Assembly: GCF_963921235.1 (NCBI RefSeq) | Contig: NC_086097.1 | Span: forward strand, 17,112,001-17,176,000 | DNA: 64,000 nt | From: Mobula hypostoma | Taxonomy: Eukaryota | Reading direction: 5' to 3' | In this document: in pieces, positions 1 to 64,000 of the stretch | Layout of the letters: the number at the start of each line of letters is the position of its first letter | Position numbering within the stretch: the stretch's first letter is position 1 | The notes under the pieces: generated by a model | The model's input: only the letters and a program-made list of their open reading frames with translations | Told to the model about the DNA's origin: nothing | The model's database searches: none | Program-made: the position numbers and the translations under genes

Positions 1-1172
1 GTTTTCCCCAGTTTCTGTTGAGGCAGCTGATTCTCTTTCGGGCTAGCTTCATAAATAGCTTCAGGATTCTGCCTTGGCTGCTGGATTGTTCCTGTCCATA
101 CCCCTCCATCTGAATCCCTTTCCCTTCCTTCTGTTGCCTTGCCTCACTTGTAACCCTTGCCTGCACCGTTGTCATTCAATTGCTGGAGCAAGATAAGGAA
201 CTGTCTATTGTTGTTTTGAACTGTCTCTGTGTCCTTGCCTTCGCAAGGTAGGTCTGGCTGTTTGCCGCTACCTAGTGTTGGGAACCGTCCGTGTCCACAC
301 CTTCGCTAGGTAGGTCTGGACATCTGCCGCTACCTAGTGTTGCAAACCGTCTTGTTGTGTTCTGCATTCTGCGTAATGAATCCCAGCCCTACATCCTGTA
401 CCCAAGGAGGGTTCCCGGCTCTGTGTTCTGTGTATGAGCCCCGGCCCTATGTCCTGTTTCCAAGGAGGGGTCCCAGCTTTGTTCCATGTTCCTGTCTCTC
501 CCTCGACCAAGGCTCTGCGTTCCTGTCTCTCCCTTGACCTAGTCAAGGCTTTGGGGTCTCATCCAGTCCTAGCCACGATCCAAGAACCTTGTCCTGTCCA
601 AGCCATGGCTTTGTGTTCAAGTTTTGCCCATGTGTCTCGCCCAGCCCAGGATTACCTTGCCCAGCTCAGTGCTGGGGTTCCCTTGTCCTGTCCAGGAGTC
701 TCATGTCCAGTCCTGTTGCCACTCCTCGTCCTGTAGCCATGTCTTCTCCTTGCCTAGTTCTGGAGTCCGAGCCCGAGTCAAGTCCCAGCTTTTGGGTCCT
801 TGCCCAGTCTCTGGCTCGGAGTCCATACCCAAGCCTCGAAGTACCCTAGCCTCGAAGAACCCAAGCCTCATCACGTCTTTGCCTAGATCCAGGGTCTGAG
901 CCGAGTCAAGACCCAGGTTTCAGGTCCTTCTCCAGTCTCTGGCTTGAACTCCAAGCCTAGACTCCTAGTTCCAAGTTCCATGTCCTGGTTCCATTATCCT
1001 AGTCAAGTCCTAGCCCAGGCCCTGTATCCTTGTCTCGTCCAGGGCCTGTGTCACGTCCAGCGTCCTTTCTTCCCCACTTCCCTTGCTTTCTTGACTAACC
1101 TAGTCCTGTTCCTTGTACTTCAGTGTCTGTGTCTTGCATTTGGGTCCACCACCCAGTGCCCCCACTATGACA
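1..1172 (+). mobile_element. LTR (Gypsy-like), cut by window start
   Basis: Colinear with the complete copy at 51202-52170; ends ...GCATTTGGGTCC...ATGACA; TATA-like ATAAATA at 51-57; internal direct repeats; no gag/pol or PBS follows. Confidence 0.75.
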
Positions 1173-1614
1173 AGTTCTTTGCCAGATCTGTGACAAATCT
1201 TCTTTGTCATTATCTTCTTCGTCTTTCAATCAGATCTTGAATATTTTTCTAAGGTAGACCCATTGAGCACTATAGTACAGAAACAGTCCCTTTGGCCCAT
1301 CTAGTCTGTGCCAAGTTCTCCTGCCTTGTCCTGTCTACACCCATCCAGACCATAGCCTTCTATAACCCTCTCATCCAAGTACATACAGTTGAAGTCAGAA
1401 GTTTACATACACCTTAGCCAAAATACACTTAAACTTAGTTTTTCACAATTCCTGACATTTAGTCCTAGAAAACATTCCCCATCTTAGGTCAGTTAGGATC
1501 ACTACTTTATTTTAAGAATGTGAAATGTCAGAATAATAGTAGAGAGAATGATTTATTTCAGCTTTTATTTCTTTCATCACTTTCCCAGTCAGTCAGAAGT
1601 TTACATACACTTTG

Positions 1615-1830
1615 TTAGTATTTGGTAGCATTGCCTTTAAATTGTTTGACTTGGGTCAAACGTTTTGGGTAGCCTTCCACAAGCTTCTCACAATAAGTTG
1701 CTGGAATTTTGTTCCATTCCTCCAGACAGAACTGATGTAACTGAGTCAGGTTTGTAGGCACATGCTTTTCCTTGCTCGCACATGCTTTTTCAGTTCTGCC
1801 CACAAATTTTTTTTATCGGATTGAGGCCAG
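1615..1830 (-). pseudogene. Inverted duplicate of the transposase C-terminal coding region
   Basis: ORF 1615-1803(-) ends PTNLTQLHQFCLEEWNKIPATYCEKLVEGYPKRLTQVKQFKGNATKY, nearly identical to the end of ORF 2412-2735(+). Confidence 0.92.
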
Positions 1831-1841
1831 AAGATGATGTC

Positions 1842-2735
1842 AAGTCTGGTTATCTTTGGGAGCAATTTCTAAATGCCTGAAGGTACCACGTTCATCTGTA
1901 CAAACAATAGTACGCAAGTATAAACACCATGGGACCAAGCAGCTGTCCGCTCAGGAAGGAGACGTATTCTCCTAGAGATGAATGTACTTTGGCGTGAAAA
2001 GTGCAAATCAATTCCAGAACAACAGCAAAGGACCTTGTGAAGATGCTGGAGGAAACAGGTAGACAAGTATCTATATCCACAGTAAAACGAGTCCTATATC
2101 GACATAACCTGAAAGGCTGCTCAGCAAGGAAGAAGCCACTGCTCCAAAACCGCCACAAAAAAGCCAGACTACAGTTTGTAAGTGCACATGGGGACAAAGA
2201 TCTTACTTTTTGGAGAAATGTCCTCTGGTCTGATGAAACACAAATGGAACTGTTTGGCCATAATGACCATTGTTATGTTTGGAGGCAAAAGGGTGAGGAT
2301 TGTAAGCCGAGGAACACCATCCCAACCGTGAAGCATGGGGGTGGCAGCATCATGTTGTAGGGGTGTTTTGCTGCAAGAGGGCCTAGTGTACTTCACAAAA
2401 TAGATGGCACCATGCTAAAGCTCAGTCACAAATGGGTCTTCCAAATGGACAATGACCCCAAGCATACCTCCAAAGTTGTGGCAAAATTGCTTAAGGACAA
2501 CAAAGTCAGGGTATTGGAGTCACAAAGCCCTGACCTCAATCCGAAAGAAAATTTGTGGGCAGAACTGAAAAAGCATGTGCGAGCAAGGAGGCCTACAAAC
2601 CTGACTCAGTTACACCAGTTCTGTCTGGAGGACTGGAACAAAATTCCAGCAACTTACTGTGAGAAGCTTGTGGAAGGCTACCCAAAATGCTTGACCCAAG
2701 TTAAACAATTTAAAGGCAATGCTACCAAATACTAA
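1842..2735 (+). pseudogene. Tc1 DD34E transposase, disrupted
   Basis: Motifs VLWSDET, KHGGGSIML, FQMDNDPKHTS, SQSPDLNP.ENLW and C-terminus KQFKGNATKY. Lacks the N-terminus, has frameshifts, a TAG at 2358-2360 and an internal deletion near 2412. Confidence 0.93.
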
Positions 2736-2864
2736 CAAAGTGTATGTAAACTTCTGACTGACTGGGAAAGTGATGAAAGAAATAAAAGCTGAAATAAATC
2801 ATTCTCTCTACTATTATTCTGACATTTCACATTCTTAAAATAAAGTAGTGATCCTAACTGACCT

Positions 2865-3065
2865 CAACAAACTGTTGAGGCCAGTTCATTAGCTATGTTT
2901 AAAAGGAAGTTAGATATGGCCCTTGTGGCTACAGGGGTCAGGGGGTATGGAGGGAAGGCTGGGTTCTGAGTTGGATGATCAGCCATGATCATAATAAATG
3001 GCGGTGCAGGCTCGAAGGGCCGAATGGCCTACTCCTGCACCTATTTTCTATGTTTCTATGTTTCT
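2865..3065 (+). mobile_element. Short 5'-truncated CR1 (family B) inserted in the right IR/DR of the Tc1
   Basis: Close match to the reverse complement of 55977-56180; (TTTCTATG)n tail; interrupts CTGACCT|AAGACAGGG, which is continuous in the left arm. Confidence 0.9.
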
Positions 3066-3227
3066 AAGACAGGGAATGTTTTCTAGGACTAAATGTCAGG
3101 AATTGTGAAAAACTGAGTTTAAATGTATTTGGCTAAGGAATATGTAAACTTCTGACTTCAACTGTATCAATACTTCTCTTAAATATTGTAATTGAACCTG
3201 CAGCCTCCACTTTCACACCAGATTGTT

Positions 3228-3500
3228 TCAGAATCAGAATCAGATTTAGTATTATTGGCATATGTTGTGAAATTTGTTAACTTAGGGACAGTTGTACATA
3301 GTATAGAAAAAGTACTGAATTACAGTTAAAAAATATATGTAATTAACTAAGTCAAGTAGTGCAAAAACAGAAGTAAGGAAGTGGTGAGGTAGTGTTCATG
3401 GGTTCAATGTCCATTCAGAAATTGGATGGCAGAGGAGAAGAAGCTGCTCCCGACTCATTGATTGTGTGCCTCTTCCTGACAGTAACATGAAAAGAGGACA
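3228..3500 (-). mobile_element. Rex1/Babar LINE 3' end fragment
   Basis: (CAGAAT)n tail and body similar to 11685-11970, which is attached to Rex1-type RT sequence. Confidence 0.65.
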
Positions 3501-4242
3501 TGTCACTTGACCTGTACTCTCTACTTCCACTTCCAGTTATAACAGAACAATGGGACCATATGTTGGGGAATATAGCTGGTCAATTGGAGGGGCTGTCAGC
3601 AGGAGATCACTTTCAAGATAGTCATCAAAATTCTGTATGTTTAAGGTAGTTATAGATAAGGTTGGGGGTGGACCAATAAGAAATTTTTAAATTGAGGGAA
3701 GGCAATTTTCATTAACATAATGGAGGACCAGGCAAAGGGGATTGGAAGCATCTACTTCTGATTCTGCATCTGTGCAGTGGGAAATATTTAAGGGAGAAGT
3801 ACCAAGAGTTCAAGGCCAACAAATTCCTGTAAGGGATTGTTTGCATGTTATGCCATTCTATGGATGAATTAAACTGGAGGAGGGGTATAGAGATAAAGAC
3901 TACAATATTCCACGAGCAAAGCCTGGCTGTTTCAAGACACTTGACTCAACTCCAAAGCAGCGCACAGATACGGAAGTTAAACTAGGTCATGGATTAACCC
4001 AGAAATGTGGGCTATTTAAAATGGTTTTTGGCAGCCACCATGTGAACACTAAACCATTCATATCTGGACTGTTGCCATTAGGTTGAACTTCCATGAATTA
4101 ATTTGATCTGATTTTTGGGATTTCGGTCTGTAGCCAAGCCTGAATTAGAAAGCTTTTCTAGTCCACTTTCCAATATGAAGATTATCTGAACACAAACTTT
4201 CTATAAGTTATTCTAGTTGAACAATGATGAGGATATTTTATA

Positions 4243-6636
4243 CAGGAAAGTTTTCTAAATCAATATATGGAGGGACCAACTAGAGGGGATGCAATATTGG
4301 ATCTCCTGTTAGGAAACAAATTAGGGCAAGTGACAGAAGTCTGTGTAGGGGAGCACTTTGGTTCCAGTGATCATAACACCATTAGTTTCAATTTGATCAT
4401 GGACAAGGATAGATCTGGTCCTAGGGTTGAGGTTCTGAACTGGAAGAAGGCCAAATTTGAAGAAATGAGAAAGGATCTAAAAAGCGTGGATTGGGACAGG
4501 TTGTTCTTTGGCAAAGATGTGATTGGTAGGTGGGAAGCCTTCAAAGGGGAAATTTTGAGAGTGCAGAGTTTGTATGTTCCAGTCAGGATTAAAGGCAAAC
4601 TGAATAGGAATAAGGAACCTTGGTTCTCAAGGGATATTGCAACTCTGATAAAGAAGAAGAGGGAGTTGTATGAAATGTATAGGAAACAGGGGGTAAATCA
4701 GGTGCTTGAGGAGTATAAGAAGTGCAAGAAAATACTTAAGAAAGAGATCAGGAGGGCTAAAAGAAGACATGAGGTTGCCTTGGCAGGCAAAGTGAAGGAT
4801 AATCCAAAGAGCTTTTACAAGTATATTAAGAGCAAGAGGATTGTAATGGATAAAATTAGTCCTCTTGAAGATCAGAGTGGTTGGCTTTGTGCGGAACCAA
4901 AGGAAATGGGGGAGATCTTAAATAGGTTTTTTGCGTCTGTATTTACTAAGGAAGCTGGCATGAAATCTATGGAATTGAGGGAATCAAGTAGTGAGACCAT
5001 GGAAACTGTACAGATTGAAAAGGAGGAGGTGCTTGCTGTCTTGAGGAAAATTAAAGTGGATAAATCCCCGGGACCTGACAGAGTGTTCCCTCGGACCTTG
5101 AAGGAGACTAGTGTTGAAATTGAGGGGGCCCTGGTAGAAATATTTAAAATGTCGCTGTCTACGGGTGAAGTGCCGGAGGATTGGAGAGTGGCTCATGTTG
5201 TTCCGTTGTTTAAAAAAGGATCGAAAAGTAATCCGGGAAATTATAGGCCGGTGAGTTTAACGTCAGTAGTAGGTAAGTTATTGGAGGGAGTACTAAGAGG
5301 CAGAATCTACAAGCATTTGGATAGACAGGGGCTTATTACGGAGAGTCAACATGGCTTTGTGCGTGGTAGGTCATGTTTGACCAATCTGTTGGAGTTTTTC
5401 GAGGAGGTTACCAGAAAAGTGGATGAAGGGAAGGCAGTGGATATTGTCTACATGGACTTCAGTAAGGCCTTTGACAAGGTCCCGCAAGGGAGGTTAGTTA
5501 GGAAAATTCAGTCACTAGGTATACATGGAGAGGTGGTAAATTGGATTAGTCATTAGCTCGATGGAAGAAGCCAGAGAGTGGTGGTAGAGAATTGCTTCTC
5601 TGAGTGGAGGCCTGTGACTAGTGGTGTGCCACAGGGATCAGTGCTGGGTCCATTGTTATTTGTCATCTATATCAATGATCTGGATGATAATGTGGTAAAT
5701 TGGATCAGCAAGTTTGCTGATGATACAAAGATTGGAGGTGTAGTAGACAGTGAGGAAGGTTTTCAGAGCCTGCAGAGGGACTTGGACCAGCTGGAAAAAT
5801 GGGCTGAAAAATGGCAGGTGGAGTTTAATACTGACAAGTGTGAGGTATTGCACGTTGGAAGGACAAACCAAGATAGAACATACAGGGTTAATGGTAAGAC
5901 ACTGAGGAGTGCAGTGGAACAGAGGGATCTGGGAATACAGATACAAAATTCCCTAAAAGTATCATCACAGGTAGATAGGGTCGTAAAGAGAGCTTTTGGT
6001 ACATTGGCCTTTATTAATCAAAGTATTGAGTATAAGAGCTGGAATGTTATGATGAGGTTGTATAAGGCATTGGTGAGGCCGAATCTGGAGTATTGTGTTC
6101 AGTTTTGGTCACCAAATTACAGGAAGGATATAAATAAGGTTGAAAGAGTGCAAAGAAGGTTTACAAGGATGTTGCCGGGACTTGAGAAACTCAATTACAG
6201 AGAAAGGTTGAATAGGTTAGGACTTTATTCCCTGGAGTGTAGAAGAATGAGGGGAGATTTGATAGAGGTATATAAAATTATGATGGGTATAGATAGAGTG
6301 AATGCAAGCAGGCTTTTTCCACTGAGGCAAGGGGAGAAAAAAACCAGAGGACATGGGTTAAGGGTGAGGGGGGGAAAGTTTAAAGGGAACATTAGGGGGG
6401 GCTTCTTCACACAGAGAGACAGAGAGTGGTGGGAGTATGGAATGAGCTGCCAGACGAGGTGGTAAATGCGGGTTCTTTTTTAACATTTAAGAATAAATTG
6501 GACAGATACATGGATGGGAGGTGTATGGAGGGATATGGTCCGTGTGCAGGTCAGTGGGACTAGGCAAAAAATGGTTCGGCACAGCCAAGAAGGGCCAAAG
6601 GGCCTGTTTCTGTGCTGTAGTTTCTATAGTTTCTAT
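4243..6636 (+). mobile_element. CR1 (HER1-like) LINE family A, 5'-truncated, young
   Basis: End of endonuclease (PTRGDAILDL, SDHN), full RT (KSPGPD, NYRPVSLTS, SGVPQGSVLGP, FADD), 3' UTR and TTTCTAT(A/G)G tail. Confidence 0.96.
4267..6465 (+). pseudogene. CR1 ORF2 (endonuclease end + reverse transcriptase) with one premature stop
   Basis: ORFs 4267-5556 and 5578-6465 share a frame, separated by TAG at 5554-5556 (TGG in the sister copy); an 8-nt duplication near 6411-6427 shifts the C-terminus. Confidence 0.92.
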
Positions 6637-7583
6637 GGAAAATATCAGTGAACCAGTTCGTTGGATATGTTTACAAACAAGCAATGCTTATGGTTCTGTC
6701 AAGCTATATTACCATAATTTCATTGGCTGTAGATCTTATTGGGTCATCTTGTGGATGGGGAAAGGGCTGCATAAATGAAAATTCTTTAATATGCAAAGTG
6801 ATGGAAGAAGAGGGAAGAAATAATTTGGCTGTGTTAAGGAGGGAGTGGAGAAACTACGTCTTATGTGCCATCAACATCAAATTGAAAGTTCTAAGTAAAT
6901 TTATTTTCAAAGCACATACAGTATACATCATCATACCTTGAAATTAATTTTCTTGTGGGCATTCGCAGTAGATCAGAGAATAGCCAAAGACTGATAAACA
7001 ACCAAAGTGCCAAGGACAATAAGCTGTGCAAATTAAAATAAAGTGTATGTCTGATTCATAGGTGTGGATCAGTTCAAAGATGAGGGAGGGAAGTTATCCA
7101 CACTAGTTTAGGAGGCAGATGGTTGAAGGGTAATAACTGTGCACCATCAATCTACAGATCATGCCTCTCAGGGACTTGTGCTAATGTAATTTTTTTTGTA
7201 ATTGTATTTGCTATTTTAACGATTCATGCTGTGTGCTGTTTGTGACTCTACATACTGTGTCTTGCATCTTGGACCTGGATAGTTACTGTTTTGCTTAGCT
7301 GTATAGAAGTGTATGGTTGAATGACAATTAACTTGAACTGTTCCTGAACCTGGTGCTGTGGGACCTGAGGATCCTGTACCTCCTTCCCAATGGCAGTAGC
7401 AAGAAGAGGGTCTGGCCTGGGCGGTGGGGGTTCTTGATGATAGATGCTGCTTTCTTGCAGCAGTGCTCCTTGTAGATGTGTCCAACGGGTGGGAGGGCTT
7501 TGCCTGTGATAGACTGGGCTGCGCCCACCACTTTTGGAAGCTTTTCTGTTCTTGGGTCTTCATGTTTCCATAAGGGTAAAATC

Positions 7584-8206
7584 GGGAGGAGGAGGAGGAG
7601 ATGAATATCTGTTATCTGTCAGGTAGGGTGCCGTGCACAATTCTGATTTGATGGAGATGGACGTGAGAGAACGGAGGAACATCAGGTGAAACTTCTGAAA
7701 TGCCTGTTTCGCTGCCACTGCTACTGTGTGATCCGAAATCTCCGGAGGGGAAGGCCCCGAGTCCTCAGCTTTGCTTGTTGTTTGGCGGCAGGGACTGGGT
7801 CGAAGCGCTCGGCAGAGATGGTGCTCGGTGTCGGAGGGCTGGTCGGAGGCTCGAAGTTTTTGGATGGACTCAGAGTCGGACTGTGGTCGGGTGCTTCCAG
7901 GATGCTGCATCGGCAAGTTTGCGGCGCTGGAGGCTCATGGCAGGGAGAGTTTCTCCCTTCTACCGTCTGCGTGAGATGTTGGGGCTATTGGGACTTTGAG
8001 ACTTTTTTTTAACTGTGCCCGTGGTCTGCTCTTATCAGGTTACAGTATTGCTTTGCACTATTGTAACTATATGTTATAATTATTTGTCAGTTTTATTCTT
8101 GGTCTGTCTTGTGTTTCTGTGATATCAGACTGAGGAACATTGTATCATTTTTTAATGTATGCTTTTCTAAATGCCAATAAATGAGGACTGAATGTCCCCA
8201 TTATCT
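7584..8206 (+). mobile_element. Non-autonomous retroposon family X, copy 1
   Basis: Colinear with 44972-45650 and 61317-61948; GC/CpG-rich head, AT-rich tail with AATAAA and terminal hairpin. Confidence 0.85.
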
Positions 8207-8215
8207 TAAAAAAAG

Positions 8216-8455
8216 GGGTAACATCGTAGTGCTAACATGGCACGACTATTACAGTACCAGCGACCCAAGTTAAATTCTGCTTCTGTCTGTGAGGAGTTTG
8301 TATGTTTTCCCTGTGACTGCGTGGACTTCCTCTGGGCCCTTCACTTTCCTCCCACACTCTAAAGATGTACAGGTTAGTTGGGTATTTGGGTGGCATAGAT
8401 TCTTCGGGTTGCAAGGGCCTGTTGCTGTACTATATCTCTAAATAAAATAAAAGAA
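8216..8455 (+). mobile_element. tRNA-derived V-type SINE (HE1-like), decayed
   Basis: Central GGAGTTTGTATGTTTTCCCTGTGACTGCGTGG..TTTCCTCCCACA..AAAGATGT domain and A-rich tail; related pieces at about 14745-14940(-), 39001-39250, 44370-44580, 47860-48030 and 55800-55970 plus 58344-58470(-). Confidence 0.7.
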
Positions 8456-9079
8456 ATAAAAACCAGCCCTTGATGTGCCCAGTCAGATTACTCTCCACTG
8501 TGTTTCTATAAAAGTTTGTCAAAGTTTTAAATGAAATGCAGAATCTGTGCAAACTTCTAAGATGGAAGAGGCACTATTGTGCCCCCAGGACATGATAGCA
8601 CAAGGAATTTGAAGTTACTGACACCTCCCCATCCGCCTCTGATCCCCTAATGAGGACTGACTGATGGATCTCCAGCTTCTTCCCCCGTAGCCATGTATTC
8701 ATGTCCAATGTATCAGCTACGAATATGGTGGGTTGAGCTACTTGCTTTACCAAGGAGCAGGCGAGAAGGCTGGGTGCAGCGGGGAGCTCTACGGAGAAAG
8801 AGAAATCTGTGCAATTCTAGGTACCTGTTGCACTTGCAATTGCAGTAAAGAGCACACCCTTATTCATTTAGAGCAGTAATAAATTCAATACAATGAAGTT
8901 ATTTTCACAGACACAAGCACTTCAAATGAGGAATTTTTCTGGCACTAACCTCTTGGAATAAAAATCATATAAAGACCAAGTATTCTTTTTCATCTCAACA
9001 CAAGACTGATTCATTTGATGCTTCAAATTCTATTAGCTACTCTGGCTTTTTTCTAACTCTCCAGTTCCTTTCGCAGTTC

Positions 9080-9326
9080 TTTATTGGCCCATCTCCTTGG
9101 GTTGGATTGCGACTGGCCTCAGCACATTTCCCATGAACGCACTCGATATCAGCAGCTCCACGTTTCCAGCTGCGTTCAAAACCTGTCCACCTGGATGTCC
9201 CGCAACCGTCTCGCAACCAGCACCTGGGTCTCAGGAGGTGGATCCTGGAACACCCTGATAGTCTCTGGACAGCTGAACGTCAAAGGACACTGTTGCTGTT
9301 CTTCCATGTCTCTCATAGGCAGTGAC
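9080..9326 (-). other. Candidate terminal exon of an unidentified minus-strand transcript
   Basis: Acceptor ttaatttcaactgctttgaaAG ending at 9327, unique CpG-retaining sequence, AATAAA on the minus strand at 9080-9085. Stops at 9313-15, 9231-33 or 9176-78 depending on frame. Confidence 0.4.
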
Positions 9327-10022
9327 CTTTCAAAGCAGTTGAAATTAATTTAAATTAATTACAATGTAAAAATGATATATAAAAAACAAAATAATGCATA
9401 TATTGACCACAGGTTAATTAAAAGTCAAGAAATATAATCACTTCTCTGCAATTATCTTTTTAATCAAGGCTAGTGACTCCAAAGAGGCCTGTTGGTTATA
9501 TCAGCTTTGCATGCAAGAAGTTGAGGTACCGACTGTTTTAATGAGAACATGAGGCAAAGGCCAAGTACAATACAAAAACCAACCTGGATTATATGTCATG
9601 AATAACAACCCACAAACCACAAACATACACACATACATGTGCACACAGACTCGCCCACGCTCACACACTCAAGCTCACTTGTGCACACTCACAAATTTTG
9701 CCACAGGTTTACACCTGTGCAGACACAGTCAATGGCGCACTCTCACAGCTTAGTGATTCATAATTTCACACACATACATTCTTTCAGGCACATGTGCACA
9801 GTTTCATTCACTGATTTACAGTCATATATCCCCATCAGAATTATTATCACTGTTATGAAATATGTTGGCTTGCAGTAGAAGTAGAGTGCAATAAATAACA
9901 TATACTTAAATTAGAATAAGAAATATTAAAAAAAGAATTAAGTGTGCAGAAAGAGAGCAAAAACATAGTGAGGTAGTGTTCATGCATATGAATATGAATT
10001 GTCAGTATCTGATATGAATTAT

Positions 10023-10330
10023 GGGCACGTGGCCAGGTGGTTAAGGCATTGGACTAGCGACCTACAGGTCGTGAGTTCAAGCCCCAGCCGAGGCAATGTG
10101 TTGTGTGCTTGAGCAAGGCACTTAATCACACATTGCTCTGCGATGACACTGTTGCCAAGCTGTATGGGTCCTAATGCCCTTCCCTTGGACAACATTGGTG
10201 TCGTGGAGAGGGGAGACGCAGCATGGGCAACTGCTGGTCTTCCATACAACCTTGCCCAGGCCTGCACCCTGGAGAGTGAAGACTTTCCAGGCACAGGTCC
10301 ATGGTCTCGCAAGACTAACAGATGCCTTTA
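10023..10330 (+). mobile_element. tRNA-head CORE-like SINE with RTE-type tail
   Basis: A-box TGGCCAGGTGG, B-box GAGTTCAAGCC, CORE-like TGTGCTTGAGCAAGGCACTTAA; 11-bp target duplication TGATATGAATT (10010-20, 10334-44). Confidence 0.85.
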
Positions 10331-10717
10331 TATTGATATGAATTGGTATGAATCATCAATAGTCATCAGGAATACCATCAGGAAGGAAGTTCAGAAGCCT
10401 GAAGGCACACTCATTGATTCAGGAACAGCTTCTTCCCCTCTGCCATCCAATTTCTGAATGGACATTGAACCCATAAACACTACCTCACTACATTGTTAGG
10501 TTACGTATTTAATTCAACTTTTTATGAACTTACTGTAATTCACGGTTTTTATTATTATGTATTGCAAAGTACTGCTGCCGCTGTATAAGCAACACATTTC
10601 ATAACATATGCTGTGATTAAACTTGTTTCTGATCTGATTATTGGATCTACACACAATGAGTCGCCATTTTCCAGTGCCATCTTGATTTTTGTTTACACAG
10701 GCACATGTGCCCTTAGC

Positions 10718-10758
10718 CTCTCTCTCTCTCTCTTTCTCTCACACAGACACACACACAC
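10718..10758. repeat. (CT)n(CA)n compound microsatellite
   Basis: Directly visible. Confidence 0.9.
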
Positions 10759-11574
10759 AGAGCAGACTTTCCTCTTCAATAGCTGACTGTAAAAGGTGGG
10801 TAGGGCAGGAGAGTTTATGTGTAGTTAGTGGGCCAGCTGCCTGTGATGAAAGGTTATGAGCTTAATTTCATTTATAGGATGTGGGAGTCGCTGGCATTAA
10901 TTCTCCGTGCCTGCTTTTCCCCGAGAAAGTGGTAGTGAACTGCCACTTCAACCTGCTGTCGAACTGTTCTGTTGAGCTTTCACACCTGGCTGTTAAATAG
11001 GAAAATCCACCCCTGCGTATTTATTGAACTTAGCGGTTTCCTTCAACTAAATATTACCTCTCCTACCTTTGGAATGAGAAGGGAGATTTATAGTTGGATA
11101 CAGGAAATCCTGACCTTAACTTCTCTGGCAGGATGAAGCTATCCATATGGTGCAGTTTGTTTCTTTGAATCAAAGACAGTCTATTCCCTTCCTTCTCCAA
11201 AATAAACTGCTGTGGTTAATCCACATACCTGCCTTTGTCTTAGCTCAGATCACACCACCAAATTCATCCTACATAATCTCAATTTACACACCACATGTTT
11301 TGCACTGTCACTGACCATCTTCTTACACACTCTCACCTTACACATGATAGATGATGAATTGGACTGCTGTTTCTCCCAGCCTAATGCATCTCTCCTTTAA
11401 GAGGTGCTGCTTTTAAGCAGTGCTGGCCTCCCACAGTGTTATTTAGCAAAAGGGGCTGCACAAGTTGATCAGATTAGCTGTAACACAGCAAATAGGTATA
11501 GGCTAATTGAATGTCATGATACTTCTGCCTATTATAGAGAGTCGTTCAATTTACTCCCATAGTGTTGCACTCAC

Positions 11575-11628
11575 CTGAAGTTCTGCGTCTTGCGTATTCT
11601 CGCTGACCGTTGAAAATGGTGTAGAAAT
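11575..11628 (-). other. Candidate 54-nt internal exon
   Basis: Acceptor gttttgattccgatttAG, consensus donor CAG|GTGAGT, length divisible by 3, no stop in any frame, four CpGs. Confidence 0.5.
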
Positions 11629-11684
11629 CTAAATCGGAATCAAAACTGCACACAATGCTCAAAGTTAGGCCTCAGCGACACCTC

Positions 11685-12240
11685 AGAATCAGGATAAGGT
11701 TTAATATCATTGGCATATATTGTGAAATTTGTTAACTTTGCGGCAGCAGTACAGCGCAATACATGATAATAGAAAAAAATTGTGAATTACTAAGAATAGA
11801 TACATTAAATAGTTAAATTAAATAAGTAGTCAAAAAATAAGAAATAAGAAAGTAGCGTTTACGGGTTCAATGTCCATTTAGAAATCAGATGGCAGAGGGG
11901 AAGAAGCTGTTCTTGAATCGCTGAGTGTGTGCCTTCAGGCTCCTGTACATCCTCCCTCATGAGAAGAGGGCATGGCATGGGTGATGGGGTCCTTAATGAT
12001 GGATGCCGCCTTTCCAAGGCACCACTCCTTGAAGATGTCCTGGATACTACAGAGGCTGGTGCCTATGATGAAGCTGACTAAGTTTACAACTCTCTGCAGT
12101 TTATTTCGATACGATGCAGTAGCTCCACCTCCCCCCACACCCCCATACCAGACGGTGATGCAGCCAGTCAGAAAGCTCTCCACAGTACATCTGCGGAAAT
12201 TTGCGAGTGTCTTTAATGACATACCAAATCTCTTCAATCT
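11685..12240 (-). mobile_element. Rex1/Babar LINE 3' part
   Basis: KRFGMSLKTLANFRRCTVESFLTGCITVWYG motif (ORF 11935-12237) followed by 3' UTR. Confidence 0.85.
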
Positions 12241-12436
12241 ACTTACTCTGCATTTCTAAAACATTAACACTGTGAACAGGTTGGAAGAATGTATGTCAGT
12301 GCATTCGTTTATTTGACGTTAGCTTAATAGGACCCGATGTTTATTTTTCAAAACACTAATTGTTGATGCCTGCATTTGTATGAAACTACCTGAAGTGAAG
12401 AGATCACAAAGCATGATACAGTGTATTATTAAAAAG

Positions 12437-12743
12437 TAAAGGCATCCGTTAGTCTTGCGAGACCATGGATCTGCGCCTGGAAAGTCTTCACTCTCCAGGG
12501 TGCAGGCCTGGGCAAGGTTGTATGGAAGACCAGCAGTTGCCCATGCTGCAAGTCTCCCTTCTCCACGACACCAATGTTGTCCAAGGGAAGTGCATTAGGA
12601 CCCATACAGCTTGGCACCAATGTTGTCGCAGAGCAATGTGGGATTAAGTGCCTTGCTCAAGGACACCACATGTTGCCTCGGCTGGGGCTCGAACTCATGA
12701 CCTTCAGGTCGCTAGTCCAATGCCTTAACCACTTGGCCACGTG
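12437..12743 (-). mobile_element. tRNA-head CORE-like SINE with RTE-type tail, inverted sister of 10023-10330
   Basis: Reverse complement matches 10023-10330 over its full length; flanking TATTATTA duplication (12424-31, 12744-51). Confidence 0.85.
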
Positions 12744-12763
12744 TATTATTACTGGAATAACTA

Positions 12764-13132
12764 ATCATCATTGTGTGCCGTGTTGTATGACATGGACGAT
12801 CATGTTCTTGCAACATGATTGTTTTGACATATTTTTCTACAGAAGTGGCCAGTTTCTTCTGGGCACTGTCTTTACAAGACTGGTGACCCCAACAACAATC
12901 AATACTCTTCAGAGATTGCCTGCCTGGCGTCAGTGGTCACATAACCAGGACCTTTGATATGCACTAGCTGCTCATACAACCATCCGCCGCCTGCTCCCAT
13001 GGCTTCATGTGACCCCAATTGGAGGGGCTAAGCAGGTGCTACACCTTGCCCAAGGGTGACCTGCAGGCTAGCAGAGGGGAGGAGCATTTTACACATCTTT
13101 TGGTAGAGATTTATTTCCACCCTGCCACCCAA
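12764..13132 (-). mobile_element. RTE-related non-autonomous family Y, copy 1
   Basis: Shared with 17128-17362(+), 35455-35757(-) and 48446-48820(+); (TGA)n-like tail. Confidence 0.75.
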
Positions 13133-13419
13133 AGTGGAATATAGTATGTTATCTAAGTTTGAGTTGACATTTACTACTACTCACCAAAAATGTCTTCAAA
13201 AAGCAGAGCCTCAAGAAGGCGGCATCCATTATAAAAGACCCTCACTATCTAGGACAAGGCCTCTTCTCATTACTTCAGCCAAGATGGAATGGTGGTTCGG
13301 ATTTGATGGGCCAAATAGCCTAATTCTTCTCCCATGTCTTCCAATCTATGGAGGCCAATATATTTCTTCTCAAACGTGGGCAAGATGTAAGGAGATGGTA
13401 CTTTTGAGAGAGGCAGAAG

Positions 13420-13640
13420 TAATCACCTGTGAGTGAATTTCCAGACTCTCTCCAAAGAATTGAGCACTGATGCATCATGGACTCTTTAGTACAGTACTGA
13501 GGGAGTGATGTACTGTCAGAAATGCCACATTTCACGAGCTTTGCCTGCTCTTCAAATGAATGTGAAAGATCTCTTCGTGACCCAGCAAACAGCCCATAGT
13601 GTTATTTTGAGAAGATCATGGAAACTGTGTGGTGTGTTCA
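13420..13640 (+). mobile_element. Ancient Deu-domain SINE remnant (SacSINE1/AmnSINE1-like)
   Basis: GTACAGTACTGAGGGAGTG.TG.ACTGTC.GA..TGCC resembles the recalled Deu core; an L2-type tail fragment (TACTTAATTGGCTGTAAA) lies at about 14040-14100. Confidence 0.5.
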
Positions 13641-13669
13641 TTTGGTGCTTATCAGAGCTGGCAACATAC

Positions 13670-13763
13670 TTTGTCCAAGTATTCCTCTGCTTTGTCTTGC
13701 CCTTCGCTCCCCACGAAGCTTTGCAGAACTGCCTTCCTGGCCATTGGATCTCATCCTCCCAGT
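13670..13763 (-). other. Candidate 94-nt exon
   Basis: Branch-like CTAAC then gtctgttctgtcAG acceptor; donor AAA|GTATGT; two ATGs (13754, 13744) open frames that run through the two downstream candidate exons. Confidence 0.45.
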
Positions 13764-14184
13764 CTGACAGAACAGACTTTGCATGTTAGGACAGGCATGT
13801 CCCTATCTCATGGGGTTTGAGGTCCACCCCCACTTGCTTTAGCCCACTGTCGAAGCTGCATACTGGGGCATGGCTGCTGTCGCATGCAAACAGCTGATTG
13901 GAATGGAGAGCTTAGTGCCCGGTGGGGAACAAAGGTGAGTGACCTGTCCCAGAACGGACACAACAAGCCCCTTCCCCAGAGTTGCGACCCTTCCCTAGAC
14001 GGCACTATATTACTACAGCACCTAATGCTGAACAGAGAATACTTAATTGGCTGTAAATCACCTTGGCATGTCCTAAGGTTGTGAAGATAACAAATAAACA
14101 TACCATTATTTCATAATTTTTTTTCAAATTTAGAGCTACAGCATGGTAACAGGCCCTTTTTTATTTATTAATTTTGTATTTATA

Positions 14185-14735
14185 AATTTACGAATGTAGT
14201 TGTCGCCAGCTAAGCCAGCGTTTATTGCCCATGCCTGGCTGCCCTTGAGAAGGTGGTGATGAGTTGTCTTCGTAAACCTCACATTCCCTGAGGTGTAGGT
14301 ACATTCACAATGCTGTTAGGGAGGGAATTCCATGATTTTGACCCAGCGACAATGAAGGAATGGCGATATGTTTCCGAGTCAGGATGGTGAGTAACTTGGA
14401 GGGGGATTCCCAAGTGGTAGTGGTCCCAGATATCTGCTGTTCTCGTCCTTCCAGATGGTAGTGGTCGTGGCTCTGGAAGGTGCTGCCTTAGGAACTCTGG
14501 TGTGTTGTTGCAGTGCATCTTGTAAGTAGTTCATCAATGGTGGAGGGGTTAGATGCTAGTGGAAGGGGTACCAATCAAGTGGGCTGCCTTGTACTGGATG
14601 GTGTCGAGCTTCCTGAGTGTTGATGGAGCTGCACTCATCCAGGTGAGTGGTGAGTATTCCATTACACTCCTGACCTGAGCCTTGTAGATGGTGGACAGGC
14701 TTTGGGGAGTCAGGAGGTGAATTACACGCCACAGG
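14185..14735 (-). mobile_element. CR1/L2-group LINE 3' part (distinct family)
   Basis: LSTIYKAQVRSVMEYSPLTWMSAAPSTLRKLDTIQ and SFIVAGSKSWNSLPNS motifs; decayed relatives near 10870-11000 and 27270-27660. Confidence 0.8.
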
Positions 14736-15127
14736 TCCAATGAACCTGCGCCACCAAATTTGCTCACATGACCAATTAACCCACTAACCTGTACATTTTT
14801 GGAACATGGAGCATTTAGTGCATCCAGAGGAATCCCACGCGGTCATCGGAGAACGTACAAATTCCTTACAGATAGCACCAGGAATTGAACCAGGTTGTTG
14901 GCACTGTAACTATATATGCTAACCACTACACTGCCATGCTTCCCCATTGTAATTGGTCATGTTAATACAGTGAGGATAGATTTAAGTTGGAATCGTACTT
15001 TGATCCCAGCTGCAGTGCACCTTTGCTTCCTGGGACAGGCAGGCATTCCAAACAATGAGCCTCCAGAAGGTCCTCCGTATTTTCAGGTCAAGAAAGATCC
15101 CCAACCACACCCTACTCTTTCAGTATC

Positions 15128-15368
15128 ATTGAGAGGACATGGGCACAGGATGAGAAGAGAGACCATCACAATCATCAAGACAGCATTTCATTGGACCCCT
15201 GAAGGGCAGATGAAACACGAGAGACAACTTGGCACCATACCGCAGAGGCAGAAATAAGGACCCTGAACCACACCTGGGGCACAATAGAGAAGATGGCCAA
15301 GGATAGACAGAGATGGAGGACATTCATTGCTGCCCGAGATGCCAGCAGTGTAATGGGCAGTAACTAAC
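15128..15368 (+). mobile_element. RTE LINE 3' end fragment
   Basis: GH.MRRE..TIIKTAFHWTPEG motif; tail shared with the end of 39300-39725. Confidence 0.7.
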
Positions 15369-16724
15369 AGACATGCAGGATATTGACTGGCAACCTCAGC
15401 TGTCTTTCATGTCTTTTAAGAATTTAGCCTATGTGCCAGTTCTGGGGGAAAAAAAACTCACATCATTTGCCAGAAAATACTGCTGTTCATTCGTTCTCTT
15501 TCTTCTGAACCAGAGATAACATTCACCAAACTTATAAATATTCCTCCACAGCCTGTTTAAATCATTCCCTCAATCCAAACAAAAATAGGCAAATGTTTTA
15601 ACAAGCGCACACATTGAGCGCATGTGACTTGATCTCAATAACGCGTTGCTGTCTCCAGCTGACATTTGGAAGTATGTTGGCTACATTTTATCTGTGTTCA
15701 AAATGGAAGAAGCAAATTGAATTATTTAGTTCATTTCAACGTGAGCAATGTCTGATTTGGTAGGAGGAGGAGGAGGAGGATAAGAATTAGGGGCAGTATG
15801 TGATTCCACAGTAAGAGGGAAAAACAGGAGGCCTTTTCAGTACATGAATTAGTCAATTAATCTGCAAAAATATATAAAGGCTTTTTCGTATCAAATACTC
15901 AAATTAAGGTATAATTTTCAGGAAGCAGATAAAGTGTAAGATTCATGCAAAGGAGGCTGTTTTTTTAAAAAAAATGGATCATTGTAAGTTATTGGTAATT
16001 TGAAACTGCTGCATGGTCCAGCTCAATGACCCCGAGCGATGGGTCATAAACTTACAGAAGGACCAAATCAGTCAGCTCTTGACAATGAAGAGGGAACATA
16101 AGTGGGAAGAGAGGAGGGGAGTGGGGGGAGGGGAGGAGAAAGGGTTATCCTGAGGCTGGAGGAGGAAGAGGTTCTGTAAAAAAAACACACAGATGTTGGA
16201 AGATCAAAGCTTTTGACATCAAAGCCCTAGAGAAGCAGAAGCCACATGTTCGATGAGGCAGAAAGCCTGTGTTGAGGTGAATAATGGAATGTGAAATGAT
16301 TCTTACAGCCCTCTTAGTAGACACATGAATTAATGACTTTTTGTTTCTGGAAAAATAACATGCTTTTCTTTGCAAAACATGGAATCTGCAAGGTGGAAGT
16401 ATTTGCTGATATATTCACATGTACGAAATTTGGGTTAAAAATATGCCTTCATGTTTCCTGTTTTGATGTGAAGGAAGATGCTTTCTGTCTGTTAGGTTGA
16501 CTCCATCTGGATTGAAGATTTTTGTTTCATTTGCAGTACAAAGCCTGGTCTTATCACAATCTCTGTACACACTCACACATTTGTATTTGTTAACCAGTGT
16601 TCACTTCAGAAATCTGGTCTGGTGTACACCCACCATCTTTAATTTATGTTGCAGCCTCCGCAAAAATATCCCAATATGTTTTGCATGAGTGACATCAAAT
16701 CGGAGTATTGAAGCTAAAACGTAT

Positions 16725-17700
16725 AAGGAGTTTTTAGGTCAGGTGAGTAGAGGCTTGGTCAGAGATGAGTTGGGATGTTATGTTAAGAACGATGGTGATG
16801 CCAGTTATGAAGTATTGTGTGCAGTTCTGGTTACCTGGCTACAGGAAAGATAGTAATAAGATTGAAAGAGTACCAGAAAAAATTATAAGGATGTTAACGT
16901 AGAATATAGAACATAGAACAGTACAACACAGGTATTTTGGCCCATGATGTTGTGCTGACCTTTTAACCTACTCTAAGATTAATCCAACCCTTCCCTCCCA
17001 CATAGCCTTCCATTTTTCTTTTGTCCATCTTCCTGGGACTTGAGGACCTGAGTTATAGAGAAAGGTTGAATAGATTAGGAGTTCATTCCTTGGAGTACAG
17101 GGGAAATTTGATAGAGGTATGTTTAATTTGGGTGGTGGGATGGAGATACGTTACTACCAAAGCAGGTGTAAGGCCTTCCTTCCCTCTGCCAGCCTGCAGG
17201 TCACCCTTGGGCAGGGTGTAACAGGTCACCTGTTATGCAAAGACGCTGCCCAGAAGAAGGCAAAGGCAAACCACTTCTGTAGAAGAATTTGCCAAGAACA
17301 ATCGGTCATGGAAAGACCATGATTATCTATGTCATATGACACAACACATAATGAATGAATGATATTTAATTATGAGGGATATAGAAAGTTTAAACACAAG
17401 CAGGCTTTTGCCACTGAATTTGGGTGAGACTACCAGAAGTTATAGGATAGGGGTGAAAGGTGAAATATTTAAGGAAACCTGAGGGGAAAATTCTTCACTC
17501 AGTGGGTGGTGAGAGTGTAGAATGAGCTACCAACAAAAGTAGTGGATTTGGGTTCAATTAAGAGAAGTTTGGATGGGAGGGATATGGAGGGGTATGGTCT
17601 GGTGTGGGTCAATGAGACTGCACAGAATAACATTTCGGAATGGACTAGATGGGCCAATGACCTTGTTTCTGCACTGTAGTGCTCTTTGACTCTATGACTC
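16725..17700 (+). mobile_element. Decayed CR1 3' part with two nested insertions
   Basis: YCVQFW..YRKD and GLEDLSYRERLNRLG motifs; interrupted by a reversed CR1 tail (about 16900-17030) and family Y (17128-17362). Confidence 0.75.
17128..17362 (+). mobile_element. RTE-related non-autonomous family Y, internally deleted copy
   Basis: Matches start and end of 48446-48820. Confidence 0.7.
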
Positions 17701-17933
17701 TAACCTAACAAGGAAGAGATTAAAGAGGAAATGAGGTGTCAGGAGAAACTTCCGGAGCTTATGTTTTTAGGATTTTGCTGAAAACACAGCTATTAATGCA
17801 GAACCAATTACTGTTGCAGGCTAGAAATGCAGAAATGCAGGTACATCAGAAGATTACAGGACTGAAAGAGGTACAGAGATAGAGACTGGGGTGAAACTGG
17901 GGTGAGCCTGTGGAAGGATCTGAAAACAAGGAT

Positions 17934-20551
17934 CATCATCATTATCAGGTGCCATGCCCAGTCTGAGCTTTGACTGCCATGGCCCACACACTCCTGTTTT
18001 GGGTCAAGTGGATCAATTCATTGGTATTCATTTCCAGTTCTCTGACTGCTGTCTCCAACATCATTTGTCTTTGTCTTCCTCTTGCTTTCTTCCCTTCAAT
18101 CTTTCCCATAATTACCGTGCATTCTAACCCCTCTTTCCTAATCACATGTCCAATGAAGTTACGTTGCCTTTTCATGATCTCATACATTATCTCTCTTTTT
18201 TGTGTTTGCTCCGTTCATGACATCCTCGTTAGATATTCGTTTCGTCCATGATATTCTTTGCATCCTCCTCAAAAACCACATTTCTGCTGCTACAATTCGT
18301 TTCCTCACGTTACTAGATATTGTCCAACATTCTGAGCCATATAACATAACTGGATAAACGTAACATTTCAGTACTCTGAGGCGGGTTGTCATGCCTAGTT
18401 TACTATTGGTCAGTATACTCTTCGTTCTCTTAAAGGTGTCTTTTGCCATCCTTATTCTTCTTTTAATGTCCATGTCGCACCTGCCATCTGATGTCACCCA
18501 GCTTCCTAAGTAGCAAAAGTTCTGTACTTGCTTTATGTCTTCCCCGTTTATTCTCAGCCTGCAGATAGGATTCTCCTTCTTTTTAGATATCACCATACAT
18601 TCTTTCTTTTTGCAATTGATAGATAGTCCCATTTTTGCATTTTCTTCAACAATTATATCAGTTAAGTTTTGTAGTTATTCCTCCGTACTTGCAATTAATG
18701 AAGTGTCATCTGCATATCTAAAATTACTGATGTTTTCACTGCCAGCTTTGATTCCCAAGATGTCTCTTATTTTTTGGTAATATTGTCTCACTGTACCCAT
18801 TAAATACCGCACACCTTTGTCTAACACCTGTCTTGATTTTTGTAAACTGACTCACTTCTCCATCTATTCTTACAGCTGTGGTTTGTTCCCAGTACAGACT
18901 TCTGATTAGGCGAAGGTCTTTCTAATCTAGATCTAGATTTTTCTGTAATATTTCAAATAACTTATTGTGCTTCATTTTATCAAATGCTTTCGTGTAGTTG
19001 ATAAAACAAACAAACAAATCTTTTTGCACTTGAATAGCTTGTTCTGATAGTATCCTTAATATCAATACAGTATTGCGTTTCTTGTACCTTTGTCTTTCAC
19101 AAAGCCACATTGTTCTTTGCCTATTTCAGCTTGTATCTGGCAGCTTGTAGCTCTGTCATCAAACTTCTTTGAAGTATCCTGGTGATATGACTCATTAAAT
19201 TTATGGTCCTATGTAATTCACATTCTATTGCTCCAGGTTTCTTAGGAAGAGTGATAAATACTGATTTTTTTCATCTCTTCTGGTATTATTCCAGTCTCAT
19301 AAATGTCATTGATTAAATCAGTAAGTTTTTCAATTCCATAATCTTCAAGGGTGATAATTTGTTCTATTACTAATTCATCAGGACCTGTTGCCTTTCCTTT
19401 CTTCACCTTATTTATTGCATTACGAACTTCAGATTTTAAAATACTTGGACCTTCAATGTTTTTCTTAATTTCTGGTTTTTCACCTCGATCATCTTCAAAC
19501 AATTCCTGAATATACTCAGTCTATCTGTTCATAATCTCATCTTTTTCCATGATAATGGTACCGTCCTTTGCTTTCAAACATCCACCTGAAGAACAGAGGA
19601 GCTTTTTACCGGTGATATTCTTGATTTGTTGATGTAACCTTTTTGGATCAGTAATAGGGATTCTTTCTATTTGCTCACATTCCTGGTTTAACCATTCTTC
19701 TTTGGCTTTTTGACATAAGCTTTTAACTTTTTTATCTAAGGACTTTTTTCTATAGGATTTGCTTTCTTCCGTCTCCTTTCTTCCATTACATTTTTGATTT
19801 CATCTGTCATCCATTTATTCTTTGTGCTTTTTCCTTTTTTAGGAATCACTGACTTTGCTGATTCTACCAAGGCATCCTTTAGAGAGTTAAACTTCATTTC
19901 TACATGATTGCTATCATCTTCAACAAATTCTATTTCTAGACTTGGAAATCTATTCCTTAATTCAATTGTAAATTTTTGTCTTAAGTTTTCCTCTTTAATT
20001 AATTGTAGTGAAAGGATTGTTCAGGTTTTTGCTTCTTTAGTTTTTTAAGTTTTACTTTTACATGACATACTACTGGGTTATGGTCACTATTACAGTCTGC
20101 ACCTGGATATGTTTTGCATTGAGTCACTGAGTTTCTAAATCTTTGGCTTATAGTAATAAAGTCAATTTGATTTCTAGTGTTATCACCTGGACTTTTCCAG
20201 GTCCCCATGCATCTTGGATAGTCTTTAAAGTAGGTATTCATAATGACCTGATTATTCATCTTGTACTATTCTACCCATTTCTCACCTCATTCATTTCTTT
20301 CCCCAAGACCAAATTTTCCTATGGTATTTCCATCAGCACCTTGTCCTACTTTAGATCTCCCATGACAATAACAATATCTTGAGATTTGCATCCATTCTTT
20401 GCTTGTTCAAGCTCTTCATAGAATTTATCCATATCTTCATTTGTTCCATCTGTCGTTGGTGCATATACCTGTATAATTGCTAAATCAAATGGTTGTCCTC
20501 TGAATCTAACAAGGAGCATTCTTTCTGATATTGCCCAATGTCCTGAAACAC
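17934..20551 (-). mobile_element. RTE-clade LINE, 5'-truncated in the endonuclease, frameshifted
   Basis: Endonuclease (TWKSPGDNTRNQIDFI, ADCNSDHNPV), KATGPD, RT C-terminus (FCYLGSWVTSDG, LYGSECWT, AEMWFLRRM.RISW), (TGA)n tail; 7-bp duplication CAAGGAT at 17927-33 and 20552-58; sits in an old L2-like remnant. Confidence 0.93.
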
Positions 20552-20799
20552 CAAGGATAAGAATTTTAAAAGGGAGACTTTGATGAACCAGGGGTCAATG
20601 TAGGTCAACAGTTACAGGGGTAATGAGTGAACTAGATACGGGGGAAGTTAGGATAAGTGCGGCAGAGCATGTCCTCAGATTAATGGAAACTATTGAAGGA
20701 GGACAGCCCTGAATCTTTGGAGCAGTCAGATCTGGAGCTAACAGAGTCACATTCATATAGGAATGATTAGGTGGGCACTACTGAATATCAAGCATCTGA

Positions 20800-21250
20800 A
20801 TGCACCAGAAATGAGAAGCAATATTTATCTAGCTTGTTTCACTAATTTCAAGTTGACCTAAAATAATTTATAGTCAATGAAGTAAGGTTAAACTGCAACC
20901 TGTAGTGTGATACAGGCAACATGGCATTCAGATTACTTAAAGCATGTGTTGACAAACAGCAAAATGATAATTACCAGTCCATCTCTTGTTTTGCAGTGTT
21001 TGGTAGAGGCAGTAGTAATGGCTAAAACAGTGCAGGATAACTCTCACTTTCTTCAAAAATTTCACAGGACCTTCTGTATTCACATGAGAAGGCAAATATG
21101 GGCTGCAGTTAAATAATTCATCTGGCTGTTGCCATCTACCCAGATTGGCAATGGATCATCAGCTAAAATCATGCGCTGAGATCTTTGTAACAGGACTCGA
21201 AACTGTACCCATCTGAACCAGGGATGAGACTGCTAGCCACCTCTGCTGTG
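20800..21250 (-). mobile_element. Ancient Deu-domain SINE remnant
   Basis: tRNA-like head at about 21190-21240 and central region resembling the recalled SacSINE1-type consensus; further piece at about 22720-22830. Confidence 0.5.
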
Positions 21251-21334
21251 ATAGTTATCAGCACTACAACAAGCTAAGTGAAAGGGGACAGTGGTGCCTT
21301 GGCAGGGGCTGTGGTTACGGTGGTAAATCATAGA

Positions 21335-21765
21335 GTGAGTGAGTGATGGCATCTGTCTGTTTCAAAGGACAATGGATAGCAGCACTAGAGTGACCTTTTC
21401 GGGGCCCAAACCTGTGGGCGGAAGCTATGGAGATCCTGGGATGCCAGATCCTCAAGATCTCCCTCTTGGCCTCACCGGTGTAGTTCAAAGGAAAGCTTAT
21501 GAGGCAATACTTTTGGCACCAACTTGGCTGCAGGAGCTGCTGGAAGGATACTCAGTGATGTCCAGCCAGCTCAGAGGCTCCACTCCGGATTTTCTATCTG
21601 GGGTTACTCACATGGCCTTTTTCTCTCCTGAGGCTGCCCACAAGACAGTGGGGCTATTTACCCATAGCTAGGGATCTGTCTGGTTCACGAACACCAGGTC
21701 GTGTCCACACATTGGTGGGCCTACGTGTGATGTATGCAGGGGCCAGACCTCTTTCCCGTCCTCTA
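21335..21765 (-). mobile_element. RTE-derived non-autonomous element
   Basis: RTE-like 5' region motifs (GAGTAACCCCAGATAGAAAATCCGGAGTGGAGCC on minus strand) and (CACT)n tail; no ORF. Confidence 0.5.
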
Positions 21766-21772
21766 TAGTAAA

Positions 21773-22695
21773 TCATAAGACCATCCATAAGATATAGGAA
21801 CTGAATTAGACCATTTGGCCCATTGAGTCTTCTCCAACATTCCATCTCATTCCATCTTTATTTTCCTTCTCAACTAGGGTTGCCAACTGTCCTGTATTAG
21901 CTGGTACATCCCATATATTGAGCTAAATTGGTTTGTCCCATACGGGACCACCCTTGTCCCGTATTTCCCCCGCTAATGTAGAGCGTTCCTATGAAACCTT
22001 TCGTGCCGAAATGGTGTAAAGCAAAGAAGCAATTACCATTAATTTATATGGGAAAAATTTTTGAGCGTTCCCAGACCCAAAAAATAGCCTACCAAATCAT
22101 ACCAAATAAAACATAAAACAGAAAATAACACTAACATATAGTAAAAGCAGGAATGATATGATAAATACACAGCCTATATAAAGTAGAAATAATGTATGTA
22201 CAGTATAGTTTCACTGAACAGGATCGCCAAAACCGATTTGTAGAAAAAAATCGGCACGTACACGCATGCGCATGTCATAATGCACACGTCATGCACGCGC
22301 ACACAGGTGCCCGCGCAAGGCTTCATAGTCATGGTAGTCTTTCTCGGGGTTAACACAAGTGTCCCGTATTTGACTGCTACTTTTGTCCCTTATTTGGGAG
22401 TGAGAAAGTTGGCAACCCTACTAGTCTCAACCCCATTCTTCTGCCTTCTCCCCATGACTTTTTATGCCTTTACTAAACAGGAACCTATCAACCTCCACTT
22501 CAAATATACCCAATGACCTGGCCATCACAGCTGTCTGCGGCAATGAATTCCATAGATTCAGAACCCCTGGCAAAAGAAATTGCTCCTCATCTCTGTTCTA
22601 CAGGGGTGTCCTTCTGTTCTAAGGCTGTGCCCCCTGGACCTAGATTCCCCCAGAATCGGAAATATCCTGTCCATGTCTACTCTATCCAGTCCTTG
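21773..22695 (-). mobile_element. CR1 3' fragment (family D) interrupted by a hAT-like element
   Basis: CATAAGA..CATAAGATATAGGA tail; similar to 32398-32880 and to the reverse complement of 28300-28640. Confidence 0.75.
21875..22420. mobile_element. Non-autonomous hAT-like DNA transposon
   Basis: 14-bp TIRs TAGGGTTGCCAACT / AGTTGGCAACCCTA; flanking duplication TCTCAAC; subterminal TGTCCCNTATT repeats. Confidence 0.85.
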
Positions 22696-23266
22696 CAATA
22701 CTCGACCAGGCTACTTCACCTTGGTCAGGACACCAGAAATTACTCTTCTTGAAGCAGGAATCCATGAGGGCAGATGGGGCCCTGATTTAACACTTCGTCC
22801 GATAGATCGTACCTCTAACTCTGCAGCTCACCTAAGGAACAAAACTGACGTATCAGGCTAGCAGTTTTCCAGTTAAGTTCCTGACGTGTGATGCATACTT
22901 GCAATCTTCTGAATTAAAGTCAGGAGTATGACACTGACCCATCCATGGCTGACAGTTAGAAATGAGTGAAAGTAATGAGGCATGAACCGAAGACATTGAT
23001 CCAAGTAATTATTCCGCTCAAATTATAATCTACTAAAATGCCATTTAGAAACTCAGTTGACCAAACTAGCATGTTCTGATTTTATCTTTCCTGTTTTCCT
23101 GAGATGTATGCTATAAATATCTGATTCATGGCAATCTTTAATATTGCTAGACAACTTATTAGGATATTATAATTCTTGTGAGTAGGTGATGTGAGAATAT
23201 TTAATTATCTGCTTTGAAACTGGAATGGAGACAATATTAAAAAGAGTATCATTATCAAATATGGTA

Positions 23267-23328
23267 CAGTGCAAAGGTCTTAGGCACATTTATATAGCTA
23301 GGGCACCTGAGACTTCTGCACATTACTG
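23267..23328. mobile_element. Tiny Tc1-type hairpin MITE
   Basis: TA-flanked imperfect palindrome CAGTGCAAAGGTCTTAGGCAC..GCACCTGAGACTTCTGCACATTACTG. Confidence 0.7.
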
Positions 23329-23336
23329 TATTTGTT

Positions 23337-24862
23337 GAGACTAGTGTTGAAATTGCGGGGACCCTGGCAGAAATATTTAAAATGTCGCTGTCTACAGGTG
23401 AGGTGCCGGAGGATTAGAGAGTGGCTCATATTGTTCCGTTGTTTAAAAAAGGATCGAAAAGTAATCCGGGAAATTATAGGCCGGTGAGTTTAACGTCAGT
23501 AGTAGGTAAGTTATTGGAGGGAGTACTAAGAGACAGAATCTACAAGCATTTGGATAGACAGGGGCTTATAAGGGAGAGTCAACATGGCTTTGTGCGTGGT
23601 AGGTCATGTTTGACCAATCTGTTGGAGTTTTTCAAGGAGGTTACCAGGAAAGTGGATGAAGGGAAGGCAGTGGATATTGTCTACATGGACTTCAGTAAGG
23701 CCTTTGACAAGGTCCCGCATGGGAGGTTAGTTAGGAAAATTCAGTCACTAGGTATACATGGAGAGGTGGTAAATTGGATTAGACATTGGCTCGATGGAAG
23801 AAGCCAGAGAGTGGTGGTAGAGAATTGCTTCTCTGAGTAGAGGCCTGTGACTAGTGGTGTGCCACAGGGATCAGTGCTGGGTCCATTGTTATTTGTCATC
23901 TATATCAATGATCTGGATGATAATGTGGTAAATTGGATCAGCAAGTTTGCTGATGATACAAAGATTGGAGGTGTAGTAGACAGTGAGGAAGGTTTTCAGA
24001 GCCTGCAGAGGGACTTGGACCAGCTGGAAAAATGGGCTAAAAAATGGCAGATGGAGTTTAATACTGACAAGTGTGAGGTATTGCACGTTGGAAGGACAAA
24101 CCAAGATAGAGCATACAGGGTTAATGGTAAAGCACTGAGGAGTGCAGTGGAACAGAGGGATCTGGGAATACAGATACAAAATTCCCTAAAAGTGTCGTCA
24201 CAGGTGGATAGGGTCGTAAAGAGAGCTTTTGGTACATTGGCCTTTATTAATCAAAGTATTGAGTATAAGAGCTGGAATGTTATGATGAGGTTGTATAAGG
24301 CATTGGTGAGGCCGAATCTGGAGTATTGTGTTCAGTTTTGGTCACCAAATTATAGGAAGGATATAAATAAGGTTGAAAGAGTGCAGAGAAGGTTTACAAG
24401 GATGTTGCCGGGACTTGAGAAACTCAGTTACAGAGAAAGGTTGAATAGGTTAGGACTTTATTCCCTGGAGCATAGAAGAATGAGGGGAGATTTGATAGAG
24501 GTATATAAAATTATGATGGGTATAGATAGAGTGAATGCAAGCAGGATTTTTCCACTGAGGCAAGGGGAGAAAAAAAACCAGAGGACATGGGTTAAGGGTG
24601 AGGGGGGAAAAGTTTAAAGGGAACATTAGGGGTGGCTTCTGCACACAGAGAATGGTGGGAGTATGGAATGAGCTGCCAGACGAGGTGGTAAATGTGGGTT
24701 CTTTTTTAACATTTAAGAATAAATTGGACAGATACATGGATGGGAGGTGTATGGAGGGATATGGTCCGTGTGCAGGTCAGTGGGACTAGGCAGAAAATGG
24801 TTCAGTACAGCCAAGAAGGGCCAAAGGGCCTGTTTCTGTGCTATAGTTTCTATGGTTCTATG
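23337..24862 (+). mobile_element. CR1 family A, second copy (RT and 3' end)
   Basis: Near-identical to 5104-6636; ORFs 23421-23840 and 23847-24617; TAG stops at 23414-16 and 23838-40. Confidence 0.96.
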
Positions 24863-25226
24863 GAGGAGAGAGCAAGTTTGTAAATTTGGTTGGAGCAAAG
24901 GATGTTGCTAATGGTGAGGTGGAGCACTGCAGGAAGGGCATGGGACAGAGAAGGAGTGCCAGGGGTGTGGCACAGGTGCAGACACACTCCGCCCTGAGAC
25001 ACCTGGCAAAGACACTTGATTATTACAGAATGTCTCGCTGGTACTTGCCACTCCCTCCCATCTCCCTTCCCCTTTTCCTAACCATGATTCTTCTCTCCCT
25101 GCCCCTTCACACTCTCAGTCCACAAAAGAGGCCCATATCAAAAATCAGGCTTATCATCACTCACATATGTCGAGAAATCTGTTTTCTTTTTGTGGCAGCA
25201 GTACAGTGCAATGCATAAAATTACTA

Positions 25227-25295
25227 CAGTGTTGTGCAAAAGTCTTAGGCACTGTAGATATAAATATAGGTGCCTCAGACGTTTGCACAGTACTG
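25227..25295. mobile_element. Tiny Tc1-type hairpin MITE
   Basis: TA-flanked CAGTGTTGTGCAAAAGTCTTAGGCAC..GTGCCTCAGACGTTTGCACAGTACTG. Confidence 0.8.
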
Positions 25296-26374
25296 TATAG
25301 GTTTTGAGAAATCCATATTTTTATTTATCAGTGTGAAGGAAAGTTCGTCTGAAGGAAAGGTTCCACACAACATCACTTGGACAAGGGTCTCTGAGTTCTT
25401 CAGCATGATTTATACCAGTAAGCCATCTGCAAACAAATTCTGAAAAGTTTGCCAAAGACATTTCTTATTTTGGCAAGGTTATTTCCCCTTTAAACAATGC
25501 ACTTGAGAATAGCGGACAAAACTTACAGCTTGAACAAGAAAGCAAAATATTGCAAATGCTGGAGGGTTTTTTCCCCCTCATTTTATTGCTCTAATCATCT
25601 CTAGTAATTGTGACTAAAATGAAAACGTTGTTAAGTTTATTTCCTTTCTTCCGAATACTGCGGCATTCAGTTTCAAAATCAATTAAAGCTGAAATGTTTG
25701 CTGGTCCAAACGAGGAATGCTGCCATTGCAGTTGAGTTTTCCCAGTCAGAGGAGACAGGAAACTGAAGAAATAAATAGAGTAGCTGTCCAAACGCACAGA
25801 ATGATCAATCTGACTCTATAAAACGCTTGCACCTAGCTTATGCCCGTCACCCTTCAATAATTAGACTTCAAAGCTTCAAGAGCAGAAAAGAGAGGGAAAA
25901 AAGCAGTCATTTCCTTCTTGTTCTGCTGACATTTTTAACCTGACCTCATCCCAGGGATAGAGTTTATAAAGGCTGCCAATCTGTAGTAACTTCCTGCAAT
26001 AACTGATCTCAGGATGTGCCATTTAGATTGGAATAGTAAAGAATATCCTTTTAAACCAATAGATGGTCTCTGATAATAGTTGGGATATAGCATGTATCTA
26101 AAGTAAATACTTTATAAAACTACTTGCAGGCTTAAGGCAGGGAGGTAGAAGGAAGCAGCTCTTGCTAACAAATGGTTGCTAGTAAATGATTCGAGGACCA
26201 GGTGCTGCAGGTTTGAAATAGTGGGCAAAAGATTCATCAGGTTGCAGGAAGATTATTTTTTTACCCATAATAGTGTTGATCAGTAACTTACATTGGAAAT
26301 AAAACCAATCAGCGTTTTCTTGTGAGAAAACAATTTGTATTAATACCGTAAAAAGAACAGGAAAATAGAAGTCC

Positions 26375-26640
26375 TCCTCTGCTTTCCTCTACCTCTTTCT
26401 CTTTTCTACTTTTCCTGATCCACATGGCCCTCATCAACCTGCCTATCATCCTTCACCTCCAAGCACCTGCCTCCAACCCTTACCTCCACCATTTTATACC
26501 AGCTACCTTCCTTCTAAATTTCATTCCAGATGAAGGGTCTGAACCCATAATGTCTATTTCCCTCCACAGATGATGCTTGACCTGTTGAGTTCCTCCAGTG
26601 TTTGTGTGTTGCACCAGATCCCAGCATTTGAAGTCTCTTC
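26375..26640 (+). mobile_element. Penelope-like element terminal remnant
   Basis: Pyrimidine-rich stretch then CCAGATGAAGGGTCT..AGATG.TGC.TGACCTG.TGAGTTCCTCCAG; relatives at about 26875-26985, 31655-31872 and 45885-46050(-). Confidence 0.55.
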
Positions 26641-27939
26641 TTTCCCCAGGAAACTAAGCCTGCTGATATTGCCCTAGTAGGAGTTGGCATGCAGTAATAA
26701 TCTTACGGCTATACAACTTCTATCTTCTGCAAAGCATACAAACATATGATCTTAAAGGGATAGTTCAGATTACATGCCACTCAATGACAAAGTATAGAAA
26801 TCTTAAAGGGATAGTCCAGATTATATAAAATTCAATATCTGCAGATACTCCAGGCCTCAGAGAATTCAAATATCATCATAGTGAGATCTGAGAAATTAAT
26901 CGTCTCACTTTCCACAGATGCTACCTGATTGACTGAGTTTTTCTAGCATTTTCTGTCTTGGTTTCAGATTTCCAGTATCTGTGAGTTGTCATTGTTTATC
27001 CTTTTTTCAGTGAACAGCTTTCCTTCTTCAGCTTTGGTTGTGCAACAGTTCTGAGATTACTGTCTCAGTTATGTTCCTAAGAGGAACTGAACAAATACTT
27101 CAGCAATGATTGGGGCTTCTGTTGTTGTTTACTTACGGTTTTGTGATGAGTCATTCATGGATTCACAGAGTTTTCAGTCCCTTGAGAACTTATAGTCACT
27201 GTTCAGAAATCTTAATCGTTTGGCTAGCTGTCAAGCAGAAAATGAGTGGAATTTTGTTATTTTCTTTTTAACGAACGCCAATGTTACTGGCATTTATTGA
27301 TCATGAGCTTTGAGAAACATCTTGACATTTTGAAGCTCTTCTGGTGAGCATACTCTCACAGTGTCTGTGGGAAGTGAATTCTTGGCCTTGAGCACCATGG
27401 CATATTTTGAAGTCAGGAATGATACTCGGCTTGCAATGAGGTGGGGGATTAGCTTACAAGAGTTGCCCTTGTCCTTCTATTTGGGCACGCATTGGGAGAT
27501 GGTAGCGATTGGAGCCTACTTGGAGACTGCGGCCTATTTGTAAATAGTGCACACTGCTGCCTTGGTCTAGCATTGTGGAGGGAGTGAATGCTCACGGTGA
27601 TAGAAGGGGAGCTACTCAAGTAGGCTTTCTGTACCAGATAGGGTCAAGTTTTTTGACTGTCATAGGACGTGCACTCTGACTCAAATTCAGATTCAGATTT
27701 ATTTATATCATGTACATCAAAATATACAGTGAGATACGTCACTTGTGTTACCAACCAACACCCTAGAAAGTGTGGGGGATGGCCCACAAGTGTTGACTGA
27801 TATTTTAGCACTACCATATCATGCCCACATTGTTCAACACCAATACAACACACAGCTCAGAATGACACAAGCTGCAGCAATAAAAACAGGACCAAACAAG
27901 GCAACAGCAGCAAAACGGGACGTGGGAGGGACGTGGGAG

Positions 27940-28640
27940 TTCTCCTGCCGGATTCCCTAAAGGTTAATTTGTAGGTTGAGTCAGCGATGAGGCAGATAAT
28001 TGCAATATTAGCACTCATTTCCAGAGGATTAGAATATAAAAGCAAGGATGTAATGTTGAGGCTTTATAAAGCACTGGTGAGGCCTCACTTGGAGTATATT
28101 AAGCAATTTTGGGCCCCTTATCTTAGAAAGGATGTGCTGACATTGGAGAGAGTTTAAAGGAGGTTCTCGAAAATGATTCCAGGATTGAACGGCTTGTCGT
28201 ATGAAGAGTGTTTGATGGCTCTGGGTTTGTATTCACTAGAATTCAGGAGAATGAAGGGTGGCCTCATTAAAACCTATCGAATGTTGAAAGGCCTCGATGG
28301 AGTGGATATGAAGAGGATGTTTCCTGTGATGGGGGAATCTAACACCAAAGGACACAGCCTCAGAAAAGAGGGAAGTTCTTTTAGAACAGAAATGAGTAGG
28401 AATTTCTTTAACCAGAGTGTGGTGAATTTGTGGAATTTGTTGCCACAGGCACCTATGGGGGCTAAGTCTTTACATATATTTAAGACAGGGTTGGTAGATT
28501 CTTGATTAGTCAAGGCATGAAAGGATACAGGGAGAAGGCAGGAGATTGGGGCTGAGTGTAAAAATGGATCAGCCATGACGAAGTGGTGGAGCAGACTCAA
28601 TGAGCCAAATGGTCTAATTCTGCTCCTATATCTTATGGCC
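27940..28640 (+). mobile_element. CR1 3' part (family D)
   Basis: MIPGLNGLSYEECLMALGLYSLEFRRMKG..GHSLR..FFNQSVVNLWNLLP. Confidence 0.85.
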
Positions 28641-29194
28641 TAAAACAAGCCTTTTCCATCCTTCTAGCCCCTCACATGCACAGGCTTTTAAATCCAAGGC
28701 AGACCACATGTGGGCCTCGCAGACATCAAGCCTCCAATCTGCTGTTTTTGGCCTTGATTCCCATCATTGCAGACATCGGACTTTGAACCTTCAGTCTTTG
28801 GACTGGACTCATCCTCTATCTTCGATTCTCTGACTTTGGTTTTTGACCTTTCCAGCTTTCTACCTCTAGACTTTGACTTTTGGCTCTATCCTCCAGACTG
28901 CACCATCCTCTGGGCACTGACCCCAGGACTACCCAATCATGGGCTAACTAGACCTTTGTGCCTCGAACCAGGACTTGCCAATGTCAAATTTGCCAGTGAC
29001 AGACATTGCAACTTGGTGCCACCTTAACGGGAAGATGCATCCAGGAAAGTGGAAAGTATTCCATCACAATCTGGATATTAGTTGAAGATAGTGGATTAAA
29101 CAATGTAAACCTTGAGATGCATCCATAATCCAGCAACAACTTCACATCCAGAAACATGAAGAAAACAGCATTTCCATTAGTAGATCCTGCATTT

Positions 29195-29857
29195 AGATCT
29201 GCTCCAATTTGTCTACCAAAGCAAAAGTTCTACAGCTGATGCCATCCCATTGGCTCTTCACACAACCCTGGAACATCTGGAGAGCAAAGATGCATACATC
29301 AGGATGATCTTCATCCATTACAGCTTGGCATTTTATACCATCATCCCCTCAAAACTAATCAGTGAACTCCAAGACCTGGGCTTCAATATCCCCTTGTGCA
29401 ATTGGATCCTGGATTTTCTCACTTGTAGACTCCAGTCAGTTCAGACAAGTTTGCTGATGACACCACTGCTGTGGGCTGCATCAAAGGCGGTGATGAAGCA
29501 GCACAGAGGAGGAAGATTGAAAATTTGGCTGAGTGGTGTAATAACAACTACCTCTCACTCAATGCAATAAGACCAAGGAAATCTTCGTAGACTTCAACAG
29601 AGAGAAACCAGAGGTCCACAAGTCAATACTCATCAGAGGATCAGAGGTGAATTCCTGGGCATCACTATCTCAGATGACATGTCCTGGACCCATCATATAA
29701 ATATAATTGAAAAGAAAACATGACAGCACCTCTACTTCCTTGGTAGTCTGCCAAGATTCAGCAGGTCAGCAAAAACCTTGGCAAACTTTGAGGGATATGT
29801 GATGGAAAGTGTGCTGCCTGGCTGCATTATAGCCTGGTATGGGAACACCAGTGCCTT
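29195..29857 (+). mobile_element. Rex1/Babar RT fragment
   Basis: [49 protein letters not shown] codons near 29450. Confidence 0.85.
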
Positions 29858-29869
29858 GATTCATCTATC

Positions 29870-30265
29870 AGTCTCCAAAGCAAAAGCTGTGACTGAAGCA
29901 CAAAGGGCTTCTATTTTGAGTGGCCTACAAGGCGCTTCAAGGATCTCTGCAAGCGTGACATGAAAGCCTTAAAAATCAACGCAGAGTGCTGGGAGGATAC
30001 AGCAGATGACCACAACAAATGGCTAGGTACCCTTCAGCACCACCTAGAGCAAGGCGAAAGAGTGATCCTGAGTCAGTTCGAGGAGCGGAGAGCTAAAGGA
30101 GAGCACAGCGGACAGCGGACAACAATTCCGCGATGCCTACACATGCAGCAACTGCGGCAGAGCCTGCTGTTCCAGGATCAGCCTCAATAGCCACAGTCAA
30201 CGCTGCTCGACAAACCAGTGACTACCAGAGGTGCAGTACCCATGGTCAACCACAACCGACGGAGG
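29870..30265 (+). mobile_element. RTE-clade LINE 3' end with C-terminal Cys/His motif
   Basis: RRFKDLCKRDMKALKINAECWEDTADD..KW then, frameshifted, YTCSNCGRACCSRISLNSHSQRC. Confidence 0.75.
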
Positions 30266-30383
30266 TCACGTTCCTGTTATTATGTCCCTAATTGTGCTGA
30301 GCTTGCTATCATTGGCCCTTTGACTATATGTCAAAACAACAAAAAGTTGGCAATTCTAAAACGTCATCATAAAATTGTAAGAA

Positions 30384-30630
30384 ACATAGAAACATAGAAA
30401 ACCTACAGCACAATACAGGCCCATTGGCCCACAAAGCTGTGACAAACATGTCCCTACCTTAGAGCTACCTAGGCTTACCCATAGCCCTCTATTTTTCTAA
30501 GCTCCATGTATCCATCCAGGAGTCTCTTAAAAGACACTATCGTTTCCACCTCCACCACCGCCGCTGGCAGCTCATTCCACGCACTCACCACTCTCTGTGT
30601 AAAAAACTTACCCCTGACATCTCCTCTGTA
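30384..30630 (-). mobile_element. CR1 family C 3' end
   Basis: YRGDVRGKFFTQRVVSAWNELP; (CATAGAAA)n tail; matches 49700-49945 reversed. Confidence 0.88.
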
Positions 30631-30873
30631 CACCATATTAATGTATATTTCAAGAACTATATAATTTGCATACATGATTGGATTATTGGAACTGTTTATG
30701 TGCCCTGGAATGAACCAGAATAATATGCTAAGATACTTTCTTTTCCTTTGGGTATTCTGGTTTCCTCCAACATTCCAAAGATGTAAGGATAAATAGATTA
30801 ATTGGTCACATAGGTGTAATAGGACATTGTACTGTTGTTGAGCCAGAAGAAGCTATTATCATGATGTATCTCT

Positions 30874-30973
30874 AAGAAAGAAAGAAAGAGAAAAGGTGAG
30901 AAGAAGAAAAGGAGAGAAGGAGAGAAGCAAAGGAGGAAATAAAGAAAGAAAGAAAGAAATAAAGAAAGAAAGA
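30874..30973. repeat. (GAAA)n / purine-rich microsatellite
   Basis: Directly visible. Confidence 0.9.
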
Positions 30974-32878
30974 ACGAACCAGATTTCTATAGCCTCCATT
31001 CTTAAATTGAAAAGAGCATTTATATGACAAGTATCGGGTTTCTTTACTTTTGCAGTTTTGTTAAATTACCCTGAATCTTATTGACAATTCTAGGCTTGGG
31101 CAGGTGGTTAGATAGGAAAGATATAGAGAGATTAGTGTCTAAAGCAAGCAAATGAAATTAAATCAGACAGTCGGTTGTTCAAGTAGAACAGAAAGGGGCC
31201 GTTTTATTCAGCACAATTCTATGATTCTATGATAGGCTGTGCAGGAAATCAAGGCCAATGATCATGTGATTTACACATCATGCGATCTACAGCTGGCTAT
31301 ATTAAGGGAGAAAGTTTGGAGTTTAATGGTGGTCTGAACAGGATATAGAGTCAAGACCATTTGATGATAATTCTGCATTGAATGTATTTCCCAGACCAAT
31401 TATCTAATTATCTAACCCTTTACTGGCTCTAAACTGAAGTAGTCAGTGCCAAAGGCCTTTGATTTCCACTGGAAGCTTGATTCCCAAATAGCACAATCAT
31501 AGACCAATAAAAAGGGGATTTAATTCATTCAGCTGCCACAAGCAGGTCATTGAATGCAATTTTCCAAACACCCATTAAAAATTCTGTAATGTGCGCAATA
31601 AAAGCAGATTTTAACAAACTATAACTATCTTAAAGACATGGTTGTTCAAGCTACTTTGGTATATCACCTCCCAGCTTCATAGTTTAAACCCTCCCTCACC
31701 CACCTGGCTTACCTATCACCTTCTAGCGTGTACTCCTTCCCCTCTCCCAACTTCCTATTCTGGCTTCTTCCCCCTTCTTTTCCTGGTCTTGGCCTGAAAT
31801 AAAGGCTGTTTATTCATTTCCATAGATGCAGACTGACCTGCTGAGTTCCTCCAGCATTTTGTGTGTGTTGCTTCACCAAAGATCTTCAACATAACGTCTC
31901 AAATCCTGTAGTCAATACTTTGATTTACAAAGGCCAATGTGACAAAAGCTCTCTTTAAATCTATTCATGTTGGGGATTACCTTTGCTCACATTGCCTAAC
32001 AGTGAACGCTTACATCCTCTGTACACTTTGCATTCACATTGCAATTGTTTAGAATCTGAGTTTTAAAATCGTACAACATGGAAATGGGCCATTCCACACA
32101 ACTCCTTCATGCTGACTGGGTTGTTCATTACGTTAGTCCCATTTGACCACATTTTGCCCACAGCCCTTTCAATCTCTCCTATCCATGTACTTATCTGCAC
32201 TAGATGTTTTTTTTAAATGTTGTTAATGTGCCCACCTGAACCACTATTTCTGCCAGCTCAAGTCTGCATCACCCATTGCATGAAGAAACTGTCCCTGATA
32301 TCCCTTTCAAATCTCCTCCCTCAGATCTTAAATTTATGCCCACTTGCTCTTAGCACCCCTCCCTGTCTTTTCTAGCTGTCTATGCGCCTTATATTAAGAC
32401 CTTAAGACCATAAGATATAGGAGCATAATTAGCCATTTGGCCCACCAAGTCCGCTCTGCCATTTCATTGTGGCTGATCCAAATTTCCTCTTAGCCCCCAA
32501 TCTCCTGCCTTCTCCCCATATCCTTTCATGCCCCAGCCAGTCAAGAATCTACCAACCTCTGCCTTAAATATACATAAAGACTTGACCTCCATAGCTGCCT
32601 ATGGCAAAGAATTCCACAGATTCACCACTCTCTGGCTGAAGAAATTCCTCCTCATACCCACACTAAAAGGACACCCCTCTATTCTAAGGCTGTGTCCTCT
32701 GATCTTAGACTCTTCCCCCTATAGAAAACATTCTCTCCACATCCACTCTATCAAGGCCTTTCAGCATTCAATAGGTTTCAATGAGGCTACTCCTCATTCT
32801 TCTGAGTTCTCATGAATACACCCCCAGAGCCATCAAACACTCTTCATATGACAAGGCATTCAATCTTGAAACCATTTT

Positions 32879-33592
32879 CATAGAAACATAGAAATATAGA
32901 AAACCTACAGCATAATATAGGCCCTTTGGCCCACAAAGCTGTACCGATCATGACCTTACCTTAGAAATTACCTAGGGCTACCTATAGCCCCTATTTTTCT
33001 AAGCTCCATGCACTTATCCAGGAGTCTCTTTAAAGACTCTATCGTAACTGCCTCCACCACTGTCACCAGCAACCCTTTCCACACACTCACCACTCTCTGC
33101 ATAAAAAACTTACCACTGACATCTCCTCTGTACCTACTTCCAAGAACCTTAAAACTGTGCCCTCTCGAGCTAGCTTTCAGCCCTGGGAAAAAGCCTCTGA
33201 CTATCCACACGGTCAATGCCTCTCATCATCTCATACACCTCTATCAGGTCACCGCTCATCATTCATCGCTCCAAGGAGAAAAGGCCGAGTTCACTCGACC
33301 TATTCTCATAAGGCATGCCCCCCTATCCAGGCAACATCCTTGTAAATTTCCTCTGCACTCTTTCTATGGTTTCCACATCCTTCCTGTAGTGAGGCGACCA
33401 GAACTGAGCACAGTACTCCAAGCGGGGTCTGACCGGGGTCCTATATAGCTGCAACATTACCTCTTGGCTCTTAAACTCAATCCCACGATTGATAAAGGCC
33501 AATGCACCGTATACCTTCTTAACCACAGAGTCAACCTGAGCAGCAGATTTGAGTGTCCTACGGACTCGGGCCCCAAGATCCCTCTGATCCTC
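32879..33592 (-). mobile_element. CR1 family C, 5'-truncated, nested
   Basis: DQRDLG..LEYCAQFWSPHYRKDVETIERVQRKFTRMLPG; (CATAGAAA)n tail. Confidence 0.9.
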
Positions 33593-34309
33593 CTTTGAAC
33601 CTTTTTCATGAAGTTCCTTTGAACCTTCTCCAGTGTGAGCATGTCCTTCTAAGATAAGGGCCCAAAACCTGCTCACAATATGCCAAATAAGACCTCACCA
33701 GTGCTTTATAAAGTTTCAACATACATCTTTGCTTTTCTATGCTAGTCCTCCTGAATTTAATGCTAATATTGCATTTGCCTTCTTTACCACAGACTCAACC
33801 TGCAAACTACCTTTAGAAAATCCTGCATAAGGTCTCCCAGGTCCCTTTACACCTCAGTTTTTTGTATTTTCTCTCCTCTTAGAATATAGTCAACCCTTTC
33901 ATTTCTTCTATCAAAGTGCATGACCATCCAATCCCCCACACTATATTCCGCCTGTCATTTCTTTGCCTATACTCCCAATCTAAGTCTTTCTGTAGCCTCC
34001 ATACTTCCTCAAAACTACCTGCTCCCCACCTATCTTCATATCATCTGCAAACTTTGCAACAAAGCTGTCAATTCCATCATCCAAACATTGACATATAACA
34101 TAGAGAGAATCGGTCCCAGCGCAGACCGCTGTGGAACACCACTAGTTAGCCAACCACAAAAGGCTCCCTTTATTCCTACTGTTTGCCTCCTGCCAATCAG
34201 CCACTGCTTTATCCACGCTAGAATCTTTCCTGTAATACCATGGGCTTGTAGCTTGTTAAACAACCTCATCTATGGCACCTTATCTAAGGCCTTCTGAAGA
34301 TCCAAATAC

Positions 34310-34723
34310 TTCTACTACTACTATGTCGACTCAGGCCTAGGGGCCGGCGTTGGGCACGATGACGGACTCTCCACTCCTCCCTCTCCCTCATCAGTGTGTT
34401 CAGTACATTTACATAGCTGCACCGCTGTCTTCTAGGAGCATGTTGACCATAGTCTTGGGAGGGCGCCCAGGGTTCATCCTCCCATGCTTGGGCTCCCATA
34501 TGATGGCTAGGCTGGCAGGTAGCTCAGGGTGGCATAGACAGTGCCCCACTAGTTGCAGTCTTCTCGCCTCGATTTTAGTGGTGAGCATCGGTAGGTCATC
34601 ATAGAGCTCGACATTCGTCATGTGTTGTTGCCGATTCACGTCAAGAGCTATCCGGAGCATTTGTGTATAGCAACCATCTAGAGACTTTCGCATAGTCTTG
34701 GTCTTAGTCTTCGAAGACTAAGA
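34310..34723 (-). mobile_element. RTE-clade LINE 3' fragment (third RTE family)
   Basis: LDGCYTQMLRIALDV..HMTNVELY..RRLQLVGHC..IIWEPKHG...GRP; (TAG)n tail; imperfect 15-bp duplication TGAAGATCCAAATAC / TGAAAATCCAAGTAC. Confidence 0.85.
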
Positions 34724-35454
34724 TTATGAAAATCCAAGTACACAACATCAACCGAGCTCCTTTGTCTGTCCTGCTTGTTATTTCTTCAAGGAATTCCAAC
34801 AGGTTTATCAAGCAAGATTTTCCCTTAAGGAAACTATGCTGACTATGGCCTATTTTATCATGTGCCTCCAAGTACTTTGAGATCTCATCCTAATAATTAA
34901 CTCCAACATCTTCCCAGCCTTCCCAACTGAGGTCAGACTATCTGGCCTTTCTTCTGTCTCTCTCCCTTCATGAAGAGTGGAGTGACATTTGCAATTTTCT
35001 CAGTTTCCGGCACTATTCTAGAATCTTCACTTTACAATTCTATAATTCACTTTACTCCTCTGTAATACTGATACATCTGGTTTTAGCTTCTTGTTCTCAA
35101 ATTTCAGGGTGAATTCAATCATATTATGATCACTTGCTGCTAGGGGTTCTTTTAGCTTAAGCTCTCTAATCAATTCTGTTTCATTGCCCAACACCCAATC
35201 CAGAATAGCTGATCCTCCCATGGGCCAATCACGAGCAGCTCTAAAAAGCCATCTTGTAGGCACTCTAGAAATTCCCCCTCTTGGAATCCAGCAACAACCT
35301 GATTTTACCAATCTACCTGCTGTCTTATGTATTTATATTTATTTTGTTTTATTCGTTTGCTTATTTATTTGTGTAGGTTTTTTTGTGCCACATTCAATCC
35401 AGAGTGATAATTTTTGCATTCTTCTTTACACTTATGTACTGGAAATGACATTCG

Positions 35455-35757
35455 TCATCATCATGTGCTGTGTCACATGACGTGGGCGATCGTGGTCTTG
35501 ACCATGATTGTTCCTGGCAAATTTTTCTACAGAAGTAGAAATTGTCTGCCTGGCGTCAGTGGTCACACAACCAGGACTTGTGATTGCACCAGTTGCTGAT
35601 ATGGCCATCCACCACCTGCTCTCATGGCTTCATGTGACTCTGATCGGGGGACTAAGTCGGCATTACACCTTGCCTAAGGGTAACCTACAGGCTAGCGGAG
35701 TTAAGGAGTAACTTACACCTCCTTTGGTAGAGACACGTCTCCTCTCTGCTGCCCAAC
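35455..35757 (-). mobile_element. RTE-related non-autonomous family Y
   Basis: Matches 12764-13132. Confidence 0.75.
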
Positions 35758-36897
35758 TGGTGGGTTTCGTACCTATGACATTGAGCAATCAGGATCAGAA
35801 ACACATTTAATATTACTGGTGTATGTTATGAAATTCGTTGTTTTTTGTGGCAGCAGCACATTGCCATATATAATAATAAAACTTAAAATTACAGTAAGTA
35901 ATATATAAATAAAAACACAATTAAATAACTTGTGAAGTATTACAAGAGATTTTAGTAAAATTTGAAAGCAGTAGTAAGACCTCATACTTAAATCCTGACC
36001 CCTCTTCAACCTCTGAGTGAGGGTAACCCTGCTTTCCCTTAGTTTTAGGAATTATGGAATGTGGGTGTGTCCTTTAGACTGACCTAATTGTAGAATCAGC
36101 ATTCTGAACCTTTACTTTCCGCAATAAACACAAAGATTTTTCCACTGCTGTAGAATCATACATCATTCAAGACAGACATTTCATTCAGAGTGTTGGCTCT
36201 TTGAAGAGCTATCCAGTTCCTCTCAATCCCCTGCTCTCTCCCCATTCCACTGCAATTTTATTCCCTTCTTCAAGTCGTTATTCAGTTTGCTTTTAAAGGT
36301 TACCATGGAAACTGCTCCCACCATTCTTTCAGACATTGCATTCCACATCATGACAACACATGGGTTTAAATTTAAAAAATCCTACACCTTCTTCTGATCC
36401 TTTTGTCTTCTGGCTTATATCTGGGTTCTCTGTTTTGCAGTGCCCTTTGGAATTATAAGTGTAGGAGGTTGTTAAAATACTTGAAAGGATTCATCTAATC
36501 CCACGTCACCTCTTCTTTCTTTATAAAACAAAAATTTCACAGTTTCTCCTCTGAAGAACCATGGGTGGGTGGGGCCACTTCCATGGCTGGGACTGCGATC
36601 TCCAAAGCAATAGAAGAATCTGGAATCCAAAGTTATACAAACAGTGTGATTAATCAGTTGTTGCAAAATATCACTTGACAAAATCAGTTAGAAAATACAC
36701 AACCATCCTCGGCAATATTTTCTAGATTTGCATTGCTTATGCTGAGTCGAAATCTTGACAGGGCAAGGCCTGTTCAGAAAAGAACAGCAAAACATGAACT
36801 TTGTTTATCCTGTGTCCTGGGGTGTATATCCAACAAAATTCTCAGGGAATTCACTGCAAATAGAAAGGTGACATCCTTGCTGTGTTCTCTGTAATCT

Positions 36898-37511
36898 GTT
36901 GTGTACATACATCTATTGATGCTTCTGGCCACATCTTCAGTGATGTTCCTGGAATCATCGGGTGTTTCTGGTCTTTCAACATCATACAACCTCCTCCAGG
37001 TGACCCAGCCGGGGCTGATCAGACCCCAGCTTGTGTCCAGATGGCTAGCTACTTATGACTCCATGGCTCCCCTCTTTTGAGCCACAGCCATCTTGAGGCC
37101 CTCTCTGCCACATCGGTGGTACTGCGGATGGCTCTCCTCTTCCTCTCCCCCTCCATGCCCAAATTGCTGAAGGCTCTAACTAAAGAATGGGCTACGAATC
37201 CCCTACAACCAACCTCCACTGGGAGACACCTCGCTCTCCATCCAGCCTGCTGACAGTTGCTGACCAGTCCTGTGTACATAGAGAGCTTCCTTTCAAAGGA
37301 CTCTTCCAAGCTATCTTTCCATGGGACTGTCAGCTCCAGCAGCACCACTTGCTTAGTAGACTCAGACACTAGGACAATGTCTGGTCGCAGGGTGGTGGCT
37401 GCGATATGGTTGGGGAACTTCAGCTACCCTTCGAGGTCCACCAACAGCTGCCAGTCCCTTGCAGAGGTCAGAATGCCTGCAGATGTTCTTTTGGCAAAAG
37501 GAGTACTTCAA
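36898..37511 (-). mobile_element. HERO-like non-LTR retrotransposon 3' part with restriction-like endonuclease domain
   Basis: TLRPDIVLVSESTKQVVLLELTVPW..FERKLS.Y..PVEVGCRGF..ASRWLWLKR; 3' UTR; flanking TAATCT duplication (36892-97, 37512-17). Confidence 0.85.
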
Positions 37512-37671
37512 TAATCTACATGAAGTCAAAGTCAGTCATTGAAGATGGTTTGCCTGTTGGAACCCAAAAATGTATGAAAGTGTTAGAATTGTCACTGCTG
37601 ATACCACCCAGCAACTCAACCTTGAACTAATTTGTTAGCCTTCTAGTATCATTGTCCTTCACTCTCCCCAG

Positions 37672-38555
37672 TTAAGTTCAAAGGTTCATTTATTTTCAAA
37701 GAATGTGTCTATATACAACTCTGAAATTTGTCTTCTCCAGGTAGTCACGAAACAAAGAAAGAACATGAAAGTCATTCAGAGAGTAACATCAAACCCACCC
37801 CCCCCACACACAAAAAAAGAACAGCATCCTGATCATCAACTCTCAAAACCCCCCTCCCTCGCAAAAATGGAACAGGAACATCACCCCGCACAAAAAACTT
37901 ACAGAACACAACAAGACATCATCCCACTACCACCCTCCCATTGCACAACAAAATGTAAAGGAACAGGCAATAAAAAACACAGAATATAAAAGCAATAATT
38001 CTGAAAATGTCCATGGTCCATAAATGCAATTGTCTAGTCCATAAATGCAGAACCAAAATGCCATACTATGATATCACTGACATTCATCGAAAGAGAGGGA
38101 CAACACAGGAGTAGAGAGGCCTACCCGCCTGCCACAGCAAGCCACACAGCGACAGGCCGCAAGCAGATTCCTTCTCTGGCAGTGATGAAAAGAAGGGAGT
38201 CGGTGCTGAACTCTCGCTTGACTTCTGCATTCACCTCGATGTCTCAATCCTCCTCAAAGCTGTAATCGGTGATTAATGGATGCTCTAACCGGCGAAATGG
38301 AGTTGAACACTGGTTCGCACCCTGTCTCGAAGCTTCTTCTCATTGAGGCCATCCAAATATGTGCTCTCTTCCCGGCACCTTCTCGGAGACAGCAAAGTAC
38401 TGGATCACTCAGTTGATCTCCATACTGTAAATCGCAGGCTCTAACCATTCCAGAAAAACATTTAAGGTGAAAATCAGATGTAAAAGAAGTGAATAAGGCA
38501 TTTTTGAGAGCTATCTGGAAGTTGACAATCAAGGGAACATATTATGCTGGCGCCA
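37672..38555 (-). mobile_element. Non-autonomous Rex1-like derivative (5' UTR-like head joined to 3' tail)
   Basis: Begins GATGGCGCCAGC on the minus strand and ends AATAAATGAACCTTTGAAC like the Rex1 tails in the window; no RT. Confidence 0.5.
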
Positions 38556-39299
38556 TCCATTCTTACTTGTTGAAAATCAACATAAAATTGAAAGTGGAGC
38601 TTATTGGCTTTTGCACAATTATATGCATGCACAGGTACGACAATACACTTACCTGAGGAAATCACAGGAATGTAGCATCATATTAGTTGCTTTCGCAAGA
38701 AAAACATAAATTATGTAGAATTTTTCCAAGGAGGAATACTTTGAGAACAAAAAAAACCTGAAGTCTATTTGAGTGCCAAGTGATCAAAGAGGTCATAGTG
38801 TTAGTATAATGCAGTGATTAGGTTGTGCAGGTTGGTTCAAGAACAGAGCGGAGGGAAGTAGTTGTTCATGAACCTGGTGTTATGGGACTTTTAGCTTCTG
38901 TGCCTCACGACTGATTGTAGCTGCAAGAAAAAGGCATGGCCCAGTTGATGGGTGTCATTCATGTTGAATGTTACCTTCTTGAGGTAGAGCTTCCTGTAGA
39001 GTGTAGCAGTCAGTGCGACACTTTACATCAGTCAGCTGTAAGATCGGGGTTTGACTCTTACCACTGTCTGAAAGAAGTCTGTACATTCTCCCCCTGACTG
39101 AGTGGGTGTCCTCCAGTTGCTCTGCCATATAACATATGGTTTGGGTTAGTGAATTGTGACATGCTATGTTGGTGCTGGCAGCTTAGAGACCCTTGCGGAT
39201 ACTTGTGGGCTGCCCAGCGCAATCGTTGATGACTTGATTTGACACAAAACAACACATATAGAGCTGGTATCTGTTTAGCTACTACTGTTGGTGGGGAGG

Positions 39300-39725
39300 G
39301 GTGGTGCCCTTCATCATCCAAGAGGATTGCAACCTTGTCGTGCTTTGGAGGTTTACGTGCCTCAGTGATCTGGAGAGCTATGTGGGTTGGAGCCCTTGGC
39401 CTTGGTTCCTGGTAGGGTCACCCATGCCAAACAGGTCAAAGGATAGAGAACAGACTAAGAGTGGTCCACCAGTCCTCTAGGTTCGGGTGTTCAGTTTAGG
39501 ACTAACAACACTGACAAGTAAAGCAAAATTGTTACATAAGCAGAAATTAAGTATCCTCCTACATCTGTGTGTGATAGTATTCCTGAGTCGCCAACTGAGA
39601 CTTGCATGACTGACAGTAGTGAAAACCAAGAGGAAGCCACTGGCACGATGAAGGAAGCTTTGAACACTACCAGAGATGGAGGACCTCCCTGCTGCCCTAA
39701 ATGCCAGCGGCGTAATGGGCAGTAG
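39300..39725 (+). mobile_element. Bipartite RTE-derived non-autonomous element
   Basis: RTE-like 5' region (CCTGGTAGGGTCACCCATGCCAAACAGGTC) fused to the tail shared with 15310-15362. Confidence 0.55.
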
Positions 39726-40844
39726 GAGGGTTATCAGCACGAAGAGGCTACACAGGGAAGTGTAGAGCACTAATTATCACAAGACCCTTTGGCCGAGGGT
39801 AAAATTGCTAAGACTATGTCAGAGCTCAGGAAAATAATGTGTCTGTGTCTCCCAAGGAATGTATTTAAAAAAATAGGACAAAGCACAACCTGTGCAGACA
39901 TTTCCTACTTATCGACTCAGACACATTCTGTATGATTTTGATTCCCACATGTGGTGAAGGGAGAAGACTTGTTCTGTCCCATACAAACAAAAGATCTGAA
40001 GCATAATACTAAGAATTAAGGAAGATTTCTACACATTTTGGCTAACCTTCTCCTTTTACAAGCACCATCAAAAATACATCAACTTGCATTTGCTGTGTAC
40101 AAGTATGATAACCATTGCTGGACTTTAAAGCAACTAATTTTAATAGAGTTTCTCAAGATATTTTTGTTAACTGATTACCCTTTATAATAGTTTCCATCTG
40201 TTTTGTGCACGACCCTACCAAAATAATGTAATGAAGGTGAATATTTTGGGTCCCTGATTTTAACTCTGAATGGGTGTCAATAAGGCCAAAGGATTACTAG
40301 CCCACTAGTTTAAGTGAGCAGCATAGTAACCTGGTGGTACGTGTAACGCATTATGGTGCCACTGATTGGTGTTCAATTTGCACTGTTGTCTACAAGGAGT
40401 TTGTACATTCTTCCCATTCAAAGTTCAAAGTTCAAAGTGAAGTTATTATCAAAGTATATATATATATATGTCACTATATACAACCCTGCCATTCATTTTC
40501 TTGTGGGCATTCACAGTAAATACAAAGAAACAACAACAATAATAATAATAATTAATAATAATAAAATAAATAAATAAGCAACAGACTTCAAGAACATGAG
40601 ATGGAAACTCCTCAAAAGTGAATCCGTAAGTTGTAGGAACAGTTCAGTGTTGGGGTGGGTGAATTTGTGAAGCTATCCCCTCTGTAGCAGAGCCTGATGG
40701 CTGAAGGGTAATAACTGTTCCTGAACCTGATGGTACGGGTCCTGAGTCTTCTTTATCTCCTTCTTGATAGCAGCGGTGAGAAGAGAGCATGGTCTGGGTG
40801 AGGGGAGGGGTCTTCGATGATGGATCCTGCGACAGTGCTGCATG

Positions 40845-42618
40845 TAGTTTTAATCAATAAGCTTCTAGGCCTTGGCCTCAATATCTCCTCGATTTTCTCA
40901 TTTGCAGACCAGTCAGTTGGGATTGGCAACAAAATCTCTATAATCACCATCAGCACAGGTGCATCTCAAGGCTGTGTGCTTACCCCCCTGCTCTACTCGC
41001 TTTACATTTACGACTATGTGGCTAAGCACAGGTCCAATGCCATATTCAAGCCTGCTGATGGTACCACTGTCATAAGCTGAATCAAAGGTGGTGATGAATC
41101 AGTATATAGGAGGGAGATTGAAAATCTGGCCGAGTGGTGTCATAACAACAATCTCTCACTCAATGTCAGCAAGACCAAGGAACTGATTCTTGACTTCAGG
41201 AGAAAGGATCCAAAAGTCCACTAGCCAAACCTCATCTGAGGAGGAGAGGTGGAGAGGGTCAGCGACTTTAAATTCTTTGGTGTTACTATTTCAGAGGACC
41301 TGTCCTGGAGCCAGCATACAGGTGCAATTACAAAGAAAGCAAGGGAGTGCCTCTACTTCCTTAGGAGCTTACGAAGATTGGGCATAACATCTAAACCTTT
41401 GACAAACTTCTATCGATGTGCCGTGGAATGTATATTGACTGGCTGCATCTCAGCCTAGTATGGAAACACCAATGCCCTACGTTGTGGAAAATCCTACATA
41501 GAGTAGTGGCTATAGTCCAGTACGTCACGGGTAAAACACTTCCCATCATTGAGCACATCTACATGAAACACTGTTGCAAGAAAGCAGCATCTATCAGCAG
41601 AGACCCCCACAACATGCCCTCTTCTCACTGCTGTCATAGGAAGAAGGTACAGGAGCCTCAGGACTCACACCACCATGTTCAGGAACAGTCTCCCCCGGTC
41701 ATCAGGGTCTTGAACCATAGGGGCTAACTTCATTCAACTTCACTTACCCCATCACTGAAGTATTCCCCTAAAACCCTCACTAATTTTTATAGATGCACTG
41801 TAGAAAGCATTCTTCTAGGGTGCATCACAACCTGGTATGGAAGTTGTCCTGTCCAAGACTGGAAGAAGCTGCAGAAGATCGTGAACACAGCCCAGCACAT
41901 CACACAAACCAATCTTCCGTCTTTGGACTCACTTTACACAGCACGCTGTCAGAGCAGGCTGCCAAGATAATCACGGACACAACCCACCCAGCCAACACAC
42001 TTTTCATCCTTCTTCTCTCTGGGAGAAGGCTCAGGAGCTTGAAGACTCATACGGCCGGATTTGGGAATAGTTTCTTTCCAACTGTGATAAGACTGCTGAA
42101 CGAATTCTGACCCGGATCTGGGCCGGACCCTCCAATATCCGGACCTGCCTCGGTTTTTTTGAACTACCTTACTTTCCCTTTTCTATTTTCTATTTATGAT
42201 TTATAATTTAAATTTTTTATATTTACTGTTGATTTGTACACCAGGGAGCACGAAGCGCAGAGTCAAATATTGCTGTGATGATTGTACGCTCTAGTATCAA
42301 TCGTTTGGCAACAATAAAGTAAAGTATATTTCCCACAGCCTAGGGACTCATTTTCAAGGATTCTTCATCTCATGTTCTCAATACTCATTGTTTATTTATT
42401 TATTATTATTATTATTTCATTCTTTTGGTATCTGCCCAGTTTGTTTTCTTTTGCATACTGGTTGAACGACCAAGCTGGTGTGGTCTTTCACTGATTTTGT
42501 AATGGTTATTATTCTATTATGGATTTATTTATTCTGCCCACAATAAAAGTAGTCTCAAGTTTGTATGTAGTTACATATATATATTTTGATTAAAAAATTT
42601 ACTTCAAAGTTTGAACTT
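40845..42618 (+). mobile_element. Rex1/Babar RT and 3' end, itself interrupted by another Rex1 3' end (about 41770-42325)
   Basis: STGASQGCVLTPLLYSLY, FKFFGVTISEDLSWSQH, LYFLRSLRRLG..LTNFYRCAVE; two separate tails. Confidence 0.85.
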
Positions 42619-42782
42619 TGAGGACTGGCTCATGGACTTCCGGTTTCCTCCTCCCTTAGTCAATAATCAGCTCCTTGGTGTTGCTGGCATTTAGTGAATG
42701 GCTGTTGTTCTGATTTTTAGTCTTCCTCTATATGCTGATTCAGCCTATGGCCATGGTATCATCAATAAATTTAATTATGGCA

Positions 42783-42925
42783 CTTGGACAGGTACATGGA
42801 TGAGAGGTGTATGGAGGGATATGGTCCAGGTGCAGGTCAGTGGGACTAGGCAGAAAAATGGTTCGGCACAGCTAAGAAGGGCCAAAAGGCCTGTTTCTGT
42901 GCTGTAATGTTCTGTGGTTTTATGC
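42783..42925 (+). mobile_element. CR1 family A 3' tip
   Basis: Matches 6498-6620. Confidence 0.8.
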
Positions 42926-44971
42926 TTCTATAAAGTGAGTAGAGCAGGGAGCTAAGCACACTGTTTTGTGGTGCACCTGTGTTGATGGAGATTGTGGAGA
43001 AGATTTTACTGCCAATCTGAACTGACTGGGGTCTGCAAGTGAGGAAATCGATAATCCAGTTGCACAAGTAGGTATTGAGGCTGAGGTCTTGGAGCTGATT
43101 GACTCGTTTTGAGGGGGTGATACCGTTGAATACTGAGCTGCAGTCAATGAAGAGCATCCTGATGTACGTGTCTTCACCATGCAGATGTTCCAGGGTTGAG
43201 TGAAGAGCCAATGAAATGGCATCTGTTGTTGACCTGTTGTGACAGTAGGCAAACTAGAGTAGATCCAAGTCATTTCTCAGGTAGGAGTTTCATCACCAAC
43301 CTCTCAAAGCACTTCATCACAATGGATGCAAGTGCTACTGAATTATAGTATTAGGCAGGTTACCACGTTCTTCTGAGGCACACATTTAACTTAAACTAAC
43401 CTGAAGCAGGTAGATACCTCAGACTGCTGAAGTGAGAGGCTAAAGATACCAGTGAACACTCGGGTCAGTTTATGAGCAAAGGTCTATAGTACTCGACCAG
43501 GCACCCTGTCTGGGTCAGATGTTTTTCATGGGTTCACCCTCCTGAAGGATGCTGTTGTGGACTCAGAGACTGAAATCACAGGGTCATTGGGGATATAGGA
43601 GTTCATAAAGATGTCTCGATGTTATGATGGTCAAAGCAAGCATAAAAGACAATGAGCTCATCTGGGAGTGAAATCTTGTTGACAGCTAAGCCACTTAGTT
43701 TCACTTGTCGGAGGTGACAGCATTCAAGCCCTGCCACAGCTGTTGGGCATCCTTCAGTGATTTAGTTTTGGTCAGATTTGCCATTTTGCATGTGACATGG
43801 TTTTCCAGACATCATACCTGGACCTCTTATATTTTACTTGGTTGCCAGTCCTGAGCACCACTGATCTGGACCTCAGCAGACTGTGGTTCTCTTGCAGGGC
43901 TTCTGGCTGGGGAAGTCTCTGAATGATTTTGTGGAGACCCACTTGTCTACAAATGTTTTTGTAAAGTCTTATGATAACCAGCGTGTGTTCGGTCAGACCC
44001 TCTGATGAGTCCTCGAATATGGCCTGGTCCACCAACTCAACGCGATACCATAGCAGCTGTTCCGCCTCCCACAGCCAACTCTTCGTTGTCCTTATCTCCG
44101 CAGCGTCACTCTTTAGCCTCTGCCCATATACAGACTGAAGGAGGTCGGATTTCCCAAAGCGCAGTCTAAGGATGAAATAGTAGGCATTTCTAATCGAGTG
44201 GTCACATGCGTTGGGACCCCTTGTGCTGCAGGTGACATGCTGCTGATAATTAGGCAGAGAGTTCCTCAAACAAGTTTGATTGAAGCACCCGCCAATGATT
44301 GGAAAGGTGTCAGGGTAGGCTGTTTCTTGTTTCATGAACGGTGCACTCATTTGTTTGCTAATCACGACCACATTAGTTTCCTCCGGGTGCTCTGGTTTCC
44401 TCCCACATTCCAAAGATGTATGGTTAGGGCTAGTGAGTTGTGGGCATAATACGTTGGTGCTGGAAGCATGTTGTCACTTGAGGACTACCTTCAGCACAAT
44501 CCTTGCTGATTTGATTTGATAAAAAACAATGTATTTCACTGTCTGTTTCAATGTACATGTGACAAATAAAGCTCGTCTTAAAAAAAATGTTAATTGCAGC
44601 AATAGTGAAGGCCAGGGTAATCTTGAACCCTGAATTACAATTGGTGGTCCAGTTAAGTCCATGAAAAGCATCTGTGGAGTGAATGAAATGCAAGGCTGCA
44701 AGAGGCCGAGTGAAAAGACTTCACTCACGTGAACTAGAGAGAGGGAAGATAATGAGCTTTTCAGACCTGTGTGGAGAACATTGGGCTCCAAGCTTTTTGG
44801 AGCACCTGACTTGGTTAATTGCTGTTTAGCGAGAGTCATTGATCATTTGGAGCTCCTTGTGTTTTTCTTGAGTAACTTGCTCTTCGTAATGTGTTCCGCT
44901 GGTGCTTTCTATTTAAGCTTGTTAAGTTTACTTTGATAGGCTCAGGAATTTGGTGTTACTTGTATTATTAA

Positions 44972-45650
44972 GGAGGGGAGGAGAAGATGGCTGCATGATG
45001 CAGTGCGCGCGGCCGCTCCGGAATGATATTGTATTTGTTAAATAGGGGCCATGCACAATCCTGATTTGATGGAGACAGACGTGAGAAGCACGGAGGAACA
45101 TCCGGAGAAACTTCTGAAATGTCCACTTCGCTGCTACTGCTACTGTGCGATCGAGAATCTCCGGAGGGGAAGGCCCCAAATCCTCGGCTTCGTCTATTGC
45201 CTGTTGCCGGGGTGGGGTCGAAGCACTCGGCAGAGATGGTGCTCAGTGTCGGAGGGCTGGTCAGAGGCTTGAAGTTTTCAGATGGACTCAAGAGTCGGCT
45301 GTGGTTAGGTGCTTCCAGGATGCTGCATCGGCAAGTTTGCGGCGCTGGAAGCTCATGGCAGGGAGAGTTTCTCCCTTCTACCGTCTGCGCGAGATGATGG
45401 GACTTTTGAGAGACTTTGAGACTTTTTTTTTTACCATGCCCATGTTCTGTTCTTCATCAAATTATGATATTGTTTTCCACTGTTGTAACTATATGTTATA
45501 ATTATGTGGTTTTTGTCAGTATTTTTTAACCTTTGTTTCTCTTGTGTTTCTGTGATATCATTCTGGAGGAACATTGTATCATTTCTTAATGCATGCATTA
45601 CTAAATGACAATAAAAGAGGACTGCATGTCCTCATAATCTAATCTAATCT
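44972..45650 (+). mobile_element. Non-autonomous retroposon family X, most complete copy
   Basis: Head GGAGGGGAGGAGAAGATGGC, tail AATAAAA-GAGGACTGCATGTCCTC-(AATCT)3, flanking ATTATT duplication. Confidence 0.88.
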
Positions 45651-48445
45651 AATTATTTAAGTGGACAGACGATTAGCACTAATCATAGGGTCCTAGTTAG
45701 AGAATGTTACTTCTTGCGGCATCGCTCACCGATAGTTTTTTGGAATTGTTATGAATAAACTCTTGTTGCCGGCTCTACATTGCAATCTGTCTTTCCTCCA
45801 CACTTGGGTTCCGATATTGCCAGCACACATTGTGACGGAATTTCTGAAACTTGGCCGGAAGCTGAGCCTGATCTAGGGTGTTGACAAGCGACTGCAGATG
45901 CTGGAATCAACAAACAATCTACTGGAGAAACTCAATAGGTCAAAGAGCACCTATAGGAGTGGGCAAGGAACTGACAGTGTTTCAGGTCAAAAATTGCAAG
46001 ATTTCAACCCAAGACAACATCAATTCCTTTCCTCCCATAGAAGCTGCTTGAACTACTATTCATATAGTAGATTGTTTGATCAGGAGTGCCCAAGCTTTCC
46101 CTATGGACCATCCCTCTTCTCTCAAGCCATTCTAAAAATGAATAAACATCTGTTAAAATGCTATCTGTTTTGCTGTTTCTGTTTCTGCCGCTGGTCATTT
46201 CCTCTCTGGGAGCTGGAACACCTTCAGAGCTCAGGAAAAATATTGATTGTGCTCCAATCATATTACCACATAATCTTACACCACAGTTTGGCAATGGATT
46301 AAATGTCCTTGATGTGGTGATTCTAAGTAAGGGCATGTCCAGAAAACTAATGGTTTCTGTCTGAAATGCCAACTGTGAAAAAGATCTTCCTGTGTGGCAG
46401 ATTCTTAATCGCAACGAGGAAAGAGAAGAAAAAAGGAGAAAAAAATAAAAAAAGAGAAGTTGTTTTCTGTCTTTCTCTGTCCGGCGGGAGAGCTTGTAAC
46501 ATGAAACATTAAGTCTTGTTTCTCTCTTGTTGCTGTCTGAACTATAAGACATTGAGGGGCAACTTTTTCATCCAGAGCAAGATAAGCGGTCAGAGGAAAT
46601 AATTGAGGCAGGTATATAAGCAATATTTGGAATGCAATTGTTCAGGTACATGGATAGGAAAGGTTGGAAAGAATATAGGCAAAATTCAGACAAATGGGTC
46701 TAGTTTAGAGGGGAACTACGGTGGGTGTGGACAAACTAGAAGAAGGGCCTACTTCCATGCTGAAGTACTCTATGACTGCTGAATGTCTCCATATTTTTTG
46801 ATAAATATTACAGTTGATTTTAACTGTCCACATGCCTAGTTTCTGCCACATTAATACTAATTCCTGTGTACTGTGGTTCCATAATTGGCTTGCTGTTAAC
46901 TGACACTACACAATATATCATCTGTGTTAACCTCATACCACAATATAGAATACAAAGTTCAGTAAATCATGTACTGCAGACTATGACTATGCAGACAGGG
47001 AGAAAGAACATGTCAACATTTCAGAAATGGGCCTTTGATTATAAGTATGTTAAATATCTCTGTAGTTTTTTAACTTGTGTTCACTTTATTTTCAGATGTA
47101 CATAGATTTTTCAACATATAATTTTAATCAAATAGAGTTAATTATATTTCAAGGTCTATATATTTTACTCTAAGCTGTGCTTACATTTAAGCAAAATTTC
47201 TTTGTTCTGAAGCACACATAATAAGGTAACTTGCTTTAATCCATTTCTTAACGAAAATTTTTTTCCAAAATATGCCCTGAATCATGGAATTTAGCCCTTA
47301 AAATCACACAGTATTAGAACATAGAACAGTACAGTACAGGAACAGGCTTTTCGGCCCACAGTGTTGTGCCAAACCAGCTAAAAAGTAAACCGAAAATGCC
47401 CAAATGCTAAAAATAATTCCTCCTACCTACACAATGTCTATATCCCGCCATCCAAAGTCATCATCGACACATGATGACTTTAAGGAGAATTCACAGGGAA
47501 GTTGATAAACATATAATTGAAAAAGGGTTAAGCCAATAGGATTAGATGGGGAGGAAAAGACTTCATGATATAATGTACAGTGTGTAAGATAAAACTATAA
47601 GAAAAATAAAAGATTAACGGCAAGTCTCTTCAGTGATTCAGATAAGAGAGTAATAACCACCCTACACCAGGTGTGTAAATGATGAATAAAAGATCATCCA
47701 TTCATTGTATGCCACATGCATTGATCAGATGTGCAGGTCTAAGGTTTCCAGTTTCTTAGTTTCAGGTAAACACCTGCGCAGATTTTGAAGACCCTTTGGA
47801 ACCCTTCACTTCTCCCACATTTCACCTTTTCAGTATATCGGATGCTAATTGTGAACAATATTCTTGCCACTGCCCGTAAGGAGTTGTGTACATTCTCCCC
47901 GTGACCGTGTGAGTTTCCCTTGGGTGCTCTACATTCCAAAGATATACGAGTTAGCAGGTCACAGGGGTGTAATTGTGCAGTGTTGGTTGGAAAGACCTGT
48001 TACTGTGTTCTATCACTAAATAAAATAATTTTTTTTTAGGGAGCACTTCTGCATCACAGCACTAATTGCTCTCTGGGCTACAATAATGATTACGTGAAGA
48101 TTTAGGCAGAGGTAGGAGTAATCTGTGAGGCACACTTTAAAAAAGAGAGCACAGCTTGTTTTAAGTTCCTCATATATTTGTATTCCACAAATGAACTTTG
48201 CTGGATATTAGGAATCCCTGGAAAATACATACTCCACACCAGCAACTAGATAGTTATGATAAAGAATCACAAACAAAATGATAAAATCTTTCTGCATCTG
48301 TAGAATGAATTGAGGAAATTTGCTGTCAGTCTTAGTAAGTTCAGGTGCCATCTGAGTAGTGGAGGATGCAGTACATGTAAAGGTGACTGCGTGCAGAATA
48401 CCATCCTGAACTGTTGGAGGGAAATTCAGTCCCATAATATCTACA

Positions 48446-48820
48446 TTGGGTGGTGGGGTGGAGATATGTCTCTACCAAAGGAGGTGTAAGGCACTCCTTC
48501 CCTCTGCCAGCCTGCAGGTCACCCTTGGGCAAAGTGTAACATCTTCTTAGCCCCTCCCTACCTCAATCACGGTCAAGTGAAGCCATGAAAGCATGTGGTG
48601 AATGGTCATATGAGCAGCTGGTACATATCGGAAATCCTGTTTACGCAACCAGTGGACATTCTCTGAAGAGTATTGATAATGGTTGGGGTCACCTGTCTTG
48701 TAAAGATACTGTCCAGAAAAAGGCGATGGTGAACCACTTCTTCAGAAAAAATTGCCAAGAACAATCATGGTCCATGATTGCCCTTGTCTATACAATTCAG
48801 CACATAATGATGGAGATGAC
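48446..48820 (+). mobile_element. RTE-related non-autonomous family Y
   Basis: Full-length-looking copy flanked by TATCTACAT / TATCTGCAT. Confidence 0.75.
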
Positions 48821-48937
48821 TATCTGCATATATCAGAAATCTCAGAGGTCATGACAAAGGCTGGGGGACCTGCTCTTAGAACATCAAAAGGACAGAGATC
48901 GCTTTCCAGGTGTATGAAATTCTTGACATTGAAGGTA

Positions 48938-49945
48938 ATGTGGAGGATCAGAGGGATCTTGGGGTCCGAGTCCATAGGATGCTCAAAGCAGCTGTGCAGG
49001 TTGACGCTGTGGTTAAGAAGGCATACGGTGTATTGGCCTTCATCCTATTGCTGATGACACAAAGGTTGGGGGTGTTGTGGATAGTGTGGAGGGCAGTCAG
49101 AGGTTACAGTGGGACATTGATAGGATGCAATGTAAAGTAGCAGATGGAGTTCAACCCAGATAAGTGTGAAGTGGTTCATTTTGGTAGGTCCAATATGATG
49201 GCAGATTATAGTATTAATGGTAAGACTCTTGGCAGTGTGAAGGATCAGAGGGATCTTGGGGTCCGAGTCCATAGGACACTCAAAGCAGCTGCGTAGGTTG
49301 ACTCTGTGGTTAAGAAGACATACGGTGTATTGGCCTTCATCCATCATGGAATTGAATTTAGGAGCTGAGAGGTAATGTTGCAGCTATATAGGACCCTGGT
49401 CAGACCCCATTTGGAGTACTGTGCTCAGTTCTGATCGCCTCACTACAGGAAGGATGTAGAAGCCATAGAAAGGGTGCAGAGGAGATTTACAAGGATGTTG
49501 CCTGGATTGGGGAGCATGCCTTATGAAAACAGGTTGAGTGAACTTGGCCTTTTCTCCTTGGAGCGATGGAGGATGAGAGGTGACCTGATAGAGGTGTATA
49601 AGATGATGAGAGGCATTGATCGTGTGGATAGGCAGAGGCTTTTTCCCAGGGCTGAAATGGTTGCCACTAGAGAACACAGGTTTAAAGTGCTGGGGAGTAG
49701 GTACAGAGGTGACGTCAGGGGTAAGTTTTTTACTCAGAGAATGGTGAGTGCGTGGAGTGGGCTGCTGGCAACGGTGGTGGAGGGGGATACAATAGGGTCT
49801 TTTAAGAGACTTTTGGGTAGGTACATGGAGCTTAGAAAAATAGAGGGCTATGGGGATGTCTGGTAATTTCTAAGATAGGGACATGTTCAGCACAGCTTTG
49901 TGGGCCGAAGGGCCTGTATTGTGCTGTAGGTTTTTTATGTTTCTA
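48938..49945 (+). mobile_element. CR1 family C, 5'-truncated with duplicated 5' segment
   Basis: ADDTKVGGVVDS to 3' tail; ORF 49474-49866; 48939-49044 repeats about 49236-49341. Confidence 0.9.
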
Positions 49946-50587
49946 TTTAAGGGAAAGGATGAATGTGCTGGTGGAGCTACATGCAAATTCAAGAAGGCAA
50001 TCTTTTATGCAGAAATAGGGCCAGACACAAATGTTATATTGACAAATTTACTTTGCACGTAAATAAGGTCCCTTTAACAAAGTAGTTAAGAAGTAGCAAA
50101 ACCCCCACCCAGCAATTTAGAGTTCATAGAGAGGTATAAGTATGGGAACTACAGTATAATCAGAGATCCGAAAGATGATAAGCAATTACTTGGTTATTAT
50201 AAAAGATCCACTGTGGATTGTGAGTTCAGTACATTTTGAGAACAGATGATAAGTGGTAGGCATGCAGTGTGTGTGCACTAATGCAGGAACGTAATAGTCC
50301 AAGTTCTGGCTCGCAGAGTATGTCCACTAACACAAAGAAATCAACAAGAGTTCCAAAATTCAGTCTGGGTTAAGTATTGCAAAAAAAAACAGAGCAAACC
50401 TCTCCACTGTTGTTGTTAGAACAACTGAGCTCAGATCATTTGGTTTAGCTGCTGAGAGTCATGCTGTAGAGTCATTGAGGTATACAGCGTGGAATCAGGC
50501 CCTTTAACCCAACTCATCCATGCCAAAACCAAGTTGCCATTCTGAGTTAGTCCTAATTGACTATGTTTGGTGCATATCCCTCTGAAC

Positions 50588-50667
50588 CAGGTGTTCCCAA
50601 CCTTCTTAATGCCGTGGACCCCTACCATTAATCGAGGGGTCTGTAGACCCCAGGTTGGGAACCCCTG
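50588..50667. mobile_element. hAT-Charlie-type MITE (80 bp)
   Basis: TIRs CAGGTGTTCCCAACC / GGTTGGGAACCCCTG; 8-bp flanks CTCTGAAC / GTCTAGAC resembling the NTCTAGAN target. Confidence 0.8.
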
Positions 50668-51201
50668 GTCTAGACCTTTCCTATCCTTGTCCCTGTCCAA
50701 ATATCTTTTAAATATTGTAATTTTACCTGCCCCTTCCACTTCCTCTGGTGGCTTACAACTCCATATACACTTCACCCTTTCTGTGAAAATTTTGTCCCTC
50801 AACTCCTCTACCCTGAGAAAATGACTGTAAACATACACCTTATCTGTATCCCTTGTGATTTTATACTCATCTACAAGACTCCCAGATTCCAGGGAAAACG
50901 GTCTCAGCCCATCCAGTCTCTGCTTATAACCTAAGCCCTTTAGTTTGAGAAATATCCTTGTGAACCTTTTCTGCATCCTGTTTATAGCATGGTGGCCAGA
51001 ATTGTATATACTAGTTCAGTTGTGGTCCCAATAATATCTTGTACAGCTGTAACATAATATCCCAATTCTTGCATTCAGTGCGATGGCCAATGAAAGCAAG
51101 CCCACCACATCTTTCATTATATTATGCTTCAGAACGTATCTGTTCTTTTCCTTGAATTCCCAAATTTCCATGTCTTTCTCCACATAGTGATGAGAAGTAT
51201 C

Positions 51202-52170
51202 TGTCATGGTCCGGTCTGTAAAGTCTGCTTTCTGTTTCACGGTCCGGTCCATTGTTCCTTATTCCAGGTTTTCCGGTTTTCTCTTGTTCTGTTGGATGCT
51301 CTAATTGAAGCACTCGATTCTCATTTTGGGCTGGCTACATAAATAGCCCCTGGGGTCAGCTTCATTTGCTGGACTGTTCCCTTCCCTTCTCCTGAAGCCT
51401 TTGCCCTTGCCCTTGCCTGTATTGCTGTCAAGTTCTAATGCTGGAGCAAGCTGGAGCCTTGCTGTGTCTAGGTAAGGAACTGTCTATTGTTGATTGGAAC
51501 TGTCTGTCTGTGTCCATGCCTTTGCTAGGTAGGTCTGGCTGTTTGCTGCTACCTTTTGCTGGGAACTGCCACTCTGTGTTCCGTGTATGAGTGCCAGCCC
51601 TAAGTCCTGTCCCCAAGGAGGGGTCCTGGCTCTGTGTTCCTGTTCTGCTACGACCAAGTCTCTGTGTTCCTGTTCTGCCACGACCAAGTCAAGGATTCGA
51701 GGTCTCGTCCTGTCCATGTGCCTCGTCCTGTGCAGGAGTTCCTCATCCAGTCCTGAAGGCATGTTATGTCTTTGCCTACTTCTGGAGTCTGAGCCCGAGT
51801 CAAGACCCAGGTTCTGGGTTCTTGCTCAGTCTCTGGCTCAGAGTCCATACCCAAGCCTTGAAGAACCCAAGCCATGTCCAGTCCTGTAGCCACGTCATGT
51901 CCTCGCCTAGTTCCGGGGTCTGAGCCCGAGTCAAGACCCAGCTTCTGGCTCGGAGTCCTAGCCCAGGCTCCTAGTTCCTTGTCCTGATTCCGCTTTCCTA
52001 GTCAAGTCCTAGCCCAGGCCCTGTATCCTAGTCTCATCCAGGGCCTGCGTCAATGTCCAGTGTCATTTCTTCCCCACTTCCCTTGCTTTCTTGACAAACC
52101 TAGTCCTGTTCCTTGTACTTCAGTGTCTGTGTCTTACATTTGGGTCTGCCTTCAGTGCCCCCTTATGACA
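51202..52170 (+). mobile_element. Solo LTR (Gypsy-like)
   Basis: TGTCAT...ATGACA termini; 5-bp duplication GTATC/GTATT; TATA-like CATAAATA near 51338; homologous to 1-1172. Confidence 0.85.
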
Positions 52171-52439
52171 GTATTTGCTTAAGACTTCAATTGTCTCCTG
52201 TGTATCCATGCAGACAACCATACTGATTCTTAAGGGGCCTGTTTTCCTCCTAGTCATCTTGTTGCTCCTCATATACTTAAAGTCTCTTAAGATTGTAGTT
52301 TACTTTATCTGCTAAAGATATCACATGCTCTCCTTTTTTTTGTCCTGATTTCCTTCTTAAGTATTCTCCAATATCACTTATATCCCTCAGGTGATTCATT
52401 TGATCCCTGCTGCTCATTCCTAATATATTCCTCCTTCTA

Positions 52440-53668
52440 TGAGCCTGATTGAATTTTTTGAGGACGTGATTAAACTCATTGATGATGGTGGAGCAGTGTA
52501 AATGGATTTCAGCAAGGCATTTGACAAGGTACTCCGTGCAAGGCTTATTGAGAAACTAAGGAGGCATGGGATCCAAGGGGAAATTGCTTTGTGGATCCAG
52601 ATCTGGCTTGCTCATAGAAGGCAAAGAGTGGTTGGAGACGGGTCATATTCTGCATGGAGGTCGGTTACCAGTGGCGTGCCTCTGGGATCTGTTCTGGGAC
52701 CCCCATTTTTCGTGATTTTTATAAATGACCTGGATGAAGAAGTGGAGGGATAGGTTAGTAAGTTTGCTGATGACACAAAGGTTGGAGGTGTTGTGGATAG
52801 TGTGGAGGGCTGTCAGAGGTTACAGCGGGACATTGATAGGATGCAAGACTGGGCTGAGAAGTGGCAGATGGAGTTCAACGCAGATAAGTGTGAAGTGGTT
52901 CATTTTGGTAGTTCAGATATGATGGCAGGATATAGAATTAATGGTAAGACACTTGGTAGTGTGGAGAATCAGAGGGATCTTGGGGTCCGAGTCCATAGGA
53001 CGTTCAAAGTAGCTGCGCAGGTTGAATCTGTGGTTAAGAAGGCATACAGTATATTGGCCTTCATCAATCATGGAATTGAATTTAGGAGCCATGGGGTAAT
53101 GTTACAGCTATATAGGACTCTGGTCAGACCCCACTTGGAATAGTGTGGTCGGTTCTGGTTGCCTCACTATAGGAAGGACGTGGAAACCATAGAAAGGGTG
53201 CAGAGGAGGATTACAGGTATGTTGCCTGGATTGGGGAGCATGCCTTATGAAAACAGGTTGAGTGAACTCGGCCTTTTTTTCCATGGAGCGACAGAAGATG
53301 AGAGGTGACCTGATAGAGGTGTATAAGATGAGAGGCATCAATCGTGTCGATAGTCAGAGGCTTTTTCCCAGGGCTGAAATGCCTAGCATGAGAGGGCATA
53401 GTTTTAAGGTACTTGGAAGTAGGTACAGAGGAGATATCAGGGGTAAGATTTTTACGCAGAGAGTGGTGAGTGTGTGGAATGGGCTGCCGGTGATGGTGGT
53501 GGAGGCGGACACGATAGGGTCTTTTTAGAGACCCCTGGACAGGTATATGGAGCTCAGCAAAATAGACGGCTATAGGTAACCCTAGGTAATTTCTCAGGTA
53601 AGGAGATGTTTGGCATGGCTTTGTGGGCCGAATGGCCTGTATTGTGCTGTAGGTTTTCTATGATTCTT
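52440..53668 (+). mobile_element. CR1 family C, RT and 3' end, decayed
   Basis: [42 protein letters not shown] motifs with stops and frameshifts. Confidence 0.92.
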
Positions 53669-54499
53669 TTTCCCGACCAAAGCTTCAATACCCCTCATTA
53701 GCCAAGGTTCCCTAATCATGCCATCTTGTCCTTCAAATCAACAGGAATGTGTTGGCCCTGAACTCTCCCTATCTCATGCAAGCAGGAGATGGTGTAGGAA
53801 TGAAAGCATGTGGCAGGCTTGCTTTCATTAGCCATCACACTGAATGCAAGAATTGGGATATTATGTATGCAAGGGTAGACTAAAACATGTTCTCCACAAC
53901 CATCAGTTCACTTTACCCAGCAGTAAGTTTAGTAACTAATCACAGGCTGCGATAGTCATCAGCCACTGCTAACCATGTAAGGTCAGTTTTAGCTCCGTCA
54001 TCTCAGGATGGCCCCTTGAGGAGGAAGAGAAATGGCCATGCTGAGATTCATGATGCACAAGAGATGGGACCAAGAGATTCAAGGAGAAACGGTGGGGTAG
54101 GTGGGGAAGGTGGAAGGCACCAACATAACTAGCCATTTGATAAGTTAGACATCAACTAACTTTGCTTAAAAACAATCCCAATAAATTAAATTATTCATTG
54201 AATAGGTCACTACCTTAGGTAATGCCCTTCACCTTTAACCTGTCAGACTTGTCCATTTGGTACAACCTATATCTGAAGCAGTGGTTGAATCTCTGCTCTT
54301 TATCACTTCACAATTTGGGTATATATACATAAACAGGATTGCTATTTTTACTTGAGTGTGGGTCATTGCCGTTCTCAATCCTTCTTCACTGTTTACCCAT
54401 AATTTAGCATATGAAAATGTCTGATATTTTTGCAGAGTAAGAAGCCAGGAGCCAAAGCACAGGAAGTGGTAATATTTTCCTTGGCACAAGAAAATTTAA

Positions 54500-55125
54500 T
54501 CAAGGTTCAAAGTAAATTTATTAACAAAGTATGTATATGTTACCATATAAGAACTCGAGATTCATTTTCTTGCAGGCATTAACAGGGAAATAGAAGTACA
54601 AAGAAATTTATTGAAAACTATACATAAACAGACAAAGCCTGACAACCAAAAAGAGATAAACTGCCCAAATAAAAAATAATACTGAGAACATGAGTTGTAG
54701 AGAGTTTTTGAAAGTGAATCTGTAGATTGTTGAATCATTTCAGGGTTGTGGTGAGTGAAGTTAACCACAATGATTCAGGAGCTTGATGCCTGTAGGGTAA
54801 TAATTGTTCCTGAACCTGGTGGTGTTAGATAAGAATAAACATCCAGCCTGATGGTAGTAGCAGGAAGTGAGTATGGCCTGGATGCAGGGGGTCTTTGATG
54901 ATGGATGCTGATTTCTTGTGGCAATGCTTCAGGTAAATATATTCAATCGCGAGGAAGGCTTTGCCGGTGATGGACTGACAGGTAACCACCTACTTTCTGT
55001 GGTCTTTTTCATTCCTGGGCATTGGTGTTTCCATACCAGGCTGTGGTGCAACAAGTTTAGATACTCTCCATTGTGCAAATATACACAATTTTCTAAGAAA
55101 GTAAAGGCGTTGTCATGCCTTCTTT
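54500..55125 (-). mobile_element. Rex1/Babar 3' part, decayed
   Basis: Tail TCAAGGTTCAAAGTAAATTTATT and body similar to 40420-40830. Confidence 0.7.
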
Positions 55126-55976
55126 GTAAAAAGATAGCTAAACCAGGATAAACAGAGGGAAGCTGGCTCATTAGCAGATGGTTCAAGCAACTTGGACAGA
55201 TGATACAAGAGATGTGTAAGTGAAAATGGTTTTCTCAGAGTGGTGATGATCTAGCATTCATGACGTATAATGGAGCTGAAAATAAAATCCATCGGGGCTT
55301 TCTAAAGGGCCTGAGATAAGCATAGGGGATAACCTATAGGACCATGGGGAGTGATGGGATTGCTCAACAAGTCATTGATACAGACTCAGTCAATAATATA
55401 AATAATAATTATAATGACATTCAGAACTGGGAGACACACAGAGACTTGACAAGCTCCTGTGAGATTCCTTCAAAGACAAATAAATGCTTTGGGTGGGTGG
55501 CGTTGTTTTGTAATTTAAATTCTTTGTCTGGATTTTTCATCCAAAATAATTATATATGGAAGAAAACATAATTAATACATGGATCAATTGATAATAATGA
55601 GTCCGTGGAAACCTCCTGAAAGTGCAGAGATAGTCATTCCAGAATGAAATGAAGAGATGAAGATCCCAATTCTCCTTCATGCCCCTCTCAGGCACGTACC
55701 TACGCATAGGCACACACAGACTCACACAGACTCACGCTCTGATGTACTCAGTCTCACTAACGCACACTTGTGAGCCATAGAGAAGTGCAGCTCAAGTCCT
55801 TGCTGCCAATCAAACATCCAATGTAACACTAATCCCATCCTAACCCATGTTAATCCACTCACATTCTCACCAGTTGCCCCAGTTTCTGCCACTCCTCTTC
55901 ATGGTAGGGTCAATTTAGAGTGGCAAGTTTACCTATCAACCCACACATATTAGGATGTGGGAGCAAGTCCCATATA

Positions 55977-58343
55977 TAGAAACATAGAAACATAAAAAAT
56001 AGGTGCAGGAGTAGGCCATTCGGCCCTTCGAGCCTGCACCGCCATTTATTATGATCATGGCTGATCATCCAACTCAGAAACCCGCCCCAGCCTTCCCTCC
56101 ATACCCCCTGACCCCTGTAGCCACAGGGGCCATATCTAACTGCCTCTTAAACATAGCCAATGAACTGGCCTCAACAGTTTCCTGTGGCAGAGAATTCCAC
56201 AGATTCACCACTCTCTGTGTGAAGAAGTTTTTCCTAATCTCGGTCCTAAAAGGCTTCCCCTCTATCCTCAAACTGTGACCCCTCGTTCTGGACTTCCCCA
56301 ACATCGGGAACAATCTTCCTGCATCTAGCCTGTCCAATCCCTTTAGGATCTTATACGTTTCAATCAGATCCCCCCTCAATCTTCTAAATTCCAACGAGTA
56401 CAAGCCCAGTTCATCCAGTCTTTCTTCATATGAAAGTCCTGCCATCCCAGGAATCAATCTGGTGAATCCCTCTATGGCAAAGATGTCTTTCCTCAGGTTA
56501 GGGGACCAAAACTGAACACAATACTCCAGGTGTGGTCTCACCAAGGCCTTGTACAACTGCAGTAGTACCTCCCTGCTCCTGTACTCGAATCCTCTCGCTA
56601 TAAATGCCAGCATACCATTCGCCTTTTTCACCGCCTGCTGTACCTGCATGCCCACTTTCAATGACTGGTGTATAATGACACCCAGGTCTCGTTGCACCTC
56701 CCCTTTTCCTAATCGGCCACCATTCAGATAATAATCTGTTTTCCTATTTTTGCCACCAAAGTGGATAACTTCACATTTATCCACATTAAATTGCATCTGC
56801 CATGAGTTTGCCCACTCACCCAACCTATCCAAGTCACCCTGCATCCTCTTAGCATCCTCCTCACTGCTAACACTGCCACCCAGCTTCGTGTCATCCGCAA
56901 ACTTGGAGATGCTGCATTTAATTCCCTCATCCAAGTCATTAATATATATTGTAAACAACTGGGGTCCCAGCACTGAGCCTTGCGGTACCCCACTAGTCAC
57001 CGCCTGCCATTCTGAAAAGGTCCCGTTTATTCCCACTCTTTGCTTCCTGTCTGCTAACCAATTCTCCACCCACACCAATACCTTACCCCCAATACCGTGT
57101 GCTTTAAGTTTGCACACTAATCTCCTGTGTGGGACCTTGTCAAAAGCCTTTTGAAAATCCAAATATACCACATCCACTGATTCTCCCCTATCCACTCTAC
57201 TAGTTACATCCTCAAAAAATTCTATGAGATTTGTCAGACATGATTTTCCTTTCACAAATCCATGCTGACTTTGTCCGATCATTTCACTGCTTTCCAAATG
57301 TGCTGTTATCACATCCTTGATAACTGACTCCAGCAGTTTCCCCACCACCGACGTTAGGCTAACTGGTCTATAATTCCCCGGTTTCTCTCTCCCTCCTTTT
57401 TTAAAAAGTGGGGTTACATTAGCCACCCTCCAATCCTCAGGAACTAGTCCAGAATCTAACGAGTTTTGAAAAATTATCACTAATGCATCCACTATTTCTT
57501 GGGCTACTTCCTTAAGCACTCTGGGATGCAGACCATCTGGCCCTGGGGATTTATCTGCCTTCAATCCCTTCAATTTACCTAACACCACTTCCCTACTAAC
57601 ATGTATTTCACTCAGTTCCTCCATCTCACTGGACTCTCTGTCCCTTACTATTTCTGGAAGATTATTTATGTCCTCCTTAGTGAAGACAGAACCAAAGTAA
57701 TTATTCAATTGGTCTGCCATGTCCTTGCTCCCCATAATCAATTCACCTGTTTCTGTCTGCAGGGGACCTACATTTGTCTTTACCAGTCTTTTCCTTTTTA
57801 CATATCTATAAAAGCTTTTACAGTCCGTTTTTATGTTCCCCGCCAGTTTTCTCTCATAATCTTTTCTCCCCTTCCTAATTAAGCCCTTTGTCCTCCTCTG
57901 CTGAACTCTGAATTTCTCCCAGTCCTCAGGTGAGCCACTTTCTCTGCTAATTTGTATGCTACTTCTTTGGAATTGATACTATCCCTAATTTCTCTTGTCA
58001 GCCACGGGTGCACTACCTTCCTTGATTTATTCTTTTGCCAAACTGGGATGAACAATTGTTGTAGTTCATCCATGCAACCTTTAAATGCTTGCCATTGCAT
58101 ATCCACCGTCAATCCTTTAAGTGTCATTTGCCAGTCTATCTTAGCTAATTCACGTCTCATACCTTCAAAGTTACCCCTCTTTAGGTTCAGAACCTTTGTT
58201 TCTGAATTAACTATCTCACTCTCCATATTAATGAAGAATTCCACCATATTATGGTCACTCTTACCCAAGGGGCCTCTCACGACAAGATCGCTAATTAACC
58301 CTTCCTCATTGCTCAAAACCCAGTCTAGAATAGCCTGCTCTCT
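55977..58343 (-). mobile_element. CR1 family B, 5'-truncated, young, inserted in a V-type SINE
   Basis: Endonuclease end (REQAILDWVLSNE, SDHNMVEF), full RT, 3' UTR and (TTTCTATG)n-type tail; SINE halves on both sides. Confidence 0.96.
56074..57741 (-). CDS. CR1 ORF2 reverse transcriptase region, 555 codons open
   Basis: KSPGPDG, NYRPVSLTS, YLDFQKAFDKV, SGVPQGSVLGP, KFADD motifs; upstream frameshift near 57940 and no ORF1 or promoter, so probably not expressed. Confidence 0.7.
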   Translation of the reverse strand: MIMGSKDMADQLNNYFGSVFTKEDINNLPEIVRDRESSEMEELSEIHVSREVVLGKLKGLKADKSPGPDGLHPRVLKEVAQEIVDALVIIFQNSLDSGLVPEDWRVANVTPLFKKGGREKPGNYRPVSLTSVVGKLLESVIKDVITAHLESSEMIGQSQHGFVKGKSCLTNLIEFFEDVTSRVDRGESVDVVYLDFQKAFDKVPHRRLVCKLKAHGIGGKVLVWVENWLADRKQRVGINGTFSEWQAVTSGVPQGSVLGPQLFTIYINDLDEGIKCSISKFADDTKLGGSVSSEEDAKRMQGDLDRLGEWANSWQMQFNVDKCEVIHFGGKNRKTDYYLNGGRLGKGEVQRDLGVIIHQSLKVGMQVQQAVKKANGMLAFIARGFEYRSREVLLQLYKALVRPHLEYCVQFWSPNLRKDIFAIEGFTRLIPGMAGLSYEERLDELGLYSLEFRRLRGDLIETYKILKGLDRLDAGRLFPMLGKSRTRGHSLRIEGKPFRTEIRKNFFTQRVVNLWNSLPQETVEASSLAMFKRQLDMAPVATGVRGYGGKAGAGF

Positions 58344-59159
58344 GGGGGAAACCCATGTGGACACAAGGAGAATATGCAAACTCGACACAGTACCAGAGAT
58401 CAGGGTTGACCCCAGAATGCTGACCTGTGAGGCAGCTGCTCTGCTATCTGTGCCACTCTGCCTCCCAATACCCCCATAAGTTCTCAGACATACCGACATA
58501 TGGATAAACACCCATATTTACCCACTCTATTCATCTGCACGCACAAATGTACATTGACCACCGCATCAATGTGCATGCACAACAAGATACTTGAGTATAA
58601 GAAATGCAAGAGAACACTTAAGAAAGGAATCAGGAGGGCTAATAAAAGGCAAGGTTGCTCCAACAGACAAGATAAAGGCGAGCCCTGAGGGCTTCTACAG
58701 ATACATTAAGAACAAAAGGAACAAAATTTGCCTTCTGGAAGATCGGAGTAATAATCTATGCAAGGAGCTGAATGAGATGTGGGAGATCTTAAATGGATTT
58801 TTTGCATCTGCATTTACACAGAGTGTATAGAGGTCAGGAATTGCTGCAGCAAGGTCAGGGAAACTAAACGTTTTACAGGGCAGGAGGTGTTTGCTGTCAT
58901 GAGACCAATAAGGGTGGATGACTCCCCAGGGTCTGACGAGGTGTTCCCTCAGAGCCTGTGGCAGGCTAGTGCAGAAATTGCAGGGGCCCGAGTAGAGATA
59001 TTTAAAACATCCTTACGCATGGGTGAGGTGCCAGAGGATCAGAGGATAGCTAACTTTGTTCTGTTTTTTAAGAAATGTTCTAAGAATATCCCAGGAAGTT
59101 AAATGCCCATGAGCCTGACTTTAGTAGTGGGAAAGTTATTGGAAGATACTCTATGGAAT

Positions 59160-62100
59160 AAGTTAGATGAACTTGGTGCACAGTTTCAGATTGGCATTAT
59201 GAAGTTGTAGGCATTACAGAATCATGGCTGGAAGATTATAGCAGGGAGTTTAATGTCAAAGGATACACATTGTATCAAAAGGATAGGCTGGAAGGCATTG
59301 CTCTGTTGGTAAAAATGAAATCAAATCATTAGAAAGAGGTGACATGGGGTCGGAAGGTGTTGAATCATTGTGGATAGAGTTAAGGAACTGCGAGGGTAAA
59401 AGACCTTGAGGGGAGTTGTGTGCAGCCCCTCAAACAGTAGTAAGGATGTGTCCTACAAATTACAATGGGACATAGAAAATGCACACCAAAAGGGCAATGT
59501 TGCAATATTCATGGGGCACTTCAACATGCAAGTAGATTGGAAAAATCAGGTTGGTCCTGGATTACAGGAGGAGGAATTTCTAGAGTGCCTACGAGATGGC
59601 TTATTAGAGCAGCTCATGGTTGAGCCCACTAGAAGATCAGCTGTTCGGGATTGGGTATTGTGCAATGAACCAGAATTGATTACAGAGCTTAAAATAAAAG
59701 AACTGTTAGGGACAAGTGATCATAATATGATTGAGTTCATCCTGAAATTTAAGAAGGAGAAGCTAAAGTCAGATGTATTAGTATTACAGTGGAGTGAAAG
59801 AAATTACAGAGGCATGCGAGAGGAGTTGGCTAGAATTGATTGGAAAAGAACACTGGCAGGGATGATGGCAGAGCAGCAATGGCTGGAATATCTGGAAGTA
59901 ATTCGGAAGGGATAGGATATATACATCCCAAAGAGGAAGAAGTATTCTAAAGGAAAGATGACACAACCATGGCTAACAAGAGAAGTCAAAGCCAACATAA
60001 AAACCGAAAAGAGGGCATATAATAGAGCAAAAATTAGTGGAAAGTTAGGGGGCTGGGAATCTTTTAACCAACAGAAGGCAACTAAAAAGTAATAAGAAGG
60101 TAAAGATGGAATATGAAAGTAAGCTAGCCAATAATATTAAAGGGGATACCAAAAGTTTCTTCAGATGCATTATGTGTAAAAGAGAGGCGAGACTGGATTT
60201 TGGCCAACTGGAAAACAATGCTGGAGAGATAATAATGGGGGACAACGAAATAGCGGATGAACTGAATAAGTATTTTGCATCAGCGTTTACTGTGGAAGAC
60301 ATTATCTGTATGATGGAAATTCCATGCGTCAGGGTCATGAAGTGTGTGAAGTTACGATAACTAGACAGAAGATTCTTGGGAAAGATAGATAAGTCACCTG
60401 GACCAGATAGTGTGCACTACGGAGTTCTGAAAGAGGTGGCTGAAGAGATTGAGAAGGCATTAGTAATAATCTTTCAAGAATCTCTAGATTCTGGAAAAGT
60501 TCCAGGAGACTGGAAAATTGCAAATGTTACTCCACTCTTCAACGAGGGAGAGAGGCAGAAGAAAGGAAACTATAGGCCAGTTAGCCTGACCTCAGTGGTT
60601 GGGAAGATGTTGGAGTCAACTAGTAAGGATGGGGTCTATGGGTTCTTGAAAACTCATGGTAAAATAGGCTGCAGTCAGCATGGTTTCCTCAGGGGAAAAT
60701 GTTGCCTGACAAATCTGTTGGAATTCTTTGATGAAGTAACAAGCAGCATAGATTTTCAGCAAGCCTTTGACAAGGTGCCATGCTTGTGGCTACTTAACAA
60801 GCTATGAGTCCATGGTATAACACGAAAGATTCTAGCATAGATATAGCAATGGCTAATTGGCAGGATGCAAAAAGTAAGAATAAAGGAAGCACTTTCTGAC
60901 TGGCTGCTGGCGACTAGTGGTGTTCCACAGGAGAGTGTGCAGGGACCCTGATATTTTTACATTATATGTCAATGAATTGGATGATGGAATTGATGACTTT
61001 GTTGGAAAGTCTGCAGACGATGTGAAGATAGGTGGTGAGCTGGTAATTTTGAGGAAATAGAGGCTACAGAAGGTCTTAGACAGATTAGGGGAATGGGCAA
61101 AGAAATGGCAGATGGAATACAGTGTCAGGAAATGTATGGTCATGCACTTTGGTAGAAGAAATGAAAGGGTGGAGAAGAAAACACAAAAAACCGAGGTGCA
61201 AAGGAACTTGAGAGTCCTTGTGCAGGATTCTCCAAAAGTTAATTTGTAGCTTGAGTCTGTGATGAGGAAGGCAAATGCAAAGTTAGCATTAATTTCAAGA
61301 GGACTAGAATATAAAACGGACGCAGTGCACGACCGTTCCGAATGAATATCGATTATATGTAAGTAGGGGGCCGTGCACAATCCGGATTTGATGGAGACAG
61401 ACGTGAGAAGCACAGAGGAACACCTGGAGTAACTTCTGAAATGCCTGCTTCACTGCCGCTGCTACAGCGCGATCGAGAATCTCCTGAGACGAATGCCCCA
61501 AATCCTTGGCTTTGCCTATTGCCTTTTGCCGGGGCTGGGGTCAGAATGCTCGGCAGAGATGGTGCTCAGTGCTCAGTGTCAGAGAGCTGGTCGGAGGTTC
61601 GGAGTTTTCGGATGGACTTGGAGTTGGACTGTGGTTGGATGATTCCAGTATGCTGCATCGGCAAGTTGGCAGCGCTGGAGGTTTACCATATGCGTGAGAT
61701 GATGGGACTTTCGAGAGACTTTGAGACTATTATTGTGCCATGGTCTGTTCTTATCAAATTACGGTACTGCTTGCACTGTTGTAACTATATGTTATAATTA
61801 AGTGGTTTTTGTTAGTTTTTAAGTCGGTTTGTCACGTGTTTCCGTGATATCATTCTGGAAAAACATTGTATCATTCCTTAATGCATGCATTACTAAATGA
61901 CAATAAAAGGGGACTGCTTGTCCTCATAATTTAAAAAAAATCTAATCTAAAAGCACTGGTGAGTCTTCTCTTGGAGTATTGTGTGCAGGTTTGGGCTCCT
62001 TATCTTAGAGAGGATGTGCTGAAATTGGAGAGGGTTCAAAGGAGGTTCATGAAAATAATTTCAGGATGGAATGGCTTGTCATATGAAGAGCTTCTAATGG

Positions 62101-62520
62101 CACTGGACCTGTATTCACTCAAATTCTTAAGAATGAGGGTGACCTCATTGAAACCTATTGAATGGTGAAAGTGTTTGGTGGAATGGATGTGGAGGGGATA
62201 TTTCCTATAGTGGGACAGTCTAAGACCAGAAGACATAGCCTCAGAATAGAGGGATGTCCTTTTAGAATGGAGATGAGAAAGAATTTCTTTAGCCTGAGAG
62301 TGGTGAACCTGGGGAATTCTTGCCACAAGCAGTTGTGTAGAACAAGTCTTTATGTATATTTATGGTGGAGGTTGATAGATTCTTGATTGGTTAGGGCATG
62401 AGGGATACAGGGAGAAGGCAGGAGACTGGGGCTGAGAGGAAAATTGGATTATCCATGAAGAAATGGTGGAGCATTGGGCCAAATAGTCTATTTCTGCTCC
62501 TATATCTTGTGGTTGTATGG
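59160..62520 (+). mobile_element. Nearly full-length decayed CR1 ORF2 (family D) interrupted by family X
   Basis: Endonuclease (GITESWL, MGHFN, SDHNMIEF), KSPGPD, NYRPVSLTS, LEYCVQVWAPY and 3' end; many stops. Confidence 0.88.
61317..61948 (+). mobile_element. Non-autonomous retroposon family X, copy 3
   Basis: Colinear with 44972-45650; (AATCT)2 tail; TAAAA on both flanks. Confidence 0.85.
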
Positions 62521-64000
62521 GTCAGATCTACTGTATAAGCATTTGGACAGACAGGGACTGATTCGGGGTAGTGAACATGGCATTGCGAATAGTAGGTCAC
62601 AGCTAACCAATCTTGAGTTTTTCGAGGAAATTATCAGGAAAGGTGATGAAGGCAAGGCAGTGGATAGACATCAGCAAGGCCTTTGACAAGTCCCATATGA
62701 GCGGTTGATTAAGAAGTTTCAGTGGCTTGGCATTCAAGATGAGGTAGTAAATTGGATTAGACATTGGCTTTGCAGAAAAAAACAGAGTGGTCGTAGATAT
62801 TTGCCTCTCTGACTGGAGGCCTGTGATTAGTGGTGTGATGCAGGGATCAGTGCTGGGTCCATTGTTTGTCATCTATATCAATGATCAGGATGTTAGTGTG
62901 GTAAACTGGATCATCAAATTTGCAGATGGCATCAAGATTGAGCATGTAGTGGATATTGAGAAGGTCTATCAAAGCTTGCAGTGGGATCAGGACCAAGTGT
63001 AAAAATGGCAGATAGAATTTAATGCAAGTAAGTGTGAGGTGTTGCACTTTGGGAGGTAGGTCTTACACAGTGAGCGTTAGGGTACTGAGGAGTGCATAGA
63101 ACAGAGGGATTCAGGAATATAGATCCACAATTCCTTGAATGCAGCATCACAGGTAGATAAGGTTGAAGGAGTGCAGAGAAATAGTACAAGGATGTTGCCA
63201 GTTCTTGAGGACTTGAATTAAAGAAGGAGATTGAATAGTTTAGGACTTTATTCTCTAGAACATAGAAGATTGAGGGGATATTTGATAGGGATATACAAAA
63301 TTATGAGGATATACATAGAGTGAATGCAAGCAGACTTTTCCCACTAAGGTTGGGTGAGACTACAACTTGAAGTCATGGGTTAAGGGTGAAAGGTGAAATG
63401 CTTAAAGTGAACATGAGGTGGAACTTCTTCACTCAGTGTGGTGGGAGTGTGGAATGAGCTGTTCGGGCACTGAGGAGCGCATATAACAGTTCTTCGATAT
63501 TCACTACAATGAGCAACTTGTGGATGTGGAGTTGATTCCAATATTTAAGAGAAATTTAATCACATGGGTGTAATTGAGTGGCGTGGGCTCATTGGGCTGG
63601 AAGACCCTATTATCATGCTGTATCTCTAATTAAAAATAAAATAAATATGCATTCATTTTCATGCTCACACACAACCTCACAAACACTTCCAGAAGCAGAT
63701 GTACATGCATATTCACACCCACACCCCGGAGCTCAATATTCTCAGTTAAATACTGTACGTGTACACATTCATGTTATGGTGGTGTGATGTCCAAAGTCAC
63801 CCTACTCAGAGCTACCTAACAGTGTATTTATTGAATTCAGGATGAGGTGCTCACATGCATCCAGCAGATGTGGACACGCTGTGGGAGATACAGTGTCAAC
63901 CAAACAGTCGGCCTTCAGTAGAAACTGTTTTTTTTTTGTTGTTGCCATTTTGATTTGGCTCACTCCTAAGGATGTATGGGCTGATTCTTCAGTATCCATT

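Follow-up and report, generated by a model that had tools for sequence, protein, structure and literature searches.

The element and its target site

The window analysed here, a stretch of 64 kb from Mobula hypostoma, holds near its beginning a transposon unit of 1779 bp (1386-3164). The unit is flanked by TA on both sides (1384-1385 and 3165-3166) and carries four DRs in normal order, two per end, with the TA target duplication present. The features at the locus are as follows.

1255-1385, minus strand: old LINE 3' fragment, the left part of the target, ending in TA 1384-1385 (flank alignment)
1386-1826, minus strand: left arm, an inverted right IR/DR with transposase codons about 274-340; outer DR 1386-1417, inner DR about 1584-1613
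1486-1647, no strand: 162-bp tract identical to 2703-2864 (arm alignment)
1760-1768, no strand: 8-bp local duplication, left arm only (arm alignments)
1827-1842, plus strand: 16-nt remnant of the transposon 5' UTR (reference 260-275; 15/16 letters)
1841-2735, plus strand: dead Sleeping Beauty (SB)-family transposase, first 23 codons gone (matches to Pfam and to SB100X chain 5CR4)
2530-2864, plus strand: right arm, inner block, with the coding end and the inner right IR/DR; AATAAA at 2781, 2793 and 2839
2865-3065, plus strand: LINE 3' end insertion of 201 nt in the right arm (self-comparison)
3066-3164, plus strand: right arm, outer block; the outer DR has a two-base change at 3139-3140
3165-3202, minus strand: TA 3165-3166 and continuation of the old LINE fragment (flank alignment)

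The coding part gave Pfam matches to HTH_SB (PF25787; 46.1 bits against a cut-off of 43), HTH_Tnp_Tc3_2 and DDE_3, and the E values of its alignments with SB100X chain 5CR4 were 6e-46 and 1e-56. Among proteins that carry a label, salmonid ones come nearest, with up to 88% identity. Judged by these matches, the element is a derivative of a Sleeping Beauty-family Tc1 transposon (IR/DR, DD34E). Its transposase copy is dead: besides the lost first 23 codons there are deletions of 1, 4, 4, 57 and 6 bp, frameshifts and in-frame stops, and against a relative of 340 aa 19 residues are gone before the second D and 2 between the second D and the E. An intact ORF of ~340 aa with D, D, 34 residues and E is absent. 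Three acidic residues still align, at positions 153, 244 and 279 of protein P0005, which we take to be the residues in question. Another relative of the SB family, protein P0121, has an internal tandem duplication of its C-terminal DDE region.

Over the body (1841-2529), 42 of 689 sites differ from salmonid-type SB relatives. This distance of 6%, despite a cartilaginous-fish host, suggests horizontal transfer. The available part of a survey of 2022 lists no SB or SB-like element for Chondrichthyes (PMC9777934). A short motif of the window was found in one protein among the 240 fetched, and this protein is labelled Mobula hypostoma.

The target is a LINE 3' fragment that presumably belongs to CR1, Pfam having given only RVT_1 for the LINE frame of the window. 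The empty site was rebuilt by taking the element out and keeping one TA, and the joined flanks matched two other LINE 3' pieces of the window gap-free (24860-24697 and 6621-6467; 69% over 165 and 155 columns, respectively). An earlier note on this DNA had described clean TA flanks within one continuous CR1 fragment, and the gap-free alignment bears out the flanks and the continuity. The 201-nt insertion, on which that note is silent, is the 5'-truncated 3' end of a further LINE, present in the right arm only and 94.6% identical over 204 columns to 56180-55977; once it is skipped, the right arm is collinear with the reference elements introduced below. Self-comparison of the 64-kb window found no second copy of the transposon, and the number of Rfam matches in the window was zero.

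Two right ends and the junction between them

The unit was compared with two relatives of intact layout, L001 and L002 (1639 bp each), which come from metagenome contigs and were among 3 loci obtained by a scan from 237 pattern matches; no relatives were found in plasmid, prokaryote-genome and viral collections. Between L001 and L002 there are 12 differences in 1638 sites, and within each of them the left and right ends are only 69-70% alike. Positions 1386-1830 of the window are 90% identical to the right end of these relatives (445 columns) and 67-68% identical to their left end (about 230 columns). Furthermore, the minus strand of the left arm encodes the C-terminus of the transposase (tblastn, residues 294-340 at 87%). 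What stands at 1386-1826 in place of a left end is the element's own right end, copied in inverted orientation together with about 67 transposase codons. This is what the earlier note had proposed when it read the left end as a reverse-complemented right IR/DR joined to the end of the transposase, and self-comparison, for which it had called, recovered the inverted arms as two pairs of blocks, 1486-1830/2530-2864 (94.5%, 345 columns) and 1386-1487/3064-3164 (93%, 102 columns). Since the window's arm corresponds to the relatives' right end while the relatives' own ends differ, the family normally does not have identical ends, and the objection that such ends might be the rule does not apply. 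The relatives have unlike left and right ends with a half-DR enhancer, whereas here both ends are right ends, and the element has lost its left IR/DR, half-DR enhancer and start codon along with most of the UTR.

The same note had the inverted end joined near 1830-1841 to a 5'-truncated sense transposase. The truncated body was recovered, but the joint keeps a 16-nt piece of UTR and not filler. This piece, 1827-1842, corresponds to reference 260-275, the part of the 5' UTR that adjoins the left IR/DR on its inner side, and is sense and collinear, with 15 of 16 letters the same. None of 300 shuffles reached its score on both reference strands; in a blind search over the whole window E is 0.91 and there is one equally good chance match, so that the weight of the remnant comes from its position at the joint. 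There is microhomology of about 3 nt where the arm meets the remnant and of 2 nt where the remnant meets the body, the second joint spanning a 169-bp deletion which removed the start codon (reference position 389). Neither joint carries a TA or a transposon end. Taken together, the microhomologies and the UTR remnant point to template switching. An idea that the replaced (443) and replacing (about 444) lengths match was dropped, the UTR remnant meaning that there are two joints.

The arms can be aligned over 434 columns in two blocks (a stem of about 335 + 99 bp), with 15-16 substitutions, depending on which of two aligners is used, and three indels; the insertions on the left arm are of 8, 2 and 1 bp. 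Polarised against L002, the left arm holds 9 of the arm differences and the right arm 7; beyond these, the two arms share 21 departures from both references. Perfect arm-to-arm runs measure 162, 43, 42, 30, 24, 24, 23 and 17 bp. The longest (1486-1647/2703-2864) exceeds what random placement of 16-19 breaks gives, with P 0.009-0.002 in a test that was post hoc, and the tract is poorer in G+C (30% vs 40%). A two-base change in the inner DR (1590-1591 and 2759-2760) is present in both arms, whereas both references and the sequencing run X1, described below, have other letters there. The 162-bp tract is probably a later arm-to-arm conversion, which would explain both the long perfect run and the shared change at 1590-1591; selection on a duplex is a possible alternative. 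The shared change had also been considered as proof of one aged source copy, and this was dropped as it lies inside the probable conversion tract. The run starts exactly at the 5' joint of the LINE insertion, and LINE repair may have copied the other arm. Three of the four DRs, which are predicted binding sites, differ from those of the family, namely both inner ones and the right outer one (3139-3140).

With the 162-bp tract set aside, about 15 of 272 columns distinguish the arms, or about 2.8% per arm. In a plus-strand RNA 5 of the 15 mismatches would pair as G-U, and in a minus-strand RNA 8; these counts are what transitions give and carry no sign of selection for pairing. The arms decay as if neutral.

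Routes to the rearranged element

Sequencing runs from other organisms were searched for the locus. None of the 24 runs holds half of the sampled words, and six recorded RNA runs stand at shares of 0.08-0.12. Contigs of four runs (X1, X2, X21 and X22) were compared with positions 1000-2525 only. Three of them (X21, X22 and X2) have reference-type letters and no depth in the flank bins, which places them outside the host lineage and makes them uninformative on the locus; their loose ends at 1852 run into normal 5' coding sequence. Run X1 has the window's letters at family-level sites (e.g., 1469, 1503, 1581, 1612-1614, 2062 and 2064) and covers the flanking repeats, and its source is therefore a related host. 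Missing X1 contig cover on 1153-1254 was not counted as evidence. At seven listed left-arm sites where the arms differ (1428, 1436, 1462, 1480, 1481, 1648 and 1693) X1 reads the other letter at full depth, and an X1 contig of 292 bases differs from the body at 10 sites (3.4%). Among the matches listed for X1 (15 of 425 joints, 24 of 2910 loose ends and 32 of 233254 pieces) no joint or piece spans the junction at 1826-1842, nor does any contig among the matches listed for the four runs. No X1 contig among the matches listed (40 of 117 letter rows) has the locus's own alleles, the status of X1 as RNA being a guess. The X1 contigs argue weakly against a large sister lineage.

The earlier note had left two routes side by side, transposition in the right/right form and conversion in place, and both fit two right ends between TA flanks. 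On balance, and with modest confidence, we favour the second: an SB-family copy would have inserted at this TA, been rebuilt in place by a copying error and decayed since, any fold-back RNA being incidental. The most likely setting would be repair of a break that transposase had made at a time when the family was still active. Minus-strand synthesis would have copied the right end and the body up to the 5' UTR (reference position 260), switched at the microhomology of ~3 nt to the other strand (reference about 1206-1210), and then run outward, copying the final 67 codons and the right IR/DR. Rejoining of the left flank may have used the near-identical terminal DR, so that both TA flanks stayed in place. 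A second short jump in the same repair, or a later deletion, would have taken away the 169 bp with the start codon and left the 16-nt remnant. Later decay would comprise the arm substitutions, the LINE insertion, the coding deletions and one probable arm-to-arm conversion.

The in-place route is supported by the collinear UTR remnant, the microhomologies, the single TA duplication, the differences on both arms and a precedent among mariners. At ~2.8% per arm, the divergence is nearly that between the body and X1 (3.4%); this suggests, from one contig of another organism, a rearrangement of about the same age as the copy and would fit repair of a transposase break. The precedent is found in the insect Rhodnius prolixus, where the mariners Rpmar49 and Rpmar17 are described as having their 5' end replaced by their 3' end, with transposase sequence in the arm (PMC4678618). 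What the Rpmar49 type and the present element have in common is that one end was replaced by an inverted copy of the other which extends into coding sequence. They differ in that Rpmar49 and Rpmar17 are mariners with short TIRs, known in 13 and >100 copies, respectively, whereas here a Tc1 element of the IR/DR type, with unlike ends in its relatives, has a 434-bp arm and one known copy. For the same layout Filee et al. favoured, in the part of their paper that was available, a deletion between two neighbouring copies (PMC4678618). The long-TIR mariner MITEs Dromar7, 11, 28 and 36 of Drosophila likewise owe unusually long TIRs to end replacement, but there the 3' part was replaced by the 5' part and the resulting forms were amplified, while here the replacement is the reverse (PMC4161770). 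Replacement in that reverse sense is reported by Wallau et al. in 2014 for seven Drosophila sublineages, its origin being called elusive (PMC4161770).

A more doubtful route, which we still regard as a serious possibility, is that the right/right form was made elsewhere, by template switching or by deletion between opposed copies, and that a helper transposase then brought it to this site as one member of a small non-autonomous lineage resembling Rpmar49. The clean TA duplication and the four DRs in normal order speak for it, and it predicts the same local picture as an origin in place. The left-end half-DR enhancer is described as not essential (PMC7827188), which makes arrival by transposition plausible, and Rpmar49 has 13 independent copies of the same layout (PMC4678618). 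The SB survey gives TIRs of 44-415 bp and an SB 3' TIR overlapping the ORF, as far as its available part goes (PMC9777934). Against arrival by transposition, the 64-kb window holds one copy only, and among the matches listed no contig of the four runs spans the junction, although three of these runs are of another lineage. Furthermore, the left end of SB is reported to be the preferred first-bound end (PMC5224488).

With Sleeping Beauty and the salmonid Tss1 the element shares IR/DR ends, four DRs, a TA target and an SB100X-like transposase; it differs from what is described of them in having no left IR/DR, half-DR enhancer or start codon, and a broken ORF (PMC6362248, PMC5224488, PMC7827188). 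No published case of a natural right/right element in the IR/DR subgroup was found in the literature covered, which excluded most subscription papers and Table S1 of PMC9777934. The end-replacement layout itself is already known from mariners. The element extends a rearrangement of insect mariners to a subgroup in which the two ends differ in function, a result of modest importance. The junction would preserve a readable trace of template switching, the step that Wallau et al. called elusive in the available part of their paper (PMC4161770). Sister copies, should there be any, would show in nature whether SB-type transposition can do without the left-end enhancer.

The predicted fold-back RNA, readings set aside and the neighbourhood

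The earlier note had further proposed that transcription of the locus would give ~440 bp of dsRNA and that the locus might act as a silencer resembling Mu killer. Plus-strand RNA of 1380-2875 is predicted to fold into a long stem, so the fold-back stands as a prediction, but the duplex would consist of the two blocks of 434 columns with their 15-16 mismatches and would be perfect over at most 162 bp. AATAAA hexamers are found on the plus strand at the three positions given above and on the minus strand at 1506, 1552 and 1564. Since they lie in the distal arm on either strand, a transcript coming from either side would end there and give a duplex of about 270-335 bp. SB inverted repeats are reported to transcribe weakly inward, and RNAi to lower the expression of SB vectors (PMC3343047). 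The predicted fold, the hexamers and such inward transcription together make a self-contained hairpin transcript possible.

On the silencer reading, a transcript starting in the inward-facing left arm, or reading through from outside, would end at the poly(A) signals of the right arm and form a duplex with about 205 nt of coding sequence, from which small RNAs silenced the family in the germline. We consider this improbable. The long predicted stem with distal hexamers on either strand, and the inward transcription and RNAi response of SB sequences, count in its favour. The decay on both arms, the three indels, the LINE inserted in the right arm and the loss of the promoter-side end count against it, and the proposed role found support in none of the tests. 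No transcript with this copy's alleles was seen among the matches listed for X1, whose RNA status is guessed. Nor did the window yield a host protein domain in 117 open frames of at least 75 aa outside the LINE blocks; 117 of 120 frames were scanned, the three transposon frames being left out, and there was one RVT_1 match and one marginal match to a lentiviral S2 model. Ten LINE blocks of the window lie on the plus strand and 6 on the minus strand, with no clear strand bias. In vertebrate somatic cells long dsRNA is poorly processed into siRNA. In Xenopus embryos the small RNAs derived from Tc1 are described as mainly piRNAs, which need no hairpin (PMC3144230).

Maize offers precedents in Mu killer (PMC3440606) and in Ac composite insertions (bioRxiv 10.1101/2020.01.07.897926), which, as described there, likewise carry one end twice and contain transposase sequence as an inverted duplication. 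In Mu killer, however, it is the promoter-side TIRA that is present twice, with 1.3 kb from the 5' part of mudrA in each arm (PMC3440606); the present element has doubled its 3' end and lost its 5' end. Mu killer is transcribed and silences an active family genetically (PMC3440606); the arms described here are a third as long and interrupted. In addition, one study ties Mu killer silencing to short antisense RNAs incapable of long hairpins (PMC3440606). Should small RNAs derived from the arms exist, the locus would be a vertebrate killer locus, relevant to the question of how a genome first recognises a DNA transposon that has just entered it.

Even less credible in our estimate is the fuller version, that the right/right SB-type element was its own hairpin gene, with a ~300-bp duplex kept matched by conversion, and helped to shut down a horizontally acquired SB family in the cartilaginous-fish germline. 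If true, this would give vertebrates a counterpart of Mu killer and, with sister copies, supply natural proof of enhancer-free movement of SB.

Long inverted repeats are difficult to assemble, and no run among the 24 holds half of the sampled words; an assembly artefact, in which a fold-back chimera or a collapsed repeat placed the right end at the left, is nevertheless rejected as scarcely credible, given that 15-16 substitutions, three indels and a 201-nt insertion are split between the arms, with a collinear UTR remnant at the junction and an intact target site. A re-inserted autointegration (inversion) product of the transposon is equally implausible, and the sequence at the junction largely refutes it. 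SB is known to form such products in cells, but what autointegration produces is an inversion or a deletion, with transposon ends and TA duplications at the internal joint (PMC3952818). The present element instead has a duplication of 434 bp, and its joint shows neither a transposon end nor a TA duplication.

An old repeat at 1-1172 ends 213 bp upstream of the transposon and could be a source of read-through transcription. It has a second copy at about 51203-52170, with blocks 71-81% alike, which starts with TGTCA, ends with TGACA, has GTAT near both ends and resembles a solo LTR; for a neighbouring repeat we assume the label Gypsy. Two LINE 3' copies (5104-6639 and 23337-24864) are 96.7% identical over 1537 bp, and an open LINE frame of 441 aa at 4231-5553 matches RVT_1. 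By this identity and the open frame, the LINE family is a young one. Elsewhere in the window an inverted pair, 10026-10330/12437-12743, is 307 bp long and 93% identical, its members lying 2.1 kb apart.
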